A stretch of DNA of 42,262 bases. It comes from a virus (lineage: Duplodnaviria; Caudoviricetes). The position numbers and the translations under genes are program-made. The notes beneath the pieces are model-generated. The model saw only the letters and a program-made list of their open reading frames with translations. It did no database searches and was not told where the DNA came from. Positions 1 to 42,262 of the stretch are shown here, in pieces. The DNA lies in IMG/VR virus record IMGVR_UViG_3300025534_000017, positions 1 to 42,262 of that record. The stretch is one strand, 5' to 3'. Positions within the stretch are counted from its first letter, which is position 1; every line of letters starts with the position of its first letter.

Positions 1-38
1 GCATTACGGGACGAATATTCAGAATTTTTTACCCGCCC

Positions 39-437
39 CTACCCTTGCAATTGAGGATATTTCCTCTTATCTTCCATTGATTTCCTATTGTGGCACGCTT
101 TACATAATGATTGAGTATTACCTAGTGATAAACGTAACGACCAATCAACCTTGATGGGTACGATATGGTCCACGATCTCGGCATAAGTAATTCTGTTTTG
201 TTTTAAACAGTGCTGACAAAGGTAATGATCACGAATTAATGCTCGTTCTCTTAAACGTAGCCATGCTTTGCTGTTATAAAATTCCCTTATTCTCTTATCA
301 CGTTTATATAGATCATATAGCTTATTATTTATCTTTCTATTGATCTCTTCTATATGCTCATGGTCCTTACAATATTTATCACCAGTAAGATTAAGGCAGC
401 CAGGATACCGGCATGGATGAAGGGGTTTATTAGACAT
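39..437 (-). CDS. Terminase-associated HNH endonuclease (HK97 gp74-like)
   Basis: RDHYLCQHC...VDHIVP...NTQSLCKACHNRKS motif; N-terminal PCRYPGC..YC..H; directly precedes cos/terS on circularisation. Start could be a few codons upstream. Confidence 0.9.
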   Translation of the reverse strand: MSNKPLHPCRYPGCLNLTGDKYCKDHEHIEEINRKINNKLYDLYKRDKRIREFYNSKAWLRLRERALIRDHYLCQHCLKQNRITYAEIVDHIVPIKVDWSLRLSLGNTQSLCKACHNRKSMEDKRKYPQLQG

Positions 438-630
438 GATCATCATCTTTCCATTTTCGATCCAAACACAGCTCATTCTTTAATCTGCTGTACTCAATAA
501 GCCATTCATCTGGCACCACACGCCCAGCATCCAAATATCGTTTCATTGCTTCCGTAATATCCTCAAACCTGAATTCTTTCCAAAGACGTTCCGGCAAAAG
601 ACCTTTAGGTGGTTTTTCATAGTGTTTCAT
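430..630 (-). CDS. Hypothetical phage protein
   Basis: ORF with RBS GAGGGGTG upstream of ATG 630; overlaps both neighbours. Confidence 0.7.
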   Translation of the reverse strand: MKHYEKPPKGLLPERLWKEFRFEDITEAMKRYLDAGRVVPDEWLIEYSRLKNELCLDRKWKDDDHV

Positions 631-1660
631 GGATTTCACCCCTCACTAATTTCAAATACGGGATCCCATCATACATATCCCGGAAGTCTATGATCTTCTT
701 CTGGTCTGGAAACAGAATCACCATCGGCTGCCTGATATCTCCTTTCGCTCCACCGACAGCCCATTGCGTATAGTCGTCCGTGATCTTGTATGAACCCGTC
801 CGGATCCAGACAGTATCCTTTCCAGCTTTCGTCTTCGCGTGGCTTTCGTTGAAATGCAAATGCCCCAAAGCGATGATATCGCCCTGGGTTTCATCAAATA
901 GCCTGCGCTGACTATTCGTCGTGTTCAGGGCACTGCTTCCGATGTAGCTGTGCCTGGCTATGATTTTGTACACCTGATTCCCCAGGCGAATATTGATTTC
1001 TCCGCCATACCACAAGTACGGCGATTCAATTTGCCGAGCGATGTATTTCACAAAATCCTCTCCAGTTTCCCTATAGGACCAATTGTCGTGATTACCTTTG
1101 AGGACTGCCAAATTCTTTTCCCCGAGGAACTCTTTGAAAAAATACATGATCAGTTCTTTTTGCCGATCCGGATTCTCAATCTGCTCGAACATACCGCCCT
1201 TATGGCTATTCTGGTTATAATTGTCCGCATAATCGCCCATCGTGATGTTGTATAGTCCTTCCGTCTCTTTCATGGTCCGGAAGTCTCTCAGCATTTCCTT
1301 GTGGGCTGTATAAAGTCCACCCACATGCCAATCACCCGTGAAAACTATGCCAATCGGCTTGTCATCATCGATATCGATGGTGACGGACGTTTGCCGATCA
1401 TCGAACTTTTGCAATTCTTCTTGGTGCTTGATTAACAAATCAAGATATTCTTCTATGCTATTCCCAACGTTTTTCCTGTCTTGAAATTCAATATTCTTTT
1501 TCCTCGTCCTTTTCAGTCTGCTTCTGACAGATTCATCAGTGAATGGTCTTCCGAATCTTTTTGCTAATTCTTCGGCAATTTCCCTATATGTCAATCCTTG
1601 TTCTCGTAGTTTTACTAGCGCTTCATGTTCTTCTTGGCTCCAATTCTCATACTTGGTCAA
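617..1660 (-). CDS. HTH + calcineurin-like metallophosphoesterase
   Basis: Motifs GDWH, MGD, GNHD, RH, GHLH; N-terminal HTH (GLTYREIAEEL). Start reassigned to TTG 1660 after RBS GGGTGGTGA. Confidence 0.85.
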   Translation of the reverse strand: MTKYENWSQEEHEALVKLREQGLTYREIAEELAKRFGRPFTDESVRSRLKRTRKKNIEFQDRKNVGNSIEEYLDLLIKHQEELQKFDDRQTSVTIDIDDDKPIGIVFTGDWHVGGLYTAHKEMLRDFRTMKETEGLYNITMGDYADNYNQNSHKGGMFEQIENPDRQKELIMYFFKEFLGEKNLAVLKGNHDNWSYRETGEDFVKYIARQIESPYLWYGGEINIRLGNQVYKIIARHSYIGSSALNTTNSQRRLFDETQGDIIALGHLHFNESHAKTKAGKDTVWIRTGSYKITDDYTQWAVGGAKGDIRQPMVILFPDQKKIIDFRDMYDGIPYLKLVRGEIHETL

Positions 1661-1675
1661 TCGATTCACCACCCT

Positions 1676-1825
1676 AACGGTAAACCCTGACATACATACC
1701 AGGGTAAAAGGCCTGTGACTTGGCGGGCAACGTAAACAAAACCACCCAAGGCCCATGCATGCACAGACCCTGGATGGTCGGTAGGGGCCTACTACCGGGT
1801 CTTGCCCGGGTTCAGTCCCGTTCAC
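1676..1825 (-). ncRNA. Putative structured RNA in the late-transcript leader
   Basis: Several nested stems; every deviation from perfect pairing in the two hairpins 1741-1778 and 1684-1705 is a G-U pair on the minus strand. Confidence 0.6.
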
Positions 1826-1851
1826 TCAAAAATACCCTTCTACTAATAGTG

Positions 1852-1876
1852 CATTTGTATGACATTTGCATGACAA
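1852..1876 (-). promoter_or_regulatory. Tandem 11-bp direct repeats, probable late-activator binding site/late promoter
   Basis: CATTTGTATGA CATTTGCATGA immediately downstream of the activator gene stop. Confidence 0.55.
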
Positions 1877-1878
1877 AG

Positions 1879-2358
1879 CTATGAAACAATTTTTTTGATT
1901 TTTTCTTTTGCCCTTTTAACGTAGACTTGAACAGTTGCCCTAGATATACCCAATTCCTCTGATATTTCTTTAAAACTCATACATTTTGCCATGTGAAGAA
2001 GAAAGCATTCTCTTTCTCTTACAGACAATTCTGCCAATACTTCAATGATCTTTTTTCTCATTTCATCACTTGTGGCAGTCGGTTCTTCCTCAAGCAATTT
2101 CAAATCTGGAAACAATTCGATATTGATTAGTGCATTCCGCTGATACACATTCCGTTTTTCAATTCCTCGTCTATTACCAGGCCGTCTGCCTTTCTTCATC
2201 CATTCGAGAGCGAATTCCATATCTTTTATCATTCCGCCAATGATTTTGTGATCTTTTTCCCCTTCTGCAGTAGAAAGATCAAGTCTTTTTCGCAATTTCT
2301 CTAATTCTTTCTTCCCGATCTCGTATTCCTCGATAAGCTGATCAACCCAAGTTTTCAT
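1879..2358 (-). CDS. Late transcriptional activator, sigma-70 region 4 HTH (PBSX Xpf-like)
   Basis: LSVRERECFLLH...MSFKEISEELGISRATVQVYVKRAKEKI; last gene of the early operon. Confidence 0.85.
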   Translation of the reverse strand: MKTWVDQLIEEYEIGKKELEKLRKRLDLSTAEGEKDHKIIGGMIKDMEFALEWMKKGRRPGNRRGIEKRNVYQRNALINIELFPDLKLLEEEPTATSDEMRKKIIEVLAELSVRERECFLLHMAKCMSFKEISEELGISRATVQVYVKRAKEKIKKIVS

Positions 2359-2369
2359 CTTCTTGCCCC

Positions 2370-2507
2370 CTAACACTGCCGATATGCTCCGCCTTTTTTG
2401 CGTTTATATTTTGGTCGATGAACACCCATCAGCTCTTCGATCTCCCGAAATGTCAATTTTTCTTCCCGTTTCTTCTTTGATTTCTTTTTCTTCACTTGCC
2501 CTTTCAT
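2370..2507 (-). CDS. Small Lys/Arg-rich protein (45 aa)
   Basis: RBS GGAGGTG before ATG 2507; MKGQVKKKKSKKKREEKLTFREIEELMG... Confidence 0.7.
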   Translation of the reverse strand: MKGQVKKKKSKKKREEKLTFREIEELMGVHRPKYKRKKGGAYRQC

Positions 2508-2523
2508 GTTCGCACCTCCAGCC

Positions 2524-2588
2524 AAAAGAAAAGGACACCAAACCATGCTTCGCATGGCTCAGTGTCCGTCGGTTCTTCCGTAAGGACA
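2524..2588 (-). terminator. Intrinsic terminator/attenuator with alternative hairpin
   Basis: GGACACTGAGCCATGC-GAA-GCATGGTTTGGTGTCC followed by TTTTCTTTT; an upstream TGTCC can sequester GGACA. Confidence 0.75.
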
Positions 2589-3341
2589 TTACATCATTTG
2601 CTTTATTTGAAGCCAAATGTCCGGATAGTATTTTTTTATAAATTCCCCATGCCCATGCCTCCATATTGCTTCCGAGGCCAAAAACGTCGGTTCGCTCCTA
2701 GTGCGTTCACGATCTTGCATGGGGTTGTCGTAGATTTTCAAATACGGAAGGTTGTTCTTAATGATATATGCCCATATGTCGTTTCCATCCCAACGATATA
2801 AAGGAGTACATGTCCAAACACTTCTATCTTTCGTTCGGTATAAATCTTTTTTCTTTGATAGGGCAAACATTCGGGTTTTAGATTCTTTCATTCTCAACCC
2901 TAAAAATTGCCCCTTCCATCTTCCCTCTATATATTCATTCATAACTTTTTTGTATTCATTAAGCATCCAATTCGTCCATTTTTTCTCGTCATCGGTTTTC
3001 GGCTCAACGAAAAAATACCCAACTTTTTCATATACATCAAAGGCACCTGGCAAATCAATGATATGGAGCCTTATATCGTATTTTTTTGCCATTTTCTTTG
3101 CCATTTCAATATTTTCTTTTGGGGTTTCCCGATATTTCCCAAAAAGCATGTCTTTTACATTTCCGTATTTGGCACAGAGATCAAGCAAAACAGTTGAATC
3201 CTTACCTCCAGAATAACAAACTACCCACCTATTTGTTTGTTCATAAGCTTTTTTAATTGAATTCATAGCTTCATTCACGCGTTTTCTATACACTGGTAGG
3301 TTTGCATAAAGTTGATACTTTTCTTTTTCGCTATCAGTCAT
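2589..3341 (-). CDS. cysH: CysH/PAPS-reductase-like adenine nucleotide alpha-hydrolase (type IV-B associated)
   Basis: PP-loop YSGGKDS, GLRMKES, PLYRWDGNDIWAYI, LPYLKIYD; start 3341 overlaps the csf3 stop (ATGA). Confidence 0.85.
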   Translation of the reverse strand: MTDSEKEKYQLYANLPVYRKRVNEAMNSIKKAYEQTNRWVVCYSGGKDSTVLLDLCAKYGNVKDMLFGKYRETPKENIEMAKKMAKKYDIRLHIIDLPGAFDVYEKVGYFFVEPKTDDEKKWTNWMLNEYKKVMNEYIEGRWKGQFLGLRMKESKTRMFALSKKKDLYRTKDRSVWTCTPLYRWDGNDIWAYIIKNNLPYLKIYDNPMQDRERTRSEPTFLASEAIWRHGHGEFIKKYYPDIWLQIKQMM

Positions 3342-4021
3342 ATAAGTTTTTCTCTCCTTACGTTCGGTATTATGCATGGAACCCGATCAATATGCAAATG
3401 GTAGGGAGGCTTCAGCCGCATTTTCCGGATTTGATAGGTTTGGCCATCATCCGGCAACTCTCCGGCAAAAGGCTTCGTCCGCATAATCCCGTATGGCCCA
3501 TAGTCCGTATAGTCTTCTGCGATCTCTTCAATTTTCCATTCCTTCACATATCCATATCCTTGCGATCCCTTTTTTCCGATGTTCGTTACAAGACTCAGAA
3601 GGCCGCGAATTCCATCCGGATCCCCAACGCAATAGAATTCGATGTCGCTTACTATTCGAATTAGTTGCGGAACTCTATATGATTTAAATTCCCCAGCTTG
3701 AGAATTGATTTTCCCGCGTTTTCCTTGAAAATCGACATAAATGGCCGCATCGAAATCGTTGATTTTCTTATGCCAATACTCCACGGTTTCGGCGTATTGG
3801 ACATAAAATCCAACCGAAGCTTTCCATCTCCCATCCTGGTCCTTCGCAAGAGGTAAGTCAGGTTCGATGATGTTCTCCATCCTTAAATCCCGGTTTTGCA
3901 AAATATCGGGATGATGGACCAGCATCCAGGCATAGGCCAGGATGCTGTCCAAATTGAATAGGCCATCATTGGAATTGACCCGTCCATCGAGCAATTTTGC
4001 GGTGATCTTGAGATTTTTCAT
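3338..4021 (-). CDS. csf3: Type IV CRISPR Cas5-family RAMP Csf3
   Basis: LDSILAYA near N-terminus, G-rich loop IGKKGSQGYGYV, C-terminal RLKPPY; follows csf2. Confidence 0.8.
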   Translation of the reverse strand: MKNLKITAKLLDGRVNSNDGLFNLDSILAYAWMLVHHPDILQNRDLRMENIIEPDLPLAKDQDGRWKASVGFYVQYAETVEYWHKKINDFDAAIYVDFQGKRGKINSQAGEFKSYRVPQLIRIVSDIEFYCVGDPDGIRGLLSLVTNIGKKGSQGYGYVKEWKIEEIAEDYTDYGPYGIMRTKPFAGELPDDGQTYQIRKMRLKPPYHLHIDRVPCIIPNVRREKLI

Positions 4022-4974
4022 TTCACTTCACCCGAAAGTAGCTTCGTAAACTCAGTCTTGTTTTCGATCAGGTAATTGTCGTAGATTTCCCGCAAATGTT
4101 CATCGTACCGTTGTTTTGCCTCGTTGGCCACCGGTCCGAGCTGAATGAATTCCTGGCCAATTTGGGCAAAGGGTTCCCGACCCTTTTCCGTGATCAGTTC
4201 CATATCCGCGGCAACAAGGCCAAAACCCTTTCCACTCATCCCGCCAAGATACGGCTGTTTCTGCCATTCATGAATAGCCGATACGAACGCGCCAAGTTCC
4301 AATTCCGTGCAGATGATGTCCCAACGGTGCCAAAGTTTTGCCCCGGGAGCCAGATATTCCACGCCATACCGCATTTGGGTTGCCGGCTCTTTGTTTTTCT
4401 TTTTCTCTTTTTCCCCGCCCTCAAGCAGCTTCACATCCGGGTCATAGAGATATAGTTCAGAAAGGTTCACATTCTTCTCATCATCTTTCCGAGAAAACTC
4501 AATCACATTCGTAAAATGGCGCCAGCTGTAATCTGATTTCTCGACATACGACGGGAGAATATCGTTTGTTTCTTTGCAAATCGGATAGGCGAACGTTTGT
4601 TTCAGTTTCCCGTCGAGGATCTGGTTTCCGACTCCGCCGCCGAAAAGGCTGACGAATGGCAATGCTTTTCGGATAAGCCGTGCCTGGTCGATGTCCAGGC
4701 TTTGGGCCCCGCCGATGGAGCCCCCGCTGAAAAGCAGGTGGAAAGCCTTCAGCGGCACTTGGATGCCGAGCCTGTCCAACAAATATCTGGCGCCGCAGTC
4801 CCTCAACATCCCCCGGATAGCATTTCCGCTATACACGAAGCATTCTACCGGTTCGCCGTTGCTGACTATGGTTGTCGTGTTCAAAAAGGATTGCGTCGAT
4901 TCGCTTTCTCCAATATGGGAAAGCGGTTGGAGCAGCGTATAGATCGTTTCAATTCGATAATGTTTCATTTCCAT
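4018..4974 (-). CDS. csf2: Type IV CRISPR Cas7-family backbone RAMP Csf2
   Basis: PLSHIGE, YSGNAIRGMLRD, LFSGG, SLFGG..GKL, EYLAPG, G-loop LGGMSGKGFG. Confidence 0.88.
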   Translation of the reverse strand: MEMKHYRIETIYTLLQPLSHIGESESTQSFLNTTTIVSNGEPVECFVYSGNAIRGMLRDCGARYLLDRLGIQVPLKAFHLLFSGGSIGGAQSLDIDQARLIRKALPFVSLFGGGVGNQILDGKLKQTFAYPICKETNDILPSYVEKSDYSWRHFTNVIEFSRKDDEKNVNLSELYLYDPDVKLLEGGEKEKKKNKEPATQMRYGVEYLAPGAKLWHRWDIICTELELGAFVSAIHEWQKQPYLGGMSGKGFGLVAADMELITEKGREPFAQIGQEFIQLGPVANEAKQRYDEHLREIYDNYLIENKTEFTKLLSGEVK

Positions 4975-5434
4975 TTTCTTCACCCTCCACAATAAGTTCT
5001 AATTTGGCTTCAATCGGTTTTTCCCGTTCCAGACGATCGCGGACAAGCATAATGACCCGAGCTGTTTCCTTGTATAGCTGATAGAGGATCTCCTGATCCT
5101 TCCCACTTTCGATAATCTCGGTCAGGAATTGGCGGCCCTTCTCACCGCTGACCACAATGTTCCCTTGCCCATCCTCGTATGCGGCCATGATTGGCGTACC
5201 ACTGTCACACCATTTGGGATTGATTGATTCGCAAGCCATTTTCCGCTTGAAAGTTTCTAGAAAAGTTCCAATGCTAGTTGCTCGTTTTGCGCTGACTTTG
5301 GTAAATCGCTCAATTTGTCCCCACATGTCCGGTCCGCTTGGGCCCCGGTTCCGGTTTCTGCTCCTGTAGACGGCATAGACGATGAGGGCCGCAGCGGCTG
5401 CATGTTCATCTTGAGTTCGGAATCCATATAGCAT
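4949..5434 (-). CDS. Putative type IV-B small subunit (Cas11-like)
   Basis: 161-aa apparently helical protein between csf1 and csf2, the canonical cas11 slot; RBS AAGGAGG; called by position. Confidence 0.65.
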   Translation of the reverse strand: MLYGFRTQDEHAAAAALIVYAVYRSRNRNRGPSGPDMWGQIERFTKVSAKRATSIGTFLETFKRKMACESINPKWCDSGTPIMAAYEDGQGNIVVSGEKGRQFLTEIIESGKDQEILYQLYKETARVIMLVRDRLEREKPIEAKLELIVEGEENGNETLSN

Positions 5435-6168
5435 ACCAATTCCTCCTTGCTTTCAATCTTTTTTGCAACGAATAAGGCGACTTCTAAAATTGGATTCTTC
5501 CGAAACGGCTTGACTTTGTCCTCGAATGCCTCCCAGGCCTCGAGGCCAAAGTCTAATATCCGCTTTTGGTTGTATTCACCGGTCAAGATTTCTGTTTTCG
5601 TAAATCCATAGAGGAAATGCTCGACCAATTGCAGCAGTTTTCCGAATCCCTTTCTTTCGATCAACACCGGCATTTCCTCAAACATAACCGTGAATACATC
5701 GCGGGAATAATTCACTTCCCCTTTGAAAGCGATATGCTTCTTCTGCGACACGGCGATGTTGATCACGAAAGGCGGGTCCGGGGGATTGAGAAGGAACCCC
5801 CGTAGTTCTTCACGGTTTGGAAGGTACAGCCTTTCGTGGTTTGCCACATGCGAAAAATTCCGCAGGGCATGCCGCTCAGGGCTGGTTAGAATGGTAAAGC
5901 AGCATGCCGGGCATACATGGGTAGACGTTCGGCATTTTCCGGCGTTCCAGTCAGTGAAAACATTGGAAAATATCTTTTTCAATTTCATGCCGTGTTTGGT
6001 CGGCTCACCGCACAAGTAGCAATATCCTTCGAATGGCTCCATATCAGGATGTTTCATCGGATCCAAAAGGTTGACTTCTCTTTGAACGGGATTCCCCTTT
6101 TCATCTTTCGTATTCTGAATGATTCTCCCGGTCCTCTTCCACGCTTCATAAATCAGATGCGTAGGCAC
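5257..6168 (-). CDS. csf1: Type IV CRISPR large subunit Csf1 (Cas8-like, Zn finger)
   Basis: CYLCG...FTDW...VCPACC zinc finger and LLNPPDPPFV...SQKKH motif. Confidence 0.8.
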   Translation of the reverse strand: MPTHLIYEAWKRTGRIIQNTKDEKGNPVQREVNLLDPMKHPDMEPFEGYCYLCGEPTKHGMKLKKIFSNVFTDWNAGKCRTSTHVCPACCFTILTSPERHALRNFSHVANHERLYLPNREELRGFLLNPPDPPFVINIAVSQKKHIAFKGEVNYSRDVFTVMFEEMPVLIERKGFGKLLQLVEHFLYGFTKTEILTGEYNQKRILDFGLEAWEAFEDKVKPFRKNPILEVALFVAKKIESKEELVCYMDSELKMNMQPLRPSSSMPSTGAETGTGAQADRTCGDKLSDLPKSAQNEQLALELF

Positions 6169-6566
6169 TCCCTACACCTCCCTTCCAACCGGATTTCCCG
6201 GCGCCGCGAGTTCCACTCCAAAAAACCCAATCTTTCGAGGTTTCGGATATGAAAATGTACCCCACTAACCGGTATTTCAAGGGCCCGGGCGATTTCTGAC
6301 AAGTTTGGTGATTTTTTGTTCCTCTGTTGGTAGTGAGCGATATAACGTAGAACACGGAGTCTCCTTGGCGTCAGTTCCTGTTTCCAACTAGTAGGTATAT
6401 TGAATTTGTCCAGTATCCGATATGCTTTCCATATACTGATTTCCAGTCTTTCGGCCAATTCCCGGATGCTCAATCCCTGGTCAATATACATGTAGATGAT
6501 GTCTGATTTTGAAAACACACACCTGCCAATTTTGATTTCGGTATACGGATTGATTGGGTCCCTCAT
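6153..6566 (-). CDS. Double DNA-binding-domain protein (HTH + LexA-type winged helix, no peptidase)
   Basis: GLSIRELAERLEIS; LTPRRLRVLRYI...SPNLSEIARAL..SGVHFHIRNLERLGFL. Confidence 0.75.
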   Translation of the reverse strand: MRDPINPYTEIKIGRCVFSKSDIIYMYIDQGLSIRELAERLEISIWKAYRILDKFNIPTSWKQELTPRRLRVLRYIAHYQQRNKKSPNLSEIARALEIPVSGVHFHIRNLERLGFLEWNSRRREIRLEGRCRECLRI

Positions 6567-6575
6567 AAGATCACC

Positions 6576-6752
6576 CTATATTCGCATCCGCTCACTTCGA
6601 ATAACATCCAGCACTTTTCCATCTTTCCAAATCACCCGATATTCACCATATCCGGTTTTCGGTGCTTCGATTTTCGTTACCTCCCCGTCTTTCACAATGA
6701 ACATCGCATTTTCGGTGTTTGACAGTTCTATCGTTTTCGTCGATCTATTCAT
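6576..6752 (-). CDS. XtrA/YqaO-like small phage protein
   Basis: IVKDGEV...PKTGYGEYRVIWKDGKV pattern. Confidence 0.6.
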   Translation of the reverse strand: MNRSTKTIELSNTENAMFIVKDGEVTKIEAPKTGYGEYRVIWKDGKVLDVIRSERMRI

Positions 6753-7032
6753 GCGCATTCGCTCCTATTTCGCTTTTGAGAATTCCGTATCCGGCAATAT
6801 CCCGCCACGGATTCTCCCCGAACGCTTCTTTTTGGTGTGCAATACGCATTAATTTGTCAAATACCCGAACGATTGCAAGCATATCGTCATACTGTTCAGG
6901 CTTCACTCCGTTTGGATAGAGGATTTTTAGAAAGTCGCCAACCCTGTTGAAAGCGTCGCCGTATGACCGATTCTTTTCATCTACCAATCTTCCGATCTCC
7001 GTTCCGATATGCTCATATTTTCCAGGCCGCAT
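6745..7032 (-). CDS. All-alpha NTP-pyrophosphatase-like protein (DUF1599/Nmad1-like)
   Basis: KNRSYGDAF...RVFDKLMRI...ENPWRDIAGYGIL. Confidence 0.55.
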   Translation of the reverse strand: MRPGKYEHIGTEIGRLVDEKNRSYGDAFNRVGDFLKILYPNGVKPEQYDDMLAIVRVFDKLMRIAHQKEAFGENPWRDIAGYGILKSEIGANAHE

Positions 7033-7180
7033 ATTTTCCCACCTTCTTTCCTCGTGCCCTTCGATGTTTCCAATTTAGGCATTTGATTGCCATATATTTG
7101 TCCTCCAGGCTGCACTTCGCACCCCATCGGACTTTTTCCAGCTCTTCTTTTGTCAGATAGTAGACTTTAACTTCGCTCAT
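7013..7180 (-). CDS. Hypothetical small protein (55 aa)
   Basis: Manually translated ORF MSEVKVYYLTKEELEKVR..., fills the gap between neighbours. Confidence 0.45.
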   Translation of the reverse strand: MSEVKVYYLTKEELEKVRWGAKCSLEDKYMAIKCLNWKHRRARGKKVGKYAAWKI

Positions 7181-7472
7181 TGCCATCACCCACCAATTCT
7201 AGAAATCTCTCAAGCTCCATAACCACCAACCACGGCTTCCTATCAGCTTTCAGGGCCAGGGCATCAGGTTTTTCTCGTTCATCCTCCAACCATTGATACA
7301 GTGTCTTAAACCCATCTTTTCTCGCCTTTACTTCCCACTTCAACCCGAGTCCCTCGACGTCATTTTCAAACCCTTCCTGGGCGCCGGAAAGGGGAATTCT
7401 GCGCCCTTCTATCAGCTTCGCAAACTCCCTCTCCCGGCGATTCCCTTTCTGTTTCGATTTTCGTCCGCTCAT
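7167..7472 (-). CDS. Holliday-junction resolvase-like PD-(D/E)xK nuclease
   Basis: SKQKGNRREREFAK...PLSGA...DV...WEVKARK. Confidence 0.75.
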   Translation of the reverse strand: MSGRKSKQKGNRREREFAKLIEGRRIPLSGAQEGFENDVEGLGLKWEVKARKDGFKTLYQWLEDEREKPDALALKADRKPWLVVMELERFLELVGDGNERS

Positions 7473-7492
7473 CAATATCCTTCCTCTTGTCA

Positions 7493-7738
7493 TTATCCTT
7501 GTTTACGTACTTCTTCTATCCATTCCTCAACAATTTCAAGCCTTCTCTGCCACCGATCTCTTTCTTCTGCTTCTGCTCTTGCTTTGACTCTCATCATGGC
7601 CCTTGCTCTTTGGGTAGTTTTTTCCAGGTCCGCATAAAATAACTTATCTGATGCACGTTTTAATCGTTTTTGTGCTTGGTCTAATTGTTTTTGAATTTCT
7701 TTTTTGGCGATAGAGAGGATCAAGTATTTATCGTTCAT
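7493..7738 (-). CDS. Hypothetical coiled-coil protein
   Basis: ORF in early operon. Confidence 0.65.
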   Translation of the reverse strand: MNDKYLILSIAKKEIQKQLDQAQKRLKRASDKLFYADLEKTTQRARAMMRVKARAEAEERDRWQRRLEIVEEWIEEVRKQG

Positions 7739-7813
7739 GCGAACACCCTTTCTCTTGAGGGAAAGTTTTTTTAAAATTCCCTCTCACCCTCGATAAATTC
7801 GTTTTCGTATCAC

Positions 7814-8086
7814 TCATACACCGCCTTCTTCCCACCCCAACACTTTCCTTGCCAAATTTCCTTCATCTTTCATAACTTCCGAAGGATGGTACCATTCATG
7901 ATTTCGCGGATCAGCATAAAACTTCAAAACACTTTCATACCTGTCTGCCTTTTCCGCTTGCTCTATCAACCATTCCAGCGTATTCAATCGCTTTTGATAT
8001 AATTTTTCATCTTTAGCCAGCCCGGCAAGTTTTTTGACTTCTTCCAACCACTCCCGGGCCTCGGCCAGGTATTCTCGGTCAGTCAT
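7814..8086 (-). CDS. Hypothetical phage protein
   Basis: RBS GGAGGG; WLIEQAEKADRYESVLKFYAD. Confidence 0.7.
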   Translation of the reverse strand: MTDREYLAEAREWLEEVKKLAGLAKDEKLYQKRLNTLEWLIEQAEKADRYESVLKFYADPRNHEWYHPSEVMKDEGNLARKVLGWEEGGV

Positions 8087-8228
8087 CGTCTTTTCCCTCC
8101 AAAGTTTTTGCTGCTTCTTCTGCAAGCTCGATAAGTATTTCAATATCTTCGAAGCTCAAACCCCATCCTGAAGAACGACGATCCAAACGCGACTTAATGT
8201 AATCGATATATTTTTTGTCAATTAGCAT
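8079..8228 (-). CDS. Hypothetical small protein (49 aa)
   Basis: Manually translated MLIDKKYIDYIKSRLDRR...; overlaps both neighbours. Confidence 0.55.
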   Translation of the reverse strand: MLIDKKYIDYIKSRLDRRSSGWGLSFEDIEILIELAEEAAKTLEGKDDD

Positions 8229-8544
8229 CCTCTCCAACCTCCACACCTACCGCTTTGAGAGCGGCTAGACAAATTTGCAAACAAAAGCCTTCTCCTTCGG
8301 CAAAATATACTCCATCATTGTGGTGAATAGATATCAAGTAAGAGTCTTTTGTTTTCTGAATATCTACCAAGTCGAATTTTTGTAGAACCATAAATGTGTT
8401 CTTGATATCTTCCGTTGGGCGAAAATTTATGTGCCAAAACCCCTTTTCATCCCTAAATCCATATCTATCAATTTTTTCGATGTATTCATGTTTCCACCCC
8501 ATCACCTTTTCGGCGACAAGGCGATCGATTTCACGAGAGTTCAT
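8218..8544 (-). CDS. Phage ABA-sandwich/BC1872-like protein
   Basis: MNSREIDRLVAEKVMGW...F.P..DI...ICLAALKAVG. Confidence 0.65.
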   Translation of the reverse strand: MNSREIDRLVAEKVMGWKHEYIEKIDRYGFRDEKGFWHINFRPTEDIKNTFMVLQKFDLVDIQKTKDSYLISIHHNDGVYFAEGEGFCLQICLAALKAVGVEVGEDAN

Positions 8545-9097
8545 TTCCCTTCGCCTCCAACAAATGGGGATGTTCGTAAATTCTATTTTTAATAGTGCTT
8601 CTGTCACATCCAAAATATTTACTTATACGATTAATACTCCAATTTTTATCAAGTAAACTTTTTAATTCGTTCAAATCTATATTTACACGCTTTTTATACT
8701 TCACTTTTCTTCTTCTGTTAGCTTCTGCAATCTTTTTTCTATGTTCTTTACTTAATTTCTTCCCTTTATTGTGCGAGCTTAAATGTTCCGAAGAAGCAAT
8801 AACTTCGAGATTTTCTTTTAAAGCATTTAATTTGTTATGATCTTTGTGATGGACATGTTCGTTCGTATCCAGTTTTCTTTTTAACCAGTACATCATAAGC
8901 AGTCTATGAACATGAATTTTTTCTCCATGTATTGATACAGCTGGATAATTTCCTTGCATAAAAATCTTTTTTATTCTAGCTACAGGTTTATCAGAATACC
9001 AAATAATCGCATTTTTCAATTCTGTTTCATTAACTATGCAATTACATGTGTTTTCAATCACGATCGACTTTTGATATTTCACTATCAAGCAAATCAC
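8531..9097 (-). CDS. HNH homing endonuclease with NUMOD3-like and HTH DNA-binding motifs
   Basis: VHRL...VHHKDHNKLNALKENLEV....H; KGKKLSKEHRKKIAEA; AT-rich; exact start uncertain. Confidence 0.85.
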   Translation of the reverse strand: MICLIVKYQKSIVIENTCNCIVNETELKNAIIWYSDKPVARIKKIFMQGNYPAVSIHGEKIHVHRLLMMYWLKRKLDTNEHVHHKDHNKLNALKENLEVIASSEHLSSHNKGKKLSKEHRKKIAEANRRRKVKYKKRVNIDLNELKSLLDKNWSINRISKYFGCDRSTIKNRIYEHPHLLEAKGNELS

Positions 9098-9467
9098 CTT
9101 CCTGAAATATATTGCCGATCACTTTTCCTTTATTTACAACCGAAACAAGGTCGTCTAAACAAAATTTTTCGCCTATATTTTGTTCATGAAGGTAAAAACA
9201 AGCACATTCGTTATCCCATTTAACAACCCAATGATATAAACCGTCGTCATATTCTTCGATGATATCCCCCTCATATATCTCCCGCCCGTTTCGATCGTGG
9301 AGGCCGGTGTATTGCATGAATTCATATGAAGAATCATTCAACAGTGCGTTAATCATCTCTATTTCTGATCCAAGCACTCCATCCCAATAATCAGCACTCT
9401 CATTTTCGTTTCGATAAACCATGATTCGTTTTCTTTTATCCCATGCACGGAATTTAATATCTCTCAT
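9054..9467 (-). CDS. YopX family protein
   Basis: MRDIKFRAWDK...MQYTGLHDRNGREIYEGDII...VIGNIF. Confidence 0.9.
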   Translation of the reverse strand: MRDIKFRAWDKRKRIMVYRNENESADYWDGVLGSEIEMINALLNDSSYEFMQYTGLHDRNGREIYEGDIIEEYDDGLYHWVVKWDNECACFYLHEQNIGEKFCLDDLVSVVNKGKVIGNIFQEGDLLDSEISKVDRD

Positions 9468-10729
9468 TTTTTACCCTCCAACAACTCGGGATTTTCAAAC
9501 ACATTCACCGCTTTTATAAGTGCTAGTAACGGTTGTGTGCGTTCGTCTAGTACATCAACATTTTCGCGCAAAGATTTAACGTCAATGTAAATCTGCTCGA
9601 TATCCAATCGGTGATTATGCGACTGATGGCGCAACTCTTTGTTTTCGCGTTCTAACTTTGTCACCCGTCGTGCTAAATTGGCGAGTAGGTCGATGGCAGA
9701 TTCGTCCACCGATAGCATGTTGTCGGTTGTTTTCGGCAATTCGTCATCAGCTTTCACGCAGTCTACAGAACAATTTTCGCAAGTGTGTAACGGTTCGAGG
9801 ACGTAATAATAAAATCGACCAACGCACCATTTCCCATCGCCATAAACACGTTTGTTTTCGTTAAAATCAGCAAAAACATCTCCGTTGCTGTCGACTTCTT
9901 CTACGATAGCTATTTCGCCGATTTTGAACCAATCACGATATTCGAGGTTTTTAACGATGATAATTTTATCACCCACTTTTGCCTCACGATCAACCATCCG
10001 ATAACGCTTGCCATCGATACGAACGATATCGGTCGGTTCCAAAACAAAGTAATCTCGATGATGTATACGCTGTCGTGTATCGGTTTCGATCAAACTGCTG
10101 AATACATTTAACACTGTATAAATATTTCCCGTATTCTTTCCGATGATCTTTTCGCCAGCATTGGCTTTCCGCTCGACTTCGATATATTCACGTAAAATAC
10201 CATTCAGCTTTTCGTCTGGCAGTGCGAGTAGATCAAGTACCGATTTAGGCGCTTCATCTTTTTCTGCTAGCGGTTCGAGGACACGGTAATCTTCACTTGA
10301 CGCTGCGTAATTTCTCATGTCTTTTCCTACGTAACTAATAGCATCATTAACTTTATAGACATCATCAACCTTAAAAACTCCGTTTCCGTTTTCGTTTGAA
10401 TGACCGAATACAATAACCGTTTCACCCTCTTTCGCCTTGCGGTCGATCATCCGATAGCGTTTGCCATCAACATGTACGATGTCGGTAGGTTCGAGCGTTT
10501 GATATTCGCTTTGTTCGATTATGTCAAACTTTCCGCAGTAAACGTCACCGTCTTCGTTTGCTTTCTCAACCGACATGATTGTACCTTTCGTATAGCTATC
10601 TCCGAATTGACATTCGTGAGGGTTGACGATAACGATTTTATCGCCGACATTTGCTTCGCGATCAACCTCGACATATTCTCGCAACACACCGCCCAAATTT
10701 TCGTCTGGTAGAACGTGGATTTTACTCAT
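9464..10729 (-). CDS. Hypothetical protein with internal tandem domain duplication and C-terminal coiled coil
   Basis: Two copies of LPDE.L.G.LREY.EV.R.A...EPTDIV..DGKRYRM.DR.AK. Confidence 0.8.
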   Translation of the reverse strand: MSKIHVLPDENLGGVLREYVEVDREANVGDKIVIVNPHECQFGDSYTKGTIMSVEKANEDGDVYCGKFDIIEQSEYQTLEPTDIVHVDGKRYRMIDRKAKEGETVIVFGHSNENGNGVFKVDDVYKVNDAISYVGKDMRNYAASSEDYRVLEPLAEKDEAPKSVLDLLALPDEKLNGILREYIEVERKANAGEKIIGKNTGNIYTVLNVFSSLIETDTRQRIHHRDYFVLEPTDIVRIDGKRYRMVDREAKVGDKIIIVKNLEYRDWFKIGEIAIVEEVDSNGDVFADFNENKRVYGDGKWCVGRFYYYVLEPLHTCENCSVDCVKADDELPKTTDNMLSVDESAIDLLANLARRVTKLERENKELRHQSHNHRLDIEQIYIDVKSLRENVDVLDERTQPLLALIKAVNVFENPELLEGKK

Positions 10730-10943
10730 TCCGACACCTCCGGAGACATTTGTACTCTTTCAAAGTAGGTGGCACATACATATCCTTCACGGTCTCATAT
10801 TTCCGGCAATCTTCGCAGATCCAGCCGATTCCCTCTTGGAAAAGTTTTGTCACCAAGTGAGTTTTTATCTCACCACAGAATGGACAAACAGGGCCGAATA
10901 AGCTCATTTCCAACGGCAGTTCTTTCATCCACGGCTTTGTCAT
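10722..10943 (-). CDS. Small zinc-ribbon protein
   Basis: CPFC...CEDC. Confidence 0.6.
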   Translation of the reverse strand: MTKPWMKELPLEMSLFGPVCPFCGEIKTHLVTKLFQEGIGWICEDCRKYETVKDMYVPPTLKEYKCLRRCRNE

Positions 10944-10950
10944 TTTCTCG

Positions 10951-11253
10951 TCAACTCCCTTCGGGTTGACATTTTTTTGTCTTCCCGAAAACCCGCTTTA
11001 AATCAATCCCCTTGATTCGTCCTATTTTCCAAAGATGTATGAGCGCCAGCAGAATTTCTAGCTCATTCTCCCGCTGAAACACTTCGTTCATTTGCCAGAT
11101 GTTGGCGCCATCCGCATACATTTCCCGAAGCCGGATCAGGTCTTTTTCGTCCCAGATGAAATCCAAATCTTCGAGTATGATCACCACGTTCTGCCTTTCT
11201 TTGGTCATGTATTGGTTTTCCAGCGATGTAATTGCCATGCTTTCCCCGTTCAT
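10951..11253 (-). CDS. Conserved Bacillus phage hypothetical protein (HTH-like)
   Basis: RBS GAGGTGA; ILEDLDFIWDEKDL. Confidence 0.7.
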   Translation of the reverse strand: MNGESMAITSLENQYMTKERQNVVIILEDLDFIWDEKDLIRLREMYADGANIWQMNEVFQRENELEILLALIHLWKIGRIKGIDLKRVFGKTKKCQPEGS

Positions 11254-11262
11254 ATGCTCACC

Positions 11263-11451
11263 TCAAAACCACTCATTTTCCTTGCTTTCGATTTTCACTA
11301 GCGCCGCGGCAAGCAGCTGTTTGATGTCGTCATAGTCTTTTTCCGCCAATGCAGCCGGGTTTTTGATTATGCCCATTTTGACCAATTCGTCGATCATAGC
11401 TTGCTTTTTTAAGTCTTGCATGAGGGTTGTGGCCTTATAGAGAGCGCCCAT
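11263..11451 (-). CDS. Hypothetical small protein
   Basis: RBS GAAAGGAGG; operon context. Confidence 0.65.
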   Translation of the reverse strand: MGALYKATTLMQDLKKQAMIDELVKMGIIKNPAALAEKDYDDIKQLLAAALVKIESKENEWF

Positions 11452-11877
11452 TTAAATCCTCCTTTCAAAAAATCCGGCGATTGCCGGGAATTTTTCGTGT
11501 TCTTTTCGTAACTCCCGGAATGTGGTTGTTTCGTTCCCTCTGATAATCTCAAAATCCAAGGTCTGTTCGATGCAATTCATGGGCTCTTTCTTGAAATGTT
11601 TCCTGTAGTACTCAATCGCTTCTTTCTCGCTTCCGGCGAAAATGAAGCAAAATTTTTCTTGGTCCATTTTGAGCGAAAAAATGCAGATTTTTTTGATCCC
11701 CAGGACGTTCCGTTCGATCATTTCTGCAACTTTTCGATGGTCCGCCCTATCGAAATCAATCGCAGAGATGTCATCGTCCATCGAAACAAGATTTTCTTGA
11801 ATCATGTGCAGCAGATAATGGGCCAGCGGTGATTCCTCATATGTTAGAGCGTCTTGATAAAGCTCTTTAACCTTCAT
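11452..11877 (-). CDS. Hypothetical protein downstream of helicase
   Basis: ORF overlapping the helicase stop. Confidence 0.7.
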   Translation of the reverse strand: MKVKELYQDALTYEESPLAHYLLHMIQENLVSMDDDISAIDFDRADHRKVAEMIERNVLGIKKICIFSLKMDQEKFCFIFAGSEKEAIEYYRKHFKKEPMNCIEQTLDFEIIRGNETTTFRELRKEHEKFPAIAGFFERRI

Positions 11878-13105
11878 CTTCGATCGCTCCCGTATATTCG
11901 TTATACCTGACTGTCACGGTTCCGATTGGGCCATTCCTGTTTTTGGCTATGATCAGTTCCAAACTGTCATTCTCTGAATCTTGCTTGTAGTATTTTTCCC
12001 TGTACAAGAAGATGATCACGTCTGCGTCCTGTTCAATGCTGCCTGATTCCCTGATATCTGACATCATCGGGCGTTTCTCGGCCCTTTGCTCGACTTGCCG
12101 ATTTAGCTGCGCAAGGCAGATGACCGGGCAATTGAATTCTTTCGCCATGGCTTTCAGGTCTTTCGAAATTTCTGTCACTTGCTGATGAGCGTTGCCTCCG
12201 TAAAAATGGCTTGGTTTGATCAGGGTTAAATAGTCGATTAAGATAACAGGTTTTTTGTCTGGATATTGATTGATCACCTTTCTTGTTTTCGCCCTGATCT
12301 CAGCCACGCTTTGCCCAGGCCCATCGAATATTTGGATATTTGCCTTTCCCAAAATCCCGATGATATTCGCCCATTGTCGTTTCTGCTCGTCCGAAAGGTA
12401 TTTTCGGGGATCCCGCAATTTGTTGCGGTTCAGGTTCCCCGTCGATGCAATGAGCCTGGTAGTCAATTGAACGGCCGGCATTTCGAGCGAGAAAATGATC
12501 GGCAAGTTCCCGGACCATCCGACTTGTTTGGCAAAGTGAAGCATGACGTCGGTTTTTCCCATCGATGGTCTGGCGGCAATGATGGTCACTTCGCCGTCTT
12601 GCCATCCATTGGTCAAATCATTGAGCTTTTTGATTCCTGTCGTGATGCCCTTCTGAAAGGGCTTTTCTTTCCAAGGGAGTTCATACAAATCTTTCAGAAT
12701 CTCGTTCAAAGGTTGGTAATCATCGATTTTTACTTGGTTGATGGCATCCAATTTTCTAATGATTTTGTCTACCGGCCAATCGTTTTCCGCCGCTTTGACA
12801 AGGATGTTCTTTTTTTCTCGCTCTTTCCAGGCATCCAAAACCAATTCTTCAATCTCTTCAAATTTCTCAATATCTGCGTAAGCGGCCAACTCATTAAGAT
12901 AGGAAATTCCACCGACTTCGTTTAGATTCTTGATTGTCGAAAGAGTGACTAAATCGACAGGCTTCCCTTCTTGGGCCAACCGGAACATCGTTTTGAGCAA
13001 TTCTTGATGCCTTCTGTCTTCCAGATGGCTCGGTTTAATAAGCGTATCCTTGAGAAGGTAATCCGCCTTGATGAAACAGCCTAAAAGGGATTTTTCAGGG
13101 ACCAA
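11867..13105 (-). CDS. Replicative DNA helicase, DnaB family
   Basis: Walker A AARPSMGKT, FSLEM, IDYL, AQLNR, DIRESGSIEQDAD, AKNRNGPIG. Confidence 0.95.
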   Translation of the reverse strand: MVPEKSLLGCFIKADYLLKDTLIKPSHLEDRRHQELLKTMFRLAQEGKPVDLVTLSTIKNLNEVGGISYLNELAAYADIEKFEEIEELVLDAWKEREKKNILVKAAENDWPVDKIIRKLDAINQVKIDDYQPLNEILKDLYELPWKEKPFQKGITTGIKKLNDLTNGWQDGEVTIIAARPSMGKTDVMLHFAKQVGWSGNLPIIFSLEMPAVQLTTRLIASTGNLNRNKLRDPRKYLSDEQKRQWANIIGILGKANIQIFDGPGQSVAEIRAKTRKVINQYPDKKPVILIDYLTLIKPSHFYGGNAHQQVTEISKDLKAMAKEFNCPVICLAQLNRQVEQRAEKRPMMSDIRESGSIEQDADVIIFLYREKYYKQDSENDSLELIIAKNRNGPIGTVTVRYNEYTGAIEDEG

Positions 13106-13974
13106 TTTTCATCCTCTCCTGCTGAAAAGTCTATTTCGGAATCCCGTGGGACATCGCGGCCCTGAATATTTTCTTGTTTTTGAGATTTGAATTTTCTTTC
13201 CAAAGCTTTTGCATCGTCAAGAGTTTTTACATTCTGCGTCAACCAGTTTCGTAATATTCCTTCTGCATAACTAAATGGCTTTTGGTTTTTTAAGGCAATC
13301 TGCATTGCATAGATGACTAGTTCATCAGAAAGATCTTCACACCAAGTGATGATGTTTTCTGTGATGAAACCATTCAAAAATCCGTAGTTTTTTTCATAAA
13401 ACCTTAACGCCTTAACGCCAACTTCAGATACCGTATCCTTTTCTTTTTCTTGTTGTTTTTCTTTTTCTTTTTCTTTTTCTTTTTCCCCACTTAACGTGGT
13501 ACGTATCGTTGACGCATCGTCTAACGTATCGTTGTACGTATCGTATGACGTATCGTTAGCGTATCGAAGAAACAACTCTCTGATACTTTCGTTAGGTATT
13601 TTTCTTGCAACCAATCCGATCAATGAGGTGTCTTTCACCTCCATCAACTCCCTCTCGATGCAGTCCAGCACAGGTTTGCCGCCTTTAATGAGGTTGTATT
13701 TCCCCCAGTTCAAAAGAGCAATTTCCCTTGTCTGCGGATTGTATTTAATGACCTTATGGACGTTCTCAAATCGTTCTACCAAGCTGTTGATCGATTCGAT
13801 CGAGTATCCCAATTCAAATGCCATTTGCTTTTTGGTGATTTGGTAAATGCCGATCTGCGTAGTGTTCGGATTGGTCAAAAGGTAAATGTAGAAGTATTTA
13901 TCTTCTGGTGTCATTTCTTCTAAAACCTTTGCGTCTTGCCAAAACGAAACATGAACGTATCTGTATTTAGCCAT
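13081..13974 (-). CDS. Phage replication initiator (replisome organiser N-terminus + DnaD domain)
   Basis: FWQDAKV..MTPEDKYFYIYLLTNP; YAEGILRNW; sits before the helicase. Confidence 0.88.
   Translation of the reverse strand: MAKYRYVHVSFWQDAKVLEEMTPEDKYFYIYLLTNPNTTQIGIYQITKKQMAFELGYSIESINSLVERFENVHKVIKYNPQTREIALLNWGKYNLIKGGKPVLDCIERELMEVKDTSLIGLVARKIPNESIRELFLRYANDTSYDTYNDTLDDASTIRTTLSGEKEKEKEKEKQQEKEKDTVSEVGVKALRFYEKNYGFLNGFITENIITWCEDLSDELVIYAMQIALKNQKPFSYAEGILRNWLTQNVKTLDDAKALERKFKSQKQENIQGRDVPRDSEIDFSAGEDENWSLKNPF
13439..13567. repeat. Putative replication origin: six ACGTATCGT-type iterons plus an adjacent T-rich tract
   Basis: Repeats at 13501, 13512, 13524, 13536, 13548 and ~13559; polypyrimidine tract 13439-13484; inside the initiator gene as in lambda O. 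Confidence 0.75.
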
Positions 13975-13979
13975 CTTGT

Positions 13980-14141
13980 TCACTCCTTCCTGATGCAAAT
14001 TACGTATCGCCCTTCAACCCTCACCGGCTTTAAGCCGGGATGGACCAGGGCGAAATAGTTCTTCACATACTCGACATATCTCTTTTTGTCGCCCCTGGCC
14101 ATCCATTTGAAAATGTGTGGTATCTCGAATTTGTATTCCAT
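13980..14141 (-). CDS. Hypothetical small protein (53 aa)
   Basis: Manually translated MEYKFEIPHIFKWMARGDKKRY...; fills an operon gap. Confidence 0.55.
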   Translation of the reverse strand: MEYKFEIPHIFKWMARGDKKRYVEYVKNYFALVHPGLKPVRVEGRYVICIRKE

Positions 14142-14147
14142 CTTCCA

Positions 14148-14948
14148 TCACTCGAAGGGTATTTCTTCGTCTACAACCTCTATGTCATCAGCCATTTCCT
14201 TGACTTCGTCAGGAACATCGTTCGTTTGTTCCTGTTTCTGCTTCTTTTGTTCCTCGACGGCCTGGAACATCAGCTCAATGCCTTTCTTGATGACCGGATC
14301 GGTACGGTCTTGTTTAAGTAACCATTCCAGATAGTCAGGATGGGCCTTGTAGATTTCTTTCAAGGTTTTTCCTTTGTGTTTGCCGAATGTGAGTTTTATC
14401 TTTGCTGCGTCTTGCGCTGTCATTGTCTCCACTTGTTCCGTCTGGATGAATTCTTGCATGTCTTCAATATCTTGCGTGAACACTTCTGATAGGCTGGCAA
14501 GCGTCAGGGTAGCGTCGATCTGGGCTCTTTTCTTTGCCATTTTCAAAACGGTATTGGCGTTACCATATGGGTCTTGCAAAGTTCCGTCTTTTCGCTGGTA
14601 ATATTTCGGTTCCTTAGTGTTGCAATGGCCCAACCCTTCGGTGATTTTCACGCCGTTTTTGTAGATCAAGCACTTCACGGTGAAAGCGAAAAATCCATTT
14701 TCATAATCCTGGACCCGCTCGATGACTTCATACTCGCTCGTAACTCCAAACATCATGAGGATTTTTTCGGCCCCAGGCTTGTACAGCGTAGGTTTCGGAG
14801 TACCTGGAATAACTCCGTAATCGTGGTCTTTTTTCAATGTATTCTGGATGACCATTTGAAACTGACTGATTTTAGCGAGTGTCGATTGCACCGCGCTAAT
14901 GTCCACGCTTTCGATGATGGATAGAGAATTTGCTTGTTTTTCACTCAT
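14148..14948 (-). CDS. Putative recombination/ssDNA-annealing protein with FGKHKG C-terminal domain and acidic IPF tail
   Basis: DYGVIPGTPKPTLYKPGAEK; LTFGKHKGKTL...DYLEWL; DEEIPFE; next to Gp157. Confidence 0.6.
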   Translation of the reverse strand: MSEKQANSLSIIESVDISAVQSTLAKISQFQMVIQNTLKKDHDYGVIPGTPKPTLYKPGAEKILMMFGVTSEYEVIERVQDYENGFFAFTVKCLIYKNGVKITEGLGHCNTKEPKYYQRKDGTLQDPYGNANTVLKMAKKRAQIDATLTLASLSEVFTQDIEDMQEFIQTEQVETMTAQDAAKIKLTFGKHKGKTLKEIYKAHPDYLEWLLKQDRTDPVIKKGIELMFQAVEEQKKQKQEQTNDVPDEVKEMADDIEVVDEEIPFE

Positions 14949-15427
14949 CGAATCCTCAATCCTTTCGTTTGTTTCAATGTCACACCCGGAACTTCTTCCC
15001 CGTTTTTCAACCGTTCAAGAATGGTTTTCTTGTCGATTTTCGCTGGTTGCGGAATCAAAAAGTCATCCGGGATAAGCGTTTCGTCAATCACATCCACCGA
15101 CGGCGGATTGTTTTGGATCGCCACCGTAATCGTCGGGCGTTTCACTCTTTCAATTCCTGCTTTCATGAGCTGATCTTTGAGATAGTCCTTTGCTCGGTCC
15201 GCTTTTTCCTCGAGGGCCCGGCGCCGATCGGCGAGGCGTTTTTCCTCCTCCTTGATGGCTGCGATATCAGCCTCGAGGCACCGGATGAATTTGGCGGTAT
15301 GCTCAACTTTGTCCTCCAATTCTTCTTGGATGGATTCCAAAGTATTTTGGAAGGTTTCTTCGTCGAGCTGCTCTGCCATTTCCAAGAGATTTAGATAGCT
15401 TTCCGTAAGTTCGTATAATTTCATCAT
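14945..15427 (-). CDS. Siphovirus Gp157 family protein
   Basis: MKLYELT...QNNPPSV...IP......KIDKK...LKNGEEVPG. Confidence 0.9.
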   Translation of the reverse strand: MMKLYELTESYLNLLEMAEQLDEETFQNTLESIQEELEDKVEHTAKFIRCLEADIAAIKEEEKRLADRRRALEEKADRAKDYLKDQLMKAGIERVKRPTITVAIQNNPPSVDVIDETLIPDDFLIPQPAKIDKKTILERLKNGEEVPGVTLKQTKGLRIR

Positions 15428-15436
15428 TCTTCCTCC

Positions 15437-15646
15437 TCACTCCGCAATCGTATATTCCGCTCCCCAAACCTCTTCCAGGTACCGGCGCAAGTTTTCTTCC
15501 AGAATAACTTCATCATCGAACCGGACGATGTTGTCCCCTGGGGAAATGGGATCCCCGAAGTAATCCTTTGGCGCCGTCTTTTCGGGTTCTGGTTCAGGAT
15601 ACCCATACCGCCGTATAGCAGTTACAACAGGATGTTCCAGCACCAT
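15437..15646 (-). CDS. YqaI-like small phage protein
   Basis: EHPVVTAIRRYGYP...DYFGDPISPGD. Confidence 0.65.
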   Translation of the reverse strand: MVLEHPVVTAIRRYGYPEPEPEKTAPKDYFGDPISPGDNIVRFDDEVILEENLRRYLEEVWGAEYTIAE

Positions 15647-15721
15647 GGTTTCACCTCTTAAATCTCCGGACCTAATGCTATTAACTCCGGACCTAGCATT
15701 GCCAAAGATTAGTGGATATCA

Positions 15722-15934
15722 CTATTTTCCCAACATGTATAGGATTGCTTTGTTTACCCGCTCTAAATCATATCGTTCAAGAATGATTGATAGATATTTT
15801 TCTTGCTCCAAATCCCCGATTGTAACGATATATTTGGTTTCAAAAATTTCGCCGTTAGGAGTGGTGGTCTTTACGGAGGTTCGAGAAATCTGGATTTTGG
15901 AATTCTGAAATTTCAAAGCGACTTCTTTTTCCAT
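15722..15934 (-). CDS. Hypothetical protein
   Basis: ORF in early operon. Confidence 0.6.
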   Translation of the reverse strand: MEKEVALKFQNSKIQISRTSVKTTTPNGEIFETKYIVTIGDLEQEKYLSIILERYDLERVNKAILYMLGK

Positions 15935-15937
15935 CCT

Positions 15938-16093
15938 TCACACCCTTTCCAACTCTTTTATCCTTGGCACTTCCCGGTGAACGATCACAATCCGATCGTT
16001 CAACCGTTTCACAACCAGCCAGTTTTCCGGGTTGACTCCATATTTTTGCATGAGCTCTTTCTCCTTCCGCGTCGGCCGCTTCCCGTTCTTCAT
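15938..16093 (-). CDS. Conserved small phage protein (51 aa)
   Basis: Manually translated MKNGKRPTRKEK...NPENWLVVK; RBS GGAGG. Confidence 0.7.
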   Translation of the reverse strand: MKNGKRPTRKEKELMQKYGVNPENWLVVKRLNDRIVIVHREVPRIKELERV

Positions 16094-16170
16094 TGCTTCC
16101 GATCCTCCAGGAGAGGACTCATTGTCAGTCCAAGAAAGAACGCGAGCAGCACGAGAAAGAATTCAGCCAT
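16090..16170 (-). CDS. Putative 26-aa membrane peptide
   Basis: MAEFFLVLLAFFLGLTMSPLLEDRKQ; overlaps both neighbours. Confidence 0.45.
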   Translation of the reverse strand: MAEFFLVLLAFFLGLTMSPLLEDRKQ

Positions 16171-16429
16171 TTGAAACACCGCCTTTCAGAACTTCTTGAA
16201 GGAGATCCCGCACTTGGTCGTATGTCTTTTTCCGATCATTCAATCGCTTAAGTTCTGCTACCGAACGCCGAAAATTATCGATGTGCACCAGCGCCCCGGC
16301 ATAATCTTGCTGGTGGATTTTGCATGTGATGTGCTGCAAACAATCAACAATACAGACCACTTCGGCGAACGCTTTTTCCATATCCTGAACGAGGAAATGA
16401 CCGTCAAATGAAAGTTCCACAGTTTTCAT
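16163..16429 (-). CDS. Hypothetical protein (YqaH-like position)
   Basis: RBS GAAAGGAG before ATG 16429. Confidence 0.65.
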   Translation of the reverse strand: MKTVELSFDGHFLVQDMEKAFAEVVCIVDCLQHITCKIHQQDYAGALVHIDNFRRSVAELKRLNDRKKTYDQVRDLLQEVLKGGVSNG

Positions 16430-16461
16430 TGTCTTCGCTCCTTTCGTGATTTTTGGACAAC

Positions 16462-16544
16462 AAAAAACCGGACTCGAAGCATGCCAATAAACCAACAAGC
16501 ATGCAATCAAGTCCGGCGGTGACGGTGGGCCAAAGCCCGTGTCA
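16462..16544 (-). terminator. Long intrinsic terminator/attenuator preceded by a small hairpin
   Basis: CCGGACT...GCATGC...GCATGC...AGTCCGG + TTTTTT; upstream TGAC..GGGC-TTTG-GCCC..GTCA. Confidence 0.7.
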
Positions 16545-16547
16545 TGC

Positions 16548-16967
16548 CTATTCGGTTTTTATATAGTGCGGACTGCGGCAGTGGTAGCACACTGCCTTTT
16601 CCTTCGCCGCTTCGATCGCCGGCAATAGATATTCCGGCGGTTCCACGTCCCATTCTCCCATGTCGTACATTCGGATCTGTTCTACAATCGCTATGTTCTC
16701 TTCCTGCCTGATTCCAGCGATCCGGAGAATCTGGATCGCAAAATCTTCACGATGATGGGACGCTTGCACAATAATATCCCCAGGTGCTATAATAAAAAGA
16801 GCATGATCTTCATTTGCCAGTGGTCCCCGGCGCCGGATATAAATCGGCTTCTTGGGGGATCCATCTCCATTTGCAATGATTCGGGCATAGCCCGTGTTGG
16901 TCTTCCCACCTCCATACTCCCACAAGGCGGGAAGGCCTTTTTTTGTGCGTTCGATGGTGATTTCCAT
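16548..16967 (-). CDS. Hypothetical protein
   Basis: RBS AGGAGGT; C-terminal CYHC...HY. Confidence 0.75.
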   Translation of the reverse strand: MEITIERTKKGLPALWEYGGGKTNTGYARIIANGDGSPKKPIYIRRRGPLANEDHALFIIAPGDIIVQASHHREDFAIQILRIAGIRQEENIAIVEQIRMYDMGEWDVEPPEYLLPAIEAAKEKAVCYHCRSPHYIKTE

Positions 16968-16979
16968 AAATTCAACCTC

Positions 16980-17204
16980 CTAATCTAGTTTTCTGGCATA
17001 AGATACACTTCTATAGAACGCCATCAGCCTTGGGTGTTTCTTCTCAAAATCCTCATCCCTCAAGAACGGGATCCGATAGGCTTTCTCCAGATCGGACATC
17101 AGGTTTGCCAGGCGTTGGTCTTTGACGTCGTCCGAGGACCTGGAGTTGATGATCTCATTAAATCTGTTTGAATAGGTAATTAATTCATCAATAGTCATGT
17201 CCAC
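16980..17204 (-). CDS. Hypothetical protein
   Basis: RBS GGAGGTGA; start GTG 17204 or ATG 17198. Confidence 0.65.
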   Translation of the reverse strand: MDMTIDELITYSNRFNEIINSRSSDDVKDQRLANLMSDLEKAYRIPFLRDEDFEKKHPRLMAFYRSVSYARKLD

Positions 17205-17205
17205 G

Positions 17206-17532
17206 TCAGTCACCTCCCCCAAAAATGACTTGGAAATAATCATCCAAAAACTTCGCCATCCTAGGAGCGTGAAAGCTCCAGGTTTGGCCCTGGTTCTTTG
17301 GGTAGTACACAGGACCGCCATTCTCTGAATCTAGGATTTTTCGGAAACGCGGCTGATAAAGGATATTTTCCTTTATCCAGCGGTCACTTTTATTGATTCG
17401 TTTCACTAGATCTTTCATGCTCCAATATACACCGGTTAATTCTTTCTGTTTTAATTCTTCCAATTCCGCCTTGGATATAATAACCATATCCGGCGGAATC
17501 GGAATGGTAATCTCGGTTTTGATTTGCTGCAT
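17206..17532 (-). CDS. DUF771 family DNA-binding protein (possible excisionase)
   Basis: YWSMKDLVKR..KS..WIKENILY.PRF...GPVYYP....W.F. Confidence 0.75.
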   Translation of the reverse strand: MQQIKTEITIPIPPDMVIISKAELEELKQKELTGVYWSMKDLVKRINKSDRWIKENILYQPRFRKILDSENGGPVYYPKNQGQTWSFHAPRMAKFLDDYFQVIFGGGD

Positions 17533-18275
17533 TACCCCGAAACCTCCTTTTTAAGGAATAGACGGAAGGTTTCACGACCTTTTGGAGTGACCAACGTCTG
17601 CACGTCCGCTTTTCCGTTCCGCTCCCACTCCTTCAGCTGGAAGAGATCCGGGACGTATTGGGCATATGGTTTTAACTTGCCTTTTGTGTCTCGGTATATA
17701 TATTTCTTCTCAAGTAGCCATTCGATAAATGCTTTCGGACCGATATGAAGCTCTTTCGCTGTGTCTCTAAAATTCGTGAGTAGATTCCGATCCACCAGCG
17801 CATCAAAATAATCTGCTTTCGGCTTCATGAGAGCGATCTGCTCATTTTGTTTGCGGACAAGAGCCAGAGTCGCCCTGAAGGTTTGTTTGGTCTGCTCGTC
17901 CGCAAACGGGAGGTACGTTTCGATGAATACCTCGTCGTTTGCCACATACCCGCCGGTTTTTCGGATGGTTGGAAGGACTTCGGCTGTTACCCACTTCCTG
18001 AATTCTCGCGCCTTTTCGGTCCCCGATTCAAAAATGAAATCATATAGCCCCGATTCGTCTATATATTGTTGTCCATCGCGGACAACCGTTGATATATCAA
18101 GCTTTTGCAGAATATTGCTGATTCGCTCCCATCTTAAATAGCGATTGCCTTTGGCCTCTTTGGTATAACCAAGAGCCCATGCGACGTCCTCGAGTTTGAA
18201 AAGTTCCTTGCCACTTTCAATGATTACAGTTAACTGTCCGAAAGAAGGATTCTTAAAAACTTGTAATGTATTCAA
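17532..18275 (-). CDS. Phage antirepressor (BRO-N + ANT/KilAC)
   Basis: FKNPSFGQL...ESGLY...FRKWVTAEVLPTIRKTGGY; KPKADYFD...QTLVTPKGR. Confidence 0.92.
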   Translation of the reverse strand: MNTLQVFKNPSFGQLTVIIESGKELFKLEDVAWALGYTKEAKGNRYLRWERISNILQKLDISTVVRDGQQYIDESGLYDFIFESGTEKAREFRKWVTAEVLPTIRKTGGYVANDEVFIETYLPFADEQTKQTFRATLALVRKQNEQIALMKPKADYFDALVDRNLLTNFRDTAKELHIGPKAFIEWLLEKKYIYRDTKGKLKPYAQYVPDLFQLKEWERNGKADVQTLVTPKGRETFRLFLKKEVSG

Positions 18276-18276
18276 T

Positions 18277-18498
18277 TCAACTTACCTCCTTCCGTTTTTC
18301 CTCATCTTTTTCAAACAGATACTCGATCGACAAGTCCGGGAAGAATGTTTTTTTGATCTTCAAGCATTCATCATAGTAGAAACGGTACTTCCCGTTTATC
18401 TTGTCGCTGATCGTCGCGCGCCTAACGTTTAACGCCTTCGCCAAATCTCCCATCGTCAACCCGTTTCTTGCCATTTCAGCCCGCAAATTCCTGTACAT
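18277..18498 (-). CDS. Cro-like XRE HTH regulator
   Basis: NLRAEMARNGLTMGDLAKAL...ISDKING; divergent from the repressor. Confidence 0.9.
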   Translation of the reverse strand: MYRNLRAEMARNGLTMGDLAKALNVRRATISDKINGKYRFYYDECLKIKKTFFPDLSIEYLFEKDEEKRKEVS

Positions 18499-18524
18499 TA
18501 TTTGGCACCCCCTTTTGGAAGTAT

Positions 18525-18669
18525 ACGCAATTTCGTTTGTCTACCTTTAGAATAAACGCATTTTCGTTATATGTCAATAGAAACATGGAAAAAATATGCG
18601 AAATTGAGTAAAAATCCTCCTTTACATATAATTACACATATGATATATTTTTCGTGTACGAAAAATCGT
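18525..18669. promoter_or_regulatory. Lysis/lysogeny switch: divergent promoters and ACG-N6-CGT operators
   Basis: Operators 18525-18536, 18556-18567, 18598-18609 (degenerate), 18658-18669. Leftward TTGACA(18577-18572)-17-TATTCT; rightward TTTACA(18621)-17-TATATT with TGn. Confidence 0.7.
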
Positions 18670-18697
18670 ATAAGTTATGAAGGAGGGTTTGTGGGCA

Positions 18698-19369
18698 GTG
18701 AGGAGAGAAGAAATAATATCCAAATTGATTGACGAAAAATTTAAGAGCAAAAGACAGTTTGCAGAATATATCAATATCCCGCCGACAACATTACAGTCGA
18801 TATTAAAAAGAGGCATTGGAAAGGCATCGATCGACAATGTAATCAGTATATGCAAGGGACTTGGCATAACTATCGACGACCTCGAACGGATGGCGGAAGA
18901 TGGTATTATCAATCCAGAATCCAGCAAACAAGAAACCATTGAAAATAGAGAAATTCCGTTCTTCGGCAACATTGCTGCCGGTGCCTTATTTGCTGTGGAA
19001 CCTGTTACAGACGAAAATCTTGAGACTGTGACGGTTTCAAGAAAACTGCTCGGCAAATATGCCGATAATAAAAAACTCTTCGCCATGAAGGTAAATGGCG
19101 AGAGCATGAATAAGATCATTCCGAACCATTCATTCGTAATCTGCAAACCGATTGAACTGGAGGAAGTGAAAGATGATGATATTGTGATTTTTAGCTATGA
19201 CGGGGAATATAGCATGAAGAGATTTAGGAGGGATGACGAGGATCGAGTGCTGATCTTCAGTCCCGAATCAACAGATCGGAAATTTAGAGATCTTGTCGTT
19301 CCTTATGATACACAGAACGACTTAAAAATTTACGCGAAGGTTATTTTGTATTTAGTAAAACTGGAATAA
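18698..19369 (+). CDS. CI-like repressor (HTH + S24 autopeptidase)
   Basis: HTH; IAAG cleavage site, VNGESMN, MKRF; GTG start after AAGGAGG. Confidence 0.92.
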   Translation: MRREEIISKLIDEKFKSKRQFAEYINIPPTTLQSILKRGIGKASIDNVISICKGLGITIDDLERMAEDGIINPESSKQETIENREIPFFGNIAAGALFAVEPVTDENLETVTVSRKLLGKYADNKKLFAMKVNGESMNKIIPNHSFVICKPIELEEVKDDDIVIFSYDGEYSMKRFRRDDEDRVLIFSPESTDRKFRDLVVPYDTQNDLKIYAKVILYLVKLE

Positions 19370-19420
19370 AAAACGCGGGGATCCCGCTTAATTTTTTATT
19401 CAAAGGAAAGGGGATGAAGA

Positions 19421-20527
19421 ATGGCCAGCTTCCAAAAACGCGGAAATACTTGGCAATTCACTATCAGCCGGGTCGTCAATGGGAAATCAAAACCGATCCG
19501 GAAGGGAGGTTTTAAAACAAAAAAAGAAGCACAACTAGCTGCTTCCCAAATTGAAGCTGAATTACAAAAAGGTGTTATTCCAATTTTGACCCCAATAGCC
19601 TTTGACGAATACTTCGAAAATTGGCTGGACACATATAAAACAAATATTTCTAATAACACCCTGGAAAGATACAAAGTCACTCTAAAAACTCTCCGTCAAT
19701 ATTTTGGTGGTGTCCCCATTCAAAAAATCACAAAGAGGTCTTACCAAGAATTTTTAAATAAATATGGTGAGACCCATTCGAAAAATTCAGTCAAAAAGAT
19801 CAATACCCATATTCGATCTGCTGTAAAAACGGCAATTGAAGAGGGATATATCCGGATAGATTTTACGAGAGGAGCCGTTATAGGCGGAAAGAGCGGGAAA
19901 AGTAAAGAAGAAAAGTATTTGAATTACGGGGAAAGCAAACGGCTTCTGAAGGCCTTATATGAGAAATTAGATGAAGGCCTGATATATTATCTCCTCTTGC
20001 TAGGTCTAACCTCTGGGATGCGCTTTGGGGAAATGGTCGGGTTGACCCGTAAAGACTTTGATTTCAATAATAATACAATCAGCATTAATAAAACCTGGGG
20101 ATACTACGGCAATATGCACGAAGGCTGGGGGCCAACCAAAAACGAACAGTCAAATCGAGTAATAAGTATGGACCCGAAAACTATGAAAGCATTCGATGAT
20201 CTGTTCCAAAAAACACCGGATAATGTTTTGCGGCTTGTTTTTTATTCGCCACACTCTAAATATAAGGTGATTTCAAACAACGCCGCAAATAAGGCACTAG
20301 GAAAGATTTTAAAGGAGTTGGATATCGAACCGATCAGCGTCCACGGCCTCCGGCATACACATGCAAGTGTACTGCTTTATGAAGGGGTTTCAATATATTA
20401 CGTATCCGAAAGGTTGGGGCACAGCGGCATCGACGTGACAATGAACACGTATTCGCACGTCATCAAAGAATTACGGCAACGGGATGAAAAATTGGCATCA
20501 AATATTTTCAAGAAGATGTATGCCTAG
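19421..20527 (+). CDS. int: Tyrosine integrase
   Basis: Arm-binding N-terminus (KGGFKTKKEA), SGMRFGE, HGLRHTHAS, RLGH, TY. Confidence 0.95.
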   Translation: MASFQKRGNTWQFTISRVVNGKSKPIRKGGFKTKKEAQLAASQIEAELQKGVIPILTPIAFDEYFENWLDTYKTNISNNTLERYKVTLKTLRQYFGGVPIQKITKRSYQEFLNKYGETHSKNSVKKINTHIRSAVKTAIEEGYIRIDFTRGAVIGGKSGKSKEEKYLNYGESKRLLKALYEKLDEGLIYYLLLLGLTSGMRFGEMVGLTRKDFDFNNNTISINKTWGYYGNMHEGWGPTKNEQSNRVISMDPKTMKAFDDLFQKTPDNVLRLVFYSPHSKYKVISNNAANKALGKILKELDIEPISVHGLRHTHASVLLYEGVSIYYVSERLGHSGIDVTMNTYSHVIKELRQRDEKLASNIFKKMYA

Positions 20528-20561
20528 GGGTATAAGGGGTATATCAAAACCGAAATAATTG

Positions 20562-20790
20562 TTTTACACAAATTTTACACATAAAGAACTAAAAATCCTT
20601 AAATGTTAAGGTTTTCCCGGGCTTGTTAAACGTCCGCCCGGGACGTAATGACTAAGGAATCTGCCGGAGCGAGCAGCCGGCAGGCGCCGCAGAAATGTTG
20701 ATCTTTCAACGTTTCTGCGGCGTTTTTTATTTTTTGGGGTCGGAATTAATTTGAAATGTTTTTCAAATCATTTTACACAAATTTTACACA
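20562..20790. other. Putative attP with paired arm-type sites
   Basis: Identical TTTTACACAAATTTTACACA at 20562-20581 and 20771-20790 flanking a GC-rich candidate core 20632-20645, just downstream of int. Confidence 0.7.
20685..20735 (+). terminator. Intrinsic terminator
   Basis: CGCCGCAGAAATGTTGA-TCTT-TCAACGTTTCTGCGGCG + T tract. Confidence 0.85.
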
Positions 20791-20969
20791 AAGAAATGGC
20801 GCTACCCCATTGGGGTATTTTATCTGAACCAAAATGTTGGTAAAAAATGGGCGGATTTTTAGACATCCCTTTTTTTTGGGATGTCTTTTTTCTTTGAACC
20901 CCCCCTTCCCGGATCCCGAAAAATGTTGTACTATTGAGATGAAAATTTTGCCAAAAAGGGGGATATATC

Positions 20970-21524
20970 TTGGAAAAGAAAAAATCCATCTTCAAACGCT
21001 GGTGGTTTTGGCTGATCGTCATCCTCGTGATCGGCGCCGTTGCCACTGCCGGATCCGGGGATGATGACAGCGATGAACCGAAAAAGGTCGCCGAGAACCA
21101 ACAAGAGAAAAAGAGTGAAGAAAAGAAAGAAGAGAATAAAATATTCAAAGTCGGTGATACCATCCAGCTTGGCGATCACAAGCTGACGGTCACCAAAGTG
21201 GATAAGTCAAACGGGGATGAATTTGAACAGCCAAAATCAGGACATGAATTTATAATCGTTCATGTTCGGATCGAAAACGGCGGAAAAGATAATGTTGACT
21301 ACAACCCGTTTGATTTCCAACTAAAAAATAGCCAAGGTAACATTGTCGATCCTGGCTTTATCACGGTCGACTCCGATACAGCGCTGGAAGCCGGCGAACT
21401 AGCTCCCGGCGGAAAAGTCGAAGGGACCGTTTCCTTCGAAGCTCCCAAGGGAGACAAAGGGCTTGAACTTATTTTCACTCCTAGCTTTTGGAGTGATAAA
21501 AAAATTACTATTAAATTAAATTAA
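20970..21524 (+). CDS. DUF4352 membrane-anchored surface protein (possible superinfection exclusion)
   Basis: KKSIFKRWWFW + TM helix; FKVGD...P..G..F..V.V...N...NPFDFQL...GELAPGGKVEG. Confidence 0.85.
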   Translation: MEKKKSIFKRWWFWLIVILVIGAVATAGSGDDDSDEPKKVAENQQEKKSEEKKEENKIFKVGDTIQLGDHKLTVTKVDKSNGDEFEQPKSGHEFIIVHVRIENGGKDNVDYNPFDFQLKNSQGNIVDPGFITVDSDTALEAGELAPGGKVEGTVSFEAPKGDKGLELIFTPSFWSDKKITIKLN

Positions 21525-21552
21525 TACCACCCTTTCGGGTGGTAATTTTTTA
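21525..21552 (+). terminator. Intrinsic terminator
   Basis: TACCACC-CTTTCG-GGTGGTA + T tract. Confidence 0.8.
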
Positions 21553-21605
21553 TTTTTCTTAAGTGAAAATGCAAAAATCAGCCGGCATTTTTAAATTTTT
21601 GCGAT

Positions 21606-21703
21606 TTGAAGGATCCCCCATCTTCTTGTATTGTTATGGCGGGTGGTGATTGAAAAAAAGAACTGGGAGGATTTTGGCACGGCTTCGGCCGTGCTGTTTT
21701 TTT
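21606..21703 (+). ncRNA. Putative ~60-nt sRNA unit (promoter + terminator)
   Basis: TTGAAG-17-TATTGT (21606-21634); GCACGGC-TTCG-GCCGTGC + T tract. Confidence 0.4.
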
Positions 21704-21736
21704 CTAAAAAAATCTAAAAAAATTTTTGAAAAGGTA

Positions 21737-21794
21737 TTGACTGATAGGAATTCATATCGTATTATAGAATCAGAAGATGATAGGAATTCAAATC
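21737..21794 (+). promoter_or_regulatory. Strong SigA-type promoter with two palindromic operators
   Basis: TTGACT-17-TATTAT with an A/T-rich upstream tract; GATAGGAATTCATATC (21743-21758) and GATAGGAATTCAAATC (21779-21794). Confidence 0.8.
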
Positions 21795-21812
21795 ATGGAG
21801 GGAAGGAAAAAA

Positions 21813-22538
21813 ATGAAAGTTGCCGAGTTCGTTAAAGATGTGAAAGGTAAGAAAGTGATTTTCAAGGTTTTGGTCGATGATCAAACGATCGTCTTGGATG
21901 TGAATGGGGTGCAAGGTACTGCAATTGTCGGAAAACACCCGCAACACGGGTGGTATTACCAAAGTTATTCTGACGAGCTATTAACAGCATTAAGAATCAA
22001 AGCATCCAATGTTGCGATTACACATGAAAGTGCAGAAAAGGCGGCGGAAATTATTGCCCAACGAAAAGAAGAGGCAAAAAAAGAAGCGGAACGGAAACGC
22101 GAGGAAGAAAAGCAACGCATCATCACTGGCAAACAAAAAATTAAAGTACATTTCCACGATGGCGAGTATCTTTCGGGGTGGGAAGTTGTTGGCGTTGCGG
22201 CGGACCTCTTGAAGGAACTCGGATTGGCCCGATATGTGTCGGGCTGGGGGATGATCGTTGATAGTGAACTTGTCAACCGGTTTGGCGACGAGTTCACCTA
22301 TCAACAAGCAAAAGAAGTTGCAGATCCACGAATAAAGGCAAAAAAAGAAAAAGAAGAAGCCCAAAAACGGATCCTGCAGGCAAAGTTTGATGAAGCCAAG
22401 AAAACCGGAAAGCCGGTAGAAATCTCCCGATGGACGGAAGAATGCAGCGATCCAGAGGAAGAATGCGATCTCGACATCGTTGTAGAATACGCGATGCCGG
22501 ACGGATCGACAAAAGTTGAACGACATCATACATGGTAG
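21813..22538 (+). CDS. Hypothetical accessory protein
   Basis: RBS GGAGGGAAGG; start reassigned to MKVAEF. Confidence 0.8.
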   Translation: MKVAEFVKDVKGKKVIFKVLVDDQTIVLDVNGVQGTAIVGKHPQHGWYYQSYSDELLTALRIKASNVAITHESAEKAAEIIAQRKEEAKKEAERKREEEKQRIITGKQKIKVHFHDGEYLSGWEVVGVAADLLKELGLARYVSGWGMIVDSELVNRFGDEFTYQQAKEVADPRIKAKKEKEEAQKRILQAKFDEAKKTGKPVEISRWTEECSDPEEECDLDIVVEYAMPDGSTKVERHHTW

Positions 22539-22608
22539 AAAGCTAAACCTTATTATCACTCCCGCTCGGCAAACCATCCTGGCGGGAAAAAGAAAAATTT
22601 AAAAAAGG

Positions 22609-22631
22609 TTGACAAGGTAGGAATTCCTGCC
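22609..22631 (+). promoter_or_regulatory. -35 box plus third palindromic operator
   Basis: TTGACA then GGTAGGAATTCCTGCC; no good -10 at 17 bp. Confidence 0.55.
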
Positions 22632-22655
22632 AAACACAAAAAAAGGAGGATGGAA

Positions 22656-23099
22656 ATGTTCCTATACAAAGTTAAAACAACCAGAGAGATCGAGCAAGAA
22701 TTCGGTCTGCCCCAAAACTCAGTCATCCGAGACATCCGACGGGGCAAATTCCGCACATCGGAAATCCGGAAATCCGGAGCAGCGTGGCTAATCACCGAGC
22801 GTGAGGCCCGACGTGTATACGCCGGAGAGCTTACAATGATCCCGGTCAAGGATGACTTTGAATGGGTCCTTGACCATGTACGGGAAGAATTGGAAAACCC
22901 CGTTCTAGACGATCTTGTACGAAAAGTTATGGGAAAGCCTTCTATGGATGAAAACGATATGAAAAACTTGGCCGGATTGTACCACGATGGGCTTCGAAAC
23001 GGATCAGAAAACGGAAAATACCTGTCATTTTCACAATGGTTTTATGAATTCTTTGAAGAAAAGATTGAGGAGGAGATGGTGAAAAATGAAAACGATTAA
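22656..23099 (+). CDS. HTH DNA-binding protein with extra C-terminal domain (Aca-like candidate)
   Basis: TTREIEQEFGL...VIRDIRRGKF....RKSGAAWLIT; RBS AGGAGG. Confidence 0.7.
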   Translation: MFLYKVKTTREIEQEFGLPQNSVIRDIRRGKFRTSEIRKSGAAWLITEREARRVYAGELTMIPVKDDFEWVLDHVREELENPVLDDLVRKVMGKPSMDENDMKNLAGLYHDGLRNGSENGKYLSFSQWFYEFFEEKIEEEMVKNEND

Positions 23100-23673
23100 T
23101 TGGTTTTTTAATCAAGAGCAAGTAGCAAAAGCAATTCAATCGTATGTTCAGGCAATTGTAAACCAAGTAAAAACGGAAAACGAAGCTCCAGTTGATTTTG
23201 ATGCTGTAATTGAAGGAGTAAAAGATAGTATTGACTTTTTTGATTATGCGGAAAAAATGATAGGAGAAAATGCGTCGATAGAGGAAATAAATGAGATGGT
23301 AGAAAAACTAAAAAATGAAGTTGTGAATGACATATTTGAAAAATTTAACGACCGTATTGATGTTGAATTAGTTCGCGAAGGTGAGAATTATTTAGTTACA
23401 AATGCTCGATATACCATTCGATTTACACAAAACGGTCATGTTATACATGATGATCGTAGGCTTATTATAAAACTCCTAAACTTTTTATGTGATAAAAAGT
23501 ATTTGTATAAGGTAAAAATGGATTGGGAAACAGTTTGGCGGAAAAATGATGATCTTTGCGTATATGCGATCAGAGATACGCAAGGAACAGAAGCAACACC
23601 ATTGAATAAAAAAACGGTTTTTAATTATCTAAAAAAGGAAGGAATCTTCCTAACGGAAATAATAGTGAATTAG
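23086..23673 (+). CDS. Hypothetical acidic AT-rich accessory protein
   Basis: Overlaps the upstream gene; AT-rich. Confidence 0.75.
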   Translation: MKTINWFFNQEQVAKAIQSYVQAIVNQVKTENEAPVDFDAVIEGVKDSIDFFDYAEKMIGENASIEEINEMVEKLKNEVVNDIFEKFNDRIDVELVREGENYLVTNARYTIRFTQNGHVIHDDRRLIIKLLNFLCDKKYLYKVKMDWETVWRKNDDLCVYAIRDTQGTEATPLNKKTVFNYLKKEGIFLTEIIVN

Positions 23674-23694
23674 TAAAAAATCTATTTCTTACAA

Positions 23695-23725
23695 AATAAA
23701 AAACCCTGCCAAATGGCAGGGTAAA
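23695..23725. terminator. Terminator between convergent genes
   Basis: ACCCTGCC-AAAT-GGCAGGGT with an A tract on the left (U tract for the endolysin mRNA). Confidence 0.8.
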
Positions 23726-24700
23726 TTACTTAATGCGGATCTTCTGCCCAGGGAAGATTAAATCCGGGTTTTTGATTTTATTTAAGCTCACTAACTTATT
23801 TACAGTCGTTCCATACTTTTTGGCGATCCCCCAAAGCGTGTCCCCTTTTTTGACCGTGTGGTACTTCGGATTGGAAGCCGGCTTATCGGCCACCTTCCCG
23901 GGGATCTTCAGCTTTTGGCCGGGATAAATGAGGTCCGGGTTTTTGATTTTGTTCAGTTTCACAAGCTCGTTAACGGTGGTTTTGTATTTTTGAGCGATTT
24001 TCCAGAGGGAATCGCCCTTTTTGACTGTATATGTGGTATACGACGTTTTCGGAGCGGGTTTTGGCGCCGGTTTCGGTTTCGGCTGCGGCTTGGCTTCGAC
24101 CTTGGCCCCCGTGAACCAGTCGAGGTTTTTGTCGCTGACAATCATGTTCAAGTCCAAGTCACCGTCATACCCCGGAACCCTGCCGGCGCTCGTATATTGC
24201 CAAATATCACACGGAAAATCCGGCTTTTTGTCGGGTTTGCCGTTGTTTGCGCCATAACGCGGGATCCATACCGCATCCACTTCGTCAAGATTGAGATCGA
24301 AAGTTTTGTAGAGATGATGCGCGATATAGATTCCGATTTTCTTCGCGCCAAGTTCGCGCAGTTTTGCAACATATGCCGACACACCGGCGCGCATGTCTTC
24401 CATCGACTTTTCTTCGACATCCAAAAACCAAAACGTTGGCTCTACGGCTTCCAGTGTCCGCTTGTAAAAGTCTTCGGCTTCTTTCCGCATGTCCGCAATC
24501 GATACGCCACGAACCCAAGCATATGCCGCGGTAGGGACCCCACGTTTTCGGAGCTCGGCATGGTGGGTTTTGTAGTGCCGGTCAATTGTATTTGACCCGT
24601 ACTGTGTTCGGATGATCGCCCAATCGAGATGTTTTGCGAAAGTATCATAGTCAATCCGCTTTGGGTCTTGGTGATGGGAGAGATCGACGATATAGCCCAT
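23726..24700 (-). CDS. Endolysin: GH25 muramidase + 2 LysM
   Basis: VDLSHHQ, LDVEE, WQYTS.G...DLDLN; PK-rich linker; two YTVKKGD.LW.IA LysM repeats. Confidence 0.95.
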
Positions 24701-25107
24701 TATTTCGATTCTCCTTTCCCCTTCAATATCTCAACCGCATTCTTCAAAACTTCCGGTATCGGCAACCCGGCCCTGCCGCAGTTTTCGATGATCGACAGCA
24801 GCTCATTCGCGAGGTAGAAAAAGATCACCGCATCCCGGAAAATGTCATTGTTCCCGCCGAGCGCTTCATCGAGAAGATGGGCCACGGCAACAAGAACGAA
24901 AATAAGAATCTTCTTCGCAATCCCCTTGAACCCGACCTCGCTGGACAATTTTCCTTCCGCCCCGGCGGCGATAAAACCGGTAATGTAATCGATGACAACG
25001 AAAGCAAGCAAGATTCCCAGCAACGCGCTCCATCCTCCCCACAAATAACCGACTATGCCGCCGATGACGGACATGGTGATTCGATATGCGTGTTCCATTC
25101 TCTTCAC
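24700..25107 (-). CDS. Holin (toxin-secretion/phage lysis holin family)
   Basis: DYITG...[12 protein letters not shown]...[16 protein letters not shown]; second start ATG 25098. Confidence 0.92.
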
Positions 25108-25136
25108 TCCCCTTTCCTAAACGGAACCCCCGCCGA

Positions 25137-25352
25137 TCACTCAGCGGGGGTTTCTTGTAACCTTTCAACGATTTTGGTTTTCACAAGATCTTGAAGTTCC
25201 GCGATGTTCAGATTGAATTCTTCCGCAGAGAGAGGAACATATCCGCTCAAACTGATCGAATGGTCTTCATTCGAGCCGTTGAAATAGATTTGGGCGCCAG
25301 AGACTTGCCCATCTTCATAGCGAATGTTGATGTTATTGATTTGAACGTTCAT
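25137..25352 (-). CDS. Hypothetical tail-associated small protein
   Basis: ORF between tail fibre and holin. Confidence 0.7.
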   Translation of the reverse strand: MNVQINNINIRYEDGQVSGAQIYFNGSNEDHSISLSGYVPLSAEEFNLNIAELQDLVKTKIVERLQETPAE

Positions 25353-25768
25353 TATTCTTTCTCCCCTTCTTCAAATTTTTCACAAATATAGTCATAGATC
25401 ATCGCTTCTTGCCCGCTAAATTCACGATCGCAATTGAACAAGATTTCTTTAACCGTTTTAAGCATTTCTTGTGCATCTCCACCCTCGATGACAATTTCTT
25501 CTTCGTCTAGTTCTTTTTTGTCTTTTAAATATGCGTCAATATCCTTCACATCGTAGGTATTATCTTCTTTTATTTTTGGCTCTCCATTTTCGTCAAGGTG
25601 ACAATGTTCTTTTAGCAGTTGCTTGATGTCCTCCCGATATTCTTCATGTCGTTCGTGTAATAGTTTAATAAACTTCGTGCGATGTCGGCTTTGCTTACCA
25701 CGGAGCGGTAAATCGTAAAGTAGATTGATAATCGGCGCAAGTTTGGCTTTTTCAATTTTTATAATCAT
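25352..25768 (-). CDS. DUF1617-like phage protein
   Basis: LRGKQSRHRTKFIKLL; usual position after the tail fibre. Confidence 0.7.
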   Translation of the reverse strand: MIIKIEKAKLAPIINLLYDLPLRGKQSRHRTKFIKLLHERHEEYREDIKQLLKEHCHLDENGEPKIKEDNTYDVKDIDAYLKDKKELDEEEIVIEGGDAQEMLKTVKEILFNCDREFSGQEAMIYDYICEKFEEGEKE

Positions 25769-28700
25769 GGACCATCGCCTCCAACTGCTGAATTTTTTGT
25801 TTCAAATATTGATTTTCGAGTTTTAACCACTCGATTTCATCTTTCATTGTTTGCTGTTCATCTTTCAATGACTTTGTAACTGGAATAAGCAACGTCCAAA
25901 GCCTATCATAAGCAATTCCATCGACTTCACGCCGTCCGTTTTCGTCGGGAGGTGTAAAGACGACATATTCAGGAAGTCCGGCTTCAACGACATCTTCAGC
26001 TATCAGCCCGTATCTTCTATCGAGCCCGGTGGTGTTTCCACCATTCTCCGAAATCTCTGTTTTGTCGAACCAGCTCTTTGGCTTGAGTTGAAGAATCCGT
26101 TCAGCATACCCGTTCGACAAATCCACTTCTTGTATGTCTTCTTTGTATTTTCTTGCAGAGGTGATGCGTCCGATTACTCCGTTGGTAGTGACGTAGACAT
26201 TCGCCGTTCCTGAATACGTCCGATTGTAAACAGCTTCTGATTGCATGTATGCGCTTGTGCTATCAGTATTTAGACGCAAACTAGCGCCATTTCCATCGAA
26301 ATAACCAGTTCCGCTAAAATATCTACTTGCTGAAATAGCGGTATTGAAAGCTATATCCGTATCCCTAAAAAGTATTTCTTTGAAAACTGCGTCGTCTGGG
26401 TATGAATAGTGAATTCCATCCAAATCTATCGTCACATTATACCAACCACTAGGAGATGCTGATCGAACACCAAAATTGATTCCTTCTTCACTTATCGAAA
26501 AGCCCCCGCTGATATATGAGTTCGGCTTTGGCCCGAACAAACCACTATAGTCATACTTGGTCATGGAAATGCTTGAACCAATCAATACCGATGTCCAATA
26601 TTCATCTTCAGCGTTATTCACTCGTCGGGAAAAAGTATCATAAGTGATCTCGGTTTTGGATGGGTGTTCCGAATTATCTGACGGGTCTTGGGTTATGAGG
26701 CTTCCTGTAAATAATCCACTCGTGCCGTTGATTGTACCACCCTCAATAGTAAGCCCTTTTATCGTCCCCGCCGTCACCGTCCCCAAATCCGCACTAATCG
26801 CCGACAGTGACGTCACATTCAGCTTGTCAGCGGTGATAGACTTTGCCGCAAGCTTCGCAGCTGTAATAGTACCATCCACGATCAGCATACCCGCAAAGCG
26901 TTTCCGCAGTTCAATATCAGCGACATAGAAATATCCCGTAGTACCTTGATCTTTTTGTAAGAAAAAATCTATATGATCTATTGTTTTTGTTTCATCTACA
27001 GATGTAGTGATCTGCAAATTCGCTTCTATTATGCCGCTAGAAGTACCAGGCGTCACATTCACACTTCCTGCATCGGCCCACGATCCATCAGTATAATAAC
27101 GCCTGACGATAAAATTCACTGCCGAAACTTCCGTTTCACGGTATCCACTGAAGCGAATATAGTATTCGTCATTCGTTTTAAACTCAACCATTTTTGATCT
27201 AGCTATTATTATCCGTGCATACGATCCCGGTCCTACCCGAAAATATTTTTTGCCATTGACAGTTACTACAGTATTCCCATTCGGATTTGAATTTTCATCA
27301 ATCTGTGAAAGATTCGTGAAGTCGGCGATGGCAAGATGCTGTGCGGTAATAGAACCAGCCGCAATTCGATCTGCGCTAATATAGCCGCTTGTAATATTCC
27401 CCCCGTCAATCGTCGTCTGCCCCGGTGTGCTTAAATTCGTAAACGTCACATATCCAGCAAGATCGACCTTCGACGCTTGAATCTTGATCTGTTCAGCCGT
27501 CTGATTGATCGCTGAAATCACGCCATTTTTCTCGACCTTCGTCGCGATCTGTCCGGCTTGCACCGTCAATTGTGCGGACAAACTGGTGACTTGGTTTGTC
27601 AAATTGTCCACTGTCGACTGGTTCGCTTTGAGCGCGATTTGGTTCGAAAGCTGTGTGATGGACGTTTCGGCGGTGGTCATGCGGGAGCCAAGACCGTCGA
27701 TTTGTGATTGTGTGTCCTCTGGAGCAGGTGTCCAGTCGGTGGCACGGTTGCCGAGTTCTAGTTTTAAGCCAGTAAAATAGGTTGTACCATAGTTAGAATA
27801 ACCTCCACCGCGTCCTATTCGAATAGTAATTGCATTAGCATTAAATTTTCTGTTCCATGTATATCTCTGCCAGTTTAATGTTCTGATCGTTCCTGTAACA
27901 AGATATACTGTGTTACCTGTATTCAAATCAGTGTAATAAACTTGAATGTGATTATCATTTAATCCTCCCTCATCTTTTGCCCACCAAGATAGTGTATATT
28001 CTTGATTGGGTACAACTGGTACTGTTTGCAAAATACCTTGGTTTGCGGCATTTGTCGTGATTTTTAAAGCCTTTGTAAATCCCGGCAAATCATTAATATC
28101 AACTACAGTTCTAGTAGGTGGTGAACCAGAATTACTCCAACCGTTATAATCCCCTTTTTCAAATGCACTATTTTTAATTAGATTCCGCCCGCCAATCTGT
28201 AAGCTCTCAAACTCTGTCTTTGAGACCTTCGTCGCAATTTGGTCGGCTTGTAGCGTCAATTGTGCGGACAGGTTCGAAATTTGAGTATTTACAGCCGTGA
28301 ACTGCCCGTCGATTTGCGACTTCGTATAGACGTTTGCCGCATCTGCTTTTAAAGCGATTTGGTTCGCTTGCTGTTGAATTTGCGTGCTCATCTGCGACAA
28401 TTGCGATGATAGAGCCGCTTGATCTTGCTGATATTGGGAGACGGAAACTTTTGTAGACAATTCCTGTTCGGTCGCTGTAATCCGTGTTTCATGGTTCGTG
28501 ATGGTTTGACCTTGCGCGGTGACTGTGTTCACCATGTTGCCCAGCTGAACGTCAAGCGTCTTTCCATTATAGAAAATTTTTGATGACTGAATTGTCGTTG
28601 TTCCCTCGTTGATCTCGGTCACCACGCTGGCGATATCGAGCTTCGTCCCGCTGATGTTTGCGTCATCGGCGATTTTTTCGTTTGTGATCGACCCGTCGGT

Positions 28701-30602
28701 GATTCCTTCGCGCTTCACGCCATTTTCGTCAAGCAATACCGTTTGCCCATCGGCGCCACGAACGCGCAAGCCATAGACTGACCCATCACCATTGACGTCG
28801 CCAAGGCTGACACGTTCATACAGCGAACCATCCGTTTTGTTTGCGAACACTTGAAGACGGTTCCCGCTCATTTTAAGGCGACCGTTTGCGCCTTGGATGG
28901 TGACCAAAGCAGTGTTTAATATGCCGGCATTGATTTTACTAGCATTTAGATTGGAAATTTCTGCATTTCCGATGGCACCTTCGGCAATAACACCGGACCC
29001 GGCATAAATAGCACCGGCGCGGAAGTTTTCGGCGCCAAGGTTGCCGGCCAAGAGGGTATTGATTGAGCCAACGTCGGCTTCGAGTGCACCGACTCTTGCA
29101 TTGGTAGCATTAAGGTCGGTGATGTTAGCCTTCCCCGCCTTGAGATTCGTGATTTCTGCGTTGATCGCGGTCAAATCATTCGTTACTAAATTGTCTATGC
29201 GTGCATTCGTCGCGTTAAGATCGGTGATATTGGCTTTTTCCGCCTGGAGATTTTGAATCGCTGCGTTCACCGCATCGAGATCGGTAATGTTTGCTTTTGT
29301 AGCTTCGAGATTATCGATCCTTGCATTAGTAGCATCCAAGTCGTCGATATCAGCTTTCGTCGCTTCGAGGTTGTCGATGCGGGCGTTTGCAGCATTCAAA
29401 TCTTCTATGTCCGCTTTATTGGCTTGAAGATTCTGAATGGTAGCATTAACCGCGTTCAAATCCTCAATATCTGCTTTGGACACCTTCAAATTTTCTATTT
29501 CAGCGTTCGTCGCTTCCAGGTCTTCGATTGTTGCTTTGTTAATCAACGCCTCGTTGATAAAAGCCAATTCATAGACGACACGCTCAACCTTATTCGTCAG
29601 GGATCCGCTCGAATCAAACTGATTGCTATTCTCCGTTTCCCCGACAGATTCAATTTCGCCCGTCAACCCGCCGGAAAAAGCCAATTTGTTCACCATGATC
29701 GGGATCTGAATAATTTCATCGTCGACAGTGACCAGTGTCACGATGTCCCCGACTTCATAAGCCGGATTGCCAACGAATTTCAAATATACCGGCAGATACT
29801 GGAACCCTTTCAGCTTGTTGTAGATATCCGTCATGATCCCATCGGTCATGAACGGATTCTCGAATTGGACTTCACTTCCACCAGCCGAAAGCGTTCCTTT
29901 CGAGATTGTATTTTCTCCTGTTTGACAAGTGATTTTGTCGATCCGGAAAACAGCGTCTTTCTTCTTCGAAAAACCATCGTCCATATAGTGATCGGCCGTG
30001 ATGGTTTCCGATGTGGTTGTATACGACTTGATGCGCAGTTTTCCATCCCGGTCAAACTTTGCGAACCCACCGCACATTTGGGCAATGAATGCCACGACTC
30101 CCCTAAATTTGTAACCTTCCGGCTTTTTGGAAAAGGAATAATTCGGCAGCGTTCCGGTGAATTGGATCCCGGCTTTGGTGCAGATTTCATTCATGACAGC
30201 CGTAATGGTAGCCGGATATGTCAAATCGGAGAAATACGCCTTTTCCAGCTTGATCATGCCGTCATAGCATGTCAGCGTAACCACATCTTTTTTCCGCTCA
30301 ACTTGATCGCAATAGAAAACGCCGAGCGGAACATACTCGACGGTTCCGTTTAAATCTAAACCAATGTAAGGTTTGATTGTTGCAGTTTCAAAGACTTCGT
30401 TGACACCGACAACCGAAAGGTTCAAGGTCGCCGATGCGACCGTTCCGATTTCAAACGATCCGGAAGGGTTGGATGTATCTTCGTAATTCATTTCAACGAT
30501 GTAGGATTCGTCATATTCTCTACTATTGATGAGCACTTTCGCTTTCAGGATCCTCGAGGTACTCATGATCGCATTCTTGAAGTTTTGAGAGACACTATAC
30601 AT
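25752..30602 (-). CDS. Tail tip/fibre protein with coiled-coil repeats, CBM-like domains and C-terminal S74 intramolecular chaperone
   Basis: 20-aa NL...KA.I.DL.A.NA.I repeats; GGRNLIKNS...WTPAPED; TSARKYKEDI...YGLIAEDV. Confidence 0.88.
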   Translation of the reverse strand: MYSVSQNFKNAIMSTSRILKAKVLINSREYDESYIVEMNYEDTSNPSGSFEIGTVASATLNLSVVGVNEVFETATIKPYIGLDLNGTVEYVPLGVFYCDQVERKKDVVTLTCYDGMIKLEKAYFSDLTYPATITAVMNEICTKAGIQFTGTLPNYSFSKKPEGYKFRGVVAFIAQMCGGFAKFDRDGKLRIKSYTTTSETITADHYMDDGFSKKKDAVFRIDKITCQTGENTISKGTLSAGGSEVQFENPFMTDGIMTDIYNKLKGFQYLPVYLKFVGNPAYEVGDIVTLVTVDDEIIQIPIMVNKLAFSGGLTGEIESVGETENSNQFDSSGSLTNKVERVVYELAFINEALINKATIEDLEATNAEIENLKVSKADIEDLNAVNATIQNLQANKADIEDLNAANARIDNLEATKADIDDLDATNARIDNLEATKANITDLDAVNAAIQNLQAEKANITDLNATNARIDNLVTNDLTAINAEITNLKAGKANITDLNATNARVGALEADVGSINTLLAGNLGAENFRAGAIYAGSGVIAEGAIGNAEISNLNASKINAGILNTALVTIQGANGRLKMSGNRLQVFANKTDGSLYERVSLGDVNGDGSVYGLRVRGADGQTVLLDENGVKREGITDGSITNEKIADDANISGTKLDIASVVTEINEGTTTIQSSKIFYNGKTLDVQLGNMVNTVTAQGQTITNHETRITATEQELSTKVSVSQYQQDQAALSSQLSQMSTQIQQQANQIALKADAANVYTKSQIDGQFTAVNTQISNLSAQLTLQADQIATKVSKTEFESLQIGGRNLIKNSAFEKGDYNGWSNSGSPPTRTVVDINDLPGFTKALKITTNAANQGILQTVPVVPNQEYTLSWWAKDEGGLNDNHIQVYYTDLNTGNTVYLVTGTIRTLNWQRYTWNRKFNANAITIRIGRGGGYSNYGTTYFTGLKLELGNRATDWTPAPEDTQSQIDGLGSRMTTAETSITQLSNQIALKANQSTVDNLTNQVTSLSAQLTVQAGQIATKVEKNGVISAINQTAEQIKIQASKVDLAGYVTFTNLSTPGQTTIDGGNITSGYISADRIAAGSITAQHLAIADFTNLSQIDENSNPNGNTVVTVNGKKYFRVGPGSYARIIIARSKMVEFKTNDEYYIRFSGYRETEVSAVNFIVRRYYTDGSWADAGSVNVTPGTSSGIIEANLQITTSVDETKTIDHIDFFLQKDQGTTGYFYVADIELRKRFAGMLIVDGTITAAKLAAKSITADKLNVTSLSAISADLGTVTAGTIKGLTIEGGTINGTSGLFTGSLITQDPSDNSEHPSKTEITYDTFSRRVNNAEDEYWTSVLIGSSISMTKYDYSGLFGPKPNSYISGGFSISEEGINFGVRSASPSGWYNVTIDLDGIHYSYPDDAVFKEILFRDTDIAFNTAISASRYFSGTGYFDGNGASLRLNTDSTSAYMQSEAVYNRTYSGTANVYVTTNGVIGRITSARKYKEDIQEVDLSNGYAERILQLKPKSWFDKTEISENGGNTTGLDRRYGLIAEDVVEAGLPEYVVFTPPDENGRREVDGIAYDRLWTLLIPVTKSLKDEQQTMKDEIEWLKLENQYLKQKIQQLEAMVHDYKN

Positions 30603-30615
30603 AGCCAACCCTCCT

Positions 30616-30963
30616 TTATTTCTCAATAAAATTCATGGACAAACCTTCCCAAAGAATGGTGCCATTTCTGTTTCGATACATGGGAGCGGAACGGTCACCA
30701 ACATAAAAGGTTTTCGTGACGTTTTTTCCTTCCATTGGATCTGGATACTCAACTTGAAAAAATACACTTTGCACTGCTTTTAAAATCGTTGATATTTGAG
30801 ACATAGAAAGAGGCGGCCACTCGCATTCGATCTTTCGCTTCACAGCGATTCTGTCACGAATTAGCTCGCCTCTTGCGTTTCTCTTGCTTTCTCCGTCCAA
30901 ATCCATGATGTCAACCTTAAAAGATTTCGGGGTAGCGATTGCTACCCCATTAATTTTGAGCAT
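30616..30963 (-). CDS. Distal tail (Dit-like) protein
   Basis: Between tape measure and tail tip; RNARGELIRDRIAVKRK. Confidence 0.7.
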   Translation of the reverse strand: MLKINGVAIATPKSFKVDIMDLDGESKRNARGELIRDRIAVKRKIECEWPPLSMSQISTILKAVQSVFFQVEYPDPMEGKNVTKTFYVGDRSAPMYRNRNGTILWEGLSMNFIEK

Positions 30964-30972
30964 ACGCACCAC

Positions 30973-33900
30973 CTACACATTGATCAAAGTCCTACCCGCT
31001 TGTTTCTGTGCAGCATTTATGCCATTTATGATTTCGTGGAAAATACGAGTGGAACCAAGGTTGATGGTCAATTCCAGGTTCCCGCCGCCGTATTGCCGTA
31101 AAGCGTCGGACACGGCGCGGAACGTTTGTTCATAGATTTTCGATTCCGGCGCAATGATTTCTCCCTCGGTCCGGTTATCACCGACGATGGCGAGCATTGG
31201 ATTATTCGCACCGACATAACCGCCTTGGGCGAGATGCGGGATTTTCGGGATGTTCACTCCGAATTTTTTCCCACCGATCCCCGGCACCCATTTCGGAATT
31301 GTGACCGAAATTTTGTTCAATCCTCCAATTACATAGTTAATTGCATTAATTATTGCATTAAGCGGCCTTTTTACAATGCTTTCCAGACCCTTGAATATGG
31401 AGCTGAATACCGATTTCACGCCATACCATGCCTTACTCCAGCCTGATTTGAAGGTTCCGGATACGAATGAAACCACGCTGCTGAGTCTGCTTTGGATCCA
31501 GCCAGCAACATTTCTGATTGTTCCCCATGCGCTGTTGACGACCGATTTCACGCTATTGAAAACATTTGAAAAGGCCGGTTTCAGATTGGCATATAGCCAA
31601 TTCGCAACCGGTTTTATGAAGCCATTGTAAATATTTGATCCGACCTTTTTGATCGTGCTCCAGGCCCCATTGACGACAGATTTAATCCCATTAAAGACCG
31701 AGTCAAAAGCCGGCTTGAGATTGGACTTCAACCAGTTTCCGATCGGCTTCACAAAATTATTATTGATGTAGGAAGCGACGGTCTTCAAAGTGTTCCAGGC
31801 TCCGTTTACAACGGTTTTAATTCCGTTGAAAACAGTATCGAACGCAGGCTTGAGGTTATTTTTCAACCAATCACCGATCGGCTTCACAAAATTATTTTTA
31901 ATGTAGGATGCAACCGTTTTTAAAGTATTCCATGCCCCGTTGACAATTGTCTTTACGGCATTAAAAACCGATTCAAAAGCCGGTTTGAGATTTGATTTCA
32001 GCCAATTTCCAATGGGCTTAATAAACGTGTTGTATATTCCTGTCGCAATCGACTTCAGAATGTTGTATGCCCCATCAACAATTTTCTTAATCGCCCCGGA
32101 GAACGTTTCAAAGACTTTCTTCCCGCCACCGGCGAATCCTTTAAGATTTGCAACACCTTTGACCGCCAATTCCTTAATGCCGCCGAAAATCTTACCGAAG
32201 AACATTAAATTCATAAGGTTCCAAATCGCTTTTACCGCACCCTTGAATACACGCTTTGCGCCTTCCCACATTTCCGAAAAATTCCCGGTGAAAAGCGCAG
32301 CGAAAAATTCGATCAGGCCAAGGATGACATCCAAAGCGCCGCTGATAAGTCCTTTGACGTTCTCCCAGAGTGATTTCACAATAGCGATAACAACGGGCGC
32401 GACAAATTGGATGACTGCGACAATGCCATTAAAGATGTTTTCGGCCGCTTGCAAGATCATAGCCCCGTTTTCTTGCCAAAATTTTTGAATTTTGGAGACC
32501 ATATCTCCAACGAATTTGATAATTGCATCCACAGCTTGTCCGATGGCGGATTTTATGGCATTCCAAATGCCGATCACTTTCTTACGGAAATCTTCGTTTG
32601 TCCGCCATAGATAGACAATGGCGCCGACAAGAAGACCGACCACCGCGGCGACAGCCAGAGCGGGAACGGATATTCCCATGAAGGCCAATTTCAAAGCCTG
32701 GAACGCTTTTTGCAAACCCATGGCCATTTTGGTCCAGTTCGCGATGATCTTATATGTCAAAAAAGCGGCAGCCAAACCGGCGAGCGTCGCAACGATTTCG
32801 TCCTTATTCTTTTTGATGAAGTTCTTCAAATTAGAAAAGATAGCCCGCACTTTGTTGGCCATCTCTTGGATCCGTTTTGGAATTTTACCGACCGAATTGT
32901 CGAATCCGCTTGTGTCCAATACTGGAGCGCTGACTGTCGTTGCGCCGCCACCGCCGCCACCGCCGCCGCCACCGCCGCCTGAACCACCAGATGCGGATCC
33001 ACCAGAATCGGCGGCTGCCGATGTCTTGATATTGGTGATTTCATCAAATCCGGCAAGCTGGGTATAGGCTTTCTTCCGAGCTTTCGCTAATTTTTCTGTT
33101 GCTTTTGCTGCTTTACCAGTAGCTTTTGCAACTTTTTCTGCAGCTTTTGAAGCACCGCCAAAAGCACCGCCCAGGCTAGATACTGTAGATGTTTGTTGTT
33201 TTACAGCTTGGGACTGGACTTTGGCTTGCTTGACAGCGCCCTTGCCAAATAAGGCCTGAAAAAATAGTGCTATCTTCGCTGTGATGGCTTCGACTTTGGC
33301 CGCAAACGCAGAAAGAGCCGGTAGAACAGCGTTCAATACCGGCATCAAAGCGTTCCCGATGTTCAATTTGATGTTGGAAAGTGTTGCGTTGAATTGCGCA
33401 AGCCTGTTGGCCGTATTATTCGCCACCGTATCGCCGAATTTCGTGCTTGCTTGTTCCAGTATTGCAAAGTACCGTATGAGTTGCTGGGTTTGGAAATCAA
33501 GTTGGTTCCACGATTTCCCGTTTGCAAATTGCCGGAAAGCTTCCGTAGATTCGAGCATGGCAACATTTACGTTGATGCCCAAATCTTCAATAGCTTCCGT
33601 GTTACCCAACAACCCAGAGCGGATCCGGTCCAGGACATCTTCCATCGTCCGACCCGTTCCGCTTGCCACAATAGCAGCGGTTTTCAGTAGATCTTCCGTG
33701 TATTTTGCAGTTTGTTTTGTGCTATTCGAAAATGTACTGATTAGGTTGCCGAAAACTGATCCATATTTATAAGCTTCGGCTTTGGACATATTATAGGCTT
33801 TTGCTTGGGTATTAGCCCAATTCAGGAATTCGTCGGCGCTGTCCCCCATGAGCCTTTGAATTTGGCCAAGACTCGCCTCAACGTCTTTGGCCATGTTTAC

Positions 33901-34077
33901 GCTGTCTTTGGCAAACTTCGCCAGCGAAACAGTGGCGATGATGGAGCCGATTTTCTTAAATGTATTGTTTACCCTGTTTTGAAAGTTTTGCAGCTGCTCC
34001 TGAGTCTTGGCCAATTCTTTTTTGACGCCCGAGAAGTCAGCGCCGCCCCGAATGATTAGATTTGTATGGCCCGCCAT
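30973..34077 (-). CDS. Tail tape measure protein
   Basis: 1034 aa, Ala/Gly-rich, hydrophobic segments, periodic W/F repeats. Confidence 0.92.
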   Translation of the reverse strand: MAGHTNLIIRGGADFSGVKKELAKTQEQLQNFQNRVNNTFKKIGSIIATVSLAKFAKDSVNMAKDVEASLGQIQRLMGDSADEFLNWANTQAKAYNMSKAEAYKYGSVFGNLISTFSNSTKQTAKYTEDLLKTAAIVASGTGRTMEDVLDRIRSGLLGNTEAIEDLGINVNVAMLESTEAFRQFANGKSWNQLDFQTQQLIRYFAILEQASTKFGDTVANNTANRLAQFNATLSNIKLNIGNALMPVLNAVLPALSAFAAKVEAITAKIALFFQALFGKGAVKQAKVQSQAVKQQTSTVSSLGGAFGGASKAAEKVAKATGKAAKATEKLAKARKKAYTQLAGFDEITNIKTSAAADSGGSASGGSGGGGGGGGGGGGATTVSAPVLDTSGFDNSVGKIPKRIQEMANKVRAIFSNLKNFIKKNKDEIVATLAGLAAAFLTYKIIANWTKMAMGLQKAFQALKLAFMGISVPALAVAAVVGLLVGAIVYLWRTNEDFRKKVIGIWNAIKSAIGQAVDAIIKFVGDMVSKIQKFWQENGAMILQAAENIFNGIVAVIQFVAPVVIAIVKSLWENVKGLISGALDVILGLIEFFAALFTGNFSEMWEGAKRVFKGAVKAIWNLMNLMFFGKIFGGIKELAVKGVANLKGFAGGGKKVFETFSGAIKKIVDGAYNILKSIATGIYNTFIKPIGNWLKSNLKPAFESVFNAVKTIVNGAWNTLKTVASYIKNNFVKPIGDWLKNNLKPAFDTVFNGIKTVVNGAWNTLKTVASYINNNFVKPIGNWLKSNLKPAFDSVFNGIKSVVNGAWSTIKKVGSNIYNGFIKPVANWLYANLKPAFSNVFNSVKSVVNSAWGTIRNVAGWIQSRLSSVVSFVSGTFKSGWSKAWYGVKSVFSSIFKGLESIVKRPLNAIINAINYVIGGLNKISVTIPKWVPGIGGKKFGVNIPKIPHLAQGGYVGANNPMLAIVGDNRTEGEIIAPESKIYEQTFRAVSDALRQYGGGNLELTINLGSTRIFHEIINGINAAQKQAGRTLINV
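31560..32080 (-). repeat. About four 135-nt (45-aa) tandem repeats in the tape measure
   Basis: F.KPIG.WLK.NLKPAF..VFN..K..VNGAW; GATCGGCTTCACAAAATTAT at 31741 and 31876. Confidence 0.8.
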
Positions 34078-34389
34078 CTATTCCCCTCCTTTCCCCGGGG
34101 ATTCGCGTTTCACCGTGCCGCCAAACATCGCATTGATCCGTTTTACTTCAGCCAGCATATCCCGATCGCTCATTTGTTTTGGCTTTGCGGCCTGTTCCAC
34201 TTTTTTCAGGACCTTGTCCAAATCCGGAAGCCTTTTTCCTGCAAACGCCTGCGCCGTCCACTGGGCAGTGATATATGCCTGGGCGATTCTCTCCATCGCC
34301 TCGTCTTTTTTGCGTTCGTTGTAGCCTTGCACATAAAGAAAAAATTCCTTTGGCCACATCCGTTCAAATTCTGCGATCGACATTCCCAT
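34078..34389 (-). CDS. Tail assembly chaperone C-terminal part (gpT-like, reached by -1 frameshift)
   Basis: In frame with the -1 frame of the upstream chaperone. Confidence 0.8.
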   Translation of the reverse strand: MGMSIAEFERMWPKEFFLYVQGYNERKKDEAMERIAQAYITAQWTAQAFAGKRLPDLDKVLKKVEQAAKPKQMSDRDMLAEVKRINAMFGGTVKRESPGKGGE

Positions 34390-34436
34390 TTTGGCGGCAG
34401 TTTTGAAAGCCTCATCCTCGATGTCAACATCAGGAT

Positions 34437-34769
34437 CTATTTCTTCTTTTTTGCCGCCATCGCTCCGTTTTTTACGCCATCCTCTTCGTCAGCTAATTCG
34501 GACATGATTTTATCCATAATTTCTAGGGCGCCTTTTAATCCGAGGTTTTCATCTATCAATTGAGTAACACGTTCAACAGTCAATTCCGGATCCTCGTGAG
34601 CAAGTCCGCAATAAAAAACGAGCGGTACTATATCCTCAATGTCCTCATTATCAAAATCAACTTTGAACAAACTTTTTCCATAGATTTTTTTGAACAATTT
34701 CAACGCACCCCAGCCAAAAACGATTTTTCTGGGTTTGTCCAGTTCAACAGGAATGAAAACCATGCTCAT
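34437..34769 (-). CDS. Tail assembly chaperone (gpG-like)
   Basis: Between tail tube and tape measure; ends with slippery heptamers. Confidence 0.85.
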   Translation of the reverse strand: MSMVFIPVELDKPRKIVFGWGALKLFKKIYGKSLFKVDFDNEDIEDIVPLVFYCGLAHEDPELTVERVTQLIDENLGLKGALEIMDKIMSELADEEDGVKNGAMAAKKKK

Positions 34770-34807
34770 CGTTCTTTATCCTCCTTCAACATTCCCGAGT
34801 AAATATG

Positions 34808-34839
34808 AAAAAGAGAAAAGCTAGGCTAAACGCCTAGCC
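34808..34839 (-). terminator. Terminator after major tail gene
   Basis: GCTAGGC-GTTTA-GCCTAGC + TTTTCTCTTTTT. Confidence 0.7.
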
Positions 34840-34840
34840 A

Positions 34841-35245
34841 TCAAGAATCTTGCGAAACCGTCAGCGTCGGTTTCCCGCTCACTTTGAGAGTCGCTTCAAA
34901 ACCGATCAAATCTTCTAATTCCGCACTGGTAGAGTACCCTGTCACAACCGCTTTAAACTCCCATTTCGCACCTATTTGAGGCGGAAATTCAATCGTATAT
35001 TGTTGTTCTGTTCCTGCTTCGAAATCATCATAGAGGCCCTTGTGATGTTGTGGGTTGAAATAGCCGCTGATTGACACTTCGCCTGCATCTTTAAACCCAC
35101 CAATGAATGTACGGTACCCGCCGTCACTATCCAAAGTCGTCGTATCCAACGTATCTGCCGAAAGTTCCAAACCGCCGATAGACGTCAGTTCTCCAATGAC
35201 AGTCGTGCCTTTTTTCAGCTTCGTCCCAATCGCTCTTTCTGCCAT
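34841..35245 (-). CDS. Major tail tube protein
   Basis: ADTLDTTTLDS.GGYRTFI.G.KDAGEVS; lambda gpV-like. Confidence 0.9.
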   Translation of the reverse strand: MAERAIGTKLKKGTTVIGELTSIGGLELSADTLDTTTLDSDGGYRTFIGGFKDAGEVSISGYFNPQHHKGLYDDFEAGTEQQYTIEFPPQIGAKWEFKAVVTGYSTSAELEDLIGFEATLKVSGKPTLTVSQDS

Positions 35246-35248
35246 GGT

Positions 35249-35632
35249 TTACTCCTCCTTATACCAAAATGTGATATCAATTATCCCCCGGTATAAACCG
35301 AGTTCCGATTCATAGGTTTCCGAAATGTTATTTACCACCAAGTCCGAAACGAAAATGCCGTCTGTCCCAATTTCTCTTCCGAGAAATGAAACAACGGCAC
35401 TTCGGACCTCCTGAGTCAATTCTTTCATCTGTGTGTAACTTTCGGCCAAAATGTTCAGGATATAACTTGCTTCAATATTGTTTTTGATCTCGGTAAGTGT
35501 TTTGGTCTGCGAAAAACGTGACAAGATATAGACCAAATACGGCGGTTCCTTATCCTTCGGGGCGTTGGTCGGAAAAATTTTATAGGCGATTTCCGGAATC
35601 TGATTCAATTCATGACGCAACGCTTTTTCCAC
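35249..35632 (-). CDS. Tail terminator/completion protein (DUF3168-like)
   Basis: IFP..AP....PYLVY; position. Confidence 0.75.
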   Translation of the reverse strand: MEKALRHELNQIPEIAYKIFPTNAPKDKEPPYLVYILSRFSQTKTLTEIKNNIEASYILNILAESYTQMKELTQEVRSAVVSFLGREIGTDGIFVSDLVVNNISETYESELGLYRGIIDITFWYKEE

Positions 35633-35639
35633 CCGACCG

Positions 35640-36089
35640 TCACCCTTTCATGGCCTTTTCGATGCGCTTCAGCATCTCGTCCACGATCGTCTTTTCGATC
35701 TTTTTCGCGTTCCCGGTCAAAGCCTTTTCGAGGAAATGGTACCCCGGAATATATTTTCCGTTCCGGGTAAAGAATCCGTATTCTTGTGATGCCGGGTAGT
35801 ATGCAATGACATTTCCATTCTCATCCTTCTTTTGGAAAATGTCATTCTTGGACCGGTCGAACACAATCCGATACACTTTCTTTCCTTTCACCCGGGAGCG
35901 CTCGCCGACCATGATGATTCCACGCTTCAGTTCACCGGTATCTTCCGGTGCATTTTGCTTGGCCGCGTTTAAAGCGATTCTCATGGCCTTTCTCGATGAT
36001 TGAGTGACATATTTTTGCGGCACATCGCCCAGCTGTTTTAGCTTTTTTTGAAGCTTATCCATGCCTTCGACTTTAAACCTGATACTCAT
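35640..36089 (-). CDS. HK97 gp10-like neck protein
   Basis: VEGMDKL...APEDTGELKRGI...QEYG...PGYHFL. Confidence 0.85.
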   Translation of the reverse strand: MSIRFKVEGMDKLQKKLKQLGDVPQKYVTQSSRKAMRIALNAAKQNAPEDTGELKRGIIMVGERSRVKGKKVYRIVFDRSKNDIFQKKDENGNVIAYYPASQEYGFFTRNGKYIPGYHFLEKALTGNAKKIEKTIVDEMLKRIEKAMKG

Positions 36090-36415
36090 TTGACCAACTC
36101 CTTGCATAGGAGCTGCAACTCCGCATTTTTTTCCTTGAAATTGATCGGCGGGCCGACAAGTTCGAAGATCCGATCTCCGAATTTCACCCGCACGTCCGTC
36201 GTGATTTTGAATCCCGGAATGTAACGAAGGTTGATTTTGTGCGAAACTTCGCTGTTCATCTTTTCTGCGGCAAAAAACTCCCGGGCCGTCAATGGATTCA
36301 CGCTTGCCCAAACCGTTTTGACGTCAACCCATTCTTCGATTTCTTCCCCGTAATCATTTTGTTGTTTCGTCTTCTGCTGAAAAGTGATTCGGTGCCGCAG
36401 ATCCCCGGGATTCAT
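36086..36415 (-). CDS. Head closure protein (SPP1 gp16-like)
   Basis: MNPGDLRHRITFQ...DYGE...W....TVWA.V. Confidence 0.9.
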   Translation of the reverse strand: MNPGDLRHRITFQQKTKQQNDYGEEIEEWVDVKTVWASVNPLTAREFFAAEKMNSEVSHKINLRYIPGFKITTDVRVKFGDRIFELVGPPINFKEKNAELQLLCKELVK

Positions 36416-36582
36416 GATTTTTCATCCTTTTTGCTCTTCTTTTCTTTGATTTCCGCGCCGATGAATCCCTCTTTTCTCAAAAATTCGGCCCGCTTTTTAT
36501 CATTCGTTTCATAAACGGAATCCACGTCATAAACTTCCATGGAAAATTTATCCCGGAACCGTTTCACCACTTTGTACTTCAT
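36412..36582 (-). CDS. Small head-associated protein
   Basis: MKYKVVKRFRDK...RAEFL...GFI; RBS GGAGGTGA. Confidence 0.65.
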   Translation of the reverse strand: MKYKVVKRFRDKFSMEVYDVDSVYETNDKKRAEFLRKEGFIGAEIKEKKSKKDEKS

Positions 36583-36877
36583 CCGTTTCACCTCCGGAAT
36601 CGGAATCCGGCGCATATTTCAACTGGGCAAGCATGGATTGAATCGTATATCTCACTTTGTCACTCGCTCTTTGGCCGATTAGGTCCCGGTTCTCATACCA
36701 ATCCGCGACCAAAACCAAGCAGAAAAGTTTTGCCAGGTTGTTGCTTGAATCAAAATTTTTGCCGGTGGCATTTTTCAGGTATGACTCCGCGGATCCGATC
36801 AACATCTTGATTATTGAATTGTCATAGTCCCCATCAATCCGGAGCCAGTCTTTGGCTTCTTCCAAAGAAACAATCAT
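36548..36877 (-). CDS. Head-tail connector (HK97 gp6-like)
   Basis: VSLEEAKDWLRID...AESYL...LVADWYENR. Confidence 0.9.
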   Translation of the reverse strand: MIVSLEEAKDWLRIDGDYDNSIIKMLIGSAESYLKNATGKNFDSSNNLAKLFCLVLVADWYENRDLIGQRASDKVRYTIQSMLAQLKYAPDSDSGGETDEVQSGETVPG

Positions 36878-36896
36878 CTCTCATCACCGCCTTATG

Positions 36897-36922
36897 GAAA
36901 AAGGGCGGTAAAATCCCGCCCT
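36897..36922 (-). terminator. Terminator after capsid gene
   Basis: AGGGCGG...CCGCCCT + TTT. Confidence 0.6.
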
Positions 36923-36923
36923 A

Positions 36924-38117
36924 TTACACCACCGGGGTCAGATCGATTTGGCCAAAGACCGCGGCATCATTATCCCAGAACGTGATGTCATGGCGCATGA
37001 TCGCACGCAATTCAGTCGTATCGCGTCTCCATGCGTCACCACCGACATTGGTGGAAGCCAATTCATAGAATCTGCGTCTGAAGAGTACAAGCAATTGCTT
37101 CAAGTCGCCAACAATGACCGGCGCCTTATTGTTCGCAGTATCCGTCGGCAAAATGCGGTTCGGAACCACGATAACCTGGCGGCCCTTGATCTGTTTCCGG
37201 CCAGGCTGGGTAATGTCTTCTTCCAAAAGGTAGCGGCCGTTCCCATCTTTCAACCCATCGAGATAATGGAACCCGTCTTGGTTGGTCAAAAAGACACTCG
37301 TCAAAGCGATCGCCGGATCAAGCGCCACATTCAAGACATGACGAATGTCGTCAAAATTGGCCAGCCCTTGCTTCGTCATCTCGTTCAATTTCCCGAGGAT
37401 CAGGAAATTTTCAGTGGCGACCGCTTTTTTCCCAATCCAATTCGAGACATAGTTCATCAGGTTTTGGTCATTATCGGCCAGAAGTTCATTGGTAAGCGGG
37501 AGAATACCACCGCGCTTTTTCACATGGTAAGTAATAGGCCGGAATTTCGGATTATCAACTTCTTGAAGCTCGCCATATTCTTCCACAACCGGGAACGGCG
37601 TATATTCAGCATCCACTTCAATTACCCGGGATCCGGAAAGGGCCGTAACACTTTCCACCGTGACATATTGCGACAGATCGATGAATTGACGGCGCACTTC
37701 ATTGATCCGGGTTTGAATATCTTGTGGAATAATCAAAGAAGAATCTCCATCCGTTTGGCCACTTACGCCACCCTCATGCATGAGTGCGCGTTTTTCATAT
37801 TCCGCAATGACGCTCCGTTCTTCCGAGGAAATTTTTTGCCGGCGCAGCCCTTTTAAGAAAATTTGTCGATATTCCTTTTCCAGTTCCGAATCTTCACGGG
37901 TTTGGGCGACATCTCCTTGATTAATAGCAACTCCATTGTCCAAATTCCGTGCCTCATCTTCATCCAAAGCCTTTTGAATTTCGATTTTCTTTTGCAATTC
38001 ACGGACTTCATCCATCAGTTTTTCTGCATCTTCGACCTTGTCCTCACTCAAAAGAGAACGCACTTCCGCCTTCTTTTTTTCGAGTTGATCCAACAGTTCG
38101 CGAATTTCCTTTTTCAT
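36924..38117 (-). CDS. Major capsid protein, HK97 fold
   Basis: N-terminal coiled-coil delta domain; IPQDIQT; KDGNGRYL; GDLKQ. Confidence 0.95.
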   Translation of the reverse strand: MKKEIRELLDQLEKKKAEVRSLLSEDKVEDAEKLMDEVRELQKKIEIQKALDEDEARNLDNGVAINQGDVAQTREDSELEKEYRQIFLKGLRRQKISSEERSVIAEYEKRALMHEGGVSGQTDGDSSLIIPQDIQTRINEVRRQFIDLSQYVTVESVTALSGSRVIEVDAEYTPFPVVEEYGELQEVDNPKFRPITYHVKKRGGILPLTNELLADNDQNLMNYVSNWIGKKAVATENFLILGKLNEMTKQGLANFDDIRHVLNVALDPAIALTSVFLTNQDGFHYLDGLKDGNGRYLLEEDITQPGRKQIKGRQVIVVPNRILPTDTANNKAPVIVGDLKQLLVLFRRRFYELASTNVGGDAWRRDTTELRAIMRHDITFWDNDAAVFGQIDLTPVV

Positions 38118-38163
38118 CTTGATTCCTCCCTAAAAAATTTTTTTGAAATTAAAAAAAGAGCTG

Positions 38164-38844
38164 TTATATCAGCTCTAATTCCAGCAAGAGTTTTCGTTTT
38201 TTGATTTCATCCTCCGCCCGTTTTTGCTCTTTTTTGAATTCCTCCAACGAACGGACGCTGACTTCATTTGCCGGATATGCCGGGAAGGCAACCGGGCTGA
38301 TTTCGAAAAGTTCAGCGTTTAGGACGGTTCGTTTGTATACTTTCTTCCCATTCCTGTCCTCTTTGGACCATTTATCTTTAGTCACCCTCATTCCAAAGGA
38401 AACACCATCCACATCGCCGCGTTTGATCAGCTCCCAGGCATCGTTTCCGGCGGCCGTATTCGGAACATCCAATTCAAAACGCAATTCTTTATCCGTATTT
38501 TCCAGCCTGAGCGTCCCGCTTTTGGTGCTCCCCAAAACTTGACTTGTATCATGAGACCAAAGCGCGACCACATCCCGGGTTTTCAGGCTTTCATCGAAAG
38601 CGCCTTTCGCGATTTCTTCAACAATCGTATCGTTGTAAATGTCACGCATTTCGGCGCTTTCGGTGTGATATTTGATCGCGCCGGCAATCGTGCGTGTTTC
38701 TTCGCCCTCGTTTTCTTTTGCTGCACGAATCTCAATCGCCACCGGAATCGTCCGGATTTCCTTCGTCGTCTCTTTCATCATTTCCCTCATCGTTTCCTTC
38801 GCCATTCCCGACGTCTCCGGCGTCTTGTTCATTTCCTTTCCCAT
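38164..38844 (-). CDS. HK97-type prohead protease
   Basis: ALWSHD...LG; RGDVDGVSFG; LFEISPVAFPAYP. Confidence 0.93.
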   Translation of the reverse strand: MGKEMNKTPETSGMAKETMREMMKETTKEIRTIPVAIEIRAAKENEGEETRTIAGAIKYHTESAEMRDIYNDTIVEEIAKGAFDESLKTRDVVALWSHDTSQVLGSTKSGTLRLENTDKELRFELDVPNTAAGNDAWELIKRGDVDGVSFGMRVTKDKWSKEDRNGKKVYKRTVLNAELFEISPVAFPAYPANEVSVRSLEEFKKEQKRAEDEIKKRKLLLELELI

Positions 38845-40099
38845 CTTGATCACCCCCTTCCAAGTAAGCGGATCCGGCTTTGGCAATGGGCAACATATTC
38901 CCATTTACCAGCAGTTGATCTCCGCCTTCCTCTGGCGGTAAATCCTCTTTTGCGCGGGCCTCATTTGGCTTGAGGAATCCGCCTTGGATGCCGGTCCGAT
39001 ATGCTTCATACCGGGTTTTCAAATCGGCCCGCAAAATGACATCGACATTAAATTTGATGTAATAACCCTTTTCGATTTCAGAATCCAGCAGGAGCTTGTA
39101 CGTCATTTCCTGCTCGTACATCGTTAAAATGGGCAACAACGTCGATGTGTAAAAATCTAGTTGTTGCTGTTCGATGTTGGTATGCGTCGCCCTGGACAGA
39201 TCGTTCAGCTGATGCATTTTCACGCCAAACGCTGTAGCGATCTGCCGGATGGTCAATTCCGTATTTTGCAGGAATTGCGCGTCATGCATGCTTAGGCTCA
39301 TCGGGACAAATTGATAGCCAATAGGCATGAGCGCGATCCGGTGGCTGTTTTTCAGTCCGCTGGACATCGATTCAAATTCTTCAAGGAATTGCTGTTTTGC
39401 TTCATTGTTCAAATCACCAACATACTGAACGATCCCTTTCACCTGTAAGCCCTGTTTATAAAAATTGTTGATAAATTTTTCAGCCGATGCCGCATTTTCC
39501 ACCGCCTTCAGGCATTCAAGCGGCGGAATGCCAACGATTCCATCGAGGGTTACACTGCTTTTGAAATGCAAGATTTCTTCAGGGGACAGCTTGATTCTTT
39601 CGGTTCCGGCTTCGACCACATACCAAAGATTGTTTTTGGAACTGATGAGACCAACATCATCGACATAAATCGTAACCCGGTTCGCATCAACCGGCCACAA
39701 CCCAACGACCTTCCCTTTGCTGTCGAATTCAATATTCACAAAACTGTTTCCATAAATATTCCGCTGAACCTCGACGACGCTCATAAAATCATGCGTAGAC
39801 ATATACGGATTGGGCCGCAGACGCATCAAATTGTATAAATAGTGTGTGGTCGCCTTTTTTATCCCTTTCTCATCTTCCTGGTAGAACTTGATCGGAAGCA
39901 TAGAAAGATTTTCGGCCAATATTTTGATGCAAGCATACACAGTCGAAACCTTCAGAGAGTTTTTGCCCCGGACATTCACTTCATCAATCGAAATGCCCAA
40001 CAGTTCCAAAAGCTCCCGGTCATTTTCATTTAGCACATAGATCGGCGTCTCTCTTTTTTCCAAGCCCAGGAAACGCGAAATTCTATCTCTCCAGCCCAT
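38732..40099 (-). CDS. Portal protein, HK97 family
   Basis: VYACIKILA...LRPNPYM...EILHFK...DAQFL...PNEAR..EDLPP..GGD. Confidence 0.95.
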   Translation of the reverse strand: MGWRDRISRFLGLEKRETPIYVLNENDRELLELLGISIDEVNVRGKNSLKVSTVYACIKILAENLSMLPIKFYQEDEKGIKKATTHYLYNLMRLRPNPYMSTHDFMSVVEVQRNIYGNSFVNIEFDSKGKVVGLWPVDANRVTIYVDDVGLISSKNNLWYVVEAGTERIKLSPEEILHFKSSVTLDGIVGIPPLECLKAVENAASAEKFINNFYKQGLQVKGIVQYVGDLNNEAKQQFLEEFESMSSGLKNSHRIALMPIGYQFVPMSLSMHDAQFLQNTELTIRQIATAFGVKMHQLNDLSRATHTNIEQQQLDFYTSTLLPILTMYEQEMTYKLLLDSEIEKGYYIKFNVDVILRADLKTRYEAYRTGIQGGFLKPNEARAKEDLPPEEGGDQLLVNGNMLPIAKAGSAYLEGGDQDGKGNEQDAGDVGNGEGNDEGNDERDDEGNPDDSGGD

Positions 40100-40122
40100 T
40101 ACTTCGTTTCACCCCCTTCCTT

Positions 40123-41691
40123 TTATCCCCACAGCCGTTTCAGGAAATCTTTCTCGGCAAATTCGGAGACATTGATATCGATTTTTTCATAGATCATTGC
40201 AGTCGCCATGGCAATCACCATGGCGACCAGCAAGTCAATCCGATCGGTTGATTTGTTTTTCATCGGTTTAATATTTTCGTTTCCGTCCACAGCAACATGC
40301 ACATTACCAAAGCACCAGCGGGCAACCGGATTCTTTTCGTGTGTCAAATATCCTCTTTTCAAAAACCGTTCAATGGTTTTCATCGCCGGGCTTAAGTTTT
40401 TCATGTCTTGCGGAATCTCAATCACATCCAATCCCGCTTTCATTAATCGTTGGGTCAGCATCCGGCTATTCCACGGGTCCGCCCCGATCGTTTGAATTTT
40501 GTATTGTTTGCTTGTTGCTATGATCCGATTTTCAACAAAATCATAATCCACCACATTTCCCGGAGTAGCCACCAAATGTTTCTGATTCACCCAACGATCG
40601 TATGGAACTTTATCTCGTTCCACCCGCTCTTTCATATTGTCCTCCGGAATCCAGGCTTCGAAAATCGCCCGCCATTCCGAAAAACCTTCCTGCGGTGGGA
40701 ACAAGTAGCAGGCCCCCGTGATATCCGTTGTGCTGGAAAGGTCCAGACCGACATAACATTTCTTACCGATCAATTCTGCCAGATCCCATTTCCCGTTCGT
40801 ATCATCCCAAAGTGTAAGCGGCAACCATCCAGTTTTTTTCAGCGAAACCCATTGGTTAAGCCGTAACCAACGAAAGAGGCGTTCGCTCGCCTCGCTGTTT
40901 CGGGCGGCTAACGCCTCTTGTCTCACTGCCTCTATGGAAATGGTATGGCCAAGGCTCGGATTGGCCTTAAACCAGGTGCGTTCGTCGAAAATATCATCGT
41001 CCTCATCAGCTGCATAAATCTTTACATACCAAGTCGGATCATGCAGCTCTCCATCCCGGACCTTTCTGGCGTATTCATGAATCTCCCAACCGATCGAAGT
41101 CCGATCCGGATCATCGCCAGCTGTCGTGATCACCCACCACAGCGGTTCCTTCCGGGCGGCACCGGCGCCAAACGTCATAACATCCCAAAGGTCGCGGTTC
41201 GGTTGTGCATGAAGCTCATCGAAAATGACCACCGTCGGGTTCAAGCCGTGTTTAGTATAGGCTTCGGCTGAAAGAACTTTGAGGAATGTTCCGGTTTCCT
41301 TGTTTTGAATCTCTTTGCGGCTATCCCGAACAATAAGAATTTCTTGCAAAGCCTCATCTTGTTCGATCATCCCAACGGCCGCCTTATACACCAATTCCGC
41401 CTGGCCGCGGTCCGCTGCGCAGCAATAAATTTGCCCGCCTGGTCCATCACAAGATAGATGATAAAGTGCAATAGCTGCAATTAAAGACGTCTTCCCGTTT
41501 TTCTTTGGGATCTCCAGATATGCAAACCGATATTGCCGGTACCCCTGATCATTCACGGTCCCGTAAACATCCCAAAGCACTTCATGCTGCCAGTTCAAAA
41601 GTTTAAAAGGCTGACCATAGAAGTCGTCGACGGCGTGCAACATCTGAATGAATTCGATCGGTTCAAGCGCTCGTCGTTTATCATGTCGCAT
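40123..41691 (-). CDS. terL: Terminase large subunit
   Basis: IPKKNGKT, IFDELH, ITTAG, GLDLS, RIDLLVA; start may be GTG 41700. Confidence 0.96.
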   Translation of the reverse strand: MRHDKRRALEPIEFIQMLHAVDDFYGQPFKLLNWQHEVLWDVYGTVNDQGYRQYRFAYLEIPKKNGKTSLIAAIALYHLSCDGPGGQIYCCAADRGQAELVYKAAVGMIEQDEALQEILIVRDSRKEIQNKETGTFLKVLSAEAYTKHGLNPTVVIFDELHAQPNRDLWDVMTFGAGAARKEPLWWVITTAGDDPDRTSIGWEIHEYARKVRDGELHDPTWYVKIYAADEDDDIFDERTWFKANPSLGHTISIEAVRQEALAARNSEASERLFRWLRLNQWVSLKKTGWLPLTLWDDTNGKWDLAELIGKKCYVGLDLSSTTDITGACYLFPPQEGFSEWRAIFEAWIPEDNMKERVERDKVPYDRWVNQKHLVATPGNVVDYDFVENRIIATSKQYKIQTIGADPWNSRMLTQRLMKAGLDVIEIPQDMKNLSPAMKTIERFLKRGYLTHEKNPVARWCFGNVHVAVDGNENIKPMKNKSTDRIDLLVAMVIAMATAMIYEKIDINVSEFAEKDFLKRLWG

Positions 41692-42211
41692 GAGAACCAC
41701 GTCGTTTCAGGAATTGCGCCATCGGCGACTCTTTCTCTTCCTCCGGCGGCTTCTTCGGGATAGACTTAATCCGGGCCGCTGGGTTCAAAAACAGTCGATC
41801 TTCGATTTTCATAAGCATATCCCGGGTCTTGTTCAATTTGTTCAAGATGTTCGAATACGTTTTATACAGCTCGGATCGGGTCTCCTGATCGTCTGCCTGG
41901 TCGATGTCCTGTTTGACCTGTTCGATCACGCCGAGTAGCCCCTTCTCCTCGCTAACCATCAGACAGTAGCGGTTGATGATCTGCTCGTCCAGGCCATCGA
42001 CGAATTGGATATTTTTGTAAAGTTTCTTCAGCCGCAAAAATTCCTTGTGTGCGACAGGGTCGGATTTCACGGCAGGCGATTCTTTGAAGTTAATCCCGGT
42101 GTATAGCGATTTTTCCATTTTTTCCCTGTATTCCAATTCGGCTTTTGTCCGCCGATCTTTGTTTCCTTCCAGTTTTATCAGCTGAACCGGTTTTGAAGGC
42201 CTGCCTGCCAT
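41681..42211 (-). CDS. terS: Terminase small subunit (P27 family-like)
   Basis: MAGRPSKP....LEGN; LNPAARIK; precedes terL. Confidence 0.9.
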   Translation of the reverse strand: MAGRPSKPVQLIKLEGNKDRRTKAELEYREKMEKSLYTGINFKESPAVKSDPVAHKEFLRLKKLYKNIQFVDGLDEQIINRYCLMVSEEKGLLGVIEQVKQDIDQADDQETRSELYKTYSNILNKLNKTRDMLMKIEDRLFLNPAARIKSIPKKPPEEEKESPMAQFLKRRGSHAT

Positions 42212-42240
42212 AAAATCACCCCCTTAAAAAATTTCATTTT

Positions 42241-42262
42241 GCGAAAAAAATTCGCGCCGCGG
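42241..42262. other. Probable cos site at the window end
   Basis: GC-rich CGCGCCGCGG terminus upstream of terS; joins position 1 just downstream of the HNH gene. Confidence 0.55.

Follow-up and report, generated by a model that had tools for sequence, protein, structure and literature searches.

A type IV-B CRISPR-Cas module in the early operon of a temperate phage, with a predicted clamp-binding Csf1 tail and an apparently swappable enzyme slot

Gene content and genomic setting of the module

Five co-oriented, overlapping open reading frames on the minus strand occupy positions 2589–6168 of the window (the whole 42,262-nucleotide stretch of viral DNA analyzed here) in the order csf1-cas11-csf2-csf3-cysH-like. 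The csf1 gene (5257..6168) encodes a Cas8-like large subunit of 303 residues with zinc-finger cysteines Cys50, Cys53, Cys86, and Cys89 and matches the PADLOC model Csf1_0_IV (E = 1.5e-41) in a search run with its first 255 residues. It is followed by cas11 (4949..5434; small subunit, 161 residues; Cas11_2_IV, E = 4.5e-40), csf2 (4018..4974; Cas7 backbone; Csf2_0_IV, E = 3.7e-68), csf3 (3338..4021; a Cas5-like RAMP protein of 227 residues with a conserved glycine loop; Csf3_0_IV, E = 1.8e-38), and a gene for a CysH-like PP-loop enzyme (2589..3341; 250 residues) that matches PF01507 above its cut-off and has an intact SGGKDS motif. These PADLOC and Pfam matches bear out the five overlapping genes read in the initial annotation. 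The NCBIfam models for Csf1, Csf2 (TIGR03115), and Csf3 also match but score under their curated cut-offs. The csf2 frame extends to 4992, and its most likely start is 4974, which gives 318 residues, the length of near-identical cluster members; the most likely start of the cysH-like gene is 3341, with a ribosome-binding site and an ATGA overlap. All five frames are open and have coupled starts. An accessory gene for a DNA-binding protein of 137 residues with two HTH regions (6153..6566, minus strand; HTH and LexA-type Pfam matches) overlaps the start of csf1; homologs of it lie directly upstream of csf1 in loci L001, L002, L004, L006, L074, and L119 and not in L008, L072, or L102.

The replicon that carries the module is a complete temperate phage of Bacillaceae type. 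As initially described, the module lies between replication genes (a DnaD-like initiator, DnaB, and a RusA-like protein) and a sigma-like late activator. It ends just before the late activator at a terminator-like stem-loop (2533..2567, minus strand; z = −5.6) immediately past the cysH stop codon. That the module is transcribed from the early promoter as a single transcript is no more than an inference: terminator-like hairpins occur between that promoter and the module, and promoter-like sites are not enriched (37 versus 32.7 expected). In restriction-site counts, CGCG and GTAC are mildly depleted, which is not informative.

Subtype assignment and the search for a guide RNA

The module is a CRISPR-Cas subtype IV-B system, as the initial annotation had proposed. 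It comprises csf2, a csf1 zinc-finger subunit, csf3 (Cas5), cas11, and an adjacent PP-motif cysH-like gene without the catalytic cysteine, and it lacks an array, adaptation genes, DinG or RecD, and Cas6. The absences claimed earlier were upheld: Cas6, Cas1/2, DinG, and RecD were all missing among the 58 ORFs of the window that were scanned against Pfam (with small ORFs covered in part), and the window yielded no repeat-spacer array. The same Pfam library did detect Cas6 in relatives. None of the marks of IV-A, IV-C, or IV-D (DinG with an array, a Cas10-like HD subunit, and a RecD helicase, respectively) was found among the scanned ORFs, and Csf1 does not align with Cas10IVc beyond the zinc finger (E = 0.1). 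The best PDB sequence match of the Csf2 profile is Cas7c (11FS; E = 2.9e-25) of the IV-C effector (PDB 11FS/11HC/11HD, Cas7c with Cas10IVc), from which the window differs in having no Cas10-like HD subunit; the profile also matches the IV-B Csf2 structure 7JHY (E = 6.6e-18). Cas11 has no sequence match in the PDB. The zinc-finger cysteines of Csf1 are fully or almost fully conserved in 14 kin, and Gly149, Gly155, and Gly157 of Csf3 are invariant in 25 homologs.

The Csf complex of Mycobacterium sp. JS623 (PDB 7JHY; PMC7937560) likewise derives from csf1-cas11-csf2-csf3 with no array, Cas6, or helicase, and IV-B loci typically include a cysH-like gene. The JS623 system is on a megaplasmid, whereas the window module is in a phage early operon, and a Csf2/Cas11 ribonucleoprotein filament is known only for JS623, whereas the window module is known from its genes. 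Also unlike the JS623 system, the window Csf1 has an out-of-frame clamp-type tail, and close kin of the window module have Cas6 and other enzymes in the CysH position. The same five genes occur in viruses of the Fuxiviridae (PMC10848311), in the Methanoperedens virus Mp_virus_41kb (10.1101/2023.08.02.551345), and in Skermania phage SPI1 (orf40-44; KR011061), the first two of which are already published as IV-B carriers. The window phage, of temperate Bacillaceae type, differs from these other hosts of virus-borne IV-B; moreover, a mini-array is present in the Fuxivirus but not in the window, and Csf1 of SPI1 does not have the clamp-type tail of the window Csf1.

Cas6 or Cas6e is present in 20 of 84 full loci, in each case without an adjacent array, and the other 64 lack cas6. 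It is found in all 8 other members of the clade to which the window belongs and is absent from the window. A search for two-copy repeats in the window and 127 distinct loci found CRISPR-like repeats only in L110 (at a contig edge) and in L131 and L084 (6–10 kb away), and when 471 intergenic stretches were compared all against all, no module-linked element common to distant loci emerged. Matches of host-type repeats to the window were no better than those to shuffled sequences, and Rfam and tRNA (ARAGORN) searches of the window were blank. The only structured RNA beside the module is the stem-loop at 2533..2567, which was considered as a guide RNA and rejected because it occurs in csf-free phages: its pattern is found in 8 other viral loci, 7 of which can be aligned to the stem-loop of the window, and none of the 8 has csf genes in the fetched flanks. 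It is thus a general phage element and not a module-specific guide.

The Csf1 tail and the enzyme slot

The last 59 codons of csf1 lie over the 5' end of cas11, giving a dual-coding stretch of 178 nt (5257..5434, minus strand), and the identical 178-nt overlap is found in close kin. Within it, Csf1 ends in the peptide QLALELF (5260..5280, minus strand), of which QLALEL fits the hexamer Q-φ-x-[L/M]-x-[F/L]. Ligands of the β-clamp have this hexamer or the pentamer Q-φ-x-[L/M]-[F/L], often in a C-terminal tail (PMC11139829), and the Csf1 tail is a predicted β-clamp-binding motif of textbook form. Of 54 window proteins, Csf1 alone has a tail of this kind. The motif is present in 11 of 11 Csf1 proteins of the close clade and in 29 of 112 distinct Csf1 loci versus 9 of 1377 other ORFs taken as controls; its frequency in the other module proteins is 0/119 for Cas11, 1/128 for Csf2, 7/111 for Csf3, and 0/90 for CysH. 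The Fisher tests used in the analysis take no account of relatedness. Under synonymous recoding of cas11, the window motif has P = 0.009. It arises in three different overlap registers and also in tails that do not overlap cas11. The window has the hexamer form, and some kin have the stronger QLELF. The motif is missing from 83 of the 112 Csf1 proteins, including 3 of 4 from loci with a TGT-fold enzyme, 4 of 5 from radical SAM loci, and that of SPI1; hence, a clamp is not a universal requirement. In locus L204, a phage β-clamp gene follows csf3.

The window CysH-like protein has no PAPS-reductase catalytic cysteine motif. The cysteine motifs ECG[LI]H and CC...CxxC occur in 0 of 83 aligned CysH proteins, and the cysteines of the window protein are not in conserved columns. 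Its match to DndC covers ~37 residues, and it has neither the C-terminal catalytic cysteine motif nor the iron-sulfur cysteine set that mark PAPS/APS reductase CysH and DndC. The structural model (pLDDT 94) has TtuA and APS/PAPS reductases as its top Foldseek matches. The protein is without the last 7 residues of most homologs; a sequencing error was rejected as the cause because relatives at 86–87% identity have the same short end. The six best viral matches of this CysH subfamily are all csf-linked.

Among the 84 full loci, 76 have CysH, 4 a TGT-fold protein, and 4 a radical SAM protein, with exactly one of these in each locus and never two. Loci L002 and L004 have Csf2 proteins that are 95% identical and CysH proteins that are 24% identical; the corresponding values for L007 and L008 are 96 and 34%. 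On the starred branches of the Csf2 tree, which comes from a quick search and has long branches, at least 7 TGT and at least 10 radical SAM label changes are forced, and in L102 a 20-codon remnant of the start of cysH precedes the TGT gene. When the TGT-fold family was retrieved without use of Cas genes, 19 of 19 viral loci (4 of them seed loci) were in csf modules, none with cysH, and csf genes are present at each of the 8 closest radical SAM loci. The TGT-motif family has no significant sequence match in the PDB and was placed by fold search only; its fold matches are TGTs and Cap10, the latter from the Cap10-CdnD complex with NDG modification. The module of L204 has QueC and TGT together, and some modules have matches to SpoU-like and Trm1-like methylases. 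The pattern across these loci indicates that the enzyme slot is a swappable cassette. A ParB-like gene lies near 40 of 60 csf-free phage CysH genes versus 6 of 76 csf-linked ones.

Possible functions of the module

We know of no established function for IV-B systems. Reviews name the link to CysH as the key to it. The initial annotation suggested either sequestration of host crRNAs or guidance of the CysH-like enzyme to nucleic acid, both already published hypotheses (PMC8175902, PMC7038947, PMC7937560); as phage-borne IV-B is also in print, the finding as first written is not new. That reading was also incomplete, because it overlooked the out-of-frame Csf1 tail and the cas6 genes of close relatives. 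Its view that the module serves the phage rather than host immunity is retained, and of its two mechanisms enzyme delivery is favored over a pure crRNA sponge because the slot is always filled, because it is swapped among three unrelated folds, and because Csf1 has a clamp-type motif.

We tentatively favor, as a serious possibility, a clamp-tethered Cas scaffold that carries a modifying enzyme to newly replicated phage DNA. The five genes would give a type IV-B Cas complex and a PP-loop enzyme, probably made early in infection. The complex would assemble on RNA, probably not in a sequence-specific manner because no guide was found, and would likely ride the host DNA sliding clamp through the Csf1 tail. 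Because the phage has genes for an initiator and a helicase and none for a DNA polymerase, its replication forks would depend on the polymerase and clamp of the host. The complex would likely contact the enzyme and bring it to newly replicated phage DNA, on which the enzyme would place a protective base modification (by adenylation and then an unknown nucleophile, a guess from the fold), and the modification would shield the DNA from restriction or CRISPR nucleases. DpdA/TGT enzymes insert 7-deazaguanines in phage DNA and so block restriction (PMC6884629); in these systems, and with the ParB-linked PAPS-reductase-like phage genes, the modifying enzyme is likewise encoded before the packaging genes, and relatives have TGT-fold enzymes in the slot that CysH takes in the window. 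Unlike DpdA systems, the window has a PP-loop enzyme and no preQ0 genes, and its role is a prediction from genes.

A wider generalization, possible but distinctly doubtful, is that IV-B is a CRISPR-derived replication-fork adaptor for genome modification, in which a clamp-tethered Cas7 filament replaces ParB-like partners and interchangeable PP-loop, TGT-fold, or radical SAM "writers" make a lineage-specific protective base, here an undescribed PP-loop-made mark. If true, a Cas complex would have been turned from cutting to the writing of bases, and the modules would be a source of new DNA-modification chemistry. The locus is a testable lead on IV-B function, through binding of the tail to DnaN, modification of phage DNA, and changes in the mark with enzyme swaps; such tests are feasible because some close relatives of the phage are prophages in cultured, non-pathogenic Bacillaceae, with lysogens in Weizmannia/Heyndrickxia and Aeribacillus. 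In the literature searched (main texts, with few subscription papers; supplementary locus tables, e.g. of PMC7038947, may list variants), no paper was found that describes a link of IV-B to radical SAM, transglycosylase, queuine tRNA-ribosyltransferase, a sliding clamp, DNA modification, or ParB, nor was delivery of a modifier by a Cas complex described. The additions to prior work are the out-of-frame clamp-type Csf1 tail, the swappable enzyme slot, and the ParB-like neighbors of csf-free CysH.

Several observations fit the delivery model poorly. Fast swaps among unrelated folds are not easily reconciled with a single, fixed interface between proteins, and the solved IV-B complex resembles the RNA-targeting Csm and bound mixed RNAs. 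Cas6 in relatives implies a specific RNA substrate, which the model leaves unexplained. The substrate may be something other than DNA, given that tRNA enzymes (TtuA) and a TGT that modifies protein (Cap10) are among the closest folds.

One alternative, which we consider unlikely, is anti-CRISPR capture of RNA. Here the complex would sequester host crRNAs (in relatives, once phage Cas6 has cleaved the arrays of the host), with the enzyme either playing a secondary part or marking the RNA that is captured. Besides the Cas6 genes without adjacent arrays, Cas1 is present in the hosts of three close prophages, and host genome G001 has 83 type I-C spacers, of which 9 match its own IV-B prophage (8 perfectly, 8 with a TTC flank), and a cas3 gene that is a single intact ORF; spacers also match csf1, cas11, and csf2 of kin. 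However, a module in a lytic operon would not be expressed in the lysogen; the self-targeting in G001 may therefore be due to a different Acr, and the single self-match in G002 is accompanied by cas3 in two ORFs. Such a sponge has no need for a clamp motif or for an enzyme that is always present.

Improbable, too, is delivery of the enzyme to RNA or protein (host tRNA, transcripts, or replisome or defense proteins) instead of phage DNA. It is suggested by the fold matches to the tRNA thiolase TtuA and to Cap10, the joint QueC and TGT, the methylase matches, and the Csm-like backbone, but fold matches at 11–18% identity assign no substrate, and the clamp motif and the alternation with ParB point to DNA. 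We give still less weight to a clamp-bound complex, possibly with an undiscovered guide, that would regulate or block replication or transcription, either by arresting the forks of the host or of competitors or by linking replication of the phage to its late expression. Phage Mu C is reported to use the clamp in late transcription, HTH genes lie in or beside 27 of the 84 modules, and the module stops at a terminator right before the late activator. Related phages, though, retain the terminator, the small gene, and the sigma block without the module and so do not require it for late expression; the searches gave no candidate guide, and a base-chemistry enzyme always in the slot would be left unexplained. 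Finally, it is very improbable that the window copy is a decaying passenger that no longer works after loss of cas6 and the CysH C terminus, because most loci also lack cas6, the short CysH end is common to close relatives, the five frames are open with coupled starts, and the invariant residues are kept.

The IV-B module and its phage

The window is a complete virus (CheckV 100%) and is a temperate tailed phage, because it carries genes for an integrase, a CI-like repressor, an antirepressor, a DnaD-like initiator, DnaB, and lysis, tail, head, and terminase functions; no DNA polymerase was found among the 58 ORFs scanned. The capsid and initiator are nearest to those of Parageobacillus and Geobacillus phages (63%), and the nearest named relatives of Csf2 (83%) and CysH (86%) are in an Aeribacillus genome; a thermophilic Bacillaceae host is therefore likely. 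The initial annotation described a five-gene IV-B-like module (2589–6168), and its genes, all on the minus strand, do match the type IV Csf1, Cas11, Csf2, and Csf3 models and PF01507. Its statement that no cas6, cas1/2, dinG, or repeat-spacer array is seen in the window also held; checking found no cas6, cas1/2, helicase, or array. The module is a true IV-B member by every feature tested and a variant through the clamp-type tail of Csf1.

PMC8175902, PMC7038947, and PMC11656645 define subtype IV-B by these genes, describe it as sometimes prophage-borne, and already contain the crRNA sponge and CysH recruitment ideas. Viral IV-B has been described for Fuxiviridae and a Methanoperedens virus, and the sole solved IV-B complex is reported in PMC7937560 to have bound mixed RNA without enrichment of crRNA. 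Csf2 matches were limited to Skermania SPI1 among 50,697 GenBank phages and numbered 70 loci in IMG/VR. No paper on the Csf1 tail or on enzyme swaps was found in the literature searched, coverage of which was incomplete and excluded supplements.

Downstream of the module, a conserved extended stem-loop with a T-run (2515–2590, minus strand), which may be a regulated terminator, precedes a small basic gene and the late activator; it has no Rfam family and is present in Bacillaceae-type phages both with and without csf. Between the late activator and an HNH gene, the product of 617–1825 (minus strand) has an HTH/Myb-like N terminus fused to a calcineurin-like metallophosphoesterase (phrog_7339). 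A 421-residue early protein of unassigned function (9464–10729, minus strand) contains internal 78–80-nt repeats (9960/10413 and 10145/10634). In the lysogeny region, the product of 21777–22538 (plus strand) has a weak Exo5-type nuclease match (PF09810, E = 0.008) and could be a Cas4-like nuclease.

The C terminus of Csf1

Csf1 has 303 residues, and its final 59 codons are read in another frame over cas11, ending in QLALELF, which conforms to the hexameric clamp-binding motif as defined in PMC11139829. With this definition applied to the last 14 residues of each protein, the motif was found in 29 of 112 Csf1 from distinct loci and was missing from 83; in the close clade it was found in 11 of 11, counting the window copy and near-duplicates. 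Elsewhere in the modules it occurred in 0/119 Cas11, 1/128 Csf2, 7/111 Csf3, and 0/90 CysH, and its frequency was 9/1377 in control ORFs and 1/54 among window proteins. When cas11 of the window copy (L099 in the locus set) was recoded synonymously 3000 times, 0.9% of the recoded sequences had the motif where the overlapping frame ends. Other clades form it in other overlap registers (55 nt, or 173–194 nt in the other frame), and some carry it without any cas11 overlap. These comparisons argue for selection on the Csf1 tail; clamp binding itself is predicted. At a fetched locus (L204:3536–9870), a csf1-QueC-TGT-fold-cas11-csf2-csf3 module whose Csf1 is without the motif is followed by a phage β-clamp (DnaN) gene and a ParB-like gene.

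Exchange of the enzyme and occurrence of Cas6

Of the 177 csf2 loci fetched, 127 were distinct at 95% Csf2 identity; 84 of these were kept as full loci, the other 43 having been removed because csf3 or 1.8 kb of DNA downstream was missing. The enzyme position was filled by CysH in 76, a radical SAM enzyme in 4, and a TGT-motif protein in 4; it was never empty and never held two enzymes. In reverse searches, all 19 viral loci of the TGT-motif family lay in csf modules (the 19 include 4 seed loci, and two are near-duplicates), and cysH was not detected in any of them. Among radical SAM loci, csf was found at all 8 of the closest and at 4 of the 35 that were more distant (3 of these 12 were seed loci). 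The starred branches of a Csf2 tree, a quick search of 125 rows whose long branches leave the deep parts unsure, demand at least 7 TGT and at least 10 radical SAM label changes. Judged by sequence, the swaps are recent, because near-identical Csf2 are paired with divergent CysH (95 and 24% identity, respectively, between loci L002 and L004; 96 and 34% between L007 and L008) and because L102 retains a remnant of the cysH start ahead of its TGT gene. Among the loci compared, the window CysH is 22–35% identical to that of close kin but 44–47% identical to CysH beside distant Csf2. Duplicated csf1-csf3 pairs in L097, L154, and L037, the second also with two cysH, suggest that exchange takes end-cap subunits and enzymes together as a set.

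The window CysH conserves the PP-loop SGGKDS and a G-x-R-x-x-E-S-x-x-R segment, and PAPS-reductase cysteine motifs are missing from all 83 aligned homologs. Its model (pLDDT 94) matches the fold of TtuA, APS/PAPS reductases, and LarE, and its sequence matches include CysD, FAD synthase, and Cap9; its family makes adenylation of a substrate the likely activity. Its C terminus, like that of relatives at 86–87% identity, stops 7 residues before that of most homologs. The fold matches of the TGT-motif protein model (pLDDT 96) are to Cap10 and tRNA-guanine transglycosylases; identities are 11–14%, and the E-values, about 2e-5, are weak. In two modules (L195:4024–4944 and L203:4066–4992), the gene for an unannotated protein of 306–308 residues lies ahead of the TGT-fold gene, and L203 also encodes a Cas6f (Csy4) homolog (5654–6136). 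Seven of the 84 modules encode, next to cysH, a hydrophobic, membrane-like protein of ∼320 residues (L074:13030–13995, L022:11040, L113:5698, L154:7297), presumably resembling a solute transporter; the L074 copy had no Pfam or PHROG match.

A scan with the window CysH subfamily gave at least 68 loci; the matches listed comprised 8 csf-linked loci, which included the six best, and 60 csf-free loci. Using a home-made profile (eight seeds, four Pfam-confirmed), a ParB-like gene was found in the fetched flanks of 40 of these 60 csf-free loci, several loci being near-duplicates; the corresponding counts were 6 of 76 for CysH loci linked to csf and 1 of 8 for unrelated control loci. Among radical SAM loci, 9 of 30 that were csf-free and 0 of 12 that were csf-linked had such a gene immediately upstream. 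This contrast suggests that the same enzymes have two alternative partners, the Cas complex and ParB-like proteins, which may carry them to DNA.

Cas6 or Cas6e was present at 20 of 84 loci, a frequency in this phage-biased sample above the rare exceptions (12 instances) given in PMC7038947. It is carried by every one of the 8 other members of the clade that includes the window (support 99), so the window has probably lost cas6 or had it replaced together with cysH. No array or shared non-coding element accounting for Cas6 was found in the window or the loci of its relatives. One csf-bearing element starts directly beside a 7-repeat CRISPR array (L131:19–413), and in L110 (34–132), at the edge of a contig, two I-C-like repeats precede csf2 by ∼830 nt.

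Function of the module

In the model that we favor, tentatively and as somewhat short of probable, the Csf complex would be tethered to the sliding clamp through the Csf1 tail and would bring a swappable, base-modifying enzyme to phage DNA as it replicates. The resulting modification would protect the DNA much as DpdA-type protection does, a works-like precedent (PMC6884629).

An anti-CRISPR role of the complex as an RNA sponge appears unlikely. Phages of this kind clearly meet CRISPR: in G001, a host genome of a close IV-B prophage, an apparently intact type I-C system has 83 spacers, of which 9 match an integrated prophage bearing a close module (8 matches perfect, 8 with a TTC flank). The 10 spacers of G002, another such host, include one that matches the resident cas11, but its cas3 is split over two ORFs; for G003, a third, no self-match was found in the 3.3 kb covered. 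A module in the lytic operon would, however, be silent in a lysogen. Action of the enzyme on RNA or protein, in place of the DNA bases of the delivery model, is rather less likely still, and control of the replication fork or transcription by the complex, for which Mu C offers the comparison, is lower again. That the window module is a relic is very improbable.

The IV-B and cas6 prophage self-targeted by the host type I-C system (G001:C15, about 9000–59000, covering L257, L072, L258, and L259; also L254) makes the G001 lysogen a candidate Acr bearer. Small reverse-strand genes at the right end of this prophage are putative Acr candidates, one encoding a Phage_Gp111-domain protein (L259:2330–2680).
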